From: Xylographa opegraphella
Taxonomy: Eukaryota
Direction: 5' to 3'
DNA: 64,000 bases
Assembly: GCA_022813865.1 (NCBI GenBank)
Contig: JALDZX010000008.1
Location: 248,001 to 312,000, forward strand
This document shows, piece after piece, positions 1 to 64,000 of this stretch; position 1 is the stretch's first letter, and each line of letters starts with the position of its first letter. A program made the position numbers and the translations under genes. Below the pieces are notes generated by a model. The model did no database searches and was not told the DNA's origin. It worked only from the letters and a program-made list of their open reading frames with translations.

Positions 1-602
1 ACCACATTGACCTGAAAAGGCGGTGCACGATGGTGTAATCATCGCAGTGGAGCCTAGGAAGAGGAAGCCTCGATCAGATATCGAAGGCACGACACAGATT
101 TCTGAGCTCGACGAGCTGACAAAGAGAGCGAGGGTTCATCTGCTTGAGTAACAGGCAGGAATACCGGAGGAGGCAGAGACATCGAAAAGGGGAGCACTCA
201 GGATCGATGATAAGTCGAGGGACTATCGGGCTATGAACAGACCGCCAAAGCGGCAGGGAGAAAGTTGGTACATGGGCGAGTAGGGGGACAAATAAATGCG
301 CCCGATACACATGCATTGGAGCAAGCTAGATATACATATGTTTGTCCGTGAAGTTGCATGCGGCGGTTCGCTGTTTCGAATCATCGGACGTAAGCGAGCA
401 CTATTTCAAATGATCAGACGCAAGTGACTATCGATTAGACATTATGGTCGCTACGCACGCCGTAATATGTTTAAGACTATTAAGCTGGACGACGGGATGT
501 ACACCCGGGCCCGCAATATTCTACTCTGAAAACAAACGGTCAAGCAAATCCGCAAGCACGCGTCCCTCTATCGGTCATATCCCATCCCTGCAAACTCAAC
601 AA

Positions 603-2209
603 CTAAACATCTTTCAAGGGCCGCAGCATCTTGGCGGCCAAAAGGCCTCTCAGCTTCTTCAACGCCGCTGCGGGGAAGCGCTTCCTCGACCCATCGCGCG
701 CAGACACAACCGTCACCGACTGCCCCCCAGGCGTCGGCCTCTCGACGAACGTCTCCTCCACGAAGTCGCTGAACGCTTTGATATCCTTCCAGCTACTCAT
801 AGCGCCGAGACTGACGCGAACGACGCCCGTCGGCTTCCCGAACAAGATATCAAGGTCGTCGCCGCAGCGCATGCCTTCGGTGTAGTTGCGGCGCAGCTCC
901 GCCGCGGAGAGGTGCAGGGAGGAGGCGATGCCGCCGGGGTTGCAGACGCCGCCGGTCCGCAGATGGATGCCGCGGGCGATGGCCATTTTCTCGACGTGGC
1001 TCTTGCCGACCCAGCCGCCGTGGCTGGTGCGGATGTTGAAGGCGATGGTGGGGCCCTGCGTGGCGCTGTCGCCGTACTTCGAGCGCGCGCTTTTGTAGAT
1101 CACGCACACTGCCTGGCCGTTGGGGTGGTGGAGCGAGGAGAGGTGGGTGTACAATGCCAGCGCGAGGTCCTTGGTGTGGAGGGAGATGGTGTCCATGGAT
1201 TTGTAGAGCCGCTCGTGGACGTCCAGGGCGGAGTCGAGGGCTATGAGGCTGTGGAAGGGGAGGGTGCCGTCTTCCAGCTGCTCGTGTAGGCTGTGGTCTT
1301 TCATGGCGTGCCATGCGTCGTGCTGGTTGATCACCATGGCCACGGTGCCGCCACCGAAGTACCGTCGGCGCTGTAGCATGTGAGCGGCAGCTTTTCGGAC
1401 GATCAATGCCCCTAAGTCGGGGAAGCCGAAGATTTTGTAGAAGCTGAGAGCGGTGAAATCGGGTGCTGAGTGAGCGTCGCTCAAGTCGAGCTGGGCGGTA
1501 CACACGTACGCTGCAGCGTCAAGCAGGGTGTAGACGTTTTTGTGGGCTGGATCAAGGGACTTGCGTAGCTGATTCGACCAATTGAGAGGCAATCGACGAC
1601 CGTTCAAGTTGGATTGAGCAGGATAGGCGAAGAGCCCGCACGTTCCTGTCGGATCATTGTCATCACGATCTTTCATCAAGTCCTTATCTTTCCTTCCAGC
1701 CAGCCAATCTTCGACTTCTGTATCAGACTCAAAGCGTCTTGAGCCTGCAGCTGCAAGGCGTCGTACACCGACAAGACTGGTATGTGCATCATCGTGGTAG
1801 CCATACCAGAACCCTGCCTGGTTAGACGCGTGGGCATAGTCTTGAAAGGCGGTTGCAACGAGCCTGATAGCGGCTGTAGCATTTGCCACGAAGACGATGT
1901 CGAAATCTTCGGGGTCTGCCCTGAAGAACTGTAGGACACGCAACCGAACTCGGTCAACGCGTCTGGTCGAGAGTTCAGACGAAGGCGAAGCAGAATGAGG
2001 GTTTCCGAAAACATTGGACATCATGTCCATACCAAAGTCACGGATCAGGGATCTCGGGTATAAAGTGGTGCCAGCATGGTCAAGGTATGTAATGCCTGAT
2101 GAACACTGTTAGCCAGCAGACTACCCCTGAAACGTGCGGAGTGGCCACCTTTGAGTAGGGGGTATTCTCGATCCCGAATCTCCTCAACGCTCTGTGGATA
2201 ATACTCCAT
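603..2209 (-). CDS. Molybdenum cofactor sulfurase-like PLP-dependent cysteine desulfurase (NifS-like domain only, about 518 aa)
   Basis: Exon 1 is 2209-2149 (MEYYPQSVEEIRDREYPLLK), the intron is 2148-2096 (GTGGCC..GCTAAC..CAG) and exon 2 is 2095-603. Motifs: YLDHAGTTLY, FGNPHS, LLDAAA, SFYKIFGFPDLG (PLP Lys), DGTLPFH and RTGGVCNPGG (persulfide Cys), as in HxB/ABA3/MOCOS. There is no C-terminal MOSC domain. Confidence 0.85.
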
Positions 2210-2327
2210 TGCGAACCGATTCTCCACCAAGAACCGAGTTTCGAAAAGCAATTGAAAAGCAAGCAGTCTTGGAACACTAGGTACGCGGTTCGAAGATGGA
2301 ACGAAACAAACGCGAAGACTGATAGAC

Positions 2328-2365
2328 AGACTAGAGATATGTAGACTAGAGATATATAGACTAGA
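2328..2365. repeat. 15-bp tandem repeat (AGACTAGAGATATRT x about 2.5)
   Basis: agactagagatatgt agactagagatatat agactaga, just upstream of the MOCOS-like start codon. Confidence 0.8.
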
Positions 2366-4058
2366 CATTCACGCTCGCATATCAATGCCGAGAATGCCCA
2401 AAAACTAGGTATATCTCGGCATGATTAGAGAGCAACTTCTCCTTTCCAGAAGGTGCAATTTTTAGACCACATTGAACCAATTACATAAAAGCTCACCACT
2501 TACGTACCAGGCACTGCTTATCGTGATGCTCGATGAAAATCCAGACATGCACACGGATTCAGTCTTTCGATCCGCCTTCCGCTCTTCCGTTCTCCACCAC
2601 CATATCTCAAGGCGTACGGCGCACGGCGCAAATGCCAGGCTGCCAATGACAAAGGCTGATATCTGCCCATTTTTCTTGATCAGACACCGCTAATCCTTTG
2701 GTGAGATTATAGTCCGGATACTTCCATCACTCAATAATAGGTGTGTGTCAGATAATCCACGATCCTATTGGAGAGCTTCAACTCAGGGTGGTATATAAGC
2801 AGTACAGCATTCGTGGAAAGTGACGACTGAGCTGAGATTCAGGTGGGCTCATCGGCGGAGACGGCAGCGGCGAAGGCGTTTATACTTTCGGATGGATTCC
2901 TTGGTGATCTGTCGCTTTTGCGATGGTTATTCGCAAGCGAGGTACCGTTTGGAAATGTGGGATGTATGTATTGGTGACTAATCTTTCAGATTGACGACGA
3001 CCTGCCTTATTTATCATGCCATACATTCTTCCATGCTTGCACAAACCTGATCTCGTGGACAATCACCACCAGGCCTGGCAGACCTGGATAGGCAGGAAAC
3101 AGAATCACGTTCTACTTCCGGCTGAGACCAAGTGTTGTAAGGATGGATGAGGATGGAGACTAAGAGATTGTGTGTGGTCGACTGGCAAGCCGATCTCTTG
3201 GTCAACTGGGATGCTGGAGCGATTACAAAGTCGAGTAACTGAACGGCTGGACTCAACGCGGGACCTCACCCTCGTCATATCGTCCGGTCTTATCGCGCAT
3301 TCCTGGCGGAGGAGATATTGGGGGAGCACTGCATCAGCCGCGCGCATGATTGGTCAGGCTTTCCTCGGCTGTATTATACCCGCCGAACTTTCTCCGGTGT
3401 GTGTCTTTCGTGGGTCTTCCACGAGTGACTGACGTTGTGCCTCTCTCATGAAGTATGTTATAACAGCACTGAGACGACGCCGCTTCCACGCTTCGTGATG
3501 AGGCCTCCACACACACGGGGTGTCGAACTGCGGGCGCACAAACAATAGCTTACTACCTTACCTTACCTTCGAGCAAGTCAAGTGATACACGGCCGTTGCT
3601 TGCAGTGGGCCAAAGCATGTTTTTGGGTCCGGTCCTTGGGCTGAAGGGCTAGCCGAGACCGACTGACCAATGATCGTGGATGCGTCGATTGACTATACCA
3701 TGTACGGACTAGTGGAGCCAACGCACGCTAGCAGCAGGCTGAGTTGGAGCTTCAGCCCCCACGACTAAACTCCGTCAAGAGTCCAAGACTCCAGCTAACA
3801 ACAATGCACCCCAAGAATGCTGTGCGAGCCGCATGCCCTGCTCGCGATCTGGACATGATCTTCTAGAGCTGGGCCGCAGGAGGTCTTTCTCTGCATGGCA
3901 GCACGTGCAACACCATGTCCATTGGCCTGCCAAGCACGAGCGCATGAGTAACGTGAGGCATAGCCTTCAGCCGCATGGAGTGGAGGTACTACTACCACCA
4001 CCAAGGCCAGCCCGCCTGCATCAAAGTTTCGAAGTGAAAACATACAGCAGGAACGAGA

Positions 4059-6168
4059 ATGTCCAGGTCGTCGGCATACATCTCCCTTCCAGGGGAAACT
4101 CGAGATGAGGGGGCGCACCTAGTGAGTCCGGACGAGGGCTCGGGCTTCCTTGATACGAGTTATAATGGCCGCAATGCTTCCAGACCCATGAGCATGCCTG
4201 GTAGAGCAGGAGAGGGCTACAGTCTATCGACGCCCGCAACAGAGACGAATAGGCACGGTAAAGGTCTGGCTCACCACGACTGCTCTCCGACATGTCGCTC
4301 GACTAACTCTTGTCTTCCATAGGACCGTACACGCCTTCCATTCGGACATTGGACTCCGAGTATACGAATTTTGGAAAGGAACAACTCGATCTGTCGCGCG
4401 AATTCTCACCCCGCAAGCAGCTATTGACCTTGTTGTCGTTCGGAGTTATCCGCTTCATAGTCACTGCCGTTCTAGTTGGGGGCCTCTACGCAACGTTATG
4501 GCTCTTCGAAGCAAAAAGTGTGATGAATGAGTTGCAAAAGAAGCTTTTCAATACCATAATTACCGCTCTGTCAATGGCGCTTGGTATCAACATTGCAAGC
4601 AGCTTCAAGAATGTCGCAATTGACACGAGGTGGTTTTTCCTCAGTCGCAAGAATAGGCCTCTGAAGGAGGTAGAACCTCTATAGCGCATCATTTGTAGAC
4701 CAAGAGCTGATGTGCTATAGGTTGATATGATATTGAGCTGTAACAGTCTGACTACATTGATCAAACTCGCATTGAGTTCGACTCGACGACCAATGGTCAT
4801 GCTCGTGTGCATAGTATGGATAGCCATTAACATAGTACATCCTCCTGTTTTTTTCACCTTTGACTCTGGACTAATCATCAATGCAGGCAGCACAAGCTGC
4901 AGTGGCTATGCTTGGTTTGACGTACTCCATGAATCCTGCGTCGGACCCTGCCGCACCGATAACGGGCGGTGTGAGTGTTACTGATATGTCTGCTTACTAC
5001 TTTGGACGCACCAACGACGTGCTCCCAGCGGACCAGCTTGCAGCGCATATGGTATGTATTTTATCATCTGAACATATTGAAAGGAAGGGTGCTGACTGTC
5101 TGAAAGTATGGCGAATTATCATTGAACTTTTATTATGATATTCTCACTCTCAACCAGCCCGAAGTTAGCCCGATCGATCCTCTTACACTTTACTCAGATC
5201 AAAATGTAGCATACTGGATCGCTCCTGACTACGTCCAGCACGTGTTTCTGGAGTGGCCAACCGATTCAGCATCCTCCTCCGGGACCTTCTACACCAATCG
5301 CACCATCCTCAGCAACAGTACTTGCGCCGTGTACAAGGTCACTCAGGGGGCCAACGGCGATTCGCAGCAGATATATTTCATGAAAGACGGGACCGTTCAA
5401 GTTCAGGATTTTCAACTGATCGAGCCCAACTCGACCACGTATTATACTTCCCCCGAGCTGGGAACGTGTGGACCTCGGTGTGCGAATGTCTGCGCGTTCG
5501 AGAACACGGGCGTGCAAGGATTCTACTACGAGTGCGAGATCAGCGTCGGCAGCGTCGTCAACGCGACTCGGCCCGAGCACGAGGTGCCGGACCGCGTTGC
5601 CAAAATGGCGGCCGGCGCCATCGCACTCCAAGGCTACCAAGCCGTCAACGTGACGGATCAGTACCAACGCTACCCGGCCGGCTACGAAGGAGGAATCTGG
5701 ATGGACGGCGACGCGGCCGGCATGGCGGCGATGATGCGCCAGTTCGCCATGGGCACCATCTCGGCGGCCGACCTCAACAACCCGAACCTCAACGGCAGCC
5801 TGCTCGACCTGCAGCCGGGCCAGGGCGTGCAGCTGTCGCTCGATCACCCGGCCAACATCCACGCCATCCTCATCACGGTCCTCAGCGTCCAGCTGCTGCT
5901 CTTCGTCATCGGCGCCCTGGTCGCGAACCGGGCCGTGGTGGTGGACGACAGCTACATCGCCATCGCGCGCCTGCTGCGACCCGTGGTCGACAAGCTCGGC
6001 GCCGGGGGCGGGCTCCTCGACGGCGACGCCATCTGCGACGCGTTGGGCGACCGCAAGGTCGTGTACGGGACCACGACGCAGCAGGAGGCGGCGCGGGGGG
6101 TGGTGCGGCACTTGGGCATCGGCGAGATGCGACCGACGAGGAGCTTCCCGGCGGGGTATTACGATTGA
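4059..6168 (+). CDS. Uncharacterised fungal multi-pass membrane protein (about 628 aa)
   Basis: Exons 4059-4257, 4323-4669, 4721-4834, 4887-5051 and 5107-6168 join in frame through canonical GT-AG introns. There are several N-terminal hydrophobic helices, a luminal domain rich in Cys and N-glycosylation sites (CGPRCANVC) and a C-terminal TM segment (ILITVLSVQLLLFVIGALVA). Confidence 0.75.
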
Positions 6169-8816
6169 TGGCCGCGTGGGTTTGGGGGTTGGTGGGTTGG
6201 ACGGGTCTGACAATGTCGGGGTGTTTGTGCCGCCAGGTAGGTGAGACTCTTCCCTACAGGAAGCTCTTGGGACCGGCAAGCGATCTCTGATGCGCAGGGT
6301 GAGCCAGCGTATATAGTAAATATTTTAAAGGTGCGACTCTAAGAAAAAAGGTACATATAGGAAAGGAATATATATATATAGTAAGCAATCAGGTATCCAG
6401 ACCCTGAAATGATGCGTCGCGAGTACCTCTGCACCTTGGTATCCCAGGGTAGAATCAAATACGATAGCTCCGCGGTAAGGGCGGCCGCACATACTCGCGT
6501 TCAATCCAAGACGTTGTCATTATTTACACAAATCTCATTAGACTACACGTTTTATCTTGTTGGCATCAGGGAGCCAGGTCCCTGAGGCATGGAGGTCCAT
6601 GTACCGGGTATCCGTACTTACTTACCACTTACTACGACCACTTACTACGTAGTCATCGTTCCCGAGCATAGAGAGATCGCCCGGCTCCGCTCCGCACAAG
6701 TCTGCCATCCAGTTTCGTACCCTCCCCCCCCCTCTCTCCGGCACAGCGGCACTGTTCCTCGCACCCGCACACCACACCCCACCCCTTTTCCCTTTGTCGT
6801 GAAAACGCAAACGTGTGAGACCCGTGCCAGCACCGACTCCATCCCCACCGGGTGCTCTCCCTTTATCAACCGCAGCTCGCGTAGCTTGGGCTCACGCGCA
6901 GGCCGCGCAGGCTTTTGGACATTTGCGATGCCGGGAGGATCAGGTGAGTTGTGTCTGACGCGGATGCCGCTATTATTGTGTCGTATCGCTTGCTCTGGCC
7001 TTAGTCCTGCCGTGGAAACTAAGGTAACTCCGGTGATTACTCACCCTCGCCTTTTGGGGGGCGATGATAGGCCCGCTTGGCTGGGCTGTCAGCCCTTGTG
7101 GGCGAGTTGGGTTTTTGGGTTTTTAACTAGGTGGCTAGGTCTCGCGTGCGCGGTCGCGGGGTGGTGTGGCCATGTGGCATTACTACGGGGCCATCTGGGT
7201 TACTTTTACCTCGGGAGAAAGGTTGGGGGCGGGAGGTAAGGGAGGTGCTATATGGTATGGTAGCTTTTGTTTTTGTTCAAACTTGGGGGCGGTTTTCGGG
7301 CTCAGGCGTGCTATTCTTGGAGCGCTTTTTTCTACCGTGCTTCGGTGCGCTTCTAGTGCGCTCGCTAGACCGGGCTAGTGAGTCGGGCTGGACCGGGGCG
7401 ACACGTGTTGGGCGCTTTGCGAGCGGGTTTGACTCCGTCCTGGGAGGGATTAAGGTAGGCTTCTGTTACGTCCGTCGACCAAAGATGTCTTGTTGGACGG
7501 GAGAGCTGGTGGCCGCTGGCTGGGCTGGTAGAGGCTGTCGTCGGTGCGTTGCGACGCGGTCGGACCTCGCTTTAGACGGTTCCATCGCTGTGCCTGCAAC
7601 CTGGTGGGTGGCGCGGTCTGGACACGGTGGATGGGCCGGTCACTCCCGCATAGAGCGTGGGCTGCAACAAATAGCGATTGTGAGGGAGGTTCGCTGGTGG
7701 AGGAGGGGGGGCTTTTTTGTTTGCTGGGCGGTGGGCGAGCGTCGTGGGTGGTCGAGCTAGCTGTCGCTGGTGGTTGCGCGTATGTACGGGAGGTGTCTGG
7801 CTTGAGTTGGCCAATATTGCTGACGAGGGCGCCAGAGGCACAGGGCCGTGCATGGTCGGCTTGGGTGGGGAGGTGTGTCCGGTCGATGACATGAGATATG
7901 GTCGGATGGGGAGAGACGGGGATGATGTCCGACCATGGTTCGATGGTGTCAAAGGGTGTCAGATGGAGTCGGTGACATTAGACATGGTCGTAGAATAATG
8001 TGTCAAGTACCGAGATGGAATGATATCTACCTTACTCTAATAGTATCTGGCAGAGGTGACTGAATCAATGTGAAACGTGGGAATTGGCAAGCGGCAGCCA
8101 CCAGTCAGCGCACATTCTCGCCCACGCCGGGAACTTTCTCTCTCACATGGCACCGAAGCCGCGAGCACATGGCAACTAGGCCGCAAAGCGCCTGGCGGCT
8201 CTTGGCGTAATGCAAAACCCTTCAATCTTTCTGCTGCACTCTTGTTTGACGGGGGCGGCCTCTTCTTGTTCCCCCCCCCTGGCCCCCCCTCCACCCCCTA
8301 AGCCACATCCCCCTGGCTACCCCCTAATCTCAAGTACTCTTCACTGTAAGTACTGTGTAGTGGTCCTGCCCCCAGCTGCTGCCGCTAAAGGTGGCGGTAG
8401 CCAGGCAATTCTGTCCCCAGTTAATGATGCTTGATTCCCATGTGCGCTTCCTCGCATCAAACACCCGGCTACGACCTATCGGCCACCACCCCCCTGCTTC
8501 CATCAGTCTGGCTCCTATTCTTCTTTTCACGTCTGGCAACACCTGACTAGACTACTACTTGAACCAACCTGGCCAGCGTTGCCTTCCCGGAAACCTGATC
8601 GACATCGCTTGCTCTCCACGCTCCTTTACACACCATCACCATTGACGTCGTCGACCCAACCCTCCAACGACGTCGACTGCCACTCTACTCATCTGTAATT
8701 TGCAGTCGAGCATTGCTTGATCGGCCCTGGTAGATAAGGCACTGCTGAAGCTTCTCGCTCATTGCCGGTCTCGATTTGATGACCAGTGCTGTGCATAGCG
8801 GATTCGGTCGTTCCCA

Positions 8817-10836
8817 ATGGGCAACACTACGGGCAAGCCAGTTGTCTTCACAGAGGAAGGTGAGTGTCCTCCGCCATTGGTGTGTCGGGTGCTCGACACT
8901 GCTCGTGATCGTTGTTACTGTCCTCAATATTTCCCATCGACTAAGAACTGAGCTCTTTTTCTCTGCAGTCAATCTAAATCACTTTCGACTGCTTCGAGTG
9001 GTGGGTAAGGGAGCATTTGGAAAGGTCCGCATTGTCGAGAGGAAAGATAGCGGCATGACCTTTGCCCTCAAATACATCCGGAAAGATGAGAGTGAGTCGT
9101 AAGACCGATCGACTGTGGTGAAGGGCAGCTGACACATTGTCCATAGTCGTCCGGTCCGAAAGTGTTCGCAATATAATACGGGAGCGGAGAATGATGGAGC
9201 ACCTGAACCATCCGTTCCTCTGCAATCTGCGCTACAGCTTCCAAGATATTGAATACTTGTAAGCCGACCCGAACCGGCGGAGCACAAGAACAACGCTAAT
9301 GGACGATCAGGTATATTGTACTAGACTTGATGAACGGCGGAGACTTACGATTTCATATTTCGCGCAAGACCTTTACGGAAGAGGCCGTACGCTTTTGGAT
9401 GGCCGAGCTGGCGTGTGCCTTGCGATATGTACACAAGCAGGGAATCGTGCATCGGGATCTGAAGCCCGATAACGTGTTGCTGGATTCTGAAGGTCACGTC
9501 CATCTGGCGGACTTTGTATGTGGACGTCTGGGAAGAGTTGACGTTCAATTGCTGATCCACTGTCAGAATGTTGCGTCTGAATTTCGACGAGATAAACAAT
9601 TACACAGCAAGTCCGGTACACTTGCATACCTGGCACCGGAGGTCTACGGTGGGGGTGGCTACCTGGACGAAGTGGACTGGTGGTCGCTTGGGGTGACATT
9701 CTACGAATCTATCTACAACAAGGTAGGGCTTCTCGGTAAATGAACACTAATTTCCAATGCTGATTCACAGCAGCGACCTTTCGAAGCCCATAATCACGAG
9801 AAGCTCGAGAAGGAGATACTGAAAGGCACCCCGAACTACCCGGTCACCAGCCCGCCCGTCTCCATGCCTTGCTTGCACGCCATCAGCTCCCTGCTGGAGA
9901 AAGACATCACGAAGCGGATCGGTGCCATCAGTTTCGAATCGTTTACCGACAACCCCTTCTTCCGCGAGATAGACTTTGTAGCGCTGGAAAGGAAGCAGGT
10001 CCCTCCCGTATTTGTCCCGTCCAGCGAGAAAACAAATTTCGACGCAACCTACGATCTGGAGGAGCTGCTGTTGGAAGAAGCGCCGCTGGAAGCAAGGGCC
10101 CGGAGACAAAAGCCGAGAGCTCAACTGAAAGATGATGCGACGGACAAGGAGATACGGGATGAGGAGCTCCATCGCATGATTGAGACCTTGTTCGAGCCTT
10201 TCGACTACACTCATGCCCCTTATGATCCGTCAGTCCCACCATCCTGCCAATGTGTTCTCGGCTGACTGAACTTATCCTAGTGTCCAAGTACCCACCGAAT
10301 CACCCACATCCACATCGGTGGTCAACAATACCCCAGACCTAGTCCGCTCGCGCTCGAGACCGAGCACCGAAGAGACAGTCCTGTCCCCCCAATCAACCGC
10401 CCAGACGCCAAACGGCTCCCCGCCCCTCCACTCCACCCCGACCCCACCCGTCCCAGACCTCCCCCCTCACACCTCCGAATACCCGCCCTCCCCCGACACC
10501 CCGAAATCCAGCCCTTCAAACACGACCAGCAAGCTAACCAAAGACCGCTCCGGCGGCCAGCCCGCTCTTCAACGTGCCCGCGGCAGCACGCGCAACGCCT
10601 CCAAGAGCGGCGGCATGAACGTCGTTCTCGGCGAGACTGGCTCTTGGTCCGAGCTCGCGGACAAGAGCGCCACCCTCCCCGCCGAGGGCGTGCGCGGCGT
10701 CAAGGGCGCCAAACCCACCGGCATGCTCGGCTTCCTCAGTCGTAAGGGTGGGCGCGCCCGTAGTCCCAAGCCGAGGGAGCCGGGTGTCCTGGGTAAGGAG
10801 GGCGCTCGCGTCGTCATTAACTCTGGTGGGAGATGA
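8817..10836 (+). CDS. AGC-group Ser/Thr protein kinase, YANK/STK32-like, probably N-myristoylated
   Basis: Starts MGNTTGKPVVFTEE|VNLNHF (intron 8860-8968). Motifs: GKGAFGKV, ALK, HRDLKPDN, DF|N in place of DFG (intron 9516-9566; DFN is typical of STK32/YANK), GTLAYLAPE, DWWSLG and NFDATYDLEELLLEE. The tail is low-complexity and P/S-rich. Confidence 0.9.
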
Positions 10837-11344
10837 TGGCTGTGATGGATTTCACGAGCAATGCGTTTTGGCTTCGTGGGAAGTGGAGCGCTCGGGCGGC
10901 GGGAGCGTTGACCGCGCTCGGATCGAATGTGGGATATTCAGACGGTGTGCATCTATCGCCCTGTTGTCTTTCGGGCTCCCCTCCGCTCCGCTCTGGCGTG
11001 TCGTGTCGGTCTCCTCGGGGTCTTTTGCGCCGGTCGTCTGCATGGCCTGGCAGGGTATCCCACCGTGCTGGGGTCCGGGGTCCGGGGGGTCGGGTTGCTT
11101 TCGGGCCGTGGCGGTTCTTGGTCTTGGTGTGCATCTCTCTCTTGCATTGCATGTTCTCCTTGCCTCTGCTCTCCGCTCTCCGCTCTACGGGCTGTGCGGG
11201 GTCCGTGAGGTGCTTCTGTTGGCGGTATGTGGAGGGAGTGGGCTGGTGGGTAGCGGGAATCGTACACGACAGCGGCTGCGAGAGAAGGAGGGAGGGGGAG
11301 ATGATGCGGCGTGTGGGTGTGTCGTTTCTTGTAGATACCCTGGG

Positions 11345-11772
11345 CCGTCGGTCGGTCGGTCCGTTGGTCGGTTGGTCGGTTGGTAGGGCGTTGATGCTAT
11401 CAAGACGCGGCCGTGGCCGTGGGACGGGCGTGTGTAAAGTATACTTACGCATATACATACAGGCGTGTGTGGGTGCGCGAGTGTGTGTGTCTGTGTAAGG
11501 ATATGCATGTGTACGAAAAAGTACGATTTCAGGTACGAGTCGGGATCAGGTAGATGGAAAAATCCCTCCACATCAAATCAAATCAAATCATAATAGTCTC
11601 CAAATTACAAGCATACATACATACATACACAAGCACAACTCGCTCCGCCCGCACAGTATCACCCACCAAGCGAGAGAGCACGCGCAATGAGCGCGGACGG
11701 GGGGGCTTTCGCACCTGTATTGGGGGTGGGGAAGGGGAATAGCTAGCTAGCATACATACATACATACATACA
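11345..11772. repeat. Cluster of microsatellites between the convergent kinase and UBC8 3' ends
   Basis: (GGTC/GGTT)n at about 11345-11383, (ATCAA)n at about 11570-11590, and (CATA)n at about 11612-11627 and 11751-11770. Confidence 0.75.
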
Positions 11773-11963
11773 CACGCCGACGCCTCCTTGTTCGCCGTTC
11801 CTACCCACTCGAAAGAAAAAAATGGCGAGGATACACCGTGCCTACTACTAGGAGAGTGAAGAGTCCCAGTATTCCAAAAAACCCACTGGCGGCCCACCCA
11901 GACTCCCCCACTCCCCTCCCCTCCCCTCAAGAGACCATGCTCATACTCCCCCCTCAACCCCCC

Positions 11964-13046
11964 TCACACCTCATCCATCTGCCCCGCCGGCTCCTCGTCC
12001 CCGGAGTCGAAGCTGCCGACGGAGCTCATCTCGTCGTCGGACTCGCTGTCGTTGCCGGCTTCATCGGCCGCTTCCTTGGTGGCGTATTTGGAGACATACT
12101 CTGCCGGCCCGGCTCAGCCTACTGTTCTCGTGGTGGAGGTACCTACTGGCCTAGCACGTACCTTTGACCTTTGCGTCGTAGCTTTTCGGCTCTCGCATCA
12201 GGAGCGCGGCCGCTTCCCCGTTCAGGGGGTCGGTCGGGTTCGGGTAGCGCAGGAGCTGCGGGAGGAAGACTTCGAAGATGTTGATCATGTCGAACATGGG
12301 CGACCAGGTCTGGTTGATGACGTCCAGGCATACGGAGCCCGATCTTTTGCGCGCAATGGTCAGATTATCTGTATGGGGGACGGCGGGGCTGAAGGAAAAG
12401 GCGGACAACTCATCGATGTTGGGGTGGAAGATGCGGTTCACGAAGCCGATGCTGGGGCTTTTGTATGGGTATTGGTCCGGGAGCTCGACGTGGACTCGCC
12501 ACAGTCCGCCTTGGAAAGGCGCTGTGCTTTACGTTAGCAAGGGTTTTTGGCGTGTGTTTCTGGGGGGCTGGCGTACTCTCATCGGGCCCCTTGAAGCGGA
12601 CGTAGAACTCTTGCCTGATTCGTGGTCAATTCTATTCTAGCGCTCGGCCAGTGCGGTAGGGTTTTGTATACACTGCAGGCAGTCTTAGTACTTCCAAACG
12701 AGATGACTGGTACGTATGAGGTGCGCAAGTGATGGCTTGGCTGATACGCACTATTGTCATTAACCAGTGTCACTTCATAATCGCTCATCAGCCTGTATGT
12801 GATCCCATCAGTTACCGTCCTTAGGTTCCAATCCCCGGTCATGTCCGGTGTCGGTAGAGGTCGAGGCATTGACGTACATCCTATGGCATTGTTAATAGAG
12901 TCCTCGCGCTTTCTAGGGGATAACATACTTCATGACCTGAGTGCCGATACCGTGTCAGCTTCTTGAACAATATAGAAGTTCCACCTTGATCTGCCAAACT
13001 GCGGTCAACTTACATCTGTCTCGATCCTCCTCTTGGGACTGCTCAT
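11964..13046 (-). CDS. UBC8: Ubiquitin-conjugating enzyme E2, Ubc8/UBE2H (GID/CTLH E2)
   Basis: Exons 13046-13014, 12936-12929 (8 nt), 12880-12878 (3 nt), 12792-12752, 12672 (1 nt), 12614-12577, 12521-12407, 12343 to about 12162 and about 12100-11964. They give [39 protein letters not shown]...[24 protein letters not shown]...YPNPTDPLN followed by an acidic tail. Confidence 0.95.
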
Positions 13047-14813
13047 CTTGCTTCAACTTCTAGGTTTCGTGGAGGCTTTTGCTAGTAATAGGTCTACGGG
13101 ATCCGTGCTTGACGCCTTCGCACTATCTGTGTAGAGCGGGAGGTCAAAGGTACAACTTAGGCGGAAAGGACAAGCTGTCAGGTATTGTGGAGAAGGAAGT
13201 GCTAAGTGAGAGACAAAGAGCTTGAGATGTCCCGGCGTGAAGCGAGCAGTGCGATCTGTCAGAAATAGTCAAAGACACGATAAGTAGCTGGTAAGACAAG
13301 TAGAGTCAGAGCACAGGATATGACACGCAAGCACAAGTGGCAGTGAGGATTGGGCAGTCAAGTGTGCAAGCTCGAAGCCATCAAATGGTCACGCAGAACA
13401 TGGGCGGGGGGTGGGGCGGTGGGATGCATGTTCCAGACTTTTGGTGGTGTGCTGTCAGCCATTAAAGCTTGGACTAGGCGGGCACAAAACATGGGGGGCG
13501 ATGACGATGCACAGCTGCTTGCAGTGGCGGCGCCCGCCCGGACGAATAAGGGCTTTTAGCGGCCAAGCCCACAAACGCCATTTCCACCCATATCTAATGA
13601 CCAAATGAAGCATATATATCCACTTTCAAACGTTATGCTCCACAGTAGTCCCAAGATGCAGGTCTTGCTATCGAAGGATATCTTATCTACTTGAAAATCC
13701 TGTTGTTGAAAATTCCTGCATTCTTTGTACGGCATATGTACGGCGCCGAATGAGTATACAAATGCCGCTGTTCTTCATGGTCCTCATGGGATCCTCTCTT
13801 CTGCTGCATGCCTTTCAAATCTCGCAAATGCTGTTTTCCTAATTTGCTAAATTCTACCAAAGAATGTGTTCGATAAGGCTGTTAACTTTGCACTCCTTGC
13901 GTCCCGCTGACCGGTATGGTAGTCCACTCCATCTGATGGACTGGACTGGGTCGTTTGGGCACCTTGCTGCCACTCAGGTTGGTTCATTTGAAAGTCCGGT
14001 CCCATAATTCCGCTCAGGAATTGCATTTGAAATGCTCAGATTATTTCTCTGTTAGAGCCCTTTCGTGGCTATAGTATCGTCCACGAACAACTCTGTTGGC
14101 GCTACGCCATACATATGCACTATGGCAATATCATATCCCGTCAAAGCATACCCCTCAATTACACACTATAGATCTTCAGTGTACGGAGAGAACGTCAAAG
14201 CTTTATAGCAAGGGGGCCGAAGCTATCAGCAAATTGACCTTGCAGAAGTCTCTCGAACGCTCCGATTCACACGAGTGTTCTTCCCGAACCTGGGAGGCTG
14301 GAGCGAGCTTGAGGCTCAATATGCTGGAGTTACTCTCTCAACTATATCGGCTATGTCACTACTACGTGATAGTTGCTGAACACGACTTAGCCTTTTCATC
14401 AGAGGCTCTATATCCCTGAAACCCACTCCCAACCGCCAACGCAAATGGCTTCTGGCCAACTCTCCTCTTGTCACAACCAATCCACTCATGCTGCACCCAA
14501 GAATTAGGTCATTTCAATAGGGAAAAATTCCCACAAAGGTGAAAAAAGCGAGTGGCGGAGGAATATGTATAGTCTTCTATGCAAGTATGTACAGCCATTA
14601 TCAGACTCGCTCCAGGTGCCTCAGACCCTGCTGTACGCTCAAAACAGAGAGCTCGCTGTCCCAAGAGGTATATCGCCGCAAGCTGTGCCCTACCAAACCA
14701 GCATGGCGCCAGAAATGCGTATGCGGTTGTCCCAAAAGCCGTCGCGATGCACCCATGTCTCTTCAGCACACCTCGTCTCATTATATATACAGGAGCAGGC
14801 CGTCCCATCCTCC

Positions 14814-16992
14814 CTAGTAGTTCTCCGGCAAGCCACTAAAGCTAGGCACCGTTTGGGTACAATTGAAGTCGCGATCCCACACCTTGGCGGGCAAGATGCC
14901 CGCTTGCATGCCCAGTTTCCAGCTCCACTGCACGGCGCTCTCCGTCTGCCACGTCCAGTAGAACCAGCCCCAGCCGATCTCGAAGCTCGTCATCTGCGCC
15001 TCGGCGTTCATCATCAGCCACTGCTTGTAGGTGTCGCTGTAGTCGCTCGGGTCGGCGTTGGCGTCGGCGCACTTGCACGTGCCGCTGTTGGGGGGGCAGG
15101 ACGGGGTGAGGATGCTACCGGCCGAGGGCGCGGAGCCGAGGTTCATGTTGCCCGCCCAGCGGGAGCCGACGCCGACGTTGTTGAGGTATTGGGTGCAGTC
15201 GGTGTCTGCTTGGGACCATTCGCCGCAGAGGGTGGGGCCGTAGCTGAGGTGGGGAGTTAGTGTATGGTTATAATTGGTGAGAGATGAAGAGAGGAGAGAG
15301 AACTAACCCCGTGGCGACATCGATGCTCTGTTTCATCTGCGCGCTCCACCCGGAACATGCGAAGTTGATCTTGGTCTGGTGCGTGAATGCAATCTGCTGC
15401 ACGTTGAAAATGACATATTGATGCGCGTCCATCACCAGGCCCTCGATGCCTTGCAGCTTCCCTTGCCAATTGGGAAGGCCGAGAAAGCCATCTCCGAATG
15501 CGATGGTCTGCTTGATACCGTTCTGACGTGCCGTACTGACCACCGTGGTCGTCCAGTCAAGCACGGGCTGGATGGGAAGGAGCGTCATTCTGGGCTCATT
15601 CAGGAGCCCGTAGATCCCAATGACGTTGTTGTATCGTGGCTGAGCGAAGAAGGTGGACAGCTGGTTGTGGATGTCAAGTGACCGCTGCGCATTGAGCGCT
15701 CCGTCCGTGCCATTGATCCATCCGATTGCGCCTTGTCGGCCGCTATGATTCCATCCATTCTGACTTCCTGGCACGGCGTGGAGGTCCAGATTCACGCGGA
15801 GGCCGTACTTGCGCGCGTACTCAATCCCGCGGAGCAGATATCGCCAAGATATCTTGGGGACATAGGGGTCTCCGGGGTAGGTTGTGACAGCCCAGTACGA
15901 GTAAGGTATCCGCACGTGGTCAAAGCCGGCCGCCTGGATGTCTGCAAAAGTCTGCTCGTTGACGAAGCTCGAATAGTGCTTCTCGATTGTCTGCGCTGCC
16001 CCTGCGGCGCCGAGATGCTGCGACAATGTGTATTCGTCGACAATGCCCAGATTCGAATCGTACGAGTTAAAGAGACTTGGAGTGATGAACGGTTCGAGTG
16101 AAAGCCAGCCTCCTATGTTGACCCCTCGGATTGGCATTTGGCCGTAGTTGAACTTTTGGTTCAAAGGAGGCACATATTGATTTGCTTGCGTGGAATCGTT
16201 CCATGTTGAATTCAATCCCATGATCGGCAACCCTCCGAAGGTCTCATTTGTGTATGAAACATTGAAATTCTGAGTATCGTACCATGTAAAGGGGTCCAGG
16301 TAACTTCCCCTGGCCGCTACTGGGATGTCGTTCTCACTGGTGCCATTCAGATTGGAGTTGTTGGGTGGTCCAGTTGCAGTTGATCCGGCCTGTGCAGAAC
16401 CACTGGCGCTGTTTTGCTTCCCAATAACCAAAACCCCGACCGGAATCAATATAATCAATACCAGCACAAGGAACCCGATCGATATCCAACATATCCGTTT
16501 TCGTCTTCCGTTATCTTCTGAATTCAAGGATGCTACGTAACCTCCCCTCCGCCCTCTGCCTTCTTCCAGAATTGCGCCGCTGACTATTCTTCTGCTCTTC
16601 CGCTTTTCCCTTTTCTCATCGTCCTCGTCGTCACGCCGCCGGTGTTTCCCTCGCTCCTTCAGCACTCTTCCGGTCACCACTTTTTCCTTCTTCTCTCTCG
16701 CCACAGCCCGTTCACGCTCGCTAATCTGCACCTTCTCGTTGAGCGCATTGAGTTTCGCTAAAGAATCGATGCTCAGGACATTGGTAGATGTTTGCGACGA
16801 GGAATAGCCGTCTTTAGATCTTTCGTTGGTTCTCGAACTGCGCTTTGCGGCGCCTTGCGCTTTCTTAGGGCTGTTCGACTTCCTTCCTTCGCCAGACTTT
16901 CGCACAGGTCTTTCGGCAGGAGTATCACCGGATATCGGGCGACTGCGGGATTTTGGCTTGGTTGTTGTTCGCTCTTTGTGAGGACCAGCCAT
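14814..16992 (-). CDS. exgD: Membrane-anchored glucan 1,3-beta-glucosidase, GH5 (ExgD-type)
   Basis: First ATG at 16992. A charged cytosolic N-terminus and one TM segment (WISIGFLVLVLIILIPVGVLVI) precede IRGVNIGGWLSLEPFITPS, HVRIP, DLHAVPGSQNGWNHSG, LLNEP (acid/base), intron 15307-15244, CGEWS (nucleophile) and GWFYWTW. Confidence 0.9.
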
Positions 16993-17589
16993 TGGTGTTG
17001 ATTTACGCAACGATTGGAATGCGTAGGAATTTCATGCGGCAGAAAAATCAACGAAGTCTATCGGTTTAGAGTATCACAACTTTACGAAGAATTATGCGAA
17101 ATGTGATGATGGGTCTGGAATGTCGAACTCGTAATCGCTGGTTTCAATGTGGACAATCGATGGGGTAGCACCAGGCAACGAGCGACCAATAAGAATAGTT
17201 GCATCACACAACGAGCACCTAAGAATGAAGTCTTCGGAACACAAACCACAAATAATAATGAGACGCAGTCTTAGAACAGCGAGTGATAAACATGATGATA
17301 TAGATGTGTGGCCTGATTGAGGAGGGGCGGATGATAAGAAACAGCTGCGCCTGCCCATCACTGTGACCTGCGACAAGCGCAACCAACTTCGCGTTCAGTA
17401 AATTAGTACCGTGTTCGATTGCCCGCAACGAGCAATGCTGCAGTACTCTTGAGCCATCAATTGAGATAGTCATAGGTTGCCCGTAACAGATCATGCATAC
17501 CTGGAGCGAAACATCTTTGTAGTTCACAATTCATCTCTCAATTCTCACACCTGCGTGTGAAATCCTCCAGCGCAAGGCTGAATCTAATC

Positions 17590-17677
17590 TCTTATCCGGA
17601 GATAAGATAGTCGATTGCCAATGCCCGAGCAGAGACTTGGCTGCGCAGAGAAAGAAATTTATCTTCTCTCGTGACTC
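17590..17677 (+). promoter_or_regulatory. Candidate AreA GATA pair and CpcA/Gcn4-type element upstream of ARG4
   Basis: Inverted TCTTATC-CGGA-GATAAGA at 17590-17607 and TGACTC at 17672-17677, 170-260 bp upstream of the ATG. Confidence 0.45.
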
Positions 17678-17848
17678 GATGCCTTCATTCTTGTGGAACT
17701 TGTCAAACCCTGCACCGTAGACTTTGCAAATCTGTTCCCTGTTTGTTTAGCTGCAGCTGTATACCGCGTGCTCAGTCTGGTGATACATCCTTTGTCTTTC
17801 TTCAATTTAGCAGCAGCGGTGTTCAGACTTGTCTATTCTCTTGCTTCG

Positions 17849-19614
17849 ATGGCTGCGCAACAGCAGCCTTCTGCCAATAGCGCCTCAGGCAGGCTCTGGG
17901 GCGGGAGGTTTACAGGTACTATGCACCGTTTCTGTCATGCACTGATGCTGTAATCTAACACCATGCTCCCTAGGCAAAACCGATGAGTTGATGGAGCAGT
18001 ACAACGAATCCCTCAGTTTCGATCGCGTCTTCTATGCCCAAGACATCGCAGGATCTATTGCGTATGCTCGAGCGAACGTGACGACCAAGATTCTCACCCA
18101 AGATGAATTCTTAACGATAGAGAAGGGACTCAAACAGGTTCTCGAGGAATGGCGCACAGACACGTTCCAGATAAAGAAAGGCATCGACGAAGATATCCAT
18201 ACGGCAAACGAGCGCAGATTGGGCGAGATCATCGGCACGGACATTGCGGGGAAGCTCCACACGTACGCGGGAGCTATACCACCGAGCGAATGACTACGAG
18301 AGCTGAAGATATGAATAGGGGACGTAGCCGAAACGACCAGGTTGCAACAGACCTACGGCTATGGCTGCGAGACGAACTCCAAGAAATCGAACGGTATCTG
18401 ATCGACTTGCTCAAAGTCGTCGCCGAGCGAGCGCAGAACGATCTCTCGCTACTCATGCCGAGTTACACCCACCTACAACGCGCACAGGTAACGCACTCAG
18501 CGAGATTCAAAACCCAACCACTAAACGCTCCGCAGCCTATCCGGTGGAGCCACTGGCTCCTCAGCTACGGCGCCTTCTTCGCCGACGACCTCCTCCACCT
18601 CCGCGAAGTCATCAAACGGGTCAACCGCAGCCCCCTCGGCTGCGGCGCCGTCGCCGGCAACGCCTTCCACATCGACCGGGACGCCATGGCGCAGGAGCTA
18701 GGCTTCGACGGCCTACTGCCCAACAGTATGGCCGCGGTCGCGGACCGGGTCTTCATCCTCGAGACCATGCAGTGGGGCTCCACGCTGATGATGAACGTCT
18801 CGCGCTGGAGCGAGGACCTCATCATCTACAGCAGCGGCGAGTTCGGCTTCGTCCGGCTGGCGGACGCCTACACGACCGGCAGCTCGCTGATGCCGCAGAA
18901 GAAGAACTGTAAACTACCCCCCCCCCCACAACCTAGCTTTCTCTTCTTCGCTCCACAACCCCTCTTAGGCTACCTGCTAATTCCCTCCCTCCCGCAGCCG
19001 ACTCGCTCGAGCTCCTCCGCGGCAAAGCCGGGCGCACCTTCGGCCAGATGGCCGGCCTGATGATGAGCATCAAGGGCATCCCGTCGACGTACAACAAAGA
19101 CCTGCAGGAGAGCGTCGAGCCCCTGCTCGCGCACGTCCGCACCCTCAAAGACAGCCTCCTGATCGCTGCCCGCGTGCTCGCCACGCTGACCACCTTCCCC
19201 GCCCGCATGGCCGCCGCCCTCACTCCGGACATGCTCGCCACCGACCTGGCCGAGTACCTCGTCCGCAAAGGTACCCTCCCCTCCCCCACCCCGCCCTTTC
19301 TCGCTTCTCTCATCCCCGCCGCCCTTTCCCACGCGGAAACCACTAACCCTTCCCCACCTCCAGGCCTCCCGTTCCGCGAAACGCACCACATCTCCGGACG
19401 CGTCGTCGCGCTGGCGGAGAAGGAAGGCGTGCCGATGGACCGGTTGAGCCTGGCGCAGCTGCGAGGCGTGGACGCCCGCTTCGCGCCCGACGTGCTGGCC
19501 GTGTTCGACTACGAGCGCTCGGTCGAGATGAAGGACGCGGCGGGCGGCACGAGCAGGCGGGCGGTGGAGGAGCAGATCCGCGGTCTGCGGAACATTATCG
19601 GGATGAAGGGATAG
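17849..19614 (+). CDS. ARG4: Argininosuccinate lyase
   Basis: Motifs: [43 protein letters not shown], signature [31 protein letters not shown] and [10 protein letters not shown]. Five GT-AG introns, including 17916-17973, 18488-18535 and 19271-19363. Confidence 0.97.
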
Positions 19615-19895
19615 AGATTGCAGATGTGATTGTGATTCACGATGGGGGGGGATGGCGTTTTTTTTGCTTAAGCGCGAGGCTCGCGTACCGTTGGTCGCGC
19701 TTTCAGGGGCCGTAGGTAGACTTGAGATGTTTCAATGTCCTAGCTGCGTTGCAGATGGGATTGAAAAGCGGGGTATTTCTTCTATGCTTCTCACTTCAAA
19801 ATGTACTATGAATCCGTGAGCCCACTGCCACCAATACATCTCGGGGTATTTCCTCCAACACGAGCAAACCACCCACGACCGCTTTCCCACCACTC

Positions 19896-21632
19896 TCACA
19901 TCTTGCCCTCCACCGCCCCCGCCACCGCAGGCGGGATACCCTCGTCCGCCAGCGCCCTGAGATCATCCTCACCCATCTCGCCGTCCCAGCCATGGGCGAC
20001 CAGATAGGCGCGGAAAGCCTCATCCTCATTCGCCAGGTCGTCGCCGCGGACATCCTTGACGAAGAAGTAGGTGACGAGGATGCCGGCGACGCCGCAGATG
20101 GCGGCGATGATGAAGGTCCAGCGCTTGCCGAGGTTGTTCTGGATGGGCGTGAAGGCCTCGGTGCCGACGGCGGCGCCGGTCTTGCCCACGGCGGCGGATA
20201 TACCGTAGCAGGTGCCGCGGACGGCGGTGGCGTAGGACTCGGACGAGAGGAGGCCGAGCATGTCGCCGGGTCCGAGGTTACCGGAGGATAGCATCAGGCC
20301 GTAGAAGATGATGAAGAGGGGGATGATCTTGGCGATGCGGTCGTATGCACAGCCGATGATGAGGCCGAAGACGACTGGGAAGCTGGTTAGGGCCGTGTGT
20401 TGCGAGTCGGAGGAGGGGAGGGATGGGAAAGCTCACGGTAGCCGCTGAAGCCCAGCATCATTACGTTCTTACGCCCGAGCCTGTTGCATAGCCAGGCTCC
20501 GATGAGAACGCCGGGGAGGGCAATTGAGCCAAGTAGGAGCTGGTATTCGGCGGTTTTGATGATATCGGCGTTCGGGACGACACTACTGATGATGACCCCA
20601 GAAAAGACACCGTTGGGAAAGGTAACCTGGAACAATGTCAGAGTTGGAGAAGCGTGTTAGACTTGTGTCTTCCTCACAAAATCGTACAGGAACCAGGCGC
20701 CACAGGTTCCGATCAGCGACTTCCAGTAGTATCTAATCACAAGCAGATAAGGAACTCGTCGCTTGATAGCTCCTCTTCTGTAGAGCTTGGAGTTTAGCAT
20801 CCTCAGCCGGAAGTAGAAGACCGTCAAGGGAAGCAAGCAGCCGATACCAAAGCAGACCCGCCATACTGTTGATAGGTGATTTTGTCCGGCCGCGGATATG
20901 ACAATCAAAAAGACGATAACCGCCAAGGGACCTCCAAACGATAAGGGCAAGTTGGTAACAAGGATAAAGACGGGCCCGCGTTGCTTCAGTGTGTATTCAT
21001 TTGCCGCCTCTGAAGCCGATGTCGAAGACGCAGGATATTCGCCTCCGGTACCAAAACCGACAATACCCCGGCACACTGTCAACATCCAAAACATGCCGAG
21101 GATAGTGGCACCGTTGGATGCAGTCGCGAGGATACCACCGACAACGATCAAAGCGGTTGTTGTGACAATAGCAACTTTCCGGCCCAGATAGTCACAGGTA
21201 AGACCAATGGTGATTTGACCCAGAATTTCGCCAACAAGTAAGGCATTGGAAACTTGAGTGCTCACGGCCGAGGTGTACTGGGCCGTGTATTCTTTCTTGA
21301 AGAGCACATTGGTCATGGTCCTTCAGGTGTCAGCAGTATGCCTATGCGAGGTTGATTGCATCGTACATGAGATTGTTCTGGTATCCATCGCTGATCAAGG
21401 CAAAGCCTGCGCAGAACTACGTAGCTCAATTGTCAGCCTCTATGCCAGCCATCGAGCACAGTGCTTTAGTACTCACGATGGTGAACAGATCGGAAAGCCG
21501 CTGTCTCCTCGACGATACTTGCCCCGATGGTGCCGCGGGATCTCCAGGTACCGCAACCACGCCTGGCGCCCCAGCGACTTTTTCAGACTGAGTATGGAGT
21601 TCCTCATCGCTAATGCGATCACTGTCAGACAT
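19896..21632 (-). CDS. GIT1: MFS glycerophosphodiester (glycerophosphoinositol) permease, Git1-like
   Basis: The spliced frame reads FCAGFALISDGYQNNLM, CDYLGRK, RGIVGFGTGGEYPASS, YWKSLIGTCGAWFLYDF|VTFPNGVFS, GNLGPGD and SESYATAVRGTCYGISAAVGKTGA. Four introns. Confidence 0.85.
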
Positions 21633-22049
21633 TATAGTGACCTCCCTATCTCGTTCTCGAGTTCAGGCCAGTACAATGCCACGCGAAGCTGCAACAAAGC
21701 AAAAGCCAGCAGCGCAGGTTTATTTCAAGACCGACAACGAGCTCGTCCGCGAAAGTGCAGCTCAAACCGAAATATAATGGTCACGAAAACTTCGAAGTGT
21801 CTCTAGATAACAGGTCCGAAGTAATGGTCCCCGAAGTCGATCTCCGCGCGAGGCCAGCCAATGGCTACCGGGCGTTGAGAAACGTTCAGTCGCAGCATCG
21901 AGCTACGTCTTGTGAACACTGACACCACACAAGCTCTGGTGCGGGCCCGCGATGTTAGTGGCAGCAGAGATAGGAAGCTCTCTTGAACCTGCGAGCGTAA
22001 CTCGACCGGGTGAGTTTTAGCTCATGGCCACTCGTTTTGCGGGGTTGAG

Positions 22050-22058
22050 CCCACGTGC
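22050..22058 (-). promoter_or_regulatory. Candidate Pho4/NUC-1/PalcA site GCACGTGGG
   Basis: CCCACGTGC on the + strand equals GCACGTGGG on the GIT1 sense strand, about 420 bp upstream of its ATG. Confidence 0.5.
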
Positions 22059-22430
22059 CGCTTTCAGACGTGATCTATGCCGTAGACAGCAGTCATAGCT
22101 TGACAGCGCCGTTAAGTGTCTAAATCGATTCCTGCATCTTGTCCGGAAGTTCTACGATGTGGGAAAACGCTACAGCGTTGAAAGGAAGTACGTTGATGAA
22201 ATAGATTAGATCGAGACATACAAACTCTGACGTATCTGATCCTGAAGCTTCAAAAATATCCCAATGTCCTGCCAAGCCTCCGATAAGCCCTAGCTTATCC
22301 ACTCCGTAGTCTGCCATTTCTCCGACCACACCCATCAAAGGCCCAAACACCAGCTTCAGCTCCAAGGAAAACTAATCACCACCTCTAGAACCCAATCGCG
22401 CCGCTCCCCTCCAACCCGCTTCCACCAAGA

Positions 22431-23057
22431 ATGGCCAGCTCCCCCTCCCCCTCTCCAACCCCTACCGAAGACTCCCCCCCCCCAGCCCTTCTCCTCCCCC
22501 TCTCCGCCTCCGTCCTCCTCAGCTCCCTCCCCACCGACGCCCATACCGCCCTCACCCTTACCGCGCAGCAGGAACACTACCCGCCGAAGATCAAAGTCCG
22601 CTTTCAGCCCATCGGCTCCGCGCCCGCCCTCACGCAGCGCGTCTTCAAGATCTCCGCCACCAGCAGGTTCGAGAGCGTGGTGACGTTTCTGCGCAAGAAG
22701 CTGGGCGTGCGGCGGGAGGAGAGCGTGTTCTGCTACGTCAACAACGTATTCGCGCCCGGGCTGGATGAGGGCGTGGGGGACTTGTGGAAGGTGAGTGCTT
22801 ATTGCCGTAAAAGGGGAGAGAGGAACGGGGAGGTTAAGGAGGTGGATGCTAGGGGGTTTTGGCAAGATTATTTAAATGAAGGGAAATTCTTATGAAAGTG
22901 GTGGAGAATTTGACGGGCAGGGCTGAAGTAGGGCGGTGGCTGGCTGTCTTCCTTCTGAGTAGATGCTGACTGTTAGCTGCGCTAGTGCTTCAAGACGGGC
23001 TTCCAAGGAGACGAGCAGCTCGTCGTTGGGTATTCGATGACGCCCGCGTTCGGCTGA
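22431..23057 (+). CDS. ATG12: Ubiquitin-like autophagy protein Atg12
   Basis: Exon 1 is 22431-22790 ([47 protein letters not shown]) and the intron is 22791-22985. Exon 2 reads [23 protein letters not shown], ending in the conjugation Gly. Confidence 0.95.
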
Positions 23058-23318
23058 TCGGAACGAGTGCGCGTGAATGGGAGTGGAGGCCATTCCGGAC
23101 CTCCGAGGACGAGCTACCATAGTGATATAGGAGTGGAAGAAACCTCGAGTGTGCGTATCTTCTGACATTTCTTCTATGTCAAAAATGCTTAGTCTATTCA
23201 AGACATTCAAACCGCTCCAAATCTCATCTAAATCTGATGAATGCCAGCTCATCAACGCAATAACGCTTGTGAGACACAATCCCGGTATACGCCGATAATG
23301 CAGAAGCAACGATCACAA

Positions 23319-24432
23319 TCATAAAGCGAGTACGATCTTCTTGAATTCCTCGAGCTCTCCTTCAGGAATGGCGTAAGTGTGCTGAGAGGCTGGGTACGCG
23401 CGGCTTTTGACATCGGCTGAGGAAAGGTTAGCGAGATCAATCAAAGAAAATAAGGGTTCGAGCGCACCTTTGTATGCCTCAATAGCCCGCATGCTCTCAC
23501 TCCACACATCTCCATACTGCTTCACGAACTTTGGAAGGAACCTTCCGGGCGGGAAATTGCCAGTCATATCCACTTGTACCAATACCTGCCCGGAACATCC
23601 ATTTCCTGCACCTATCCCAATCGTTGGAATGCTAAGCTTCTTGGTAACGAGACCAGCGACTTCGGCAGGCACAGCTTCGAGCACAACAGCAAAGCAACCT
23701 GCTTCCTGCACCGCAAGAGCGTCTTCCAGAACCTTGAGAGCACTGGCTGTTGTCTTGCCTTGGACCCGAAACCCACCGAGAGCGTTTTGTCTTTGAGGTG
23801 TGAGGCCAACGTGGCCCAGGACAGGTATGCCCGCCTTTGTGATTCGGTGGATCGTGGCGACAAAGTCTCGACCACCTTCGAGCTTGATACCTTGCATGCG
23901 ACCCTCTTTGACAACTCTGATGGCCGATTCTAGAGCTTGCTCCGGCGCTATTTCATAGCAACCCATTGGCAGATCTCCAATCTATCGTTTGGGTTAGGAT
24001 TCGACTTCAAGATTTGCAATCAGTGAGGATATGACATACCGTGAAAGCTGCTTTCGTAGCTCGTGCTACACTCCGACAATGCAAGATCATCTCCTCCAGC
24101 ACCACTTCACTAGTATCTTCCATTCCGAGAGCCACCATAGCCAGGCTGTCACCAACCAGGATCATATCCATACCCGCTGTATCGGCGACATGAGCACTTG
24201 GGAAATCATGAGCCGTAATCATGGTAATTGGTTCTTGCTTCTGATATAGCGAGCGGAGCGAGTTTATCGTAACTTTCTTTCGTTGTGGTGTTAAGGTTGC
24301 TCCCATGGGGGAGTGAGAACTCCAGCGGACGTGAGACTGCGACCGCAGTGTTCGCGCAGCAGCAGGTATCAGCTGGCTCCATTGTCGTGATAATGGTCGA
24401 AGAGCGCTCGATTTGATGAGGGATTGCGCCAT
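23319..24432 (-). CDS. panB: 3-methyl-2-oxobutanoate hydroxymethyltransferase (ketopantoate hydroxymethyltransferase), mitochondrial
   Basis: Arg/Ser-rich presequence, then ITMITAHD, ILVGDSLAMVALG, GDLPMGCYE, IKLEGG, GHVGLTPQ and IPTIGIGAG. Two introns, one at about 24038-23982 and one at 23467-23417. Confidence 0.95.
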
Positions 24433-25110
24433 GCTCTTGATCTGGGGTTTCTTCGGGAAATTCGACCTTGCGAAGTCGAAGATGACAGCCAGCCACGTAA
24501 TGCGAAGATAACTAATTCCATTGCGAGCCCGAGTGACGCCGGAGTGTTATTAATACTAAGCTCGTGATGGTGAGTGCGCCGGATTATGAGGTACGATTTT
24601 TATGTTTTCTGGCGTTCGAAAAGCATCCGTGCGACCGACCGAGGTTGAGCAGCCTCGGGCCGAGGATATTCCACCTTGTATAGCGCAGCCCGATGGTGCA
24701 GAAACCAAACAACTCAAATTCAAATACCGAGATAGGCTCCCATTTCACAAAGGGTCAGCAGTGGCACGTCGCTTTGCCAGTCAATACAAACGTACAATCA
24801 CGGTGGATCCTAGACTCCGCGTGGCGTCTGAGGTCGTATAACGCATTCCCTAAACAAATCTTTCAATACATCATTCAATGGACTAAATCTGGGGTTTTTA
24901 TTTCGACAGCAATTGTCCGTACACAGCTATATGTACTGAACACTAAAGAAAACCCTTCATGAGATTATTTCTATTTTCCTTTCCACAAGCTAAGAAACCT
25001 TCATTATAGCCATTCTGACAATGACAGCCACATATCGGGATTGTTATATACTACAGCCATAGCAAAAAGAATCTGTCATATTTGGATATGACCTTATCAA
25101 TACTCGCATT

Positions 25111-26885
25111 TCAAAACACATGGCACATATGGAGCCTGCCACAAAATGTTAGAAATAATGCATTGAATTACTCCGAATATGGAAGTATACCAGTCCTCGA
25201 TATCCTCCTTACGCTCCAGAATCTCGGCAGCCAAGATCGCTTGTGGAATCCTCATTGAGCTGCCGATGAATTTGAGACGATTCACAATCCATAGACGAAG
25301 TGAATCCGGAGAGTCTGGCAGCCCTCCCGCTATGAATAGAGGCCAGAGAAGGAGATACCCCCCAGCGGCCCCGATAGGGGGAGCCTGCCCATCGAACTCA
25401 CCGGACTGCGTCGCTTTAGATAACAGCCAAGAATATGCGGGTGACCTCCATTCCAAGGACTTGACAAAAAATGGCGCCGGACATTGAGTAATCTGAGGTA
25501 CACTGGCGCATATTTCAGATGACATCTGCGAAATAGTGGATTCAGAGAGCTGTAAGAGTGCGATATAATCCGATGAGAATTGCCCAATCGGTGCGGAGGA
25601 TATACGCTGTAGAATCTGTCCACTGATGATGCGGCCAAGAAAAATACGAGCCATGCGGAGAGAATTCCACATCTGCGATATTCGGTGGTTTCCATATAAG
25701 TGATAGTGTCCCTTATAGACCAGTACGGGCTCCGTGTCCATGTATATGGTTTTCATACTCCCATGTGGATGGTAAAGTGGTTGTCCAGTCGATCATATCA
25801 CTATCAATTTTCATAGCGGCGGCGATGAAGGCGCCGACATCAGAAAGACTGCCATCTTTAATTGATGCACGGAGACCAGCGAATCGGACTGTTACGTCCG
25901 AAAATCGCCACGCTGGGCTGCTTCCAACTATGTTCTTAAAAGCATAACTGCGAAGGTCAGTTATTTCTGCGGGCACATAGATTTCGCGTTGTATGCAGCT
26001 CACGATGATGTTATCGGTCATTTGTTTGAACATTTAAAGACCGAGGGATGACCTCAACTGCTGGCGGCCGCGAAGAGTGACGAGCACCGTGGCACCTTTG
26101 ATGTGGTCAGTCCAGGATGTCAAAGGCTTCTGTGTTGTGGATGTAATCGTCTCATACAAGCTGAGTAGCATAACTGCAAGGAGGGCGCTATCTTTTGTTG
26201 CTTCAGTTGACGATCGTAGAGCTGTGTTTGTCAATTGAAGAGCATATACATACTGCCTCCTGGCTTGCTTGAACACATGTTGAGATTGGTACTCATTCGC
26301 GAAGCTGGCAAGGCCTACAGCATAGATGATTGCTGAGAGATGCTCATCCATGCATGACTGACTGAACAGCGAGGGCAGATATTCGAAATGGCTGCCAAGG
26401 ACATTAGATGAGAGGAAGAAACACACCGCCTGTGCTTCGATTGACTGCATCACGCTTCGTGGAAGCTCTACTGGCCTTATGTCAAGCTGATCTTTGCTCA
26501 TTCTGAGCATACCGGATCTCTCCAAGCTTGAGGTTAGGAAATCTCGCGGTGATTGTCGTCCTCCATCTGAAACAGCTAGCGCTCTTTTTCGCTTCGATGG
26601 TTCCCACGAATCTGCTTTGGTAATTACTGCTTCAGTCTGGTCGCGGAAGCTTCCTTCCAGAGGAGACCGATAGCCGCGGCACTGCTCTTTCCTCCTTATA
26701 CACTGGGTACAACCTGGCCTTAATTGATCGCACTGTCATTGATTTAGCGGCTAACGCGAGAAAACACAAGACACGCAAGCCAATAGATTTCTCATCTCAA
26801 CATGTGGAGCGGATTTGTTTTGCACCTTTGTCCTTAGCTCTCTACAGCTCTTACACGCTTTTGATGGCTTCCCACAATACACCAT
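25111..26885 (-). pseudogene. Zn(II)2Cys6 transcription factor gene disrupted by a nonsense codon and a frameshift
   Basis: MVYCGKPSKACKSCRELRTK|CDQLRPGCTQCIRRKEQCRGY is an intact C6 cluster (intron 26825-26733). There is an in-frame TAA at 26036-26034 (SLGL*MFKQ) and a frameshift near the A-run at 25753-25750 (WEYE/TIYMDTE). The last intron is 25190-25136 and the frame ends DWLHMCHVF*. Confidence 0.8.
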
Positions 26886-27626
26886 GCCGCCAAGACAGCG
26901 GTAATAATCTAGTTGTGACGATGGGAAAGGTGCTCGAGCCAAGGAGTCGGATACATGCACTTAGACAATGCTTGACAGACAATAATAGTGGGACGAGCTT
27001 GATAAGGTGTACAGCGTATCAGAAGCCTTTATGGCGGTCGTTCTTCTGGTAACTTCCCAGCTTTAAGCTTGGCAACACGTCCAAAAATATTTGACAATGA
27101 TTTCAACAGTGGTGAATCGGCGGTGTGAAGACGAGGATATCCAGAGCAAGTTGCTAGGCCTATCCTGGATCTTACACGATTCCGTCCACTAACCATGCTG
27201 CATTCCTCATAAGTTTGCGGGGTACGAGCTGCTGTCACGCCATGTCGATTTCCTTTTGTTGTCCATAGCCCAAGTATTCGGAGTTTCAGGTGGTAAACCC
27301 GTAACCCTAAACAAACGGAGGACCTCTCCGCCGTTAGACTGGAAGATACCCTGCGCAGAGGTAAAAGTAAACACGAACACGGATAGCGAAGATTTAACGC
27401 GGAAACTACCTACGTATGCCGTATAATGTACCCATGCTTACAGAGTAACGCTTCAAGTACAATAACAACTCTGTCAAGTATGTATGCAACACATGTATTC
27501 ATTTCTATGCTCGTGGGCTAGAGCTTGTGGCCTCTAGTCAATGTCTTCACTCACATTGTACATGTTCGATCCTGAAGTCATACATGAGCTTTGTGCTTGA
27601 TTTCTGCTGTTGTGAATGGGCACAGT

Positions 27627-28789
27627 ATGCAGGAGCATGATGTCGTGGGCGCAATGCGCAGATTCTGGCAGGTAGATTGATGGTCTTGGCTGAAATGTTA
27701 TCTCTTGCTGACTGTGAATATAGCGTTCGTACGCCGCGGACTATGTTGGCTTTATACTGCTCCTGGTAGCATATGTATTGGTTGGTCCAGTTTTCCACAA
27801 TGCCTTCATGGTACAGTGCCTAACCACTCTATACGAGCAGTCAAAATTCCTCCTTGAACCATTCCACCGCATGTTTTCTTTGGACAACCAAGCTATCCAA
27901 TTCCCTCATGCCGAAATCGAGCGGGTACCAGTCAGTGAGCACCCTCCAATCCTAAATGAGCAATCCTTCAAACATAGTTATACTCATACGAACTCAAGGT
28001 TGGATGTTTGGATATGCCGGTGGTGTTCCACTCCTGATTCTGGTTGCCTGGGCATTTTTTATACGACCAGTAGGACACAAGATACACGTTACCATATTGG
28101 GATTATTCATTAGCCTCATCCTGACATCGTTTCTCACCGATGTGGTCAAGAATTCTGTCGGAAGACCAAGACCAGATCTAATTGCCCGATGCAAGCCAGC
28201 CAAGGGCACTTCCGAGCATTTGTTAGTCACCATCGAAGTCTGCACGGAGACCAATCAGCATATTCTTCAGGATGGGTGGAGGAGTTTTCCAAGTGGCCAC
28301 AGCAGTTTTGCTTTTAGCGGGCTTGGATATCTGGCGCTGTATGTATTGTCACTAATTACATTACGTGACTCAACTAATCTCCGAAGGTTCCTTGCGGGGC
28401 AAATGCACGTCTTCCGTCCTAGAACAGATCTAGCCCGTGTTCTGTTGGCACTTGCACCTTTAATAGGCGCTGCACTTATAGCAATATCACGCTGCGAAGA
28501 TTATCGACATGACGTTTACGATGTAACAATTGGATCTCTGCTTGGTCTTCTTGTGGCACATTCTACCTATCGAAGGTACTATCCCGCACTTGACTCGCCG
28601 CGCTGTGATACGCCTTTTCCGTCGCGGGTCGATGTATCGACGAATGGCTTCAGCAAGTTCAAGGATGAAGAGGAGAGGCTGCAAAGTGCCGGTGCATTTA
28701 GTCTCGGTGAATTGGAAGAGGATGGGGAGAATTTACCGTTGCGTGAAACAAGCAGAGATAGAATCGAAAGGAGGACTAGTCCCGGATAA
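27627..28789 (+). CDS. PAP2-family lipid phosphate phosphatase (diacylglycerol pyrophosphate phosphatase Dpp1-like); start codon uncertain
   Basis: The spliced frame reads RRFWQ|RSYAADYVG..|..EPFHRMFSLDN..FPHAEIERVP. PAP2 motifs KNSVGRPRP, SFPSGHSS and SRCEDYRHDVYD are present. One intron is 28339-28386. Confidence 0.88.
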
Positions 28790-28987
28790 ATCACAAGGAA
28801 CAGTCTGTAATATAATTTTATGTCTTGGAGGACATCTTTAGGTTTATGATGAATCTATATACTTGAATGTTTATTTCAGCATCAGCACATGGATCCAATC
28901 TGAACACAATCTACATCGCATTTATGTTGGAGCCTCAATATCCGGGTATTGATATTAGCGTTGGCTTGGCAAAAGGCCTGTCATGGC

Positions 28988-29067
28988 GATAAGAAAAACG
29001 ATAAGTGCGACCGATTTGTAGGGTTAATAAGATGGCTGAGGGGGCTTAAGCGTGCAATCATGAGTCA
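28988..29067 (+). promoter_or_regulatory. Candidate GATA sites plus a perfect Gcn4/CpcA element upstream of the MFS gene
   Basis: GATAAG at 28988 and 29000, and ATGAGTCA at 29060-29067, about 80 bp before the ATG at 29146. Confidence 0.5.
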
Positions 29068-29145
29068 ACCCTTACCATCAAGACCTTCCTGTGCACTGGG
29101 TAGTTGTGTTGTTCCGTTTCCCTTTGTGTAAGATCTGTGTCGATT

Positions 29146-30822
29146 ATGCCGCCTGAACAATCCTCAGACGATGCTCGACCCGAGGAGGAGCGGCCTCTTC
29201 TCAGCAATGGCAAAGGGCCAGATAATGGGACTATCTCTTCCGACACCGAGCAAAGTGCTGGGAGTCAGGATTCAGAGGCTACCGATGTGCCAATCGTAGA
29301 GGAGCCGAGCACAGGGCAGCTCGTCCGCGTCATGAGTAGCATCTGGTTTGGCAGCTTTCTCGCAGCATTGGACTCAACCCTGGTAGCTACGCTCTCCGGC
29401 CCTATCTCCTCTTCCTTCAATTCGCTCTCCCTACTGTCTTGGCTTGCGTCCGGCTACTTTGTTGCGAATGCGGCTCTGCAACCGCTCAGTGGTAAACTGA
29501 CGGATATCTATGGCCGCAGAGCGGGCTTGGTGTTCTCCAACATCTTCTTCGCAGCGGGGAACTTGATCTGTGGGTTGGCAACGGAAGAGTGGGTTATTAT
29601 ACTGGGCCGAGTTGTCGCGGGTATGGGTGGAGGTGGCTTGAATGCTATCTCTACTTTCGTGGGTTCGGACCTCGTGCCATTGAGGCGGCGTGGGGTTTGG
29701 CAAGGGATTGGAAACATATTCTTTGGCCTCGGGGCTGGGCTGGGAGGAGTATTCGGGGGTTGGATCAATGATACATATGGTTGGCGATGGGCATTCTTGG
29801 TGCAAGTACCCTTGACCGTCCTCTCAGGAACACTGGTTTTCTTGACTGTCAAGATTCCGGTCAAAGAAACCGGCAAGGCGAAATGGAAGCGGATCGACTG
29901 GCTGGGCGCCTTCACATTGATTGCTACTCTGGTCCTCTTGCTTCTTGGCTTGAACACCGGTGGTAATGTGGTTCCATGGACGCACCCTCTCGTGCTCACC
30001 ACTCTCCCTTTATCCATTGTCTCCCTGCTTATATTCATCTATGTGGAGAGCAACTACGCTGAAGAGCCCGTGATTCCAGTGCGCCTTCTACTCAACCGTA
30101 CCGTTCTCTCCGCGTGTCTCACGAATTGGTTCCTCACGATGGCTACCTTTGGCATCCTCTTCTACGGCCCTATCTACTTCCAAGTCCGCGGCTTCTCCGC
30201 GACTCAAGCCGGCGCGCGTCTCATCCCTCAATCTGTTGGCGTAGGTCTTGGATCTGTAGGGAGCGGGATCATAATGCGCTGGCTAGGCAGATACTACGCA
30301 CTCAACATTGGTATTCAGACCATCTTCCTCCTAGGCATGTCCTTGATCTCGACGTTTACGCTGGACACGCCGACCTGGCTCCCTATCGTCTCCTTCCTCT
30401 GTACCGGTATCGGCTACAGCGGCATGTTGACGGTGACGCTCATCGCGCTCATCTCTGCGGTAGACCACGCTCACCAGGCCGTCATGACGTCCGCTTCTTA
30501 CGCGTTCCGCAGCACGGGCAGTACCATCGGGATCACAATCGCATCGTCCGTCTTCCAGAACGTCATCAAATCAGAACTGTGGTTGCGGTTCGGAGACCGC
30601 AAGGACGCGGCGACCATTATCCCACGTGTCCGTGACAGCCTTGACGAGATCAAGCGGCTGCCAGAAAGCTGGAAGGCCGATGTCATGGAAGTGTACATGG
30701 ATGCTCTGCGCGCCGTTTTCTTGACGCTACTGGGCCTGGGTGTTCTGGGGGCTCTGGTAAGTCTCGGAATGAGAGAGCATAAGCTATATAAGAATATTGC
30801 GCGGCGGCCGTCGTCGGGATAG
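29146..30822 (+). CDS. 14-TM MFS transporter (DHA2 family, Vba/Fnx1-like vacuolar transporter)
   Basis: Intronless. It has the N-terminal acidic dileucine motif EEERPLL, plus FLAALDSTLVAT, GKLTDIYGRR, GRVVAGMGGGG, SDLVPLRRRG and WRWAFLVQVP. Confidence 0.88.
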   Translation: MPPEQSSDDARPEEERPLLSNGKGPDNGTISSDTEQSAGSQDSEATDVPIVEEPSTGQLVRVMSSIWFGSFLAALDSTLVATLSGPISSSFNSLSLLSWLASGYFVANAALQPLSGKLTDIYGRRAGLVFSNIFFAAGNLICGLATEEWVIILGRVVAGMGGGGLNAISTFVGSDLVPLRRRGVWQGIGNIFFGLGAGLGGVFGGWINDTYGWRWAFLVQVPLTVLSGTLVFLTVKIPVKETGKAKWKRIDWLGAFTLIATLVLLLLGLNTGGNVVPWTHPLVLTTLPLSIVSLLIFIYVESNYAEEPVIPVRLLLNRTVLSACLTNWFLTMATFGILFYGPIYFQVRGFSATQAGARLIPQSVGVGLGSVGSGIIMRWLGRYYALNIGIQTIFLLGMSLISTFTLDTPTWLPIVSFLCTGIGYSGMLTVTLIALISAVDHAHQAVMTSASYAFRSTGSTIGITIASSVFQNVIKSELWLRFGDRKDAATIIPRVRDSLDEIKRLPESWKADVMEVYMDALRAVFLTLLGLGVLGALVSLGMREHKLYKNIARRPSSG

Positions 30823-31972
30823 ACGATGTAGCGAAGTTTAGGTGTGGCGATATATCCGGATATTAGGAACACCGTTTTGGTTCAGATTGGGGAGTTCATC
30901 AGGCTGGATACTGTGGTGTCGGCTGATGGATTCGGGGGCTTTGTGGTGGTGCTCATGATGGTGTCGTGTCGGTGAATTGTCAGTTCCTGGCTGATGAATG
31001 GAAAGGGGATGGGGGGTCGTAAGCGGCTATAAGATTGTAGAAGGGGGGCGGTAGGGGGAGTGGCTGCCGTTGTGAGCGTTGATGGGAGAGTAGTGTTGAG
31101 AACTGAGGGTAGCTTCTTGAGTGCTATGTTGTGTATATATCGTTCGATTAAAGATTTATCACCAATGGTAGTTTCGTAACGATCTTCCGTGCAACGTTCT
31201 CGTGTACATGAAGTTATTGGTCTGTTTTCTCTTGAGCACTGGCGTTGGCTCAGAGCCATGATTAGAATTGGCGTGAATGTCTGTACTTGGTGCCTACCTT
31301 AGTCCCTGACCTGCTCGAAATCGCCACCATACGGTACCCAAGGAAGTGCATTATTCTTCATTCACTCAATTGTCTTTCGGAACCCATATTGTTGATCTAA
31401 TCTGATATTCGACAAATCAATAAAGTTGACCACCGTTACTGTTATTCTGCTAAGCAAGCCTGCATGCTTACCACATTATTAGTCAACCGGTGATGGATCT
31501 AAAGTGGGTATCGAGTGGAAGCGACTGAGAAGTTGTTCTGAAATTTAAGCGTAATCAATGCTCGGAGGCCTTAGCCTATCAATATCTCACCCGCAATATG
31601 CCACATCCATGGCTGTGCTAGTGCCTCGTGGTATCAATACCGTGCCTAGCTCTCGAGCTACGTACTTCGTATTCGACGAGTATTTGCCGCCACAATCCCG
31701 ACGGCGTGGTTTCCCCAGCTCGGCAATCCTCTCAAGGCGGGGTTGTCGGTGTGGGGTTGCGGCTAGCGGTTGAAATGTACTCAGGGCGTGACAGTAACAA
31801 TCACCGCGTTTACCACCCCGACGCACGTGAGATTACGCAGATCGTGGCAGTCGCATCTGGCAACGGTACTGTCCCGATCCTCAATGCCGGTGCCTACTTA
31901 TTCAAGGTCCCACTGCTCCATGGCACTCCATCATGTCCCACCTTGCTCTGGATCCTTTACACTGCTCGCACA

Positions 31973-33889
31973 ATGCAGCCTAGGGCAATAGCATCGCGGC
32001 AATGGATGTGGTCACAACTCCGAACTGGAGGGGCTCGACACTATATATGTAGACCGAGGCCTCTGTGCCAGGCGTTGGGGCAAATTCAGGTCTCGTCGTT
32101 TCACAAGTCTTCCAGGGACAAAATGCCGTCCTCGCTGTCAAACCCACGAGAATACCAGGATATCTTCCACTGGGCGGAGACGCAGAAAGATGGAAGCATT
32201 CCTTCCTTTGCCGTTCGAAAGAACGATCCGTATACAGTATGGAGAGCCGAAGATGTCAACCATCTGCGACGTGGAAGCTGCTGACAGTGCTAGTATCAAC
32301 CTGGTTTCAACAATCAGTACGGTACACCTGAGTCTGCGTGCACAGGTATGACAGCTGACCACGCCGAACGAATATAGCTTTGAGTCAGAAGCCGTTCCTG
32401 GCACAATTCCTCAAGGACAGAATAGCCCAAGGAGCGTTCGATTTGGTCTCTATGCCGAGCAGATGACAGCGTCGGCATTTGTAGCTCCCAGACATCTGAA
32501 TAAGAGATCTTGGCTTTACAGAGCTCGACCAGCCGTTGCTCATCAGGGTTTCGTAAGCAGGGCCCAGTTGCTGGCTGCGTGATTGCCTGCATCCTACAAT
32601 ATGATCGCTAACTATTATTAGACAGAGCTACCGGACAACCCAGATACCGAGTCAAACTTCCTCCCCATAAATAAAAGAGTCCATGTCTCCCCTACACAAC
32701 TTGCTTGGAAACCATTTGATATTCCCGAGACTGGAAAGGTCGACTTCATTTCAGGTCTCAAAACCGTAGCCGGTTCAGGAGACCCGACTCTTCGTGAGGG
32801 TATAGCGACCCATGTATATACCGCCAACACCGACATGGAGGAGCGGGCATTTGTCAACTCTGATGGAGACTTCTTGATCGTGCCGCAACAAGGAGCGTTG
32901 GACATACAAACGGAATTCGGACCAATGTATGTGCAGCCGGGGGAAATCTTTATCGTTCAGCGAGGTCAGCGCTTCAAGGTCAAGTTACCAGACGGTCCTT
33001 CTCGCGGCTATATACTGGAGATCTGGGGAGCGAACTTTGAGCTTCCTGAGCTAGGACCCCTGGGTGCAAACGGCTTGGCTAACCCGAGAGACTTCCTGCA
33101 CCCTATGGCTAAATACGAAATCAAGACGGAGCCCTGGGAGATAATCTACAAGCTGGGTGGCAAGTTTTTCAAGAGCACTCAGCAGCATTCTCCATTCGAT
33201 GTTGTGGCGTGGCATGGCAACTATGTACCCTACAAATACGACTTGACCAAATTCGTCAACGTCGGCTCTATTTCCGTCGACCACATCGACCCGAGTATCT
33301 TTTGCGTCCTGACAGCTCGATCTCGTGACCCTGCCGCGCCACTGGCAGACTTCTTGATATTCTCTCCGAGGTGGGATGTCGCGTCTCACACGTATCGACC
33401 ACCTTACTATCACCGCAACGTAGCCTCCGAGCTCATGGGTCTCATCTACGGCGAATACGGCGGGCGTTCGGAGGAGTTCCAGCCGGGCTCGGTGTCCTTC
33501 GAATGCGGGATGGTGCCCCACGGAGTGGCGTATGAGGAGTTCAAGGCCGCGAGCGAGGCGCCTCCTCCGGAGATGCAGATCTCGAAGGGAAGCATCGCGT
33601 TCATGTTCGAGTCGTCACGGCCGTTCACAGTCACCGAGTACGCGTGGACGAGCGACAAGATGCACGAGCACGAGCCGAAGATGTGGGATAACCTTATTGG
33701 TGAGTTTTCCCTCCCTTGGATTGCCATACAATGTTTTGCGAGATCTACTTTCACGCGGCACCTACACGGCGACCGCTGACGTCTCGGGCAGACAACTTCT
33801 CCAAGCACGCCGAAGAAGTCAACGCGTTGCTCAACAAGCAGAAGAGCATCGTGGCGAACGGGCACGCGAACGGAAGTGGGAAGCCTTGA
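31973..33889 (+). CDS. Homogentisate 1,2-dioxygenase family protein (alternative start at 32123)
   Basis: Exons: first exon ending 32236, then 32294-32316, 32378-32552, 32622-33699 and 33792-33889. Motifs: [65 protein letters not shown] and DHIDPSIF, with Fe ligands in [11 protein letters not shown] and VPHG. Confidence 0.93.
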
Positions 33890-34225
33890 TGGAGTGCGAA
33901 ATCTGCCCTATAAATGTCACAGAAATTGGAAGGCGTGGTAGTTTGTCAGTTTATCGGCGCAGGGGTGCTCTGTTCCACTGTTGATAGCCATAGCACTCTC
34001 GTTCCCAAATAAAGCCAGCACATAGCAAGAAATCTCCTCCACCGTAGTAGCATCATCCCCCTCCCACAAACCCAAATAGGCCTTGCACCGCCAACAATCC
34101 AACCTACCTTACCTACCTATAAACTCTCCAGCCAAGAGGCACACCACCCCCGGCCCACACCTTCCCACTTACCGTCCTCCTCCAACGTCCCACCCAAACC
34201 CCATCCCCATCTCCACGACCCCGCA

Positions 34226-36556
34226 ATGCCCCCCTCCCTACAAAACCCCCTCCCTCTCCGCAAAGCCCTCTCCACCCTCCTCCTCCTGCACCCCACATCC
34301 AAGTTCGCCCACATGTACAGCACCAGCGCCCACAGCAGCGCCTCGCCGCCCGGAGTGCGGTATGAGCGGGACGGCGTGCGGCTGACGCAGTTCCGCGGCG
34401 TGCGCTACGCGGCGGTGGCGAGGAGGTTTGCGAGACCGCGGTTGGTGAGGGGGTGGGAGGGTGGGGATTGGAGGGAGTTTGGGTGAGTTTTTTGGGGTTT
34501 GCGGGGTGGNGGGGGGGGGGGTTGCGTGCTGGAGTGGTTTGATTGTTTGGGGGTTATGGTGGGAGGGGAGGGGAGGTGGAAAAGTGAGGGAAGGGAGGGT
34601 TTTGTGAATTTGTATATGTTCTAGTGTTTTGATGGGGGTTTGGGTGGGCTATGCTTGTTTATGGATAGGTGATGGGTGTGAACTTGACGTGTTTTTGTTA
34701 TGGAGTCTGAGAGAGCCTTTTTTTCTTTTTTGCGAAGTTGATGTGCTTTTTCTTCGGTGCGAGAGCGGTGGCACATTTGATTCTTTGCAGGCGTGTTTGA
34801 GTGCCAGTATCTGTCAAACTCCCAGCAGTGTCGGTACCGTTCGACCGGCAACAGCTTTTGTACCCGTCAATTGACCTTGTTGCCTTTCTCCTATTTTGTG
34901 TCCTCTATACAGTACCAGTTTTTTGACACCATCTAACGAGCTCAATTGCAGGCCAGTATGCCCCCAAAACCATGTTGACATCCGACGTCTGCTCCGTATC
35001 CCGAACAAGTACGAGGACGAGATCGAGAAGGAGGATGAACTCAATTGCACGAATCTGGTTGTGACGCTGCCTATCGAGGCATCAAAGGTCGGAGATGGCA
35101 AGAAACTGCCAGTCATGATCTGGATCCACGGTATGTTACACCGATAAGGGGGTATCTTGCTTGGATTAGAGCCGAGCTGACCGGAGACTGCACGTATAGG
35201 GGGCTCTCAAGTTGTGAGCTTTGGCAGTCCGGCGAGCAGATGCTGTGGTACGTGTGTCTGTGTGCTAAGAGACTCATGACTGGCAGTTGCTGAAACTCCA
35301 AGACAGATCCCTCAGTCCTCGTCGCCACGTCCGTCAAGCTCGGCAAACCAATAATCGTCGTGTCACCCAACTACCGCCTTAACATCTTCGCCTTCGGAGC
35401 TCGTACTGGCGAGCAGAACCTCGCGCTGCAGGATCAAAGGTGCGCGATAGACTGGGTAGTCGAGCATATTGAAGACTTTGGTGGTGATAAGGTCCGTCGA
35501 CTTCATTATTTTTGCCGCTATTTTCATCCGCATGAGAAGCATAAACTTCACTCATTCCGTCTATGACTTCTTGATGCTAACGAAGCCTCCTCGTAGAATA
35601 ACATCACCCTCGCCGGCTCCTCGGCCGGTGGTGTCTACGTCCACGCGCACACCGTCCTCGCTGCCCCTATCCAGCGTGCAGTCCTCATGTCCGGCTCTCT
35701 GTACCTCTCCCCACCGCAGCCATCGGAGCGCAACGAAGCGTTCCTGGCTCCTCTCGAGAAGCTCGTCCATGACGATAGTGGTACTTCCCTGGAAGAAGCA
35801 CCAGCCGAGTCCCTCCTGAAGGGATTGAAGTCTCTGAATGTGAACAGTATGTGGCTACGCGAAACGCCGGAGCTGAAAGATTGGCGAGACAAGATCGAAA
35901 ATGTGGAGGCGCTGATGGTCGGAGATGTGGAATACGAGGTCGGGTTTCGGCGTTTGCGTTCATGTGGTTCACTTGGCTGACGCCCACAGTCTATCCTCTG
36001 GCACAACGGAGTGGCTGCTCTCCCGCCCGCAGACGTCCACTCTCTCACTTCCGGTCTTCACCCTGCTCTTGCTGAGGAATATGCACTTCACCCTTCCTCC
36101 ACTTCCCCACCACATCTCTCCGCCCTCACTCTCATCTCCAATCACCTCTTCCACCATCCAACATATCGCATCGCTGCTCGCTCGCGTCCCAAGAAGCCGA
36201 CCTATCAATACCTGATTGACGAACCGAATCCGTTTTCGCCCTCTTCCCGTGCACATCATGGTGTGGATCTCATCTATCTCTTTGGTGGGTATGACCTCAG
36301 TGAATGGGAAGGAGCGGAAAATATTGGGAAAGCAATGCGACAAGCTTGGATTAAGTTTGTGTGTGGGGAAGAGCCGTGGGATCGGGAAGGATGCATGGCT
36401 TTTGGGCCGGGAGGAAAGTGCGCGATGCTGGATATAAAAGGACAAGAGTGGGATGAAAGGAGGAAGAGAAGGGCGATGGATTTGATAGAAGAGCATGAGG
36501 GTGTGTCAGGCGTGGTTGGGAGTTTGGTAAGAGGGAGGATCAGTTTGGACAACTAA
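34226..36556 (+). CDS. Type-B carboxylesterase (alpha/beta hydrolase); start codon uncertain
   Basis: Motifs: FRGVRYA..RRFARP, FG|PVCPQ (469-nt intron 34483-34951), EDELNCTNL, LPVMIWIHGG, NYRLNIFAF, LQDQRCAIDWVVEHIEDFGGD, the nucleophile elbow ITLAGSSAGG and the His in AHHGVDL. Confidence 0.88.
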
Positions 36557-38160
36557 CTGAGATGTACAAAAGTTCGCGAGGCTTGTTGGTGGAGTTTGAG
36601 GACTGCAGATCTGACTTGTGCGTTGAATCAGAATGGGCCTTCTCTTCGTTCTGATTCCGCAATACACAGATTGGTTTATATTGGAGTGTCTCCGGTTTCA
36701 AAATTGTGTATTGCAACAACACAAGACTAAAAGCTCACAAAGTTAATCAACTCCGGCTCTGCTTAGCAGCTTCTAAATCACCTCTTGCGGCATATGGGCG
36801 AAAGCCGAAACTTCGTCCACAAACAACTCACGCTCACTGCTTTGATGGAAAGTATGCGGGTTTATGAGTGTGATACAGGTGCACCAAGGAATATGTCAAG
36901 TGATGAAGAATTCTGGAGACCGGTGTGCATATCATGTAAGATTTGTGAGCTTCCATGCCATGTTAAGCTGGTCATGATGATCGCGGAGGTCTCTCAATGA
37001 TATCTTCATGCCGCCAGCAGCGGTACGAGCGTCCGAAGGTACTGAATTGAGATTGATTCAAGTCCTCCTTAGCCAATAAATATAGCTTCATTATCGCACA
37101 CGATAGTGTCGAAATTCTGCAATTCGCCGTGGATCCTTGGACAGGTATCGCGGCAAGCCGATGGGTAACTAATTAATATTTCGTGTTCTGTACTTGTTTC
37201 CTGTAACGCCTCGTCTGACAAGACTCGTATGAAGATGACCTTTCATGAGGAAGCTGGAAACACCTCCAAAGCAGTTTCACATGGCTACTCCAACTTCGGA
37301 TACGGCGCTATGGTAGATCATCTTTCTACATTCGTGGCATAAACCTTGGTCAGTCTACTGCCTGATCCAACTTGTTCGCAAACACAGTGGATTCGCGGTA
37401 TACGCTGGTTCCCTCTCCATGCTAGCAATTCACCGTGATAGGCTGCAATGACGTTTTTGAATGCACGGAATTTTGAATTATCGCACTCCGTGCGAATGGA
37501 TCACTGGTACGGAAGGCGCCGAAGTGAGCTGCTGAAGCAACAGGAGCAGGCGTGTCTCAAAGACACAGCATCCCTTCACTGCCGCAACAAAACCACCAGT
37601 GAAGTTAGCCTCGTATGACCTCGGATGATGATAATGATTTTCGCGAGTCTTTTGACACGCGAGGACAGTGGAAGGCGTTGCGACCGATACAAAAGAAGTC
37701 CTCATGTGTATATCTTGGAAGAAGACTTGCACAGGATTGCATGTATGGATAGTTGAGGTTGCTCAATAATCGTATCATAAGGGCTCGCCCCAGCGGGAAA
37801 GATATGTTCGGAAAGGGTTGATGATCAGAAGTATAGTCACAACATACATGAGAATGAACTCTGGAAGACTCGAGAGCCGGAATGGCCGTGCAGGACATGC
37901 TTTGATCAAGAACGTGTGAGGGTTTTCAACCGACGCATAAGGGATGACGAGGATAATCCGGGGCATTTCTGAACAGCGGCCGCTAACTAAGGGCTAATGG
38001 CCACTAATCCCCCCGGGAGTTGAAGTAACCGAGATTGTTGCCTGGAAGACGTGCAAGTGAAAGTCAACATAGACGCGAACTCCACATGACACAGACCCAC
38101 AACTTCAACCTTTTCAACGGCCACTAGGACTAAGCCACAGCCACAGAACATAATCCAGGT

Positions 38161-41100
38161 ATGTGTGTCTCTGCGTCTTCCGTCACGAAAGTATTCTCTA
38201 ATACTGAACCCATGTCTCACAGAAGTGGCGAGAGGCATAGGCTGGGACATCGTCCACGAAACAATCTAAGCTCCTCCAAGGGAACACAATTCGGCACGGG
38301 AGAATCACAGCATCCTCAAGCAAAACTAATCCAAGATCATAGAATTGGAGCGCTATCGCCGGAGCAATTGGACTATTCAATCCAATCACAACAGTCCTCC
38401 TCGCCCGCGGCGTTTACATTCAACGGAAACAACACATCTCTCTTAGGCGACTCAACATCGTCCTTCTCGTCTCCCGCTACATCTGACTTCTCCTATGCAA
38501 TAGCGGGCTCTCCTACGATCCGATTCAGCGATAAAGCTTCAGATTCTCTACGAGGATCGACTTTTCGGACTGCATCGCCAGAAGAACTGCTCGGGAGTCC
38601 GTTGGTCAAACAAGGCTTGACGGGGCAGAGGTTGTCGAAGCAACCAGCAACCTCAGAAAACATGGTGGTAGAAAGAGAGCCGGCTAGAGGCCCTCTATCC
38701 CCCGCAAAATCGTCTCAGCAACCTCAATCGAACGCCAGTAGGATAGAATTTGGCAAAGCGAGTACACCGCAAAGTCCTCTACGCAATTCGGTCTTCAATA
38801 TTCCGAAGCCCGGTCAGCCTCGGCCTGAGCACCACAGGCCAAATGATCATAATGCCAGAGCTAGTATACAGGTCAGAAGAGATGCTAGGGAGGGTTTCAG
38901 GGTTCCGCTTCAGAATTATGACCCTGTAACGTTGCAACCAATTGTAAAGAAAAATGAGGAACAAGATGTAGTAGAGATCGCTAGGCCTACGAATTCTACA
39001 AGCTGGTCCAGTCACCCTGCTCATCCGCCAGCTACTTACTCATCACTTGTCCATGGTATTAGTGGCTTTGCCACTGTCAATACAGTCCCGTCTGAAAACC
39101 TTGATCAGTTCGTTGATCTTACTGAAACTGCACTTTTTGCGGACAAGTTTGGTGCTCCGGACGCATACCAATACGTCGACCCTGAGCAAGCTACCAAGAA
39201 TTTGAAGGCCCTTCTACATGGCGCTTTCGAAGATGAAGAAAATAAGCCAAAGACACGCGGACGGCGGAGGAAGCTGCAGGAAAGTAGCGTGAACTTGGTT
39301 GACAAACTACGGGGCCTCAAGGTGGGATCTGAATCTAAGGTAGACTCGAAGCATGACGGAACCGGGGAGGATGAAGAAGAAGCAGAAGAGGAAGAGGACG
39401 ATGGGTCGGTTGAAGGAATGAAAGTCAAGCTGTTACCGCACCAAGTGGATGGTGTAAATTGGATGAGGGACAAGGAAAGTGGTGTGACGAAAAAGAATAG
39501 TGTTCTACCTAAAGGTGGAATTCTAGCTGATGATGTGAAATCCTCAATCCTAAGACAGATTTCGAGACTGACTGTTGTACAGATGGGCCTTGGGAAAACC
39601 ATTCAATCTATCGCTCTGCTACTCACAAATCCACGACCCGCATTATCTAGTACTCTTACTAGCAATGCGAAAGCGGACAAGCACAAGATTTCCAATACCG
39701 TTGGTAAAGGGACGCTGGTGGTTGCACCTTTAGCACTCATCAAACAATGGGAGGCCGAAATTGCAAACAGGGTCGAAAATAGCCACAAGCTTCGTGTGTG
39801 TGTACATCATGGTCCGCAACGAACAAAGCGATCCGAAGACCTCCGCAAATACGACGTCGTGATCACTACGTACCAAATACTAGTGTCTGAGCACGGCAAC
39901 TCGTCGGCTACTGTCGACGCGCCCCAAGTCGGCTGCTTTGGGCTTCACTGGTATCGTGTAATTTTGGATGAAGCTCATACCATCAAAAATCGCAATGCAA
40001 AGGCGACGCAAGCATGCTATGCTTTGCGGGCAGAATATAGATGGTGTCTTACTGGAACTCCCATGCAAAACAATCTAGACGAGCTACAGAGTTTGATCAA
40101 ATTCCTTCGAATCAAGCCCTACAACGAACTTGCTGTATGGCGGGAGCAGATAACCAAACCCATGAATAGCGGCCGCGGAGGGATTGCAATGAAACGTCTG
40201 CAATTCTTCCTCAAAGTGTTCATGAAGCGTCGAACTAAAGACGTATTGAAAGTTGAAGGGGCATTGAATCCGGGCGGTAAAGCGGACGTGGAAGGCAACC
40301 CCAATAATGGATTCATAATCACAGAGCGGAAAATTGAAAAAGTCGTTGCTCAATTCACTGACAAGGAGCAGAAGTTCTATGAAAGCCTTGAACAGCGTAC
40401 GGACCAAAGCTTAGAAAAGATGATGAGCGGAAAGACAATGAACTATGCCAGTGCCTTGGTGCTTCTCCTTCGTCTCCGCCAGGCCTGCAATCACCCAGAG
40501 CTTGTGACCCGTTCTATGGCGAAAGACAAGGATGCTCTCTCTACCGGTCAAATTGCTGGCACACAGAGCCCGGGGAAATCAAAAGCAATAAACAATGAAT
40601 TGGATGATATGGCAGATCTTCTAAGTGGTTTGAGCGTTCAGACTAAGCAATGTGATGTATGCCAGCTCGAACTCACGAAGGAGGAAGCCAAAGCTGGATC
40701 AATACGCTGCAGTTCTTGCGAAGGCGATTTGGAGAACTTTAAGGCCCCAAAAAAGGAGCGAAGCAAGCATAAGAAGAATGGTCAGAAAGTACAACAAGCA
40801 AAGCTGAAGGGAGAAGCGCCTCGAAGATGGAACCGCCCTGTCATACAAGACAGCGACGACGAGGGCAACGATGAAGGCGAAGGCGATTGGTTGGTAGCTA
40901 AGTCAAAGCGTCGTGCGGCCAATCTTGGAAATGCAGGAGGTAGTGACGACGAGAATGCAGAAGGTGGCGGCGAATGGCTTGCATCTGACGACACAGATAC
41001 TGGCGACGAAGCTTCAGTACAGATATTAGGATCTCATCGGAAGAAGGTTACGAGCCTCGATACCGAAGATGAGGGGGCAGAGTCGTCTGATACATCGGAT

Positions 41101-41935
41101 GAAGAAGCAGACCAAGACGACCACGACGAATCACTCAGCTCCGATGAGGAGCCTCCGTTATCGTTCATCACTTCAACCAAAATCGACCACCTTGTTAAGA
41201 TCCTCAACATGGAAGCAGGAACTCACAAGTTCATTGTTTTTTCTCAGTTCACATCGATGCTGGACCTCATCGAGCCTTTCCTGCAAAAGAATCGTCTTGT
41301 TTACACCCGATATGATGGCAGCATGCGTAACGACCTCCGTGAAGCCAGTCTTGAACGACTGCGGAATGAGAAGAAGACTCGCATCCTACTTTGCAGTTTG
41401 AAATGCGGGTCTTTGGGTCTCAATCTCACGGCCGCGAGCCGAGTGGTCATTCTCGAGCCATTCTGGAACCCTGTACGTCCCTCGCTCCATCCCCTTCCCC
41501 TCATCATGTTTCCGAGCAAACGGACTCTACTAACAGCGACCCTAGTTCGTTGAAGAACAGGCCATCGACCGCGTGCACCGCCTCAACCAGACCGTCGACG
41601 TCGTCGTGTACAAAATCACCATCGCCGGCAGCGTCGAGGAGCGCATCCTCGACTTGCAAGATAAGAAACGCGCCCTGGCCGCGGCCGCGATCGAGGGGCA
41701 AGCGGTCGCCAAATTGAGCATGCAGGATATCCTCAACCTGTTCAAGCACGACGCCGAGCACGATCCGAGGCACCAGATGCACGACCCGCTCGTAGCCAAG
41801 ACGCGGGTTCTGCCCGCGGTGGCTCCCGGTTCCGGTCCCCGGGACAGCAGTCGGAGGGCTACGCCGCCGGTGATGCAGAGCTTTGTGGGTGCAAATCGGG
41901 TGAAGGAGGATGCGGTGTTCGGGAGGCGGTGGTGA
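38161..41935 (+). CDS. SNF2-family DNA-dependent ATPase (Rad5/16-like group, Ris1/Uls1-related); true start may be the ATG at 38662
   Basis: Motifs: LLPHQVDG, GGILADD|MGLGKT (48-nt intron 39535-39582), VILDEAH, WCLTGTPMQN, LLRLRQACNHP, FSQFTSML, GLNLT and WNP|FVEEQAIDRVHR (intron 41473-41545). Positions 38159-38222 look like an intron, which makes the 5' end uncertain. Confidence 0.9.
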
Positions 41936-42816
41936 AGGGGGGGAAGGCGGTGGTTTGAGGGCTTTTCTTGTTGGATAGATCGGATGTCGTATATCCGTGG
42001 GGTAACCACACTCGGGTTTCCGTGAGACATGGGCATTAGGGTTTTTGCAATATATGACTTGTGCACTTATGCCTTTCGCCGTGTCTTCCGGAGCAATTGG
42101 TAGTCCCACAAAACCTTTTGAATCAAATAAGTTGTGGTATTATTCAAATATCAGAGCCCGTCCCGGAGCACGATCTCACACCCCCGCCCACCCCCAGAGA
42201 CACACCCAGCCTCCGAGCCAGCTAGAACATCTCGCGTAGAGCACGCCTTCGCCGACTGTCTACCATCCCAGTAACCCATGTCTGGTGCTGGGTTCCACCC
42301 CGCTGGGAGGGGTAGGAGGCCTGAAGGGAGGTGAGGGCTTAGCTTGTGAGGTGAGGAGGGAAGTGGAAGTCATGTCCGGGTTTCTAAAGGGGGATAGGTA
42401 AGTTCGGAGACTTGACTTCACGTTAATATTGTCGATTGGGGGATATGTAGTGGAGTATGAGAGCGGTCACGATGGTCGAGGCACGGGAGGAGGTGCGGAC
42501 GTTATAGTGTTGGCTCGGGGAGGGAGTTTCCCCAACGAGTGGGCGGACGCAGCTGGGAGTGCTGGAATACCTTGCTCGTTAGGTTTCAGATAAGCAGGTA
42601 AGTGAAATCAGACAGCCGGAGTGAAATGGTGGCGGAAGACAAGGAGGGGGACGAGGTAGTGTTTCCGGGCAGTACGGAATCGCGAGAAGTAGACATCGCT
42701 TACTGGATTGAGAATGCATTTGAAATATTGGTATCAATCAGTCGTATGTAAAAACAGCATGCGATACAATCCGCACACAGATGAAATCACCATCTTCCGC
42801 ACACGCAAGATCAGCT

Positions 42817-44607
42817 TTACGCATCGGGCACAAACTGCACGCCCCCAACGGAGGCGGCAGACTGCAAGAACGGCCCAGCGCCCCTCACGGCGCGCGATTG
42901 AGCCTCTCGACCTCTGTACCGCATGTCTGGACTCGGCTGAGCCCCATTTCTCCAGCCAGGAGGCCCCATCCGGGCCTGAAGGTTTTCATCAGACGCGGAA
43001 GGACCAGCGTGGTCGAATGATTCCGGTCGCCTGCTCGCCGGCTGACGGACTCTGCGGGCTGATACCTCCCCGGCCATGTCGTCCCGCAGTATCTTGACCT
43101 GCGTGACCATTACCCTCCAGATCTCGTACTTCTCCGGATCGTCCTCACGCGGCTGTTCAGGATAGTGGTCGAACTTCGCCTTACCTTCAACCAATATGGC
43201 TTTAGGGTTGGGCGGCTCGGTTTGATTACGGCCTTCCAGAGGAGATAGCCGAACGTGCTCAACAGGAGTCACCTTCTCCACCACAGTGCTCCCATCTTCC
43301 AATTTCCCCGTTCTAGATCCAGCAATGGTCAGAAGAGTGGCTATGAAGGCCTCCTTCATATATGCAAAACTGAACTCGCCCATGATGCCGGCCATGGCTT
43401 TACACAACATCTCCGGGAACTCGATGCTCGGTTTGTTCCGAAGCTTGTGTCTCCAGAACTCGCAGTAGAGCGTCCTCTCCTCGAGAGAAGGCTGTGGAAA
43501 CAGATACTTGCGATCGAAGCGGGAGGGACGGTGCGAGAGACCTGGGTCGAGCCGGTCAAGATGATTTGTACTGGCGATCATCATAATGCCATCATTGTGC
43601 TCCAAGCCATCTGCCTCATTGAAGAAGTATGAGCGCGTCTTATCCGTCACAATTGTATCAATGTCTTCGAAGATGACAAGGCATGGTGCCATCTGCCTGG
43701 CGAATGCGAAGATCTGACGAATATTGTAGGTGAAATCCGCAGCTTTGATGTAAAGACTAGGGATGGGGTCTTTTCGAACCGAAAGAGTGTGCATGATCGC
43801 CTTCAGGCTGATAGTCTTGCCGTTCCCCGCCTAATCACATTTAGCTATACCGATCAACTTTGCTGCCTCCCTGGGAACCAGTACCGGGCCATGGAATATC
43901 ACTCCACGTTTCCAGGGCACGCCGGCCTCTTCATAGACCTTCTTACTATCGAAGAATCTCCGGACGAGGTCTTGTAGCGCCGTCTTCATTCCTTGATCGA
44001 GAATCACGTCGTCCCAGTCTGCCTTCTGCACTTCTTCCCAGAGTGCGCGGCTGATCGTCCAGTAATTATCGTATACATACACGAGTTTATCATCCGCCAT
44101 TTGCCAGTCCCCCACACTCTGTATCAAATTATCAGTCATTTTTGACCTTGAATCCGTAGTGTCATCGTTGTCGAGCTCGCGGAGAACATAGTACACAGTA
44201 ATAGGATAGTTTTTGTCCACTCGTACGACCGCCTTATAGAGGATAAACTCCTCGCTCAACCACTTATATCTGTATTTAGCAAACCTGATAGCATCCCCAA
44301 GTCGACCAGGCTGGCCTCGTTGACTTGGGAAAAGATAGCCACGCCATCGTACAGCAGTGTCAGTCACAGGGTCGATTTCCGCAGAAGCATAACCGGCGGC
44401 TGCATATGCTAGCAGATCACAATTCTGTGCCAAAATCGCGGTGATCAAATGCTTGGGGTAACAGCTGCGTAAAGCTTCTGTTACCTGGACATCGGAGTCT
44501 TGCAATGGAGCACCATAGATACTCTTATAGTTGTCCAAAACTCGACCAGCATTGGCTGAGACAGAGCCAATGATATCGAACGGCTCATTTTCATTGAAAG
44601 ATTCCAT
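42817..44607 (-). CDS. Single-ring AAA+ ATPase of unknown function
   Basis: Walker A KRGVIFHGP|AGNGKT is split by intron 43884-43831. Walker B is LVIFEDID and the SRH region is ASTNHLDRLDPGLSHRPSRFDRK. Confidence 0.88.
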
Positions 44608-45715
44608 CCTGAATCACGGGAAAGCCTTGCAGTGATATCAACTGAGTGCACGCTCAAAATTTGCTTGATGATTCAGAAAGCCGAAACGCATGAATAACGA
44701 CACGAAGAATTCTGATGGCGAAATGTGCCATGAAAACAGGTGAGTTTGAACAAGAAGTTGGAAGGATGATGCAGCACGGCCATAGGCACCAGCTTCGACA
44801 GTCTTGGCTAGACTGGCTTTACGATCCTGCGGGAGATGTTGGTTGGTTTCGGGACAATCGCACGAGTCACTGCTTCCTTTGGACAGCCATAGCTACCAGC
44901 TGTCCAACGTCCGAAAGTGCCGGCATCGGTAACTTAGCAATTGCTATGGCTACACTACGAAGCTCATGATCTCGTCAAACTTGGTCCTGACTCGCAGAAA
45001 GGTATCGGTAGCTATACTCTGAATCTTTAGCCAAAAGCTTGCAGTGAGGTAAGGTCTTGGCAGCAAGTAATTGCCTGTCAAATCAACAGAACAAAATGGA
45101 CAACTAAGTATCCTAGTCTTTGGCTCGCATTGACAAACACGTTACACAAATATTCCTCCTCATGAGCCGCGTAAAAGAAGTCCACCGACAATATAATCGA
45201 ATATATTATCACAATAATACTTAAACATCAACGATATCAGGAACCATCCACGTCTTAAAGAATCCGACGAGTCCTTCCCCATCCCAAGATTATAATAGAT
45301 CCATACGAGGCAAAGAAAGACCCACCGTGTAGCCCCCCACAAGGTCACACGAGCTCCCACTTCACAATCGCACGAGCCCCGAGCCCCCAAAACACGAGTA
45401 ATACTTTGTTCTCCAAGAACCTGCACGTTGCACTCTCGACCGAAGCTGCCGAAACCCCCGTAGTCCCAAAAAGCGCTCGCCTTGTATGTACACCGCGAGC
45501 CCCGCGCCGTCATTAGAGAATAGACATTACCGCAACACCCCCCGCGAGACCCGAAGAGCAGGCAAGCAAGCAACGCAAGTGGTCCGCGCCGTATGCCGAC
45601 CACAGAGGTGGAAGAAAAAAGGGCCACGAGATCTCCGATCCCCAATCCCACGCTTCCAAAGCATAGCCAGATAGGCAGCGAAGGAGAAAGCGGAGCCACA
45701 AAAAGCCACGGATGA

Positions 45716-47395
45716 TCACTCCAGCCCCGAACACCCAACCCCCTCCCCCTCCCACAACCTCCTGAGGATACCCTCCACGCCCTCCTCCCCCCCAAGCCCC
45801 TCCTCGTCACTCCCGGTCTCGAACCTCACACTCCGCCTCTCCCCCTTCTGACTTGGCGGGCGACCCTCCCGGCCATCTTTCGTCCTCCCCCGCTCCCCAT
45901 CATCCGCCTTCCTCCGCCTCCCTTTGCCCTTCCCGCCGACAACCCGCCCCAAGCCCTCCAGCACCGGGTTGCGAAACCGTCGCAGGTATCCCATCTCGCC
46001 TTCCGCCCGCTCCCAGAGCCGGATCCGCCGTTCCTCGCTTCCCACCATCCCTTGCAGCCCAGACGCGCCCCTGGTCGCCAGCCCCGCGCCCGCGCCAGTG
46101 TGCGAGGCCGGACTCTCGATGTTCACTTGCGTTCGCCACAGCTCTTGCTTCGCCGCCGTGTTGCCGCCCGCACGGCGTGTCGAGCGAGGGTCGATGTTGT
46201 AGGAGGGAGGAGCCCGTTTCAGGGATTCGGTCGTCGTCGAGGCGGGGTTGAGGTTGCCGGTCGATTTGGCACGGCGGACGGAGTCGGCGGCGATAGCAGG
46301 GGAGTTGGGCGACGGAGAGCGGGTACGGCTGTTGTGCGATGGCGGTTGGTTTTGCAAGGCAGAGAGGGCGGAATGGAGGTGTGCGACGGAGCCGCCAGAG
46401 GAGCCGGAGGCGGCATTATGATTGAGAAAGCGGGAGACGCCGTCAGCGGGCATGGAAGGGTCGGTCAAAGGGGTTTCGTTGGCGGCATAGGTGGGCGGGG
46501 TATGCGTGCCAGGGGTGCCGGTGGCGGAAATGGACGAGAGCTGTGGTTGAAGTTTTTGCGAGGCATGATGTCGCAGGAGGCGGGATGTGACGGCGTCCGC
46601 ATCAGGAGGGCGGGTGGAAGAGTGACTGGAGTAGGGAGCTGCTGGTTGACTGTGCAGGTTTTCGGGTGGTGCTTCCGTGGAAGAGGCTGTCGCAGGCGAT
46701 TCTGGTGGGGAGTCTGGCAGTGCTGCTTGTCGTTGATTCAGGAGATGCTCCCGCGGTGGGGAGCCTGGGCGGGTACCGGCGCCTTCAGAGCTCTGTCTCG
46801 TTGTACTGGGGGACTGTGAATTGCTCTCCTCCGTCCAGTCTTCGTCTTGGTCTTCGTCGCTGCCGACAGAGAAATTCCCGGTAGAATTTGCCAAGGTATT
46901 GTGTTGAGTCTTGCTCTTTGTGTGGGTGTGCCGCAACGGAGTGGTAGGCCGTCCGGCCTTGCCCAACTGAGTTGCGGAAGATCCATTACGCTTCAGTGAT
47001 ATGTTGGAAGAGTTCCTCTTTACTGATGTCTTAGACGTGACACGCGGTAAGCTCACATTCGAGCTGTTCCGCCTGATATCTTTTGTTGAGGGACTCGTGG
47101 ACGGAGTATGCAGCTTCTGCTTTGAGTGATTTCTGGCAACGGCGCCCTCTTCCCCACCATGGGCAGCGTTCAGTTTTGTGAGCTTGTTCAGGTTCTTGCC
47201 ATAAGACGGGTTTCGCGCGTGCGGCAGGCGGCCGAGAGTTGACGTGTGAGCTCGATGCAGCCTGTGCGCCGGTGCTTTGTGGGAGTCGGAGGGTAGACCG
47301 CTGGATGGCGACGCACGCACAAGCGATTGTGCGGAGGATGTCCGTCCGTTCAGTACAGGGCGCTGTACTGGGGAAGACAACTCCTGAGCAGGCAT
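45716..47395 (-). CDS. Tco89-like (TORC1 accessory subunit) intrinsically disordered protein
   Basis: Intronless 559-aa S/T/P/R-rich ORF. Its short conserved-looking blocks (RNPSYGKNL, DWTEES, AKQELWR, RRFRNPVLEGLGRV, ILRRLWE) resemble fungal Tco89-domain proteins; the family call is from recall only. Confidence 0.6.
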   Translation of the reverse strand: MPAQELSSPVQRPVLNGRTSSAQSLVRASPSSGLPSDSHKAPAHRLHRAHTSTLGRLPHARNPSYGKNLNKLTKLNAAHGGEEGAVARNHSKQKLHTPSTSPSTKDIRRNSSNVSLPRVTSKTSVKRNSSNISLKRNGSSATQLGKAGRPTTPLRHTHTKSKTQHNTLANSTGNFSVGSDEDQDEDWTEESNSQSPSTTRQSSEGAGTRPGSPPREHLLNQRQAALPDSPPESPATASSTEAPPENLHSQPAAPYSSHSSTRPPDADAVTSRLLRHHASQKLQPQLSSISATGTPGTHTPPTYAANETPLTDPSMPADGVSRFLNHNAASGSSGGSVAHLHSALSALQNQPPSHNSRTRSPSPNSPAIAADSVRRAKSTGNLNPASTTTESLKRAPPSYNIDPRSTRRAGGNTAAKQELWRTQVNIESPASHTGAGAGLATRGASGLQGMVGSEERRIRLWERAEGEMGYLRRFRNPVLEGLGRVVGGKGKGRRRKADDGERGRTKDGREGRPPSQKGERRSVRFETGSDEEGLGGEEGVEGILRRLWEGEGVGCSGLE

Positions 47396-48231
47396 TCTCT
47401 TCCACTGTGGCAGATTTCCAGAACAGGCGGTGGTTTGTGATTGGGTATCCTAGTGTTGTTTGAAGTAAGGGAGGATCAGCGCTGCGCATTGAAGTTTTCG
47501 ATGAGTCAATGGCAAAGATCAAACGGCGATGAGACACAAATTGTAACTCCCAACTGCCTAAATAAGGGTGTCTGGAACTTGGTGACCGTCGCCTGCGTTA
47601 TGCACCGAAGGTTGAAGATAAGTTACTGGCGAATTCACGCTACCCTTGCGGCTATGTTTGTCAGAGACCTATCACATGAGCGGACAGTATAATAAATCCA
47701 TTGATGAAATGTGGCTCATTTGAGCGTTGCCACAGCATAAAGGCCTGTGAGGGTTGAGAGCACACATAATTCGATAGTTCATTGTGGATAATGTTCTGCT
47801 CTTCTGTATCCCCATGCACAGCTATCTATCGACCCGGAATTCATGTATCTACAGCCCATCCCACTCCGTAAATGTAACGCTGTAGCCTTGGAACCTGTAG
47901 TAAGCCATCGTCCAGAGCGCCTCCTCCAGCTACTGCCAACAGCAGACTCACAATCTCCTGCCCGCACGCCATACTCCATTCGCTAAGTATGCCGAAAAAC
48001 CAAGAAGCCGCCAATGCAGCATATATACATAACTTACAGATCCTTGGGAGCAAATGACCTGTAATGAGCTCCCTCTGTCCACGCTTTACCTGCTTCTCAA
48101 ACATGGAGCATAACTTTGACTCCAGAAGCTAGGATGAAAGAAATCAAAGCATGGCTCGATGCTATTGCTATTGGTTCAGGCGGTGTCAATGGAACCATCC
48201 GACGAAATGGTAAGCCCTATCGGCGACTCAC

Positions 48232-51200
48232 TTAAAGACCAGCTTGGTCCATGTTTCCGGATGTGCCAGGGTTTTCTGGTACAGATTTGTCATTGACAGC
48301 ATCGGTTGTAAGGTTGTTAAGGCGGTTTTGTTCTCGTGAAATGGGATCATCGAACGCATCAGCTCCATGATCTGGCATGGATTTCAAAATCGTAGTGGAC
48401 ACCGCTGCTCGTGGGGAAGGCGTGGTTGAAGAAGCGAAAGCATTTGGTTGAGATTTGGAGAACCAGCCGCCCTTTTCCCACTCGCCGCGCTTGTAGACAC
48501 AGCTTTCACGAGTTGATGTTTGCACAATGCCCAAGAGCAATACACTCAAACGCTTAAAATCGATTGGTTTGAGAATCCAGCCATCAAAGCCGCCATTGAC
48601 ATAGGTTTGACGCTCTTTCTCGACTAAGGAGGCAGACACAGCTAAAATAGGTACTCTGCCATTCAGAGTAGCCCTCCGTGATAAACTGTCGGTGGGATTG
48701 GATTTTTCGTAAGACCTGATCATCTTAGTCGACGTAAGACCATCGACAATGGGCATCTAATGCTCGTCAATATCACAATCCTATAACAATCAGTACTCGA
48801 GCCACTACTAACCTGCATATCCATCAAGACCACGTCAAAAAAGGCCTGATGGTCCCCGTAGGCGCTGGCACATTCTTCACCGTTGATAGTCAAAGATACA
48901 CTGTGGCCAAGCTTCTCCAATCTCTTTTTGATGATCTTGCTATTGATAGGATCATCTTCGGCAACAAGGACATTGAGATGATCTGCGGTAGCAGTCGACA
49001 GTTCTTCAGCAGGTTTGGGTGGGATATCGAAAAGCACGCGCGCTGCACTACGGGAGGACTTCTCTACTTGTGCTGGATTTTGTTCCGCTTTATCAGAAAT
49101 CCGTACAGGCTTGACTGGAGTCTTTGAACCCAATACACTTGCCTGACCAGGTACCAGCTCTCCCGGTGCATGGGAAGACCCTGGATCGTTCGCCGATGAT
49201 GGAGACCTCATTGTGAAAGACCGACTCATCGAAGATTTCCTAAAAAGCTGACTCGAGGGTCGAATCCCTGCCTTACTGGTTGATTTAGTAACACGCGTCT
49301 CTCCGTTATTGTTGTTGGGGACCATCTGTGGCTCTTGCATGGCTTCAATAAGTCGGTCGACATCACTCATTCCACTTGACCCGCTCTTGAAGCTTTTCAT
49401 GCTGCGACCACTGTTCATGCTGTCACCACTGTTCCGTCGAGAAAGGGTGTCCCTGGGTATTCGCTCCGAAGGCTTCTGTGCACTCTTATTTACCAGTGTT
49501 ACTTCACCTTCTTCGACTGGAGGTGTCTGTGGATGATCGGCTGGCGGCCCCAGTCCAGCTTCTTTCACACCTTCCAACATGCTTTGACTGTCTTTCTGAA
49601 CAGCCAGATCAAAGGCAAGTTGGATCACAAAACGAGATCCTTTGCCTTCTTCTGATTTGAGGCGTAGCTGACCGTTCATGTTCCGCACAATACGTGCCAC
49701 AACAGCTAGACCGAGGCCAAGCGTACGCCGATCCAGTTTTCCTGATGTGAGAGCCTTGGCATCCGGAGCCAACTTTTCTTGTAACAACTCATCGCTTTCT
49801 GACTGAACCTGTTCTAAATCCCTGAATAAAGCGTCAAGTTGTTTCGCAGACATTCCAGCTCCAGTGTCTTGAACTACGATGTCAACCTCTGCGCGTTCTT
49901 CGGAGCGTTGAGCAAGCCAAAGCTCTACCTTCACCGACCCGCTCTTCGTATGCTGGATGGCGTTTGCAGTCACATTACAGACTGCTTGCCGAACCTTTCT
50001 CCGGTCTCCTATCACATATTGCGGCACGCCTGGATGTTCTGTGACGCCATAGGAAATCTGTTTCCGCTTCGCATCGCCCGTGAACATGTCGGCGGCTTCT
50101 CTGACAGTGGCCGGGAGATCAAAAACATCATCTTGGGTCAAGTTATTGCCTTCTTCTGTCTTGGTCAAGTCAAGCAGATCGTTAATTACATATATCAGGG
50201 ACTTGGATGCTGAATGGGACTTTGAAAGGTTTTCCCTAGTCTCGGAATCCAATGGCCCTTCCATGGCAATCTCTAAATAGTTGATAATCGCGTTCAATGG
50301 TGTTCGAACCTCATGTGCCGAGTTCGCCAGCAGCAGTCTTGTGAGCTGGCTATTTTGCAGTGCATCTTCCTTCTGTCGCCACACTTCAATGAACTTTCCG
50401 TACACAAGACACAGGACTGCAGCTGTCTCGATCTGCTCTTCAGTCCATTCCCTACATTTTCCAATAACAGTTTCACTCCAAGTTTTGAAACTCTTTCTTG
50501 GTTCCAGATAGCCTTCAGTGCCCTCTTTAACATACTTATCGTACGGGTTACCTGCCCATTTGACTTCTCGCCGTTGCCCTCTGCGGAAGAAGGCAATGAA
50601 ATCGACACCACCGGCCGAGAGTGGTACGAGTAGCAAACCCGCCAGGATAGTGAATCCTGGTGGATACCGTAAATCTGGGAAATCCGTCACAATATCTTGG
50701 GAACTGATGACTGATGTGATTTTACGAACTCGCAAATACTCAAGCATCGCAAGAGCTTCTTGGGTTTCCTCAAGCTTCCCCAGGATTTTGGTCTCATCTC
50801 TGATAGATAACATACCATAATCCGCATCGAACAATTTCAACAAATCGTCGGATGATGCAATAATATAACCAGATGGATTACTTTCTGATGGTGCCGTGTT
50901 GATCAACTTCCTTGCTTGTAGTCGAGAGGCATACGACAGCCTTTCGATGTTTCGCGATGCGGAATCTCCGACTAATCGACACATCTTACGGATCGGAAAG
51001 GACACTCGAGTCCCTTTGGCGCCATAGCAATGACATGCTATCAGGCCCCAAAGTTCGTCGAAGGCGTTAATGGAAATGGACATTGATGCCCGAACACCCA
51101 TGTTTTCAAGATATTTGATGTGCACAGGTGACATCGCACGAAGATAGGCATAGGTCAAATCGAGAGGCGTTTCAAGATCTTCGACGGTCCTACAGACGAG

Positions 51201-52844
51201 TCTTGCGGTCACCAGATCCCGGTCGTAAAGCAAGCGTACCTTGTTAATCTTGTATAGATCCCGGGCCTGCTTAGGAATATCGGATGCCGGAAAGTTAAGT
51301 CCTTTGTAGAGATCTTTCGTCGCCCTTGGATCCACAAGTTCCGTTACTACCCTTCCGTTCCATGACGAGTCGAATTGGTATATCATGACCCTATGAAAGC
51401 CAATCAACTCTTTGACGATACCCACAAGGACCTTGAGGAAAGTCTCTAGGTTTGGCGCGCTGGCAAGTTGCTCCTGTACTTGAGACATGATATTGAAGAC
51501 CTCCATCGCTGCTGCCTCGCCTTTCCGCTTTCTTGCACTCCGAAGGACTCTCAGCGGCCTGCTAGAGTTGGTAGTACTTTCGGCTATCTCATCAGCCGTA
51601 GGATTTGCGTGTAGCGTGTCCTCTGGAGGCTCCGGCGTCTGGGCTCCTGCAGGTACGAGTGGGAACTCCTGATCATCTTCCAATTCAAACTCGCATATGA
51701 TCAGATCCGGGTTGTTCGTGTTAATATGCATGGCGCACCACAGCTTTCGTGTCTTTCGGGTTGAGGATGATCGAACTGCGAGCGTGAAGACCTCTGGTCC
51801 GTTAGTAGCCGGGTCCGCATCTTGATCACGGATGAAATCTAGGTGGTCTAGTAGATTGTCCGCTTGTTCTTCAGAAAGGATGTCCAGAAAACTGTCCAAC
51901 GCAAACAGCTGGTTGGGGGTGTAACCGATTATACGCAACGAATTCTCGCTCACTACCCGAACTGGCAACTTTCCTTCTGCACCGTCGGAGAGGGCAATCA
52001 GAAGTCCAAATCCTTGGACAGCTCCTGGAATGTGTATTGGCTCATCCTCGCATCGCTGCAGTGTATCTCCATCTCGCCCGGTGATGATTGCGTGACCACC
52101 ATCTGTCACGACATGCTGGAATCGTGCTGTCATCAGACCGCTCACGGTGGATTCGGCAATACTCCTAATAGATGTAGCACCGGCGCCCTTCGATGCTGAA
52201 GCACTAAGGACACTGTTAGTGACTTCGCTTTCGGACCCATCGACCGACGCGGTATCGCTCGGTACATATAATCGTCTAGCGGCAGCCGTCCGATCCACTT
52301 CACCATCTGTCGAAGCGGATGACTTCCACGTATCGTTCGGTATTGTCTTTCCCTCATGTGTACTATAACCTCGGCCTGCTGTAGCCTCGGTTGTTCTTCG
52401 CTGAGGCTGCGAAGGGCTGTCAACGACCGATGCTTCGGATACTAGATCGGTCGACACCGATTGTCGACGAGAGCCCTGCCGCCGTCGCGTTGTGATCGAA
52501 TCTGCTGGCATAGCCATGCCGGGAAATCCATCGCCACGATCGGATTTCGGTGCAGGTGTAAATAGAGGCGTTGGCGTCGGATCGACGGATACAACCGATC
52601 TCATAGGAAACACCCGGTCTGTGGCACCAGGACTGAGAGCGCCTGGCGGCTCATGGCTGGATAACAGTGATTGTGGCTCGGTGGTACTGTCCTGTGCGAA
52701 GGAGGTGACGGAGTTATTGTTCGTCTCTGAGTTCCGTAGATGTGGTCGAGGCGACCGCGCAGGCCTTGCGGATCCAGAGGCAGCTCGGGAGTGAGTTGGA
52801 GATCGTGGTGGGGACTCATGGCCGAAAGCATCGTCGGTATTCAT
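48232..52844 (-). CDS. fphA: Fungal phytochrome (PAS-GAF-PHY, histidine kinase, receiver domain)
   Basis: First ATG at 52844. Motifs: bilin-binding Cys in LQRCEDEPIHIPGAVQ, HRVMIYQF, FPASDIPKQAR, LRAMSPVH, LEPRKSF, H-box AHEVRTPL, DTGAGM and LGLGLA. The receiver domain reads VAEDD..LMDMQ|MP (intron 48812-48757). Confidence 0.97.
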
Positions 52845-54011
52845 GTTGGACTCGAGGAGGGCCAGACCACACGTCGCTGGTGCGAGGAGTGCAGTCAAGC
52901 AGTCTTCCGGCACACCCTGATGTGTACCGTTTGTGATCTATTCCACACAAATTCGGGTCAAGCCCAGAGGTTGGGTGGTGCCGATCAGCCCTTTATCTCA
53001 CGGCCATGATCCCCATTCGTGCAAAGGGCTCTTGTAAAGCACTAACGACACGACCTATGATCCGTTCCGGCAGCTGCACATGGACTTTCGCCTGACACTG
53101 AATCCAAGAGTTGAGCCGTCGAACAGAGCACTGAGCACGAAAACGCTATAGCACACGTCGTCTTTCGGGCAAATAATCTCACTGCACTGAAGGCTTCATT
53201 ATGCACACATGTTTTGAGGTGTGGCGTTGCCGGTTTAAGGTTGACGCGATGTGCACTAGCGCACGATCCTCGGCAGGGGGGCGGTGGGTTGATGAAATTG
53301 ATGATGCCTTCAAGCGGTGGAACACAGAAAACCCTCCTCCCCCCCTAGAGGAAGCCCCGCAAGGTGCCACCTAAATTTCCCGTCTCCAATTGTTATCACG
53401 GCCCCGAGTGATTGGCCACCACATTGATTGTTTGCTGTTCGGTTACACGATAGAACACCTCGTCCACGATTCATCGTGCCGAGTGCTTCTGTTTCATGGT
53501 CGACCAAATGCCGTCTTCCATCATGCCATTCCTTACCGAGATCTATCCTACCGAACTTTCTCCATCTGACGCGGATGATGGAGGAAGAATTCCCAGCGCT
53601 AGTGGTATTATCCTACTTGACACTAAGCCCGATGCGATAAATGGGTTGCCCAGGGGCCCGTGGGCTGTCATGAGAAAGCACCGAGGCGTGTTTAACATGT
53701 CTCAACCAACTTAGATAAGGTACCGTTGTTGCAGAAGATTCAAGGGCAAAGTAATGTATATACAACAGCAGCAGTCTATGATATATACAAAGAGATGTCT
53801 ATCTACCACAACAGATGAAAGTTCTATCGAGCTTCTATAGTCTATGCACAGTGCACATGGTCTGAAAAGAGTCCCTTCGGTTGTAAGGCTTCAGATAGAC
53901 ACTGACCGCGCAGTGCTGGAGTCTATATTTGGCACTGCTGGCGACCTCGAGCAGTACCCAAGGAAGCGGACGGCATTGGACTCGGTGGCTGGGTCCTGTC
54001 TGGGAAAACCG

Positions 54012-57000
54012 CTAATACACCTCCAGAACGTACCGTCCGAGGTCCTTCAACCTTTCGATCTCTTTCAGCGTGTCGATCTTCTTGCCGTGCTTTGTCGCTT
54101 CTCTTGCGATCCCTTCCTCGAGCACGTTGGTCACGTCTGGTACGGGCCTGGCAGAGTGTAAGCATGCATCAAGGGCAGCAGGTCCACACGATACTTACCA
54201 CGTAGGTCCACACAGGTAGAAGGACCCTTCCTTCGCCAGATACGCGTCGTTGATATCGCTGAGTGTCTCCCGCATGCGGTCCTGGATGTATATCTTACTT
54301 GCTTGGTCCCGGGAGAACGCACAGCCGAGGAGCGTAATCACGCCAGCATCTTTGTACGCTTCCCACTCCTCGCCATAGCAGTACTCTTCGCGTTTATGTC
54401 GACTGCCCATATAAAGAAGGACCGGGCCGATCTCGATTCCGTGCGCCATTTCCCAGGCACGGTGCTGGACGAAAGCACGGAAAGGGGCGAGACCTGTGCC
54501 GAGCCCGGCCATGATAAGCGGATCGGTAGACTTCGCCGGCAGCTTCATGACCGACGGCTTGACACTGACCGTCACCGTAGCTCCGGGCCGAAGTTTGTTG
54601 AGGTATCGTGTGGCCTGTCCAAATCGGTTGCGGCCCTTGGGGTCCACCCAGTCGACTGTGACTATCATCAGAGCTACCGCGGTCGGAGTGACCTTCTGAC
54701 ACGACGCAATCGAGTATTCTCGCCGCTTCATGGGGCTGACGATGCGTACAAGGTCATGGAATGAGGGTTTGGCCGAGGAAAATTCCGCTAGAACATCAGC
54801 AAAGGTAATGGTGTCGACTTCGGCCCGTCGTTTAAAGTCATTCATTCCCTCCAGACCAGCTAGACTCAGAAGGTTCTTCTTCTCCACAGGATCCTCCGCA
54901 AATTCAGCAAGAGATTCGTAAAATCGCTTGGGTGGCCGTCCAAAGATATCCACGTTCTGCATTAGTGCCTGGTAGACTGTACGATTCTCGAGCACTTCTA
55001 CATCTTCTCGACTTGGTACCTCGACTATTTCTTCAGGATTCAGTCCATAATAGTCTATAAAGTCTTGTACTTCTTTTTCGTCGTTGTGAGCGTGAACACC
55101 CAAAGCTTCACCAATTTCGTACTTCAGTCCCGAAGTACCGAGATCGAACTCGATATGAAAAATATTCCGGTCATAGGTTGAAGGGGTAAGGCGGCGGTTC
55201 TCCTGAACACGAACAGTGTAGGTCTTGACCGGTAAATCTGGCCGCAATGCCGGGGCTGACCCAAATGCCTCTTTAAATGCCAATCCCTTTGCTACTACTT
55301 GCCAGCTCTTTAGAAAGGTCGGCGGCTCTAGCTCAACCCTGTCAAACGATATGAAGCTATTTGACATGATGTCAACTGGAAGTGAAGGTAGCCCCTGCTC
55401 TTCTTCAAGCACCGCCCAGCTTTGAGGAATTTCGATATCTCGCAAAGCTTTTACAAGGTTTTCTGCAAGTGTATCGACGATCTCTTTGTTTCCATTGATA
55501 TCGGCCAACTTCTGCTTTAAAACCGGCTCAAAGTTAGATCTCAGAAGACGTATGAAGGCAAGCTGAACCAAGGAAGTTTCCAGGCTGGCATCATGGACAA
55601 CAGTCTCTATCGCCATAGGATCAAGAATGAAGAATTTCGCCTTCTTGCTTGTAAGCGCTTTTCGGAAATTTACAGGCAGCTTCTTTTCCACGTCATCGTC
55701 CTTGACACCTGGAAGTCTTAGGATTATCTTGCCTTCAGTTTTAATGCTGTTGAGGATATCAAGTTGGTTCAATAAACTCTCATCGCCAATGTATATCATA
55801 TCTGCAGCATCCACGGCATATGGTGCGTCCACAGTTTTTTTGGAGGTACGAACATCGATTCTATTCACACCACCCTGTAGCAGATTGTCGTGTGTGGTCT
55901 TGACCGTTATGTTGTTACTTGAATTCGTCGACAATGCTTGACCGATCACAATAGCTGCATTGCCCGATGTGGATCCATCGAGATTCCAAAACGTGAATTG
56001 CTCAACCGATGACGGATCCATTATCCGCAAGCCTTCCTGTGCACTTACATTCTGCGTATCGCCAGTTTGTTGCAGGAAAGGTTTCGGGGATAGAAGCTGG
56101 AATGCCGCCGCAATGGAAATCGGTGTCCACACTTGTTCCCTGGAATACTTCACGTCGATAATGGTAGGTAGTTTTGGCCATTCTTTAGTGAACATAAGGG
56201 CTGCGGCAACATCACCATAAAGGTTCGATCGCACACTCGAATCGGAAACTTCGGTTTGGTTTTTGACTTGTCCGAGGACACCAACATTTTTCACAGACTT
56301 CGGTAGCAGGCGAACAAATTCCTCTTCGACAAATGGTCTGTAAATCCTAACATTGATAACACCGACTTTAGCCCCGTCCCTCTCCAGTGATTGCGCTACC
56401 TGAGAGGCTAAGGACGATTCAATAGATCCAAAAGCTACCAGGACGGACTCGGGAGCAGCATGACCATGGTACTCAAAAGGCCTATAATCCGTGCCAAGCT
56501 CGCTGTTGAATGCGCTTAGCAATTTCGAGACTCTGTTGTCGAGCCCAGAATACTTGTCAGTTAATTCAGAAGCATTTTTCACCAAACTCCGATAGATGTT
56601 TGAAAGTCCATCTTTGTTCAGAACGTCTATGATCCGCGTTGTCTCTGGTCCAACACGAAGGCCATCATAGAGATGGATTGTGGGGACTAGAGATGCAAGG
56701 AGGGTCGCAAACAAGGACATATGCTGTGATTCATGAGCCGAGAAGCTTGAGACCACAGCAAATCCCAGTTCTTCCGCTAAAGAAAGCGCCGAGACGTAAT
56801 CTGTGACCAAGCCCGGTGATTGGCCTCCAACGTAATCGACAGCGGCAATGTGAGCCACAAATGGATTGGTAACAGAGTAAAGCAGTGAGAGCTGATCCAG
56901 GGCTGTTCTCAAATATCGTAAGCTCGAGGACGATGCAATTATCGATTGTGGAATATGTCTCTTTTTCAGGTCAAAGTCGGGCGAGAAGATGTAACCGAGT

Positions 57001-57341
57001 GCGACAGATGCGGCACCAGATCGGATTTGCATTGCCTCCACATTCGTGGGATAGCCATTGGCGTTTGTCTCCCCATCCTTATACCAGGTTTTGACAGCGA
57101 CATCAAGGTCGAAGGTCTCTGGGGAATATGTCCACAATCGATCGGACAAGGTATATGCAACTTGTTGAATGAGAGTTTGAGCAGTAAGGTAGGTAGGTCC
57201 AGATATTTCTTGCAGGACAATCGATTGCCCAAACGGCAGACTTCCGGATTGTTGCACGAAGCTTTTGTAGGGTCTCTCTGGACCTTGAACAGGACCTTCA
57301 CTGGGTGCTGGGTAAGTTGTGTCAATTGCTTTCATAGCCAT
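54012..57341 (-). CDS. MET10: Sulfite reductase [NADPH] flavoprotein (alpha) subunit
   Basis: A PFOR-like N-terminal region precedes the FAD/NADPH module: RRLTPSTYDRNIFHIEFD, RREYSIAS, MAGLGTGLAPFRAF, AFSRDQ..KIYIQD and FYLCGPTW|PVPD (intron 54198-54148). It ends RYVLEVY*. Confidence 0.96.
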
Positions 57342-57547
57342 GATGCCAGACTCCTAAGAAATGCTTTGAAGAACCCGGGAAGGAATCGCTGGACAAACAA
57401 TGTAAAGGCAAAAGAAAAGTCGAATAGACTTACCGGTCTAGGGGCTTAGAAATCACCCTAGAGCTAAAGCCCTCAACGCCTCTCGCGGAATTAAAAAGTA
57501 ATTGGTACAAGTGGCGGATCTGGAAATTGCGTGCTTGGAGGTGACCA

Positions 57548-57585
57548 GATAAGATCCGCTGATTAGATCTTTTAGATAAGATAAA
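57548..57585. promoter_or_regulatory. GATA-site cluster in the MET10/FMP52 divergent promoter
   Basis: GATAAG at 57548, GATTAG at 57561 and GATAAGATAAA at 57575-57585. Confidence 0.35.
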
Positions 57586-57771
57586 CAGCTAGCTCCGAGC
57601 CGTCCCTTGCAAGCAGGCCACTAGGTCAGCGGCCGTCCGGTGCAATCGCTGTCTTGACCATAACAATTGAGAACGGGTTCCCTTGATCTATGCTAGGCAA
57701 CTAGAAAGTTAAATTGTTACGGTCATCTCAAAGATTCACGAACAGTCATCAATAGGGGGTACTATACATCT

Positions 57772-58533
57772 ATGTCGGAACAAGCAATTTCTGCAGCCCT
57801 CGTCGGCTGCACAGGCCTTGTAGTATGTTCACTACTTGATCGGACTTGTATTAAATGGTAGCTAACTACTCCCAAGGGCTCTGGTATCCTATCCACGCTT
57901 CTCACCCTCCCTTCTCATCCATCTATCCACACGCTCAGTCGCCGCTCCCTACCAACTACTTCGCCAGCCGTGACGCCTCTCATCAGTTCCGATACCTCTA
58001 CCTGGCCCGGCAAACTCTCAACGTTGTCTCCCACTCCCAGCATATTCCTTTCCGCTCTCGGCACTACCCGTAGCATTGCCGGCTCCCTCGAAGCGCAACG
58101 AGCGATTGACTATGACCTCAACCTCTCGTTAGCAAAAGCGGCGAAGGAGTCTGGCGTCAAGGTCTACGTTCTCATATCTTCCGCTATGGTATCCTCTTCC
58201 TCTTCCATGCCATATCCGAAAATGAAAGGGGAGCTAGAAGACGCGGTCAAGAAGCTGGATTTCCCGTTCACAGTCATTCTCAAACCGGGACTACTTCTGG
58301 GGTCGCGTAAGGACTCGAGACCTGCTGAGGCAATAGCTAGAGTGATTGGATCAGCACTGGGAAAGCTAAGTAATGGATGGTTGACTGCTCGCTTTGCAGT
58401 GGACGCGGATGTTGTGGCAAAGGCGGCTGTCAGTGCTGGAATGCAATGTCTTGAAGGTAAAAGAGCGGAAGGGCTCTGGATCTTGAACCAAAGCGATATC
58501 ATTAAGCAGGGTAAAACAGAATGGAAAGCTTGA
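57772..58533 (+). CDS. FMP52: Fmp52/TIP30-like NAD(P)-binding Rossmann-fold protein
   Basis: MSEQAISAALVGCTGLV|GSGIL (intron 57823-57876), FLSALGTTR, QRAIDYDLNL, YPKMKGELE and ILKPGLLLGSR. Confidence 0.85.
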
Positions 58534-58765
58534 TCATGACAAAGTGATATCTCGTCATTTGTCAGTTAGCGTTTGATTTTCGCGGAATACCAGGGAGTTG
58601 TCATTAGCAAGGCGTCTATATTACTATGAGATTCACAGCGACGTTCTGCTTATAGAGTCATTGTAAAGTAATTCATCAGCAAAAAAGATTGCAAGATTCC
58701 TTGCAATGATCTCTAATAATTGGTCAATGGATGAAGACTTGCCCAGGATTCGTAGTAGAGTAGCA

Positions 58766-58773
58766 TGACGTCA
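58766..58773. promoter_or_regulatory. CRE (ATF/CREB, AtfA-type) palindrome TGACGTCA
   Basis: Perfect TGACGTCA about 225 bp upstream of the ATG at 58997. Confidence 0.45.
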
Positions 58774-58996
58774 CTGCCCGATGTTTGTCACTTTTTGCGC
58801 TGAACCACATTCATATTGTATTGTGATTAAGCAATAAGTACCATAGTACGTTTCCTCATTCCCGAAAGCTCGTCACTACTTCGTACCTCAAGTACGATAC
58901 AAACACCAGTTAGAACATACAACATCGGCTGAAATCTTCTCGCAACGACAGCCATTTGAGCCGCGATCTCCATTCACTCTGCTCCCATCCATCAAC

Positions 58997-59532
58997 ATGG
59001 CTCTCTCCCTCCGCCTGCGCGCTCTGGTACTCCTCCGCCTGCGCGCTCTGGTACTCCCCCGCCGCACGCCTCTTCCTAGATTATCTCACCCAGCCCATCC
59101 ATTCTCCACCACATCCCGCAGCCTCTACCCGCGCGCCGACTCCCAGCACAAAGATTCCATGAACACGGAAGCGCAGGAATACGCCAAAAGCGGGACGGAC
59201 GTCGACGCCGCCAACCAGGACAATGCCGCTTTCGACCCGAGCAAGACGGACCCCACTGAGCAGAAAGAGGAGGCCGGGAAGGGCAAGGGGGTGAGCGGTC
59301 CTTCTTTTTGCTGTTGGCGTTGATTGCTGTCACGGAGGATTAGCAAACGATGATTCGAGGGACCAGCTGATTTTTGTAGGACTCGAGTAATCCGCTGGAG
59401 GTCAGCCCGGCGAATCCGGAGGTAAGCAAGCAGCGGCCCGAGCAAGAGGGTGGTGCGGAGCAGGCGGCAGGGAGTGGGAGGGAGAGGTCGAGTGGTGGGG
59501 GCAGCCCGGCGAAGGGGAAGAAGACGAGTTAA
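58997..59532 (+). CDS. Small hydrophilic fungal protein with a probable mitochondrial presequence (148 aa)
   Basis: Exons 58997-59290 and 59380-59532. The N-terminus is rich in Arg and Leu, has no acidic residues and ends PFSTTSR. It is followed by EYAKSGTD..AAFDPSKTDP..NPLEVSPANPEVS. Confidence 0.75.
59009..59056 (+). repeat. Perfect 24-bp tandem duplication (LRLRALVL x2)
   Basis: CTCCGCCTGCGCGCTCTGGTACTC occurs twice, in frame. Confidence 0.95.
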
Positions 59533-60260
59533 TAAGGTATTGGGTCCGGTGAGTAATACGTAAATACAGTAAGACGCTGAGGAGCTACTGAGGCGCACGT
59601 GCGGATGTGGGTGCATGGCTGATGGATTGGAGTTTGTCTTCATTTTGCGGCATCAGAGTTTGATGCACGCAGATTATATGCGTTTGGGATGGCAATATCC
59701 AGCCTCACCTTCTGCGAGTGTTTGTTCTTACAGCGCCAGTGGCCATACAGAGAAGCCCATTAGAGCGCTATAACAGGCATTTTAGTACGGTAAGACATTA
59801 TATCACCTGGCTATCGTCGTCTCCAGAACTATTGCGAGGGTTAAAATGTCCCTCCGACGTCTCCACTTTTCTAGTTCCCTCAGCCTAGAAGGCGTACTGA
59901 TCAAAGATGATAATTGGTCATGCTGAATTCACGGCCTGCTGCGGAGCATAAGTTGCGAACATTATGGCTTCACGCACGTTTTCCGTCTGGCATATTAGCA
60001 GTTAGAGCTTCTCCTGAGAAATCAACCGTCTTCCGATCTGCATCCGTGTGCTGTGGATCAGACGCCGAAGCTGCTCTTATAGTATAACTGGAGCTGATAA
60101 ACGGTACCGTGCGCATTCGTACGGATCTTGAAGCTCTATACTCTGAGATATAAGTAACCAAGGTGCCTTCATTACTGTTCTCCCAGTCAATTTGAGTGGG
60201 ATAAGACATTATGATCATCGGGTGGGTTCCAGAAAATGCAACAATCCACCCCAGCTCACA

Positions 60261-61131
60261 TCAACTACTCACCGTCTTCTTGAGCTTCTCTTTGACCTTC
60301 CTCTTCACCTTCTTCTCCCTATTCCGTCGCGTGCGCTTTTCTCGCTCTGCCGCTTCCCTTTCAGCTTTGGACATGCTCAACGCTGCTTTCTTGGCTTTCT
60401 CCAGTACGAGACGCTTTCGGAGGACTATACGCCTCTTCTTACCCGCTTGCTTCTTTCTAGCTGGAACATCGCTCGTCGCGGCAGATAGCTTAGTGGAGCC
60501 TGTGGAAGAGAGTTTGATAGTCCTAACTCTCCAAGACAACTCACAACCGGGCTACGAAAAATCAGTCAGAGTATGTATGCGGTTCGTAGTACCTGTTCGC
60601 ACCCATCGTCGCAGCTGCTCAGCTTGGACGGCCTCGCCGGAAACAGCTGCACTTTCATAGCGGGACTCTTCTTCCACAGTAGCTTTGGTAGTAAAGTAGT
60701 ACGAGTCCGGCCTCCGTGGTTGGATAAATCCCGGTTGGCCGACTTCGGGTGAGGGAGACCTCAGGACGATTCGAGAGGGTTTTGTAGGTTCGGCTTTGCT
60801 AGACAGAGTGCCAATTGTAGATTGAGCGAAGAGACGAAACTCATAGCCATCGTCCTCTCTCTCGTCCGCGTCCGTTTGATCGAGTGCACTTCCACGGGAT
60901 GCCTCTGGTTCCGCTAGAGGCTCCGAGCTCGCTTCTCCAGTTGGGGCCTGGTGCAGACTCTCGTATTGCTGCTTGAGTAGAGCCTTGACGTTTTGGTCTG
61001 GAGACGAGGATCTCGGAGACGTGCTCGTAGAATAGAGATCTTGACGGCGAACACTGCGGTTTGCCGTTAGGACAGAACTGGTTGGATGAGTGGACCGTAG
61101 CGAACCGCTTGGCGTTGGGTACTTCCAACAT
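60261..61131 (-). CDS. DUF2011-like fungal protein with a basic C-terminus
   Basis: Exons 61131-61106, 61053-60603 and 60551-60261 give MLEVPNAKRVRRQDL..YEFRLF..IVLRSPSP..RPDSYYF..AVSGE..W|PGCELSWRV..GKKRRIVLRKR..EKRTRRNREKKVKRK. Confidence 0.75.
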
Positions 61132-62383
61132 AATTATGGCCTACTCCTGCCACTGATTGTCACTACCGAATGAAAACGAGGTTACTTAGATAACAATGCT
61201 GTCTTGGACTCCCAATTCGATGAATGTACAGGATTGGCAGTTGGCAACCTTGCGAAGCTTAGACAAAGATCAGACAATTAAGCTCGAAGAAAAGTCTGAA
61301 TACCTGTGACACTATCCTGTAATCTAAATTCCGTAGAGTTCACCAAACAGATATAATATGTCAAACCTCACGGTCTACTGTTTATTAATGAGGCGAAACG
61401 AGAATTTACAGCACTTCCTTGTTTCGTCCAGCTAAATATTCCTAGTTGCGGAATAACCTTTTTAGTTCTCGAGGAGGAAGCGTCTCGTTTACTTTTCTCA
61501 AGTTTCACAAAGATCGATTAGGAGGGTTTGCAGTTCATGTGTTCACCAGCGTGTGGAAAAGCGAAGAAGCTTTATAGTCCCAAAGCCATTCACGGTTCAT
61601 GATATACAATCTATCACACTTAGATGATCACGATGGGCCACGATCCATTGTCAATATTCATATTTTTCGAAGCCTGCTTGTAAATTCATGGCTCAAACTA
61701 GTATATGCCTCATATCCAGCCCTGAGACTCCTCGTTTGTGGTCACATTCTCCAGTTGACGATACCATCCGAGGACGAGTTTATGTTGCTTGTTGGGATGC
61801 CTTGCACTTGCTGGGAGGCTCGGTATTTGGCACCAGCTTAGTGTTCACTATGGATGAATAGATTCTCCCTTTACGGTCAAACCTCAGACGTTCACCCAAA
61901 GACAGTGTCTGCGCCCATCAATGGATCGAAATAAGAAGGTTATGAATGATCCACATGAGAATAGCGCTCTGGCGACGGCGCCCACTCTGGCTCTGGAGGC
62001 GGATTTAATGAGTGTCAGTGCGGAAACATACGCCGCCTTTCGTCGCCGCCGACGAGGCTACGAGTCCGGGAGTCATAGCGCTGGACACTATCAACCTGAT
62101 ATAGTTGATGGTAACGAATTCTCTAAACGGATAAGCATCATCTTAGAGTATAAAAGAGAAGAAATCCGTCCCTGTAAGGCCTGTAAGGTTGGAACGACAA
62201 GACAGCGCAACCAGGGATGATATCAAAACTACAAGAAAAATCGACAAACAGACACAATAAATGAAGAAGAGTAAGGAATTAGTCATGTGGTATCTAGGAC
62301 ACATGTTAGGGCCCACCAGGTCTCAGCTTTCACAATGTTCTAGCTTTGCGTTCAAGCTCTAGTAAGATTGAACTTGTTGCTCG

Positions 62384-63768
62384 TTAGCTAGCAGTATGCG
62401 GCATAGATGTAGTGTCTTTCTCAGCCCCTTTTGCCCTCTTCACACGGAAGACCTGCTTCAGCTTCCTTATTTTAGCCCATCGTTCTTGGTCGTGAGCGTC
62501 TCGTAAAGACTTATCAAGATGTGTGTTAGCACTGCTTGGGCTTCCAGTGTTTGTCTGGAGTTCGTTGTCCGAAAAATCGTTCAAGGTATGTCGAGTGTTT
62601 TGAACCACCTTCGCCAAGATTTCCCATCCAGCAAGTCCAGTAGAATCGGGAGAAACCCCTTGTGGAACCACATCACCATTTTGAGATGATACATTTACCC
62701 ATGGACAATAGAGGCGGTGCTCTTCAATCAAATCAAGGTGACTCATAATTGGTTCCTTTACCTCGAATGAGCCATTGGTATTTTCCTTAGGTAAGTATAA
62801 CCACAAGCCAAGTCTACGAAAACATGCATTACATGTAGCTATTTTCAAGTCATGCTCTGTCTCGGCCTGCCAACCAAAGAGCGCTAGCATAAGAGCTTCC
62901 TTATTAAGTATCAGATTGTCTGGTAAATTTGCGGTGCCCAGCGGCTGCTGTAAGAATGAGATGAATTGCTTCGAAAGGTCATCCAAAGGCAAGCTAGCCG
63001 GAGCTCTGACAGAGGTAGGAAGTCGAATCTTCAGTCTCGCGAAAGACTCGTACCGTGTACGTAGAGCTTCGAGAGTTGTTGCTGGGTGAGTTAAGTTCAG
63101 ACGTTGTATAGTGGCTTGAAAGAACATATCGATTAGCATATGAATATTGATCGGTTTCAGAACAACGTACCATCACAGCCTCTTCTTCGCCACAGGCAAC
63201 CCTCGTCATGTGCTGTAATAATCATTGATGCATATTGTTCGACTAGGTCAGTTTGTGCGTTGCTTCTCCAGTCTTCTCCACCAGATGCAACCTCATCATC
63301 GCCATTGCAATCGGCGGGTTCATCCGGCTCCAATATCATGACAAGCTCTCTCCGACACGCCGAGCATGCCACTCTATCTTTACCTACACATATCCATCCC
63401 CTCCGGGCCCATTGAACTTCGTTGACCTTATCAGGCTTGGTCATCCACAAATATGGAGTCCGGAATGTCTCTAGGCGACGGAGAAAGTCTTCACGATCCC
63501 ATGGAGTGAATGGTGGTCGCTTTTTCAAAGGTGTCGTTTGGTCAGAAGAACTCTTTATAGGTTCCGAGGATTCTGTCTGTGTTGTAGAGGTCGCGTACAC
63601 ACTCGCAGGACGTACGATACGGGCCTTTTTAGCTGGGTATTGTGTCAAGGTGGTTGCGGAGCCATTTTCATTTTGAGGCTTTGGGGTTAGTGATGTGGTG
63701 GAGCTATTGGATATTGAGTCAAGTATTCTGTGAAACTTGCGTTTTGTGGTGCTGAGGGCATAAGCCAT
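62384..63768 (-). CDS. C3HC zinc-finger protein of the Rsm1/Pml39/NIPA (ZC3HC1) family
   Basis: Motifs: TTKRKFHRILD, PWDREDFLRRLETFR, WARRGW..CSAC..HDEGCLW, then intron 63170-63115 and LALFGW..CNACFRRLGLW..EEHRLYCPW. These form two C3HC modules. Confidence 0.88.
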
Positions 63769-64000
63769 TTTCAAAAATATATAGAGAAAGTGATGTAGAA
63801 GGTCGTTCTGTTGACATGAGACAAGTGTCGTTCAAAGCTATTCGATGCTTACCTAACACGGGCACATTCACATTGCAAGTCAACAGCGTATCAGCTTCCC
63901 AAAGGCGGTACACCTCCACCAGAACAAATCAGATAAGGTGTGCAGGTTTGAATGCCATATAGGTTTGAATAATACTTTCTACTCTACCCAGAACACTTTC

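Follow-up and report, generated by a model that had tools for sequence, protein, structure and literature searches.

Can one nucleotide, enclosed by two complete introns, serve as an exon of a conserved protein-coding gene? This question is raised by a locus on the minus strand of a 64,000 nt stretch of DNA from Xylographa opegraphella (GCA_022813865.1, contig JALDZX010000008.1, positions 248,001 to 312,000 of the forward strand), which we call the window and to which all positions refer. A preliminary description had placed two adjoining introns here, separated by nothing but T12672, and the minus-strand coordinates given for this arrangement were reproduced base for base. According to the reading that we favour, with a probability of about 0.88, T12672 would be a constitutive one-base exon in the gene for an E2 enzyme of the UBC8/UBE2H type in this lichen-forming fungus, a Lecanoromycete.

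The identity of the gene is well founded. The UQ_con domain (PF00179) was detected with E=2.7e-28 on the window ORF 12151-12528 (minus strand) and with E=1.1e-39 on the orthologue P0057. The spliced model contains an HPN motif followed by a Cys, which we take to be the active site as in E2 enzymes generally, and it ends in an acidic C-terminal tail. The best named matches of the protein are called 'UBC8' or 'E2 H', and the orthologue P0057 matches yeast Ubc8 (8pmq_E) at 7e-72 and human UBE2H at 6e-67, compared with about 1e-27 for other E2s. Named matches, domain and the comparison of P0057 with 8pmq_E agree with the earlier assignment to UBC8. The N-terminal part of the predicted protein equals the consensus of orthologous transcripts, and, judged via P0057, the N-terminus has exactly the length of that of yeast Ubc8. 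This consensus can be aligned to the solved yeast chain without gaps over residues 1-178; yeast reads ..LINDSMQEFHV.. at the critical site, so that the DSMQEF quoted in the preliminary description is indeed present in 8pmq_E.

In our splice model the gene consists of nine exons, among them exons of 8, 3 and 1 nt, with a coding sequence of 558 nt for a protein of 185 amino acids (Table 1). The 3-nt exon cannot be omitted without loss, since the product would then read VMK-LMSDY, one residue short of the transcript consensus VMKMLMSDY. It can also be traced elsewhere: the unspliced translation P0241, from a relative, has ..Q-G-C-T.., corresponding to CAG-GAT-GTACG, and P0249 has Q-D-V.

Table 1. 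Splice model of the UBC8 gene in the window, in the order of transcription
Feature	Position	Strand	Length (nt)	Remarks
Exon 1	13014..13046	-	33	ATG 13046-13044; from the splice model
Intron 1	12937..13013	-	77	GTAAGT..CAG
Exon 2	12929..12936	-	8	GTCATGAA; required for ..DVMK..
Intron 2	12881..12928	-	48	GTATGT..TAG
Exon 3	12878..12880	-	3	GAT; completes K (AA+G), starts M (AT+G)
Intron 3	12793..12877	-	85	GTACGT..CAG; position also occupied in L054, L055, L077, L078
Exon 4	12752..12792	-	41	G CTG ATG ... GAC AAT A; codon phase 1 at end
Intron A	12673..12751	-	79	donor GTGCGT 12751-12746, branch-like TACTAAG 12690-12684, acceptor CTGCAG to 12673
Proposed one-base exon T	12672	-	1	middle base of Met codon A-T-G
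Intron B	12615..12671	-	57	weak donor GTATAC 12671-12666, branch-like TTGAC 12629-12625, acceptor AATCAG to 12615
Exon 6	12577..12614	-	38	G CAA GAG TTC ... GAG A; phase 2 at start
Intron 6	12522..12576	-	55	GTACGC..GCTAAC..CAG; position also occupied in L054, L055, L077, L078
Exon 7	12407..12521	-	115	
Intron 7	12344..12406	-	63	in frame without stop, unusual donor GTCCGC
Exon 8	12162..12343	-	182	catalytic Cys in SGSVCLDV
Intron 8	12101..12161	-	61	GTACGT..CAG
Exon 9, coding part through stop	11964..12100	-		encodes acidic tail

Exon 4 ends with ..ATGACAATA (12760-12752) and exon 6 opens with GCAAGAGTTCTACGT at 12614. These flanking exons are one base apart in phase, and only T12672, which has on either side an intron of normal size with GT, branch-like site and AG, restores the conserved protein. 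If T12672 is included, the joined sequence reads ..LVNDNMQEFYVRF.. and the full protein of 185 residues results, with the conserved Met kept. If it is skipped, the frame shifts to NDNSKSSTSAS.. and soon reaches a stop; translation of the variant retaining intron B likewise ends at an early stop, both as had been stated. Use of an alternative GTATCA donor gives NDNSAQEF. At the transcript level the T-including junction would be GACAATATGCAAGAG, reading GACAAT-ATG-CAAGAG, and junctions lacking the T would be GACAATAGCAAGAG, GACAATAGTGCGCAAGAG or joins of the GACAAT..AAGTTC type. We enumerated all GT-AG combinations with introns of at least 40 nt, which yielded 59 open and in-frame models (20 with one intron, 39 with two). 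Because the peptide LVNDN-M-QEFYV is reproduced by just one of these 59, the model with the one-base exon, the exon goes beyond what chance would offer. When GC donors were allowed as well, the conserved peptide was obtained from one out of 300 models. With 79 and 57 nt, introns A and B do not stand out from the six other introns of the gene (48-85 nt); merged into one intron of 137 nt they would exceed every one of them and be out of frame. What counts against a one-base exon is the donor of intron B, GTATAC, which deviates at +5 and +6, where G and T are usual, and matches, by our own count, only about 4 of 9 positions of the U1 consensus. When the RNA from 12600 to 12770 (minus strand) was folded, its energy came to -36.8 kcal/mol, with -37.8 as the mean of shuffles (z = 0.27), and no structure joining the splice sites was indicated.

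A look for RNA sequencing runs of this organism listed none, and the support for the exon is comparative. A search for a conserved AG-T-GT in other species had been proposed. In a close relative it is indeed visible at the peptide level. P0241 is the translation of an unspliced genomic contig, not DNA, and aligns with the stop-to-stop ORF of the window over 115 residues with 64% identity and 0 gaps. Since there are no gaps, its introns and exons have the same lengths as those in the window. The interiors of the introns diverge between the two. P0241 retains ..TKT-I-C-S-V.. (ACTAAGACT..TGC AGT GTn), that is, the branch and acceptor region of intron A, the T and the donor of intron B, with C-S-V at the same site as in the window; furthermore it retains ELTTNQ-A, the branch and acceptor of intron B, where ELTTNQ corresponds to GAATTGACCACGAATCAG.

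The comparison was extended to 24 unspliced, ORF-type translations which were retrieved with the window ORF and whose contigs are known from sequence alone. NDN-S occurs in 24 out of 24 and is always followed by K, A, T, E, R or M, which is compatible with an A followed by GT, A or G, and any base. All 14 translations that reach exon 6 have the boundary AG-G-CAA. Together, NDN-S (A-GT) and AG-G-CAA mean that a phase-1 donor faces a phase-2 acceptor in all 14. The interval between exon 4 and exon 6 measures 103-164 nt in them, approximately two intron lengths, and each contains a peptide-compatible AG-T-GT with both parts of at least 40 nt. In residue shuffles a compatible AG-T-GT arises in 4-80% of trials per sequence, the product over the sequences being about 1e-7. 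We say compatible rather than seen because this evidence was read from protein translations, L014 and the metagenome loci excepted. At that level the other fungi agree with what the preliminary description had anticipated for orthologues.

Public gene models reflect the same difficulty. In the Parastagonospora nodorum SN15 model P0072 the whole interval of 103 nt is read as coding; it holds one candidate AG-T-GT, with parts of 47 and 55 nt on its two sides and ..L-Q-C-P.. standing for CAG-T-GT. P0014 is likewise compatible with AG-T-GT at the peptide level. Among the 54 listed homologue models which contain exon 4, NDN-M-QEF directly after NDN is absent from 39, among them models from well-studied plant pathogens and from Fusarium. 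In the models of Bipolaris maydis, Lasiodiplodia theobromae and Hyaloscypha finlandica the donor of A is joined to the acceptor of B, out of frame (NDN-S, then K or R, then SS..). Two public models, from Pseudocercospora fijiensis and Thermochaetoides thermophila, have NDN-SM-QEF, which counts against a one-base exon. Models of the classes NDN-S..xV-QEF and NDN-M followed by Y, F, L or S were considered as proof of twin introns and rejected as such; each alone also fits a single intron, therefore they are counted as consistent only.

Metagenomes and metatranscriptomes were scanned by the patterns ND(N/S)MQEF and RRIE(T/M)DVM, yielding 80 loci, mostly spliced or intron-less. A contiguous AAY/AGY-ATG-CAR/CGC-GAR is present in 76 of the 80, three others (L049, L053 and L057) being unreadable at the ATG; in most loci this contiguity arises partly by construction, because ND(N/S)MQEF was itself the scan pattern. 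The closest contig has only about 79% nucleotide identity to the coding sequence of the window. A metatranscriptome contig of another species, L014, is partly spliced and reads ..GACAATA-T-GTACGT..(57 nt)..AATAG-GCAGGAG. Introns 1, 2, 3, A, 6 and 8 have been removed from it, the counterpart of intron 7 is retained, and an in-frame stop lies inside intron B. The intermediate AATA-T-GT.., predicted beforehand for partial splicing, was thus found once, in this contig. An unspliced genomic ORF from a relative of this species, P0004, carries the homologous intron B, preceded not by exon 4 but by ..L-S-V-C.. (CTy AGT GTn TGy). Seven genomic loci (L054, L055, L068, L073, L077, L078 and L080) have the stretch from exon 4 to exon 6 uninterrupted, with a length of 80 nt, equal to 41+1+38. 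It runs from (G)TTG/CTC ATG over GAC AAC/AAT ATG CAR GAR to GAA/GAG A and ends at an intron in the position of intron 6 of the window. At its other side an acceptor in the position of intron 3 occurs in seven out of seven, the whole intron 3 being visible in four (see Table 1). Contigs of prokaryote genomes, searched for stray fungal UBC8 sequences, gave 98 pattern matches and no relative among them.

Several other ways of joining exon 4 to exon 6 have to be weighed against this evidence. One intron of 133 nt, running from the alternative donor GTATCA (12747) to the acceptor at 12615, would replace Met by Ser-Ala (NDN-SA-QEF), do without a one-base exon and predict the junction AATAGTGCGCAAGAG. 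Such a transcript is open and in frame and needs a single splicing event. Its donor, however, has neither the +5 G nor the +6 T, both of which are present in GTGCGT four bases upstream, the intron would by far exceed the 48-85 nt of the others, and the product is one residue longer and without the Met seen in the 76 loci and in yeast Ubc8. Moreover, the internal TACTAAG..CAG-T-GT is kept in P0241, although a single GTATCA intron would not require these signals; we consider this explanation very improbable. Still harder to credit is an intron of 142 nt from GTGCGT (12751) to an AG inside exon 6 (ending at 12610), which gives NDN-K-FYVRF, two residues shorter. It too is open and in frame, and the same join is drawn in two public models, P0095 from Phyllachora maydis and P0081 from Lizonia empirigonia, but these are predictions and not transcripts. 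It would remove the conserved M-Q-E and bypass the good branch-acceptor pair TTGAC..AATCAG; ATGCAAGAG in transcripts at this site would be at odds with it. Hardly more credit can be given to one ordinary intron of 137 nt with the T left out, the frame problem then being due to an assembly or sequencing error or to a decaying gene. Skipping the T is the simplest splice pattern and is drawn in three public annotations. Yet no other exon of the gene shows damage, all of them being highly conserved; P0241 agrees in its lengths, with no indel; and errors cannot explain why 14 out of 14 independent contigs have the phase mismatch.

A different matter is whether a genuine one-base exon might be facultative, with T skipping or retention of intron B in a sizeable share of transcripts tuning Ubc8 via nonsense-mediated decay. 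An early stop is reached in either aberrant form, another species has a transcript that retains B (L014), and the +5 G missing from the weak GTATAC donor is also absent in P0241 (GTnCAy) and P0246 (GTnTAy), so that the weakness of this donor may be a kept feature. On the other hand, a single B-retaining contig is no more than a metatranscriptome should contain through ordinary splicing intermediates, and the intron B donor of L014 itself is a strong GTACGT. From these sequences, regulation of this kind appears unlikely, and we continue with T12672 as a probably constitutive exon.

How could such an exon be spliced? Introns A and B would be two ordinary short introns of the U2 type, one base apart. 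With exon 4 ending on A, the first base of a codon, and exon 6 opening on G, the third, the T would complete ATG for Met29. The two introns are presumably excised one after the other by intron definition; two spliceosomes could hardly be active at once, because the AG at the end of A lies within the donor of B (-3 to +6). After the first excision, the T would simply close a 42-nt exon or open a 39-nt one, and what follows would be ordinary splicing. Removal of A before B seems somewhat the likelier order, suggested by one intermediate from another species. Were the T skipped, the message would go out of frame and soon meet a stop. The twin-intron arrangement appears to be common to many Pezizomycotina, whereas in other lineages both introns would be missing, through precise loss or because they were never gained, with the T nevertheless kept. 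We see an even chance that the AG-T-GT exon, together with the 3-nt exon, is ancient, older than the divergence of Lecanoromycetes, Dothideomycetes, Leotiomycetes and Sordariomycetes, and that this housekeeping gene has retained it over hundreds of millions of years. It would then be the most widely conserved one-base exon known. Its T fits neither exon-side consensus, and the donor that follows it would have stayed weak in some lineages. An ordered hand-over, first A and then B on the freshly ligated exon, would on this view seem to be built in and possibly regulatory rather than accidental, and most public models of UBC8 from Pezizomycotina would be wrong at this site. Deviating models could be repaired by an AG-N-GT rule wherever a phase-1 donor meets a phase-2 acceptor over about two intron lengths. 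A constitutive, conserved and highly expressed one-base exon in genetically tractable relatives would also be a substrate for asking how the work of two spliceosomes is ordered when acceptor and donor overlap, whether a weak second donor is tolerated on a just-ligated exon, and what mistakes cost. Furthermore, paired gain or loss of introns could be studied cleanly by setting the lineages with an uninterrupted 80-nt exon beside those that have both introns.

Recursive splicing at zero-length exons uses juxtaposed AG-GT ratchet points in long animal introns. It resembles the situation in UBC8 in the practical fusion of acceptor and donor and in stepwise splicing, but there no base is kept and the introns are very long, whereas those of UBC8 have 57-79 nt and a coding base is retained. 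The reading of AG-T-GT as a recursive splice site was rejected, the T being needed in the product. A stwintron is an external intron with an internal one inserted into its donor, branch site or acceptor, so that the interrupted signal is available only after the first excision (PMC5639578). The stwintrons of Pezizomycotina share with UBC8 the direct contact of two U2 introns and consecutive splicing reactions; nothing is kept between them, in contrast to UBC8, where each intron is complete with its own signals in the DNA and the mRNA model retains one base, and a stwintron was rejected as well.

A single-nucleotide exon has been described for APC11 of Arabidopsis thaliana with RT-PCR and reporter evidence (Guo & Liu 2015, PMC4674806). 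As here, one base lies between two complete spliceosomal introns and is constitutively needed for the frame; the gene, too, is a conserved one with a housekeeping role in the ubiquitin system, and annotation had missed the exon. That case concerns a plant and another gene, and it was studied by RT-PCR and reporters, whereas ours is a sequence comparison in a fungus. A one-nucleotide exon in CYP621A P450 genes of Fusarium is claimed as the first fungal case (Nelson & Syed 2026, PMC12940212). The parallels are close: a gene of Pezizomycotina, a phase-1 boundary facing a phase-2 one with one base missing, an AG-N-GT conserved in orthologues within an interval about twice the usual intron, and an intron-less relative as a length marker, here L054 and L077. 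In CYP621A, however, the base is a G (AGGGT) fitting both splice consensuses, whereas the T of UBC8 (AGTGT) fits neither on the exon side; and CYP621A is confined to one genus and rarely expressed, whereas UBC8 encodes a housekeeping E2 and shows signs of the exon in several classes. Thirteen 1-nt exons were reported in a long-read annotation of Coprinopsis cinerea (PMC12230235), which shows that exons of 1-3 nt are routine for the spliceosomes of fungi and that, as in UBC8, their omission breaks gene models; unlike the UBC8 case, this is a genome-wide list from a basidiomycete. The former characterization of such exons as very rare is still fair, even though they have already been published for plants and fungi. 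Open-access PMC and bioRxiv main texts yielded no account of the introns of fungal UBC8 genes or of a micro-exon in them. The exon in UBC8 would thus be a newly found one, apparently widely conserved.

A second GTATAC in the window, at 25190, had been named as a parallel to the donor of intron B. We did not accept this as support, since the minus-strand ORF also runs through the motif to a stop at 25097. A possible intron GTATAC..TTCTAAC..CAG may lie here at the 3' end of a Zn2Cys6-type gene. The palindromic GTATAC occurs 11 times against 6.3 expected, a number which was reached in one of 100 shuffles.

On re-reading of the minus strand, the coordinates and letters that the preliminary description had assigned to introns A and B, and to the single T between them, were exact. 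Joining the nine exons by coordinate (see the table) yields a 558-nt reading frame for a 185-aa protein. Its core is a UQ_con domain (PF00179), and the top named homologues are labelled UBC8 or E2 H. P0057, an orthologue derived from a transcript and sharing the N-terminal stretch of the protein encoded here, aligns without gaps to yeast Ubc8 (8pmq_E, E = 7e-72) and likewise to human UBE2H. The eight introns measure 77, 48, 85, 79, 57, 55, 63 and 61 nt. When the 3-nt exon is left out, the peptide becomes VMK-LMSDY, the transcript consensus being VMKMLMSDY; its Met is absent from several public models (e.g. P0041, P0042, P0067, P0074, P0079, P0091, P0097, P0099). Intron 7 has an unusual donor and is in frame without a stop, so that ORF-type gene calls run through it; its homologue is kept in L014, a partly spliced transcript of another species.

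Exons and introns around T12672 and neighbouring features (positions in the window)
Feature	Position	Strand	Length	Remarks
UBC8 exon 1	13046-13014	minus	33 nt	
UBC8 exon 2	12936-12929	minus	8 nt	GTCATGAA
UBC8 exon 3	12880-12878	minus	3 nt	GAT, between ..CCATAG/ and /GTACGT
UBC8 exon 4	12792-12752	minus	41 nt	ends ..ATGACAATA (12760-12752)
Intron A	12751-12673	minus	79 nt	starts GTGCGT, ends GGAAGTACTAAGACTGCCTGCAG
UBC8 exon 5	12672	minus	1 nt	T
Intron B	12671-12615	minus	57 nt	starts GTATAC, ends GAATTGACCACGAATCAG
UBC8 exon 6	12614-12577	minus	38 nt	begins GCAAGAGTTCTACGT
UBC8 exon 7	12521-12407	minus	115 nt	
Donor of intron 7	12401-12406	minus		GTCCGC; intron 63 nt
UBC8 exon 8	12343-12162	minus	182 nt	
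UBC8 exon 9, coding part	12100-11964	minus	137 nt	
GH5 gene	15268-17031	minus	587 aa	PF00150
Zn2Cys6-type transcription factor gene	25097-26960	minus		..CKSCRELRTKV.., ..QCDQLRPGCTQCIRRKEQCRGY..
Candidate intron in Zn2Cys6-type gene	25190-25136	minus	55 nt	GTATAC..TTCTAAC..GGCAG

Translation bears out what had been claimed for the T: its inclusion gives the conserved NDN-M-QEF peptide (the solved yeast Ubc8 has ..LINDSMQEFHV..), its omission shifts the frame (NDNSKSSTSAS...*), and retention of intron B leads to a stop. All GT..AG combinations within 12792-12577 were enumerated for a minimum intron length of 40 nt and, in two-intron models, an inner exon of 1–30 nt. Of 59 open in-frame models (20 single-intron and 39 two-intron), only the one containing the one-base exon produces the conserved peptide, and it is one in 300 when GC donors are allowed. 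The nearest rivals need just a single intron and stay in frame: one runs from GTATCA (12747) to 12615 and would yield NDN-SA-QEF, the other from GTGCGT (12751) to 12610 and would yield NDN-K-FYV; neither product carries the conserved peptide. Contiguous AAY/AGY-ATG-CAR-GAR is found in 66 loci of a metagenome and metatranscriptome scan, and also in 10 of 13 loci missed by the first pattern, some with CGC for CAR. The total of 76 out of 80 (3 unread) means no more than that mRNAs of this kind occur often, as ND[NS]MQEF was one of the scan patterns; the closest of the 80 loci has about 79% nucleotide identity to the UBC8 coding sequence of the window. NDN-SM-QEF stands in two public models, P0111 (Pseudocercospora fijiensis) and P0116 (Thermochaetoides thermophila), and exceeds every transcript seen by one residue; the local gene structure may differ there, or these may be mis-predictions of another type.

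The stop-to-stop ORF 12579-12929 (minus strand), which reads in one frame through intron 3, exon 4, A, T, B and exon 6, was used to search the protein collection. P0241, the translation of an unspliced 175-kb contig from a close relative, aligns over 115 residues with 64% identity and no gaps; hence all exon and intron pieces equal those of the window in length. The exon 4 peptide is identical and the intron interiors diverge, with the splice signals conserved. The residues ..FG[S/N]TKT[A/I]-C-S-V.. correspond to ..ACTAAGACT...TGC AGT GTn.., in which intron A ends with its branch site and acceptor, the T follows and B opens with GT. Likewise, ..ELTTNQ-A.. stands for GAATTGACCACGAATCAG/G, where B has its branch site and acceptor. 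As donor, B has GTnCAy, lacking the +5 G as in the window. The 3-nt exon is present too (..Q-G-C-T.. = CAG/GAT/GTACG), and P0249, a further homologue, reads Q-D-V there.

The same search returned 24 translations of unspliced DNA from other fungi. All 24 read NDN-S (AAT A/GT), followed by K (7), A (6), T (6), E (3), R (1) or M (1), which all fit GT[A/G]N.., and in 22 an R precedes LMSDYE (AG/G of intron 3). Fourteen reach exon 6, each with an AG/G-CAA boundary (R-QEF, [Q/K]-ARVLR or G[K/R]SS, by frame), so that each time a donor in phase 1 is set against an acceptor in phase 2, across 103–164 nt. With the cross-species AG-T-GT arrangement sought by the preliminary description, 14 of 14 were compatible at the level of peptides rather than DNA, each having at least one residue-compatible place with both parts at least 40 nt, usually ..C-S-V-S.., ..R-S-V-R.., ..A-V-Y-A.. 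or ..R-Q-C-E... This test is loose, shuffled inner residues passing in 4–80% of 500 trials per sequence; multiplied over the 14 sequences the pass rates give about 1e-7. P0014, a contig from the first homologue search, is compatible as well (..C-S-V-C.., a=46). In the public Parastagonospora nodorum SN15 model P0072 the entire 103-nt interval was taken as coding, and it holds one candidate (..L-Q-C-P.., a=47, b=55).

The predicted intermediate of exon 4, T and intron B was encountered in L014, from which introns 1, 2, 3, A, 6 and 8 are spliced out and in which B and 7 are retained. It reads ..GTTAACGACAATA-T-GTACGTCC..(57 nt)..AAAATAG-GCAGGAGTTC, with a stop within intron B. In P0004, an unspliced genomic ORF of a related species, ..A-L-S-V-C.. 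(CTy AGT GTn TGy) stands in front of the homologous intron B (..P-PED..F..W-IG-R..), at the place where L014 has exon 4. Together the two place ..AG/T/GT.. in the DNA and exon 4-T in the RNA of that lineage.

Seven metagenome genomic loci (L054, L055, L068, L073, L077, L078 and L080) carry an uninterrupted (G)TTG/CTC ATG..GAC AAC/AAT ATG CAR GAR TTC..GAA/GAG A. The stretch stops at an intron in the position of intron 6, and an acceptor lies at the position of intron 3 in all seven; the whole intron 3, its donor following ..AAG AT, is visible in L054, L055, L077 and L078. As the uninterrupted exon measures 80 nt (41+1+38), A and B are precisely absent from these loci and the T is retained, a pattern expected from loss by way of a spliced copy or from gain of the two as a pair elsewhere. 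Their only introns are at the positions of introns 3 and 6, with one extra downstream in L077 and L078; the four that set off the 8-, 3- and 1-nt exons in the window are all lacking.

Among the best 120 homologues listed, 54 public models have the exon 4 peptide, 15 with NDN-M-QEF and 39 without it. In three (Bipolaris maydis, Lasiodiplodia theobromae, Hyaloscypha finlandica) the donor of A is joined to the acceptor of B and the frame is lost (NDN-S[K/R]SS..). In four, translation enters A and leaves B (NDN-S...R-QEF); five read NDN-S...xV-QEF, x being L, T or A, as ..yAG/T/G. predicts; and nine have NDN-M plus another residue, Y, F, L or S (T-initial codons) in eight, then V (GTnnGT) in six. 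Another 11 begin NDN-S otherwise, and seven fall into a remaining class. The xV-QEF and NDN-M-plus-residue classes are consistent with twin introns, each alone also fitting a single intron. The phase mismatch is seen among named Dothideomycetes and Leotiomycetes, and models consistent with the arrangement come from Sordariomycetes and Lecanoromycetes. In Fusarium spp. the public UBC8 models P0048, P0099 and P0119 wholly skip exon 4 or exon 6, which suggests that this structure, difficult for gene prediction, also occurs in the genus of the CYP621A one-base exon.

Two complete short introns are separated by a single base that the protein cannot do without, and the arrangement is shared. What the preliminary description had seen is confirmed, and its reading as a one-base exon supported. 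Judged from sequence comparison, T12672 is very probably spliced in as an exon (probability about 0.88); the feature is real, a new, apparently widely conserved member of the known, very small class of one-base exons. Such an exon was demonstrated in Arabidopsis APC11 (PMC4674806); that of Fusarium CYP621A, inferred with read support, is counted by its authors as the second such case and the first from a fungus (PMC12940212), and a long-read annotation of Coprinopsis cinerea contains 13 one-nucleotide exons (PMC12230235). Consecutive splicing is needed for the stwintrons of Pezizomycotina as well; in these, by definition, a splice signal is interrupted and nothing stays in the mRNA (PMC5639578), whereas A and B are both complete and the T is retained. 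Our search of open-access PMC and bioRxiv for UBC8 intron structure or a micro-exon in fungi found nothing.

Donor occupancy by U1/U6 pairing spans -3 to +6. The donor region of B overlaps the AG of A, and the two would therefore not easily be handled simultaneously. The ordinary spliceosome would rather take them out in two successive intron-defined reactions, the T becoming the end of a normal exon once the first intron is excised. Removal of A before B may be slightly favoured, since A has the better donor (GTGCGT versus GTATAC) and is transcribed earlier, and since the only intermediate seen lacks A and keeps B. RNA folding of the region gave no assisting structure (z = 0.27). Forms in which the T is skipped or B is retained would run into early stops.

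Of the neighbouring genes in the window, the GH5 gene is an uninterrupted ORF; its best named matches are from Xylographa soralifera (90% identity) and Lambiella insularis (80%), which assigns the window to a lichen-forming Lecanoromycete close to Xylographa, in Baeomycetales or nearby. The name glucan 1,3-beta-glucosidase is given to some relatives of this gene product. A second GTATAC donor had been noted at 25190. The motif and a possible 55-nt intron are indeed present there, near the 3' end of the Zn2Cys6-type gene, but the frame also stays open through it.
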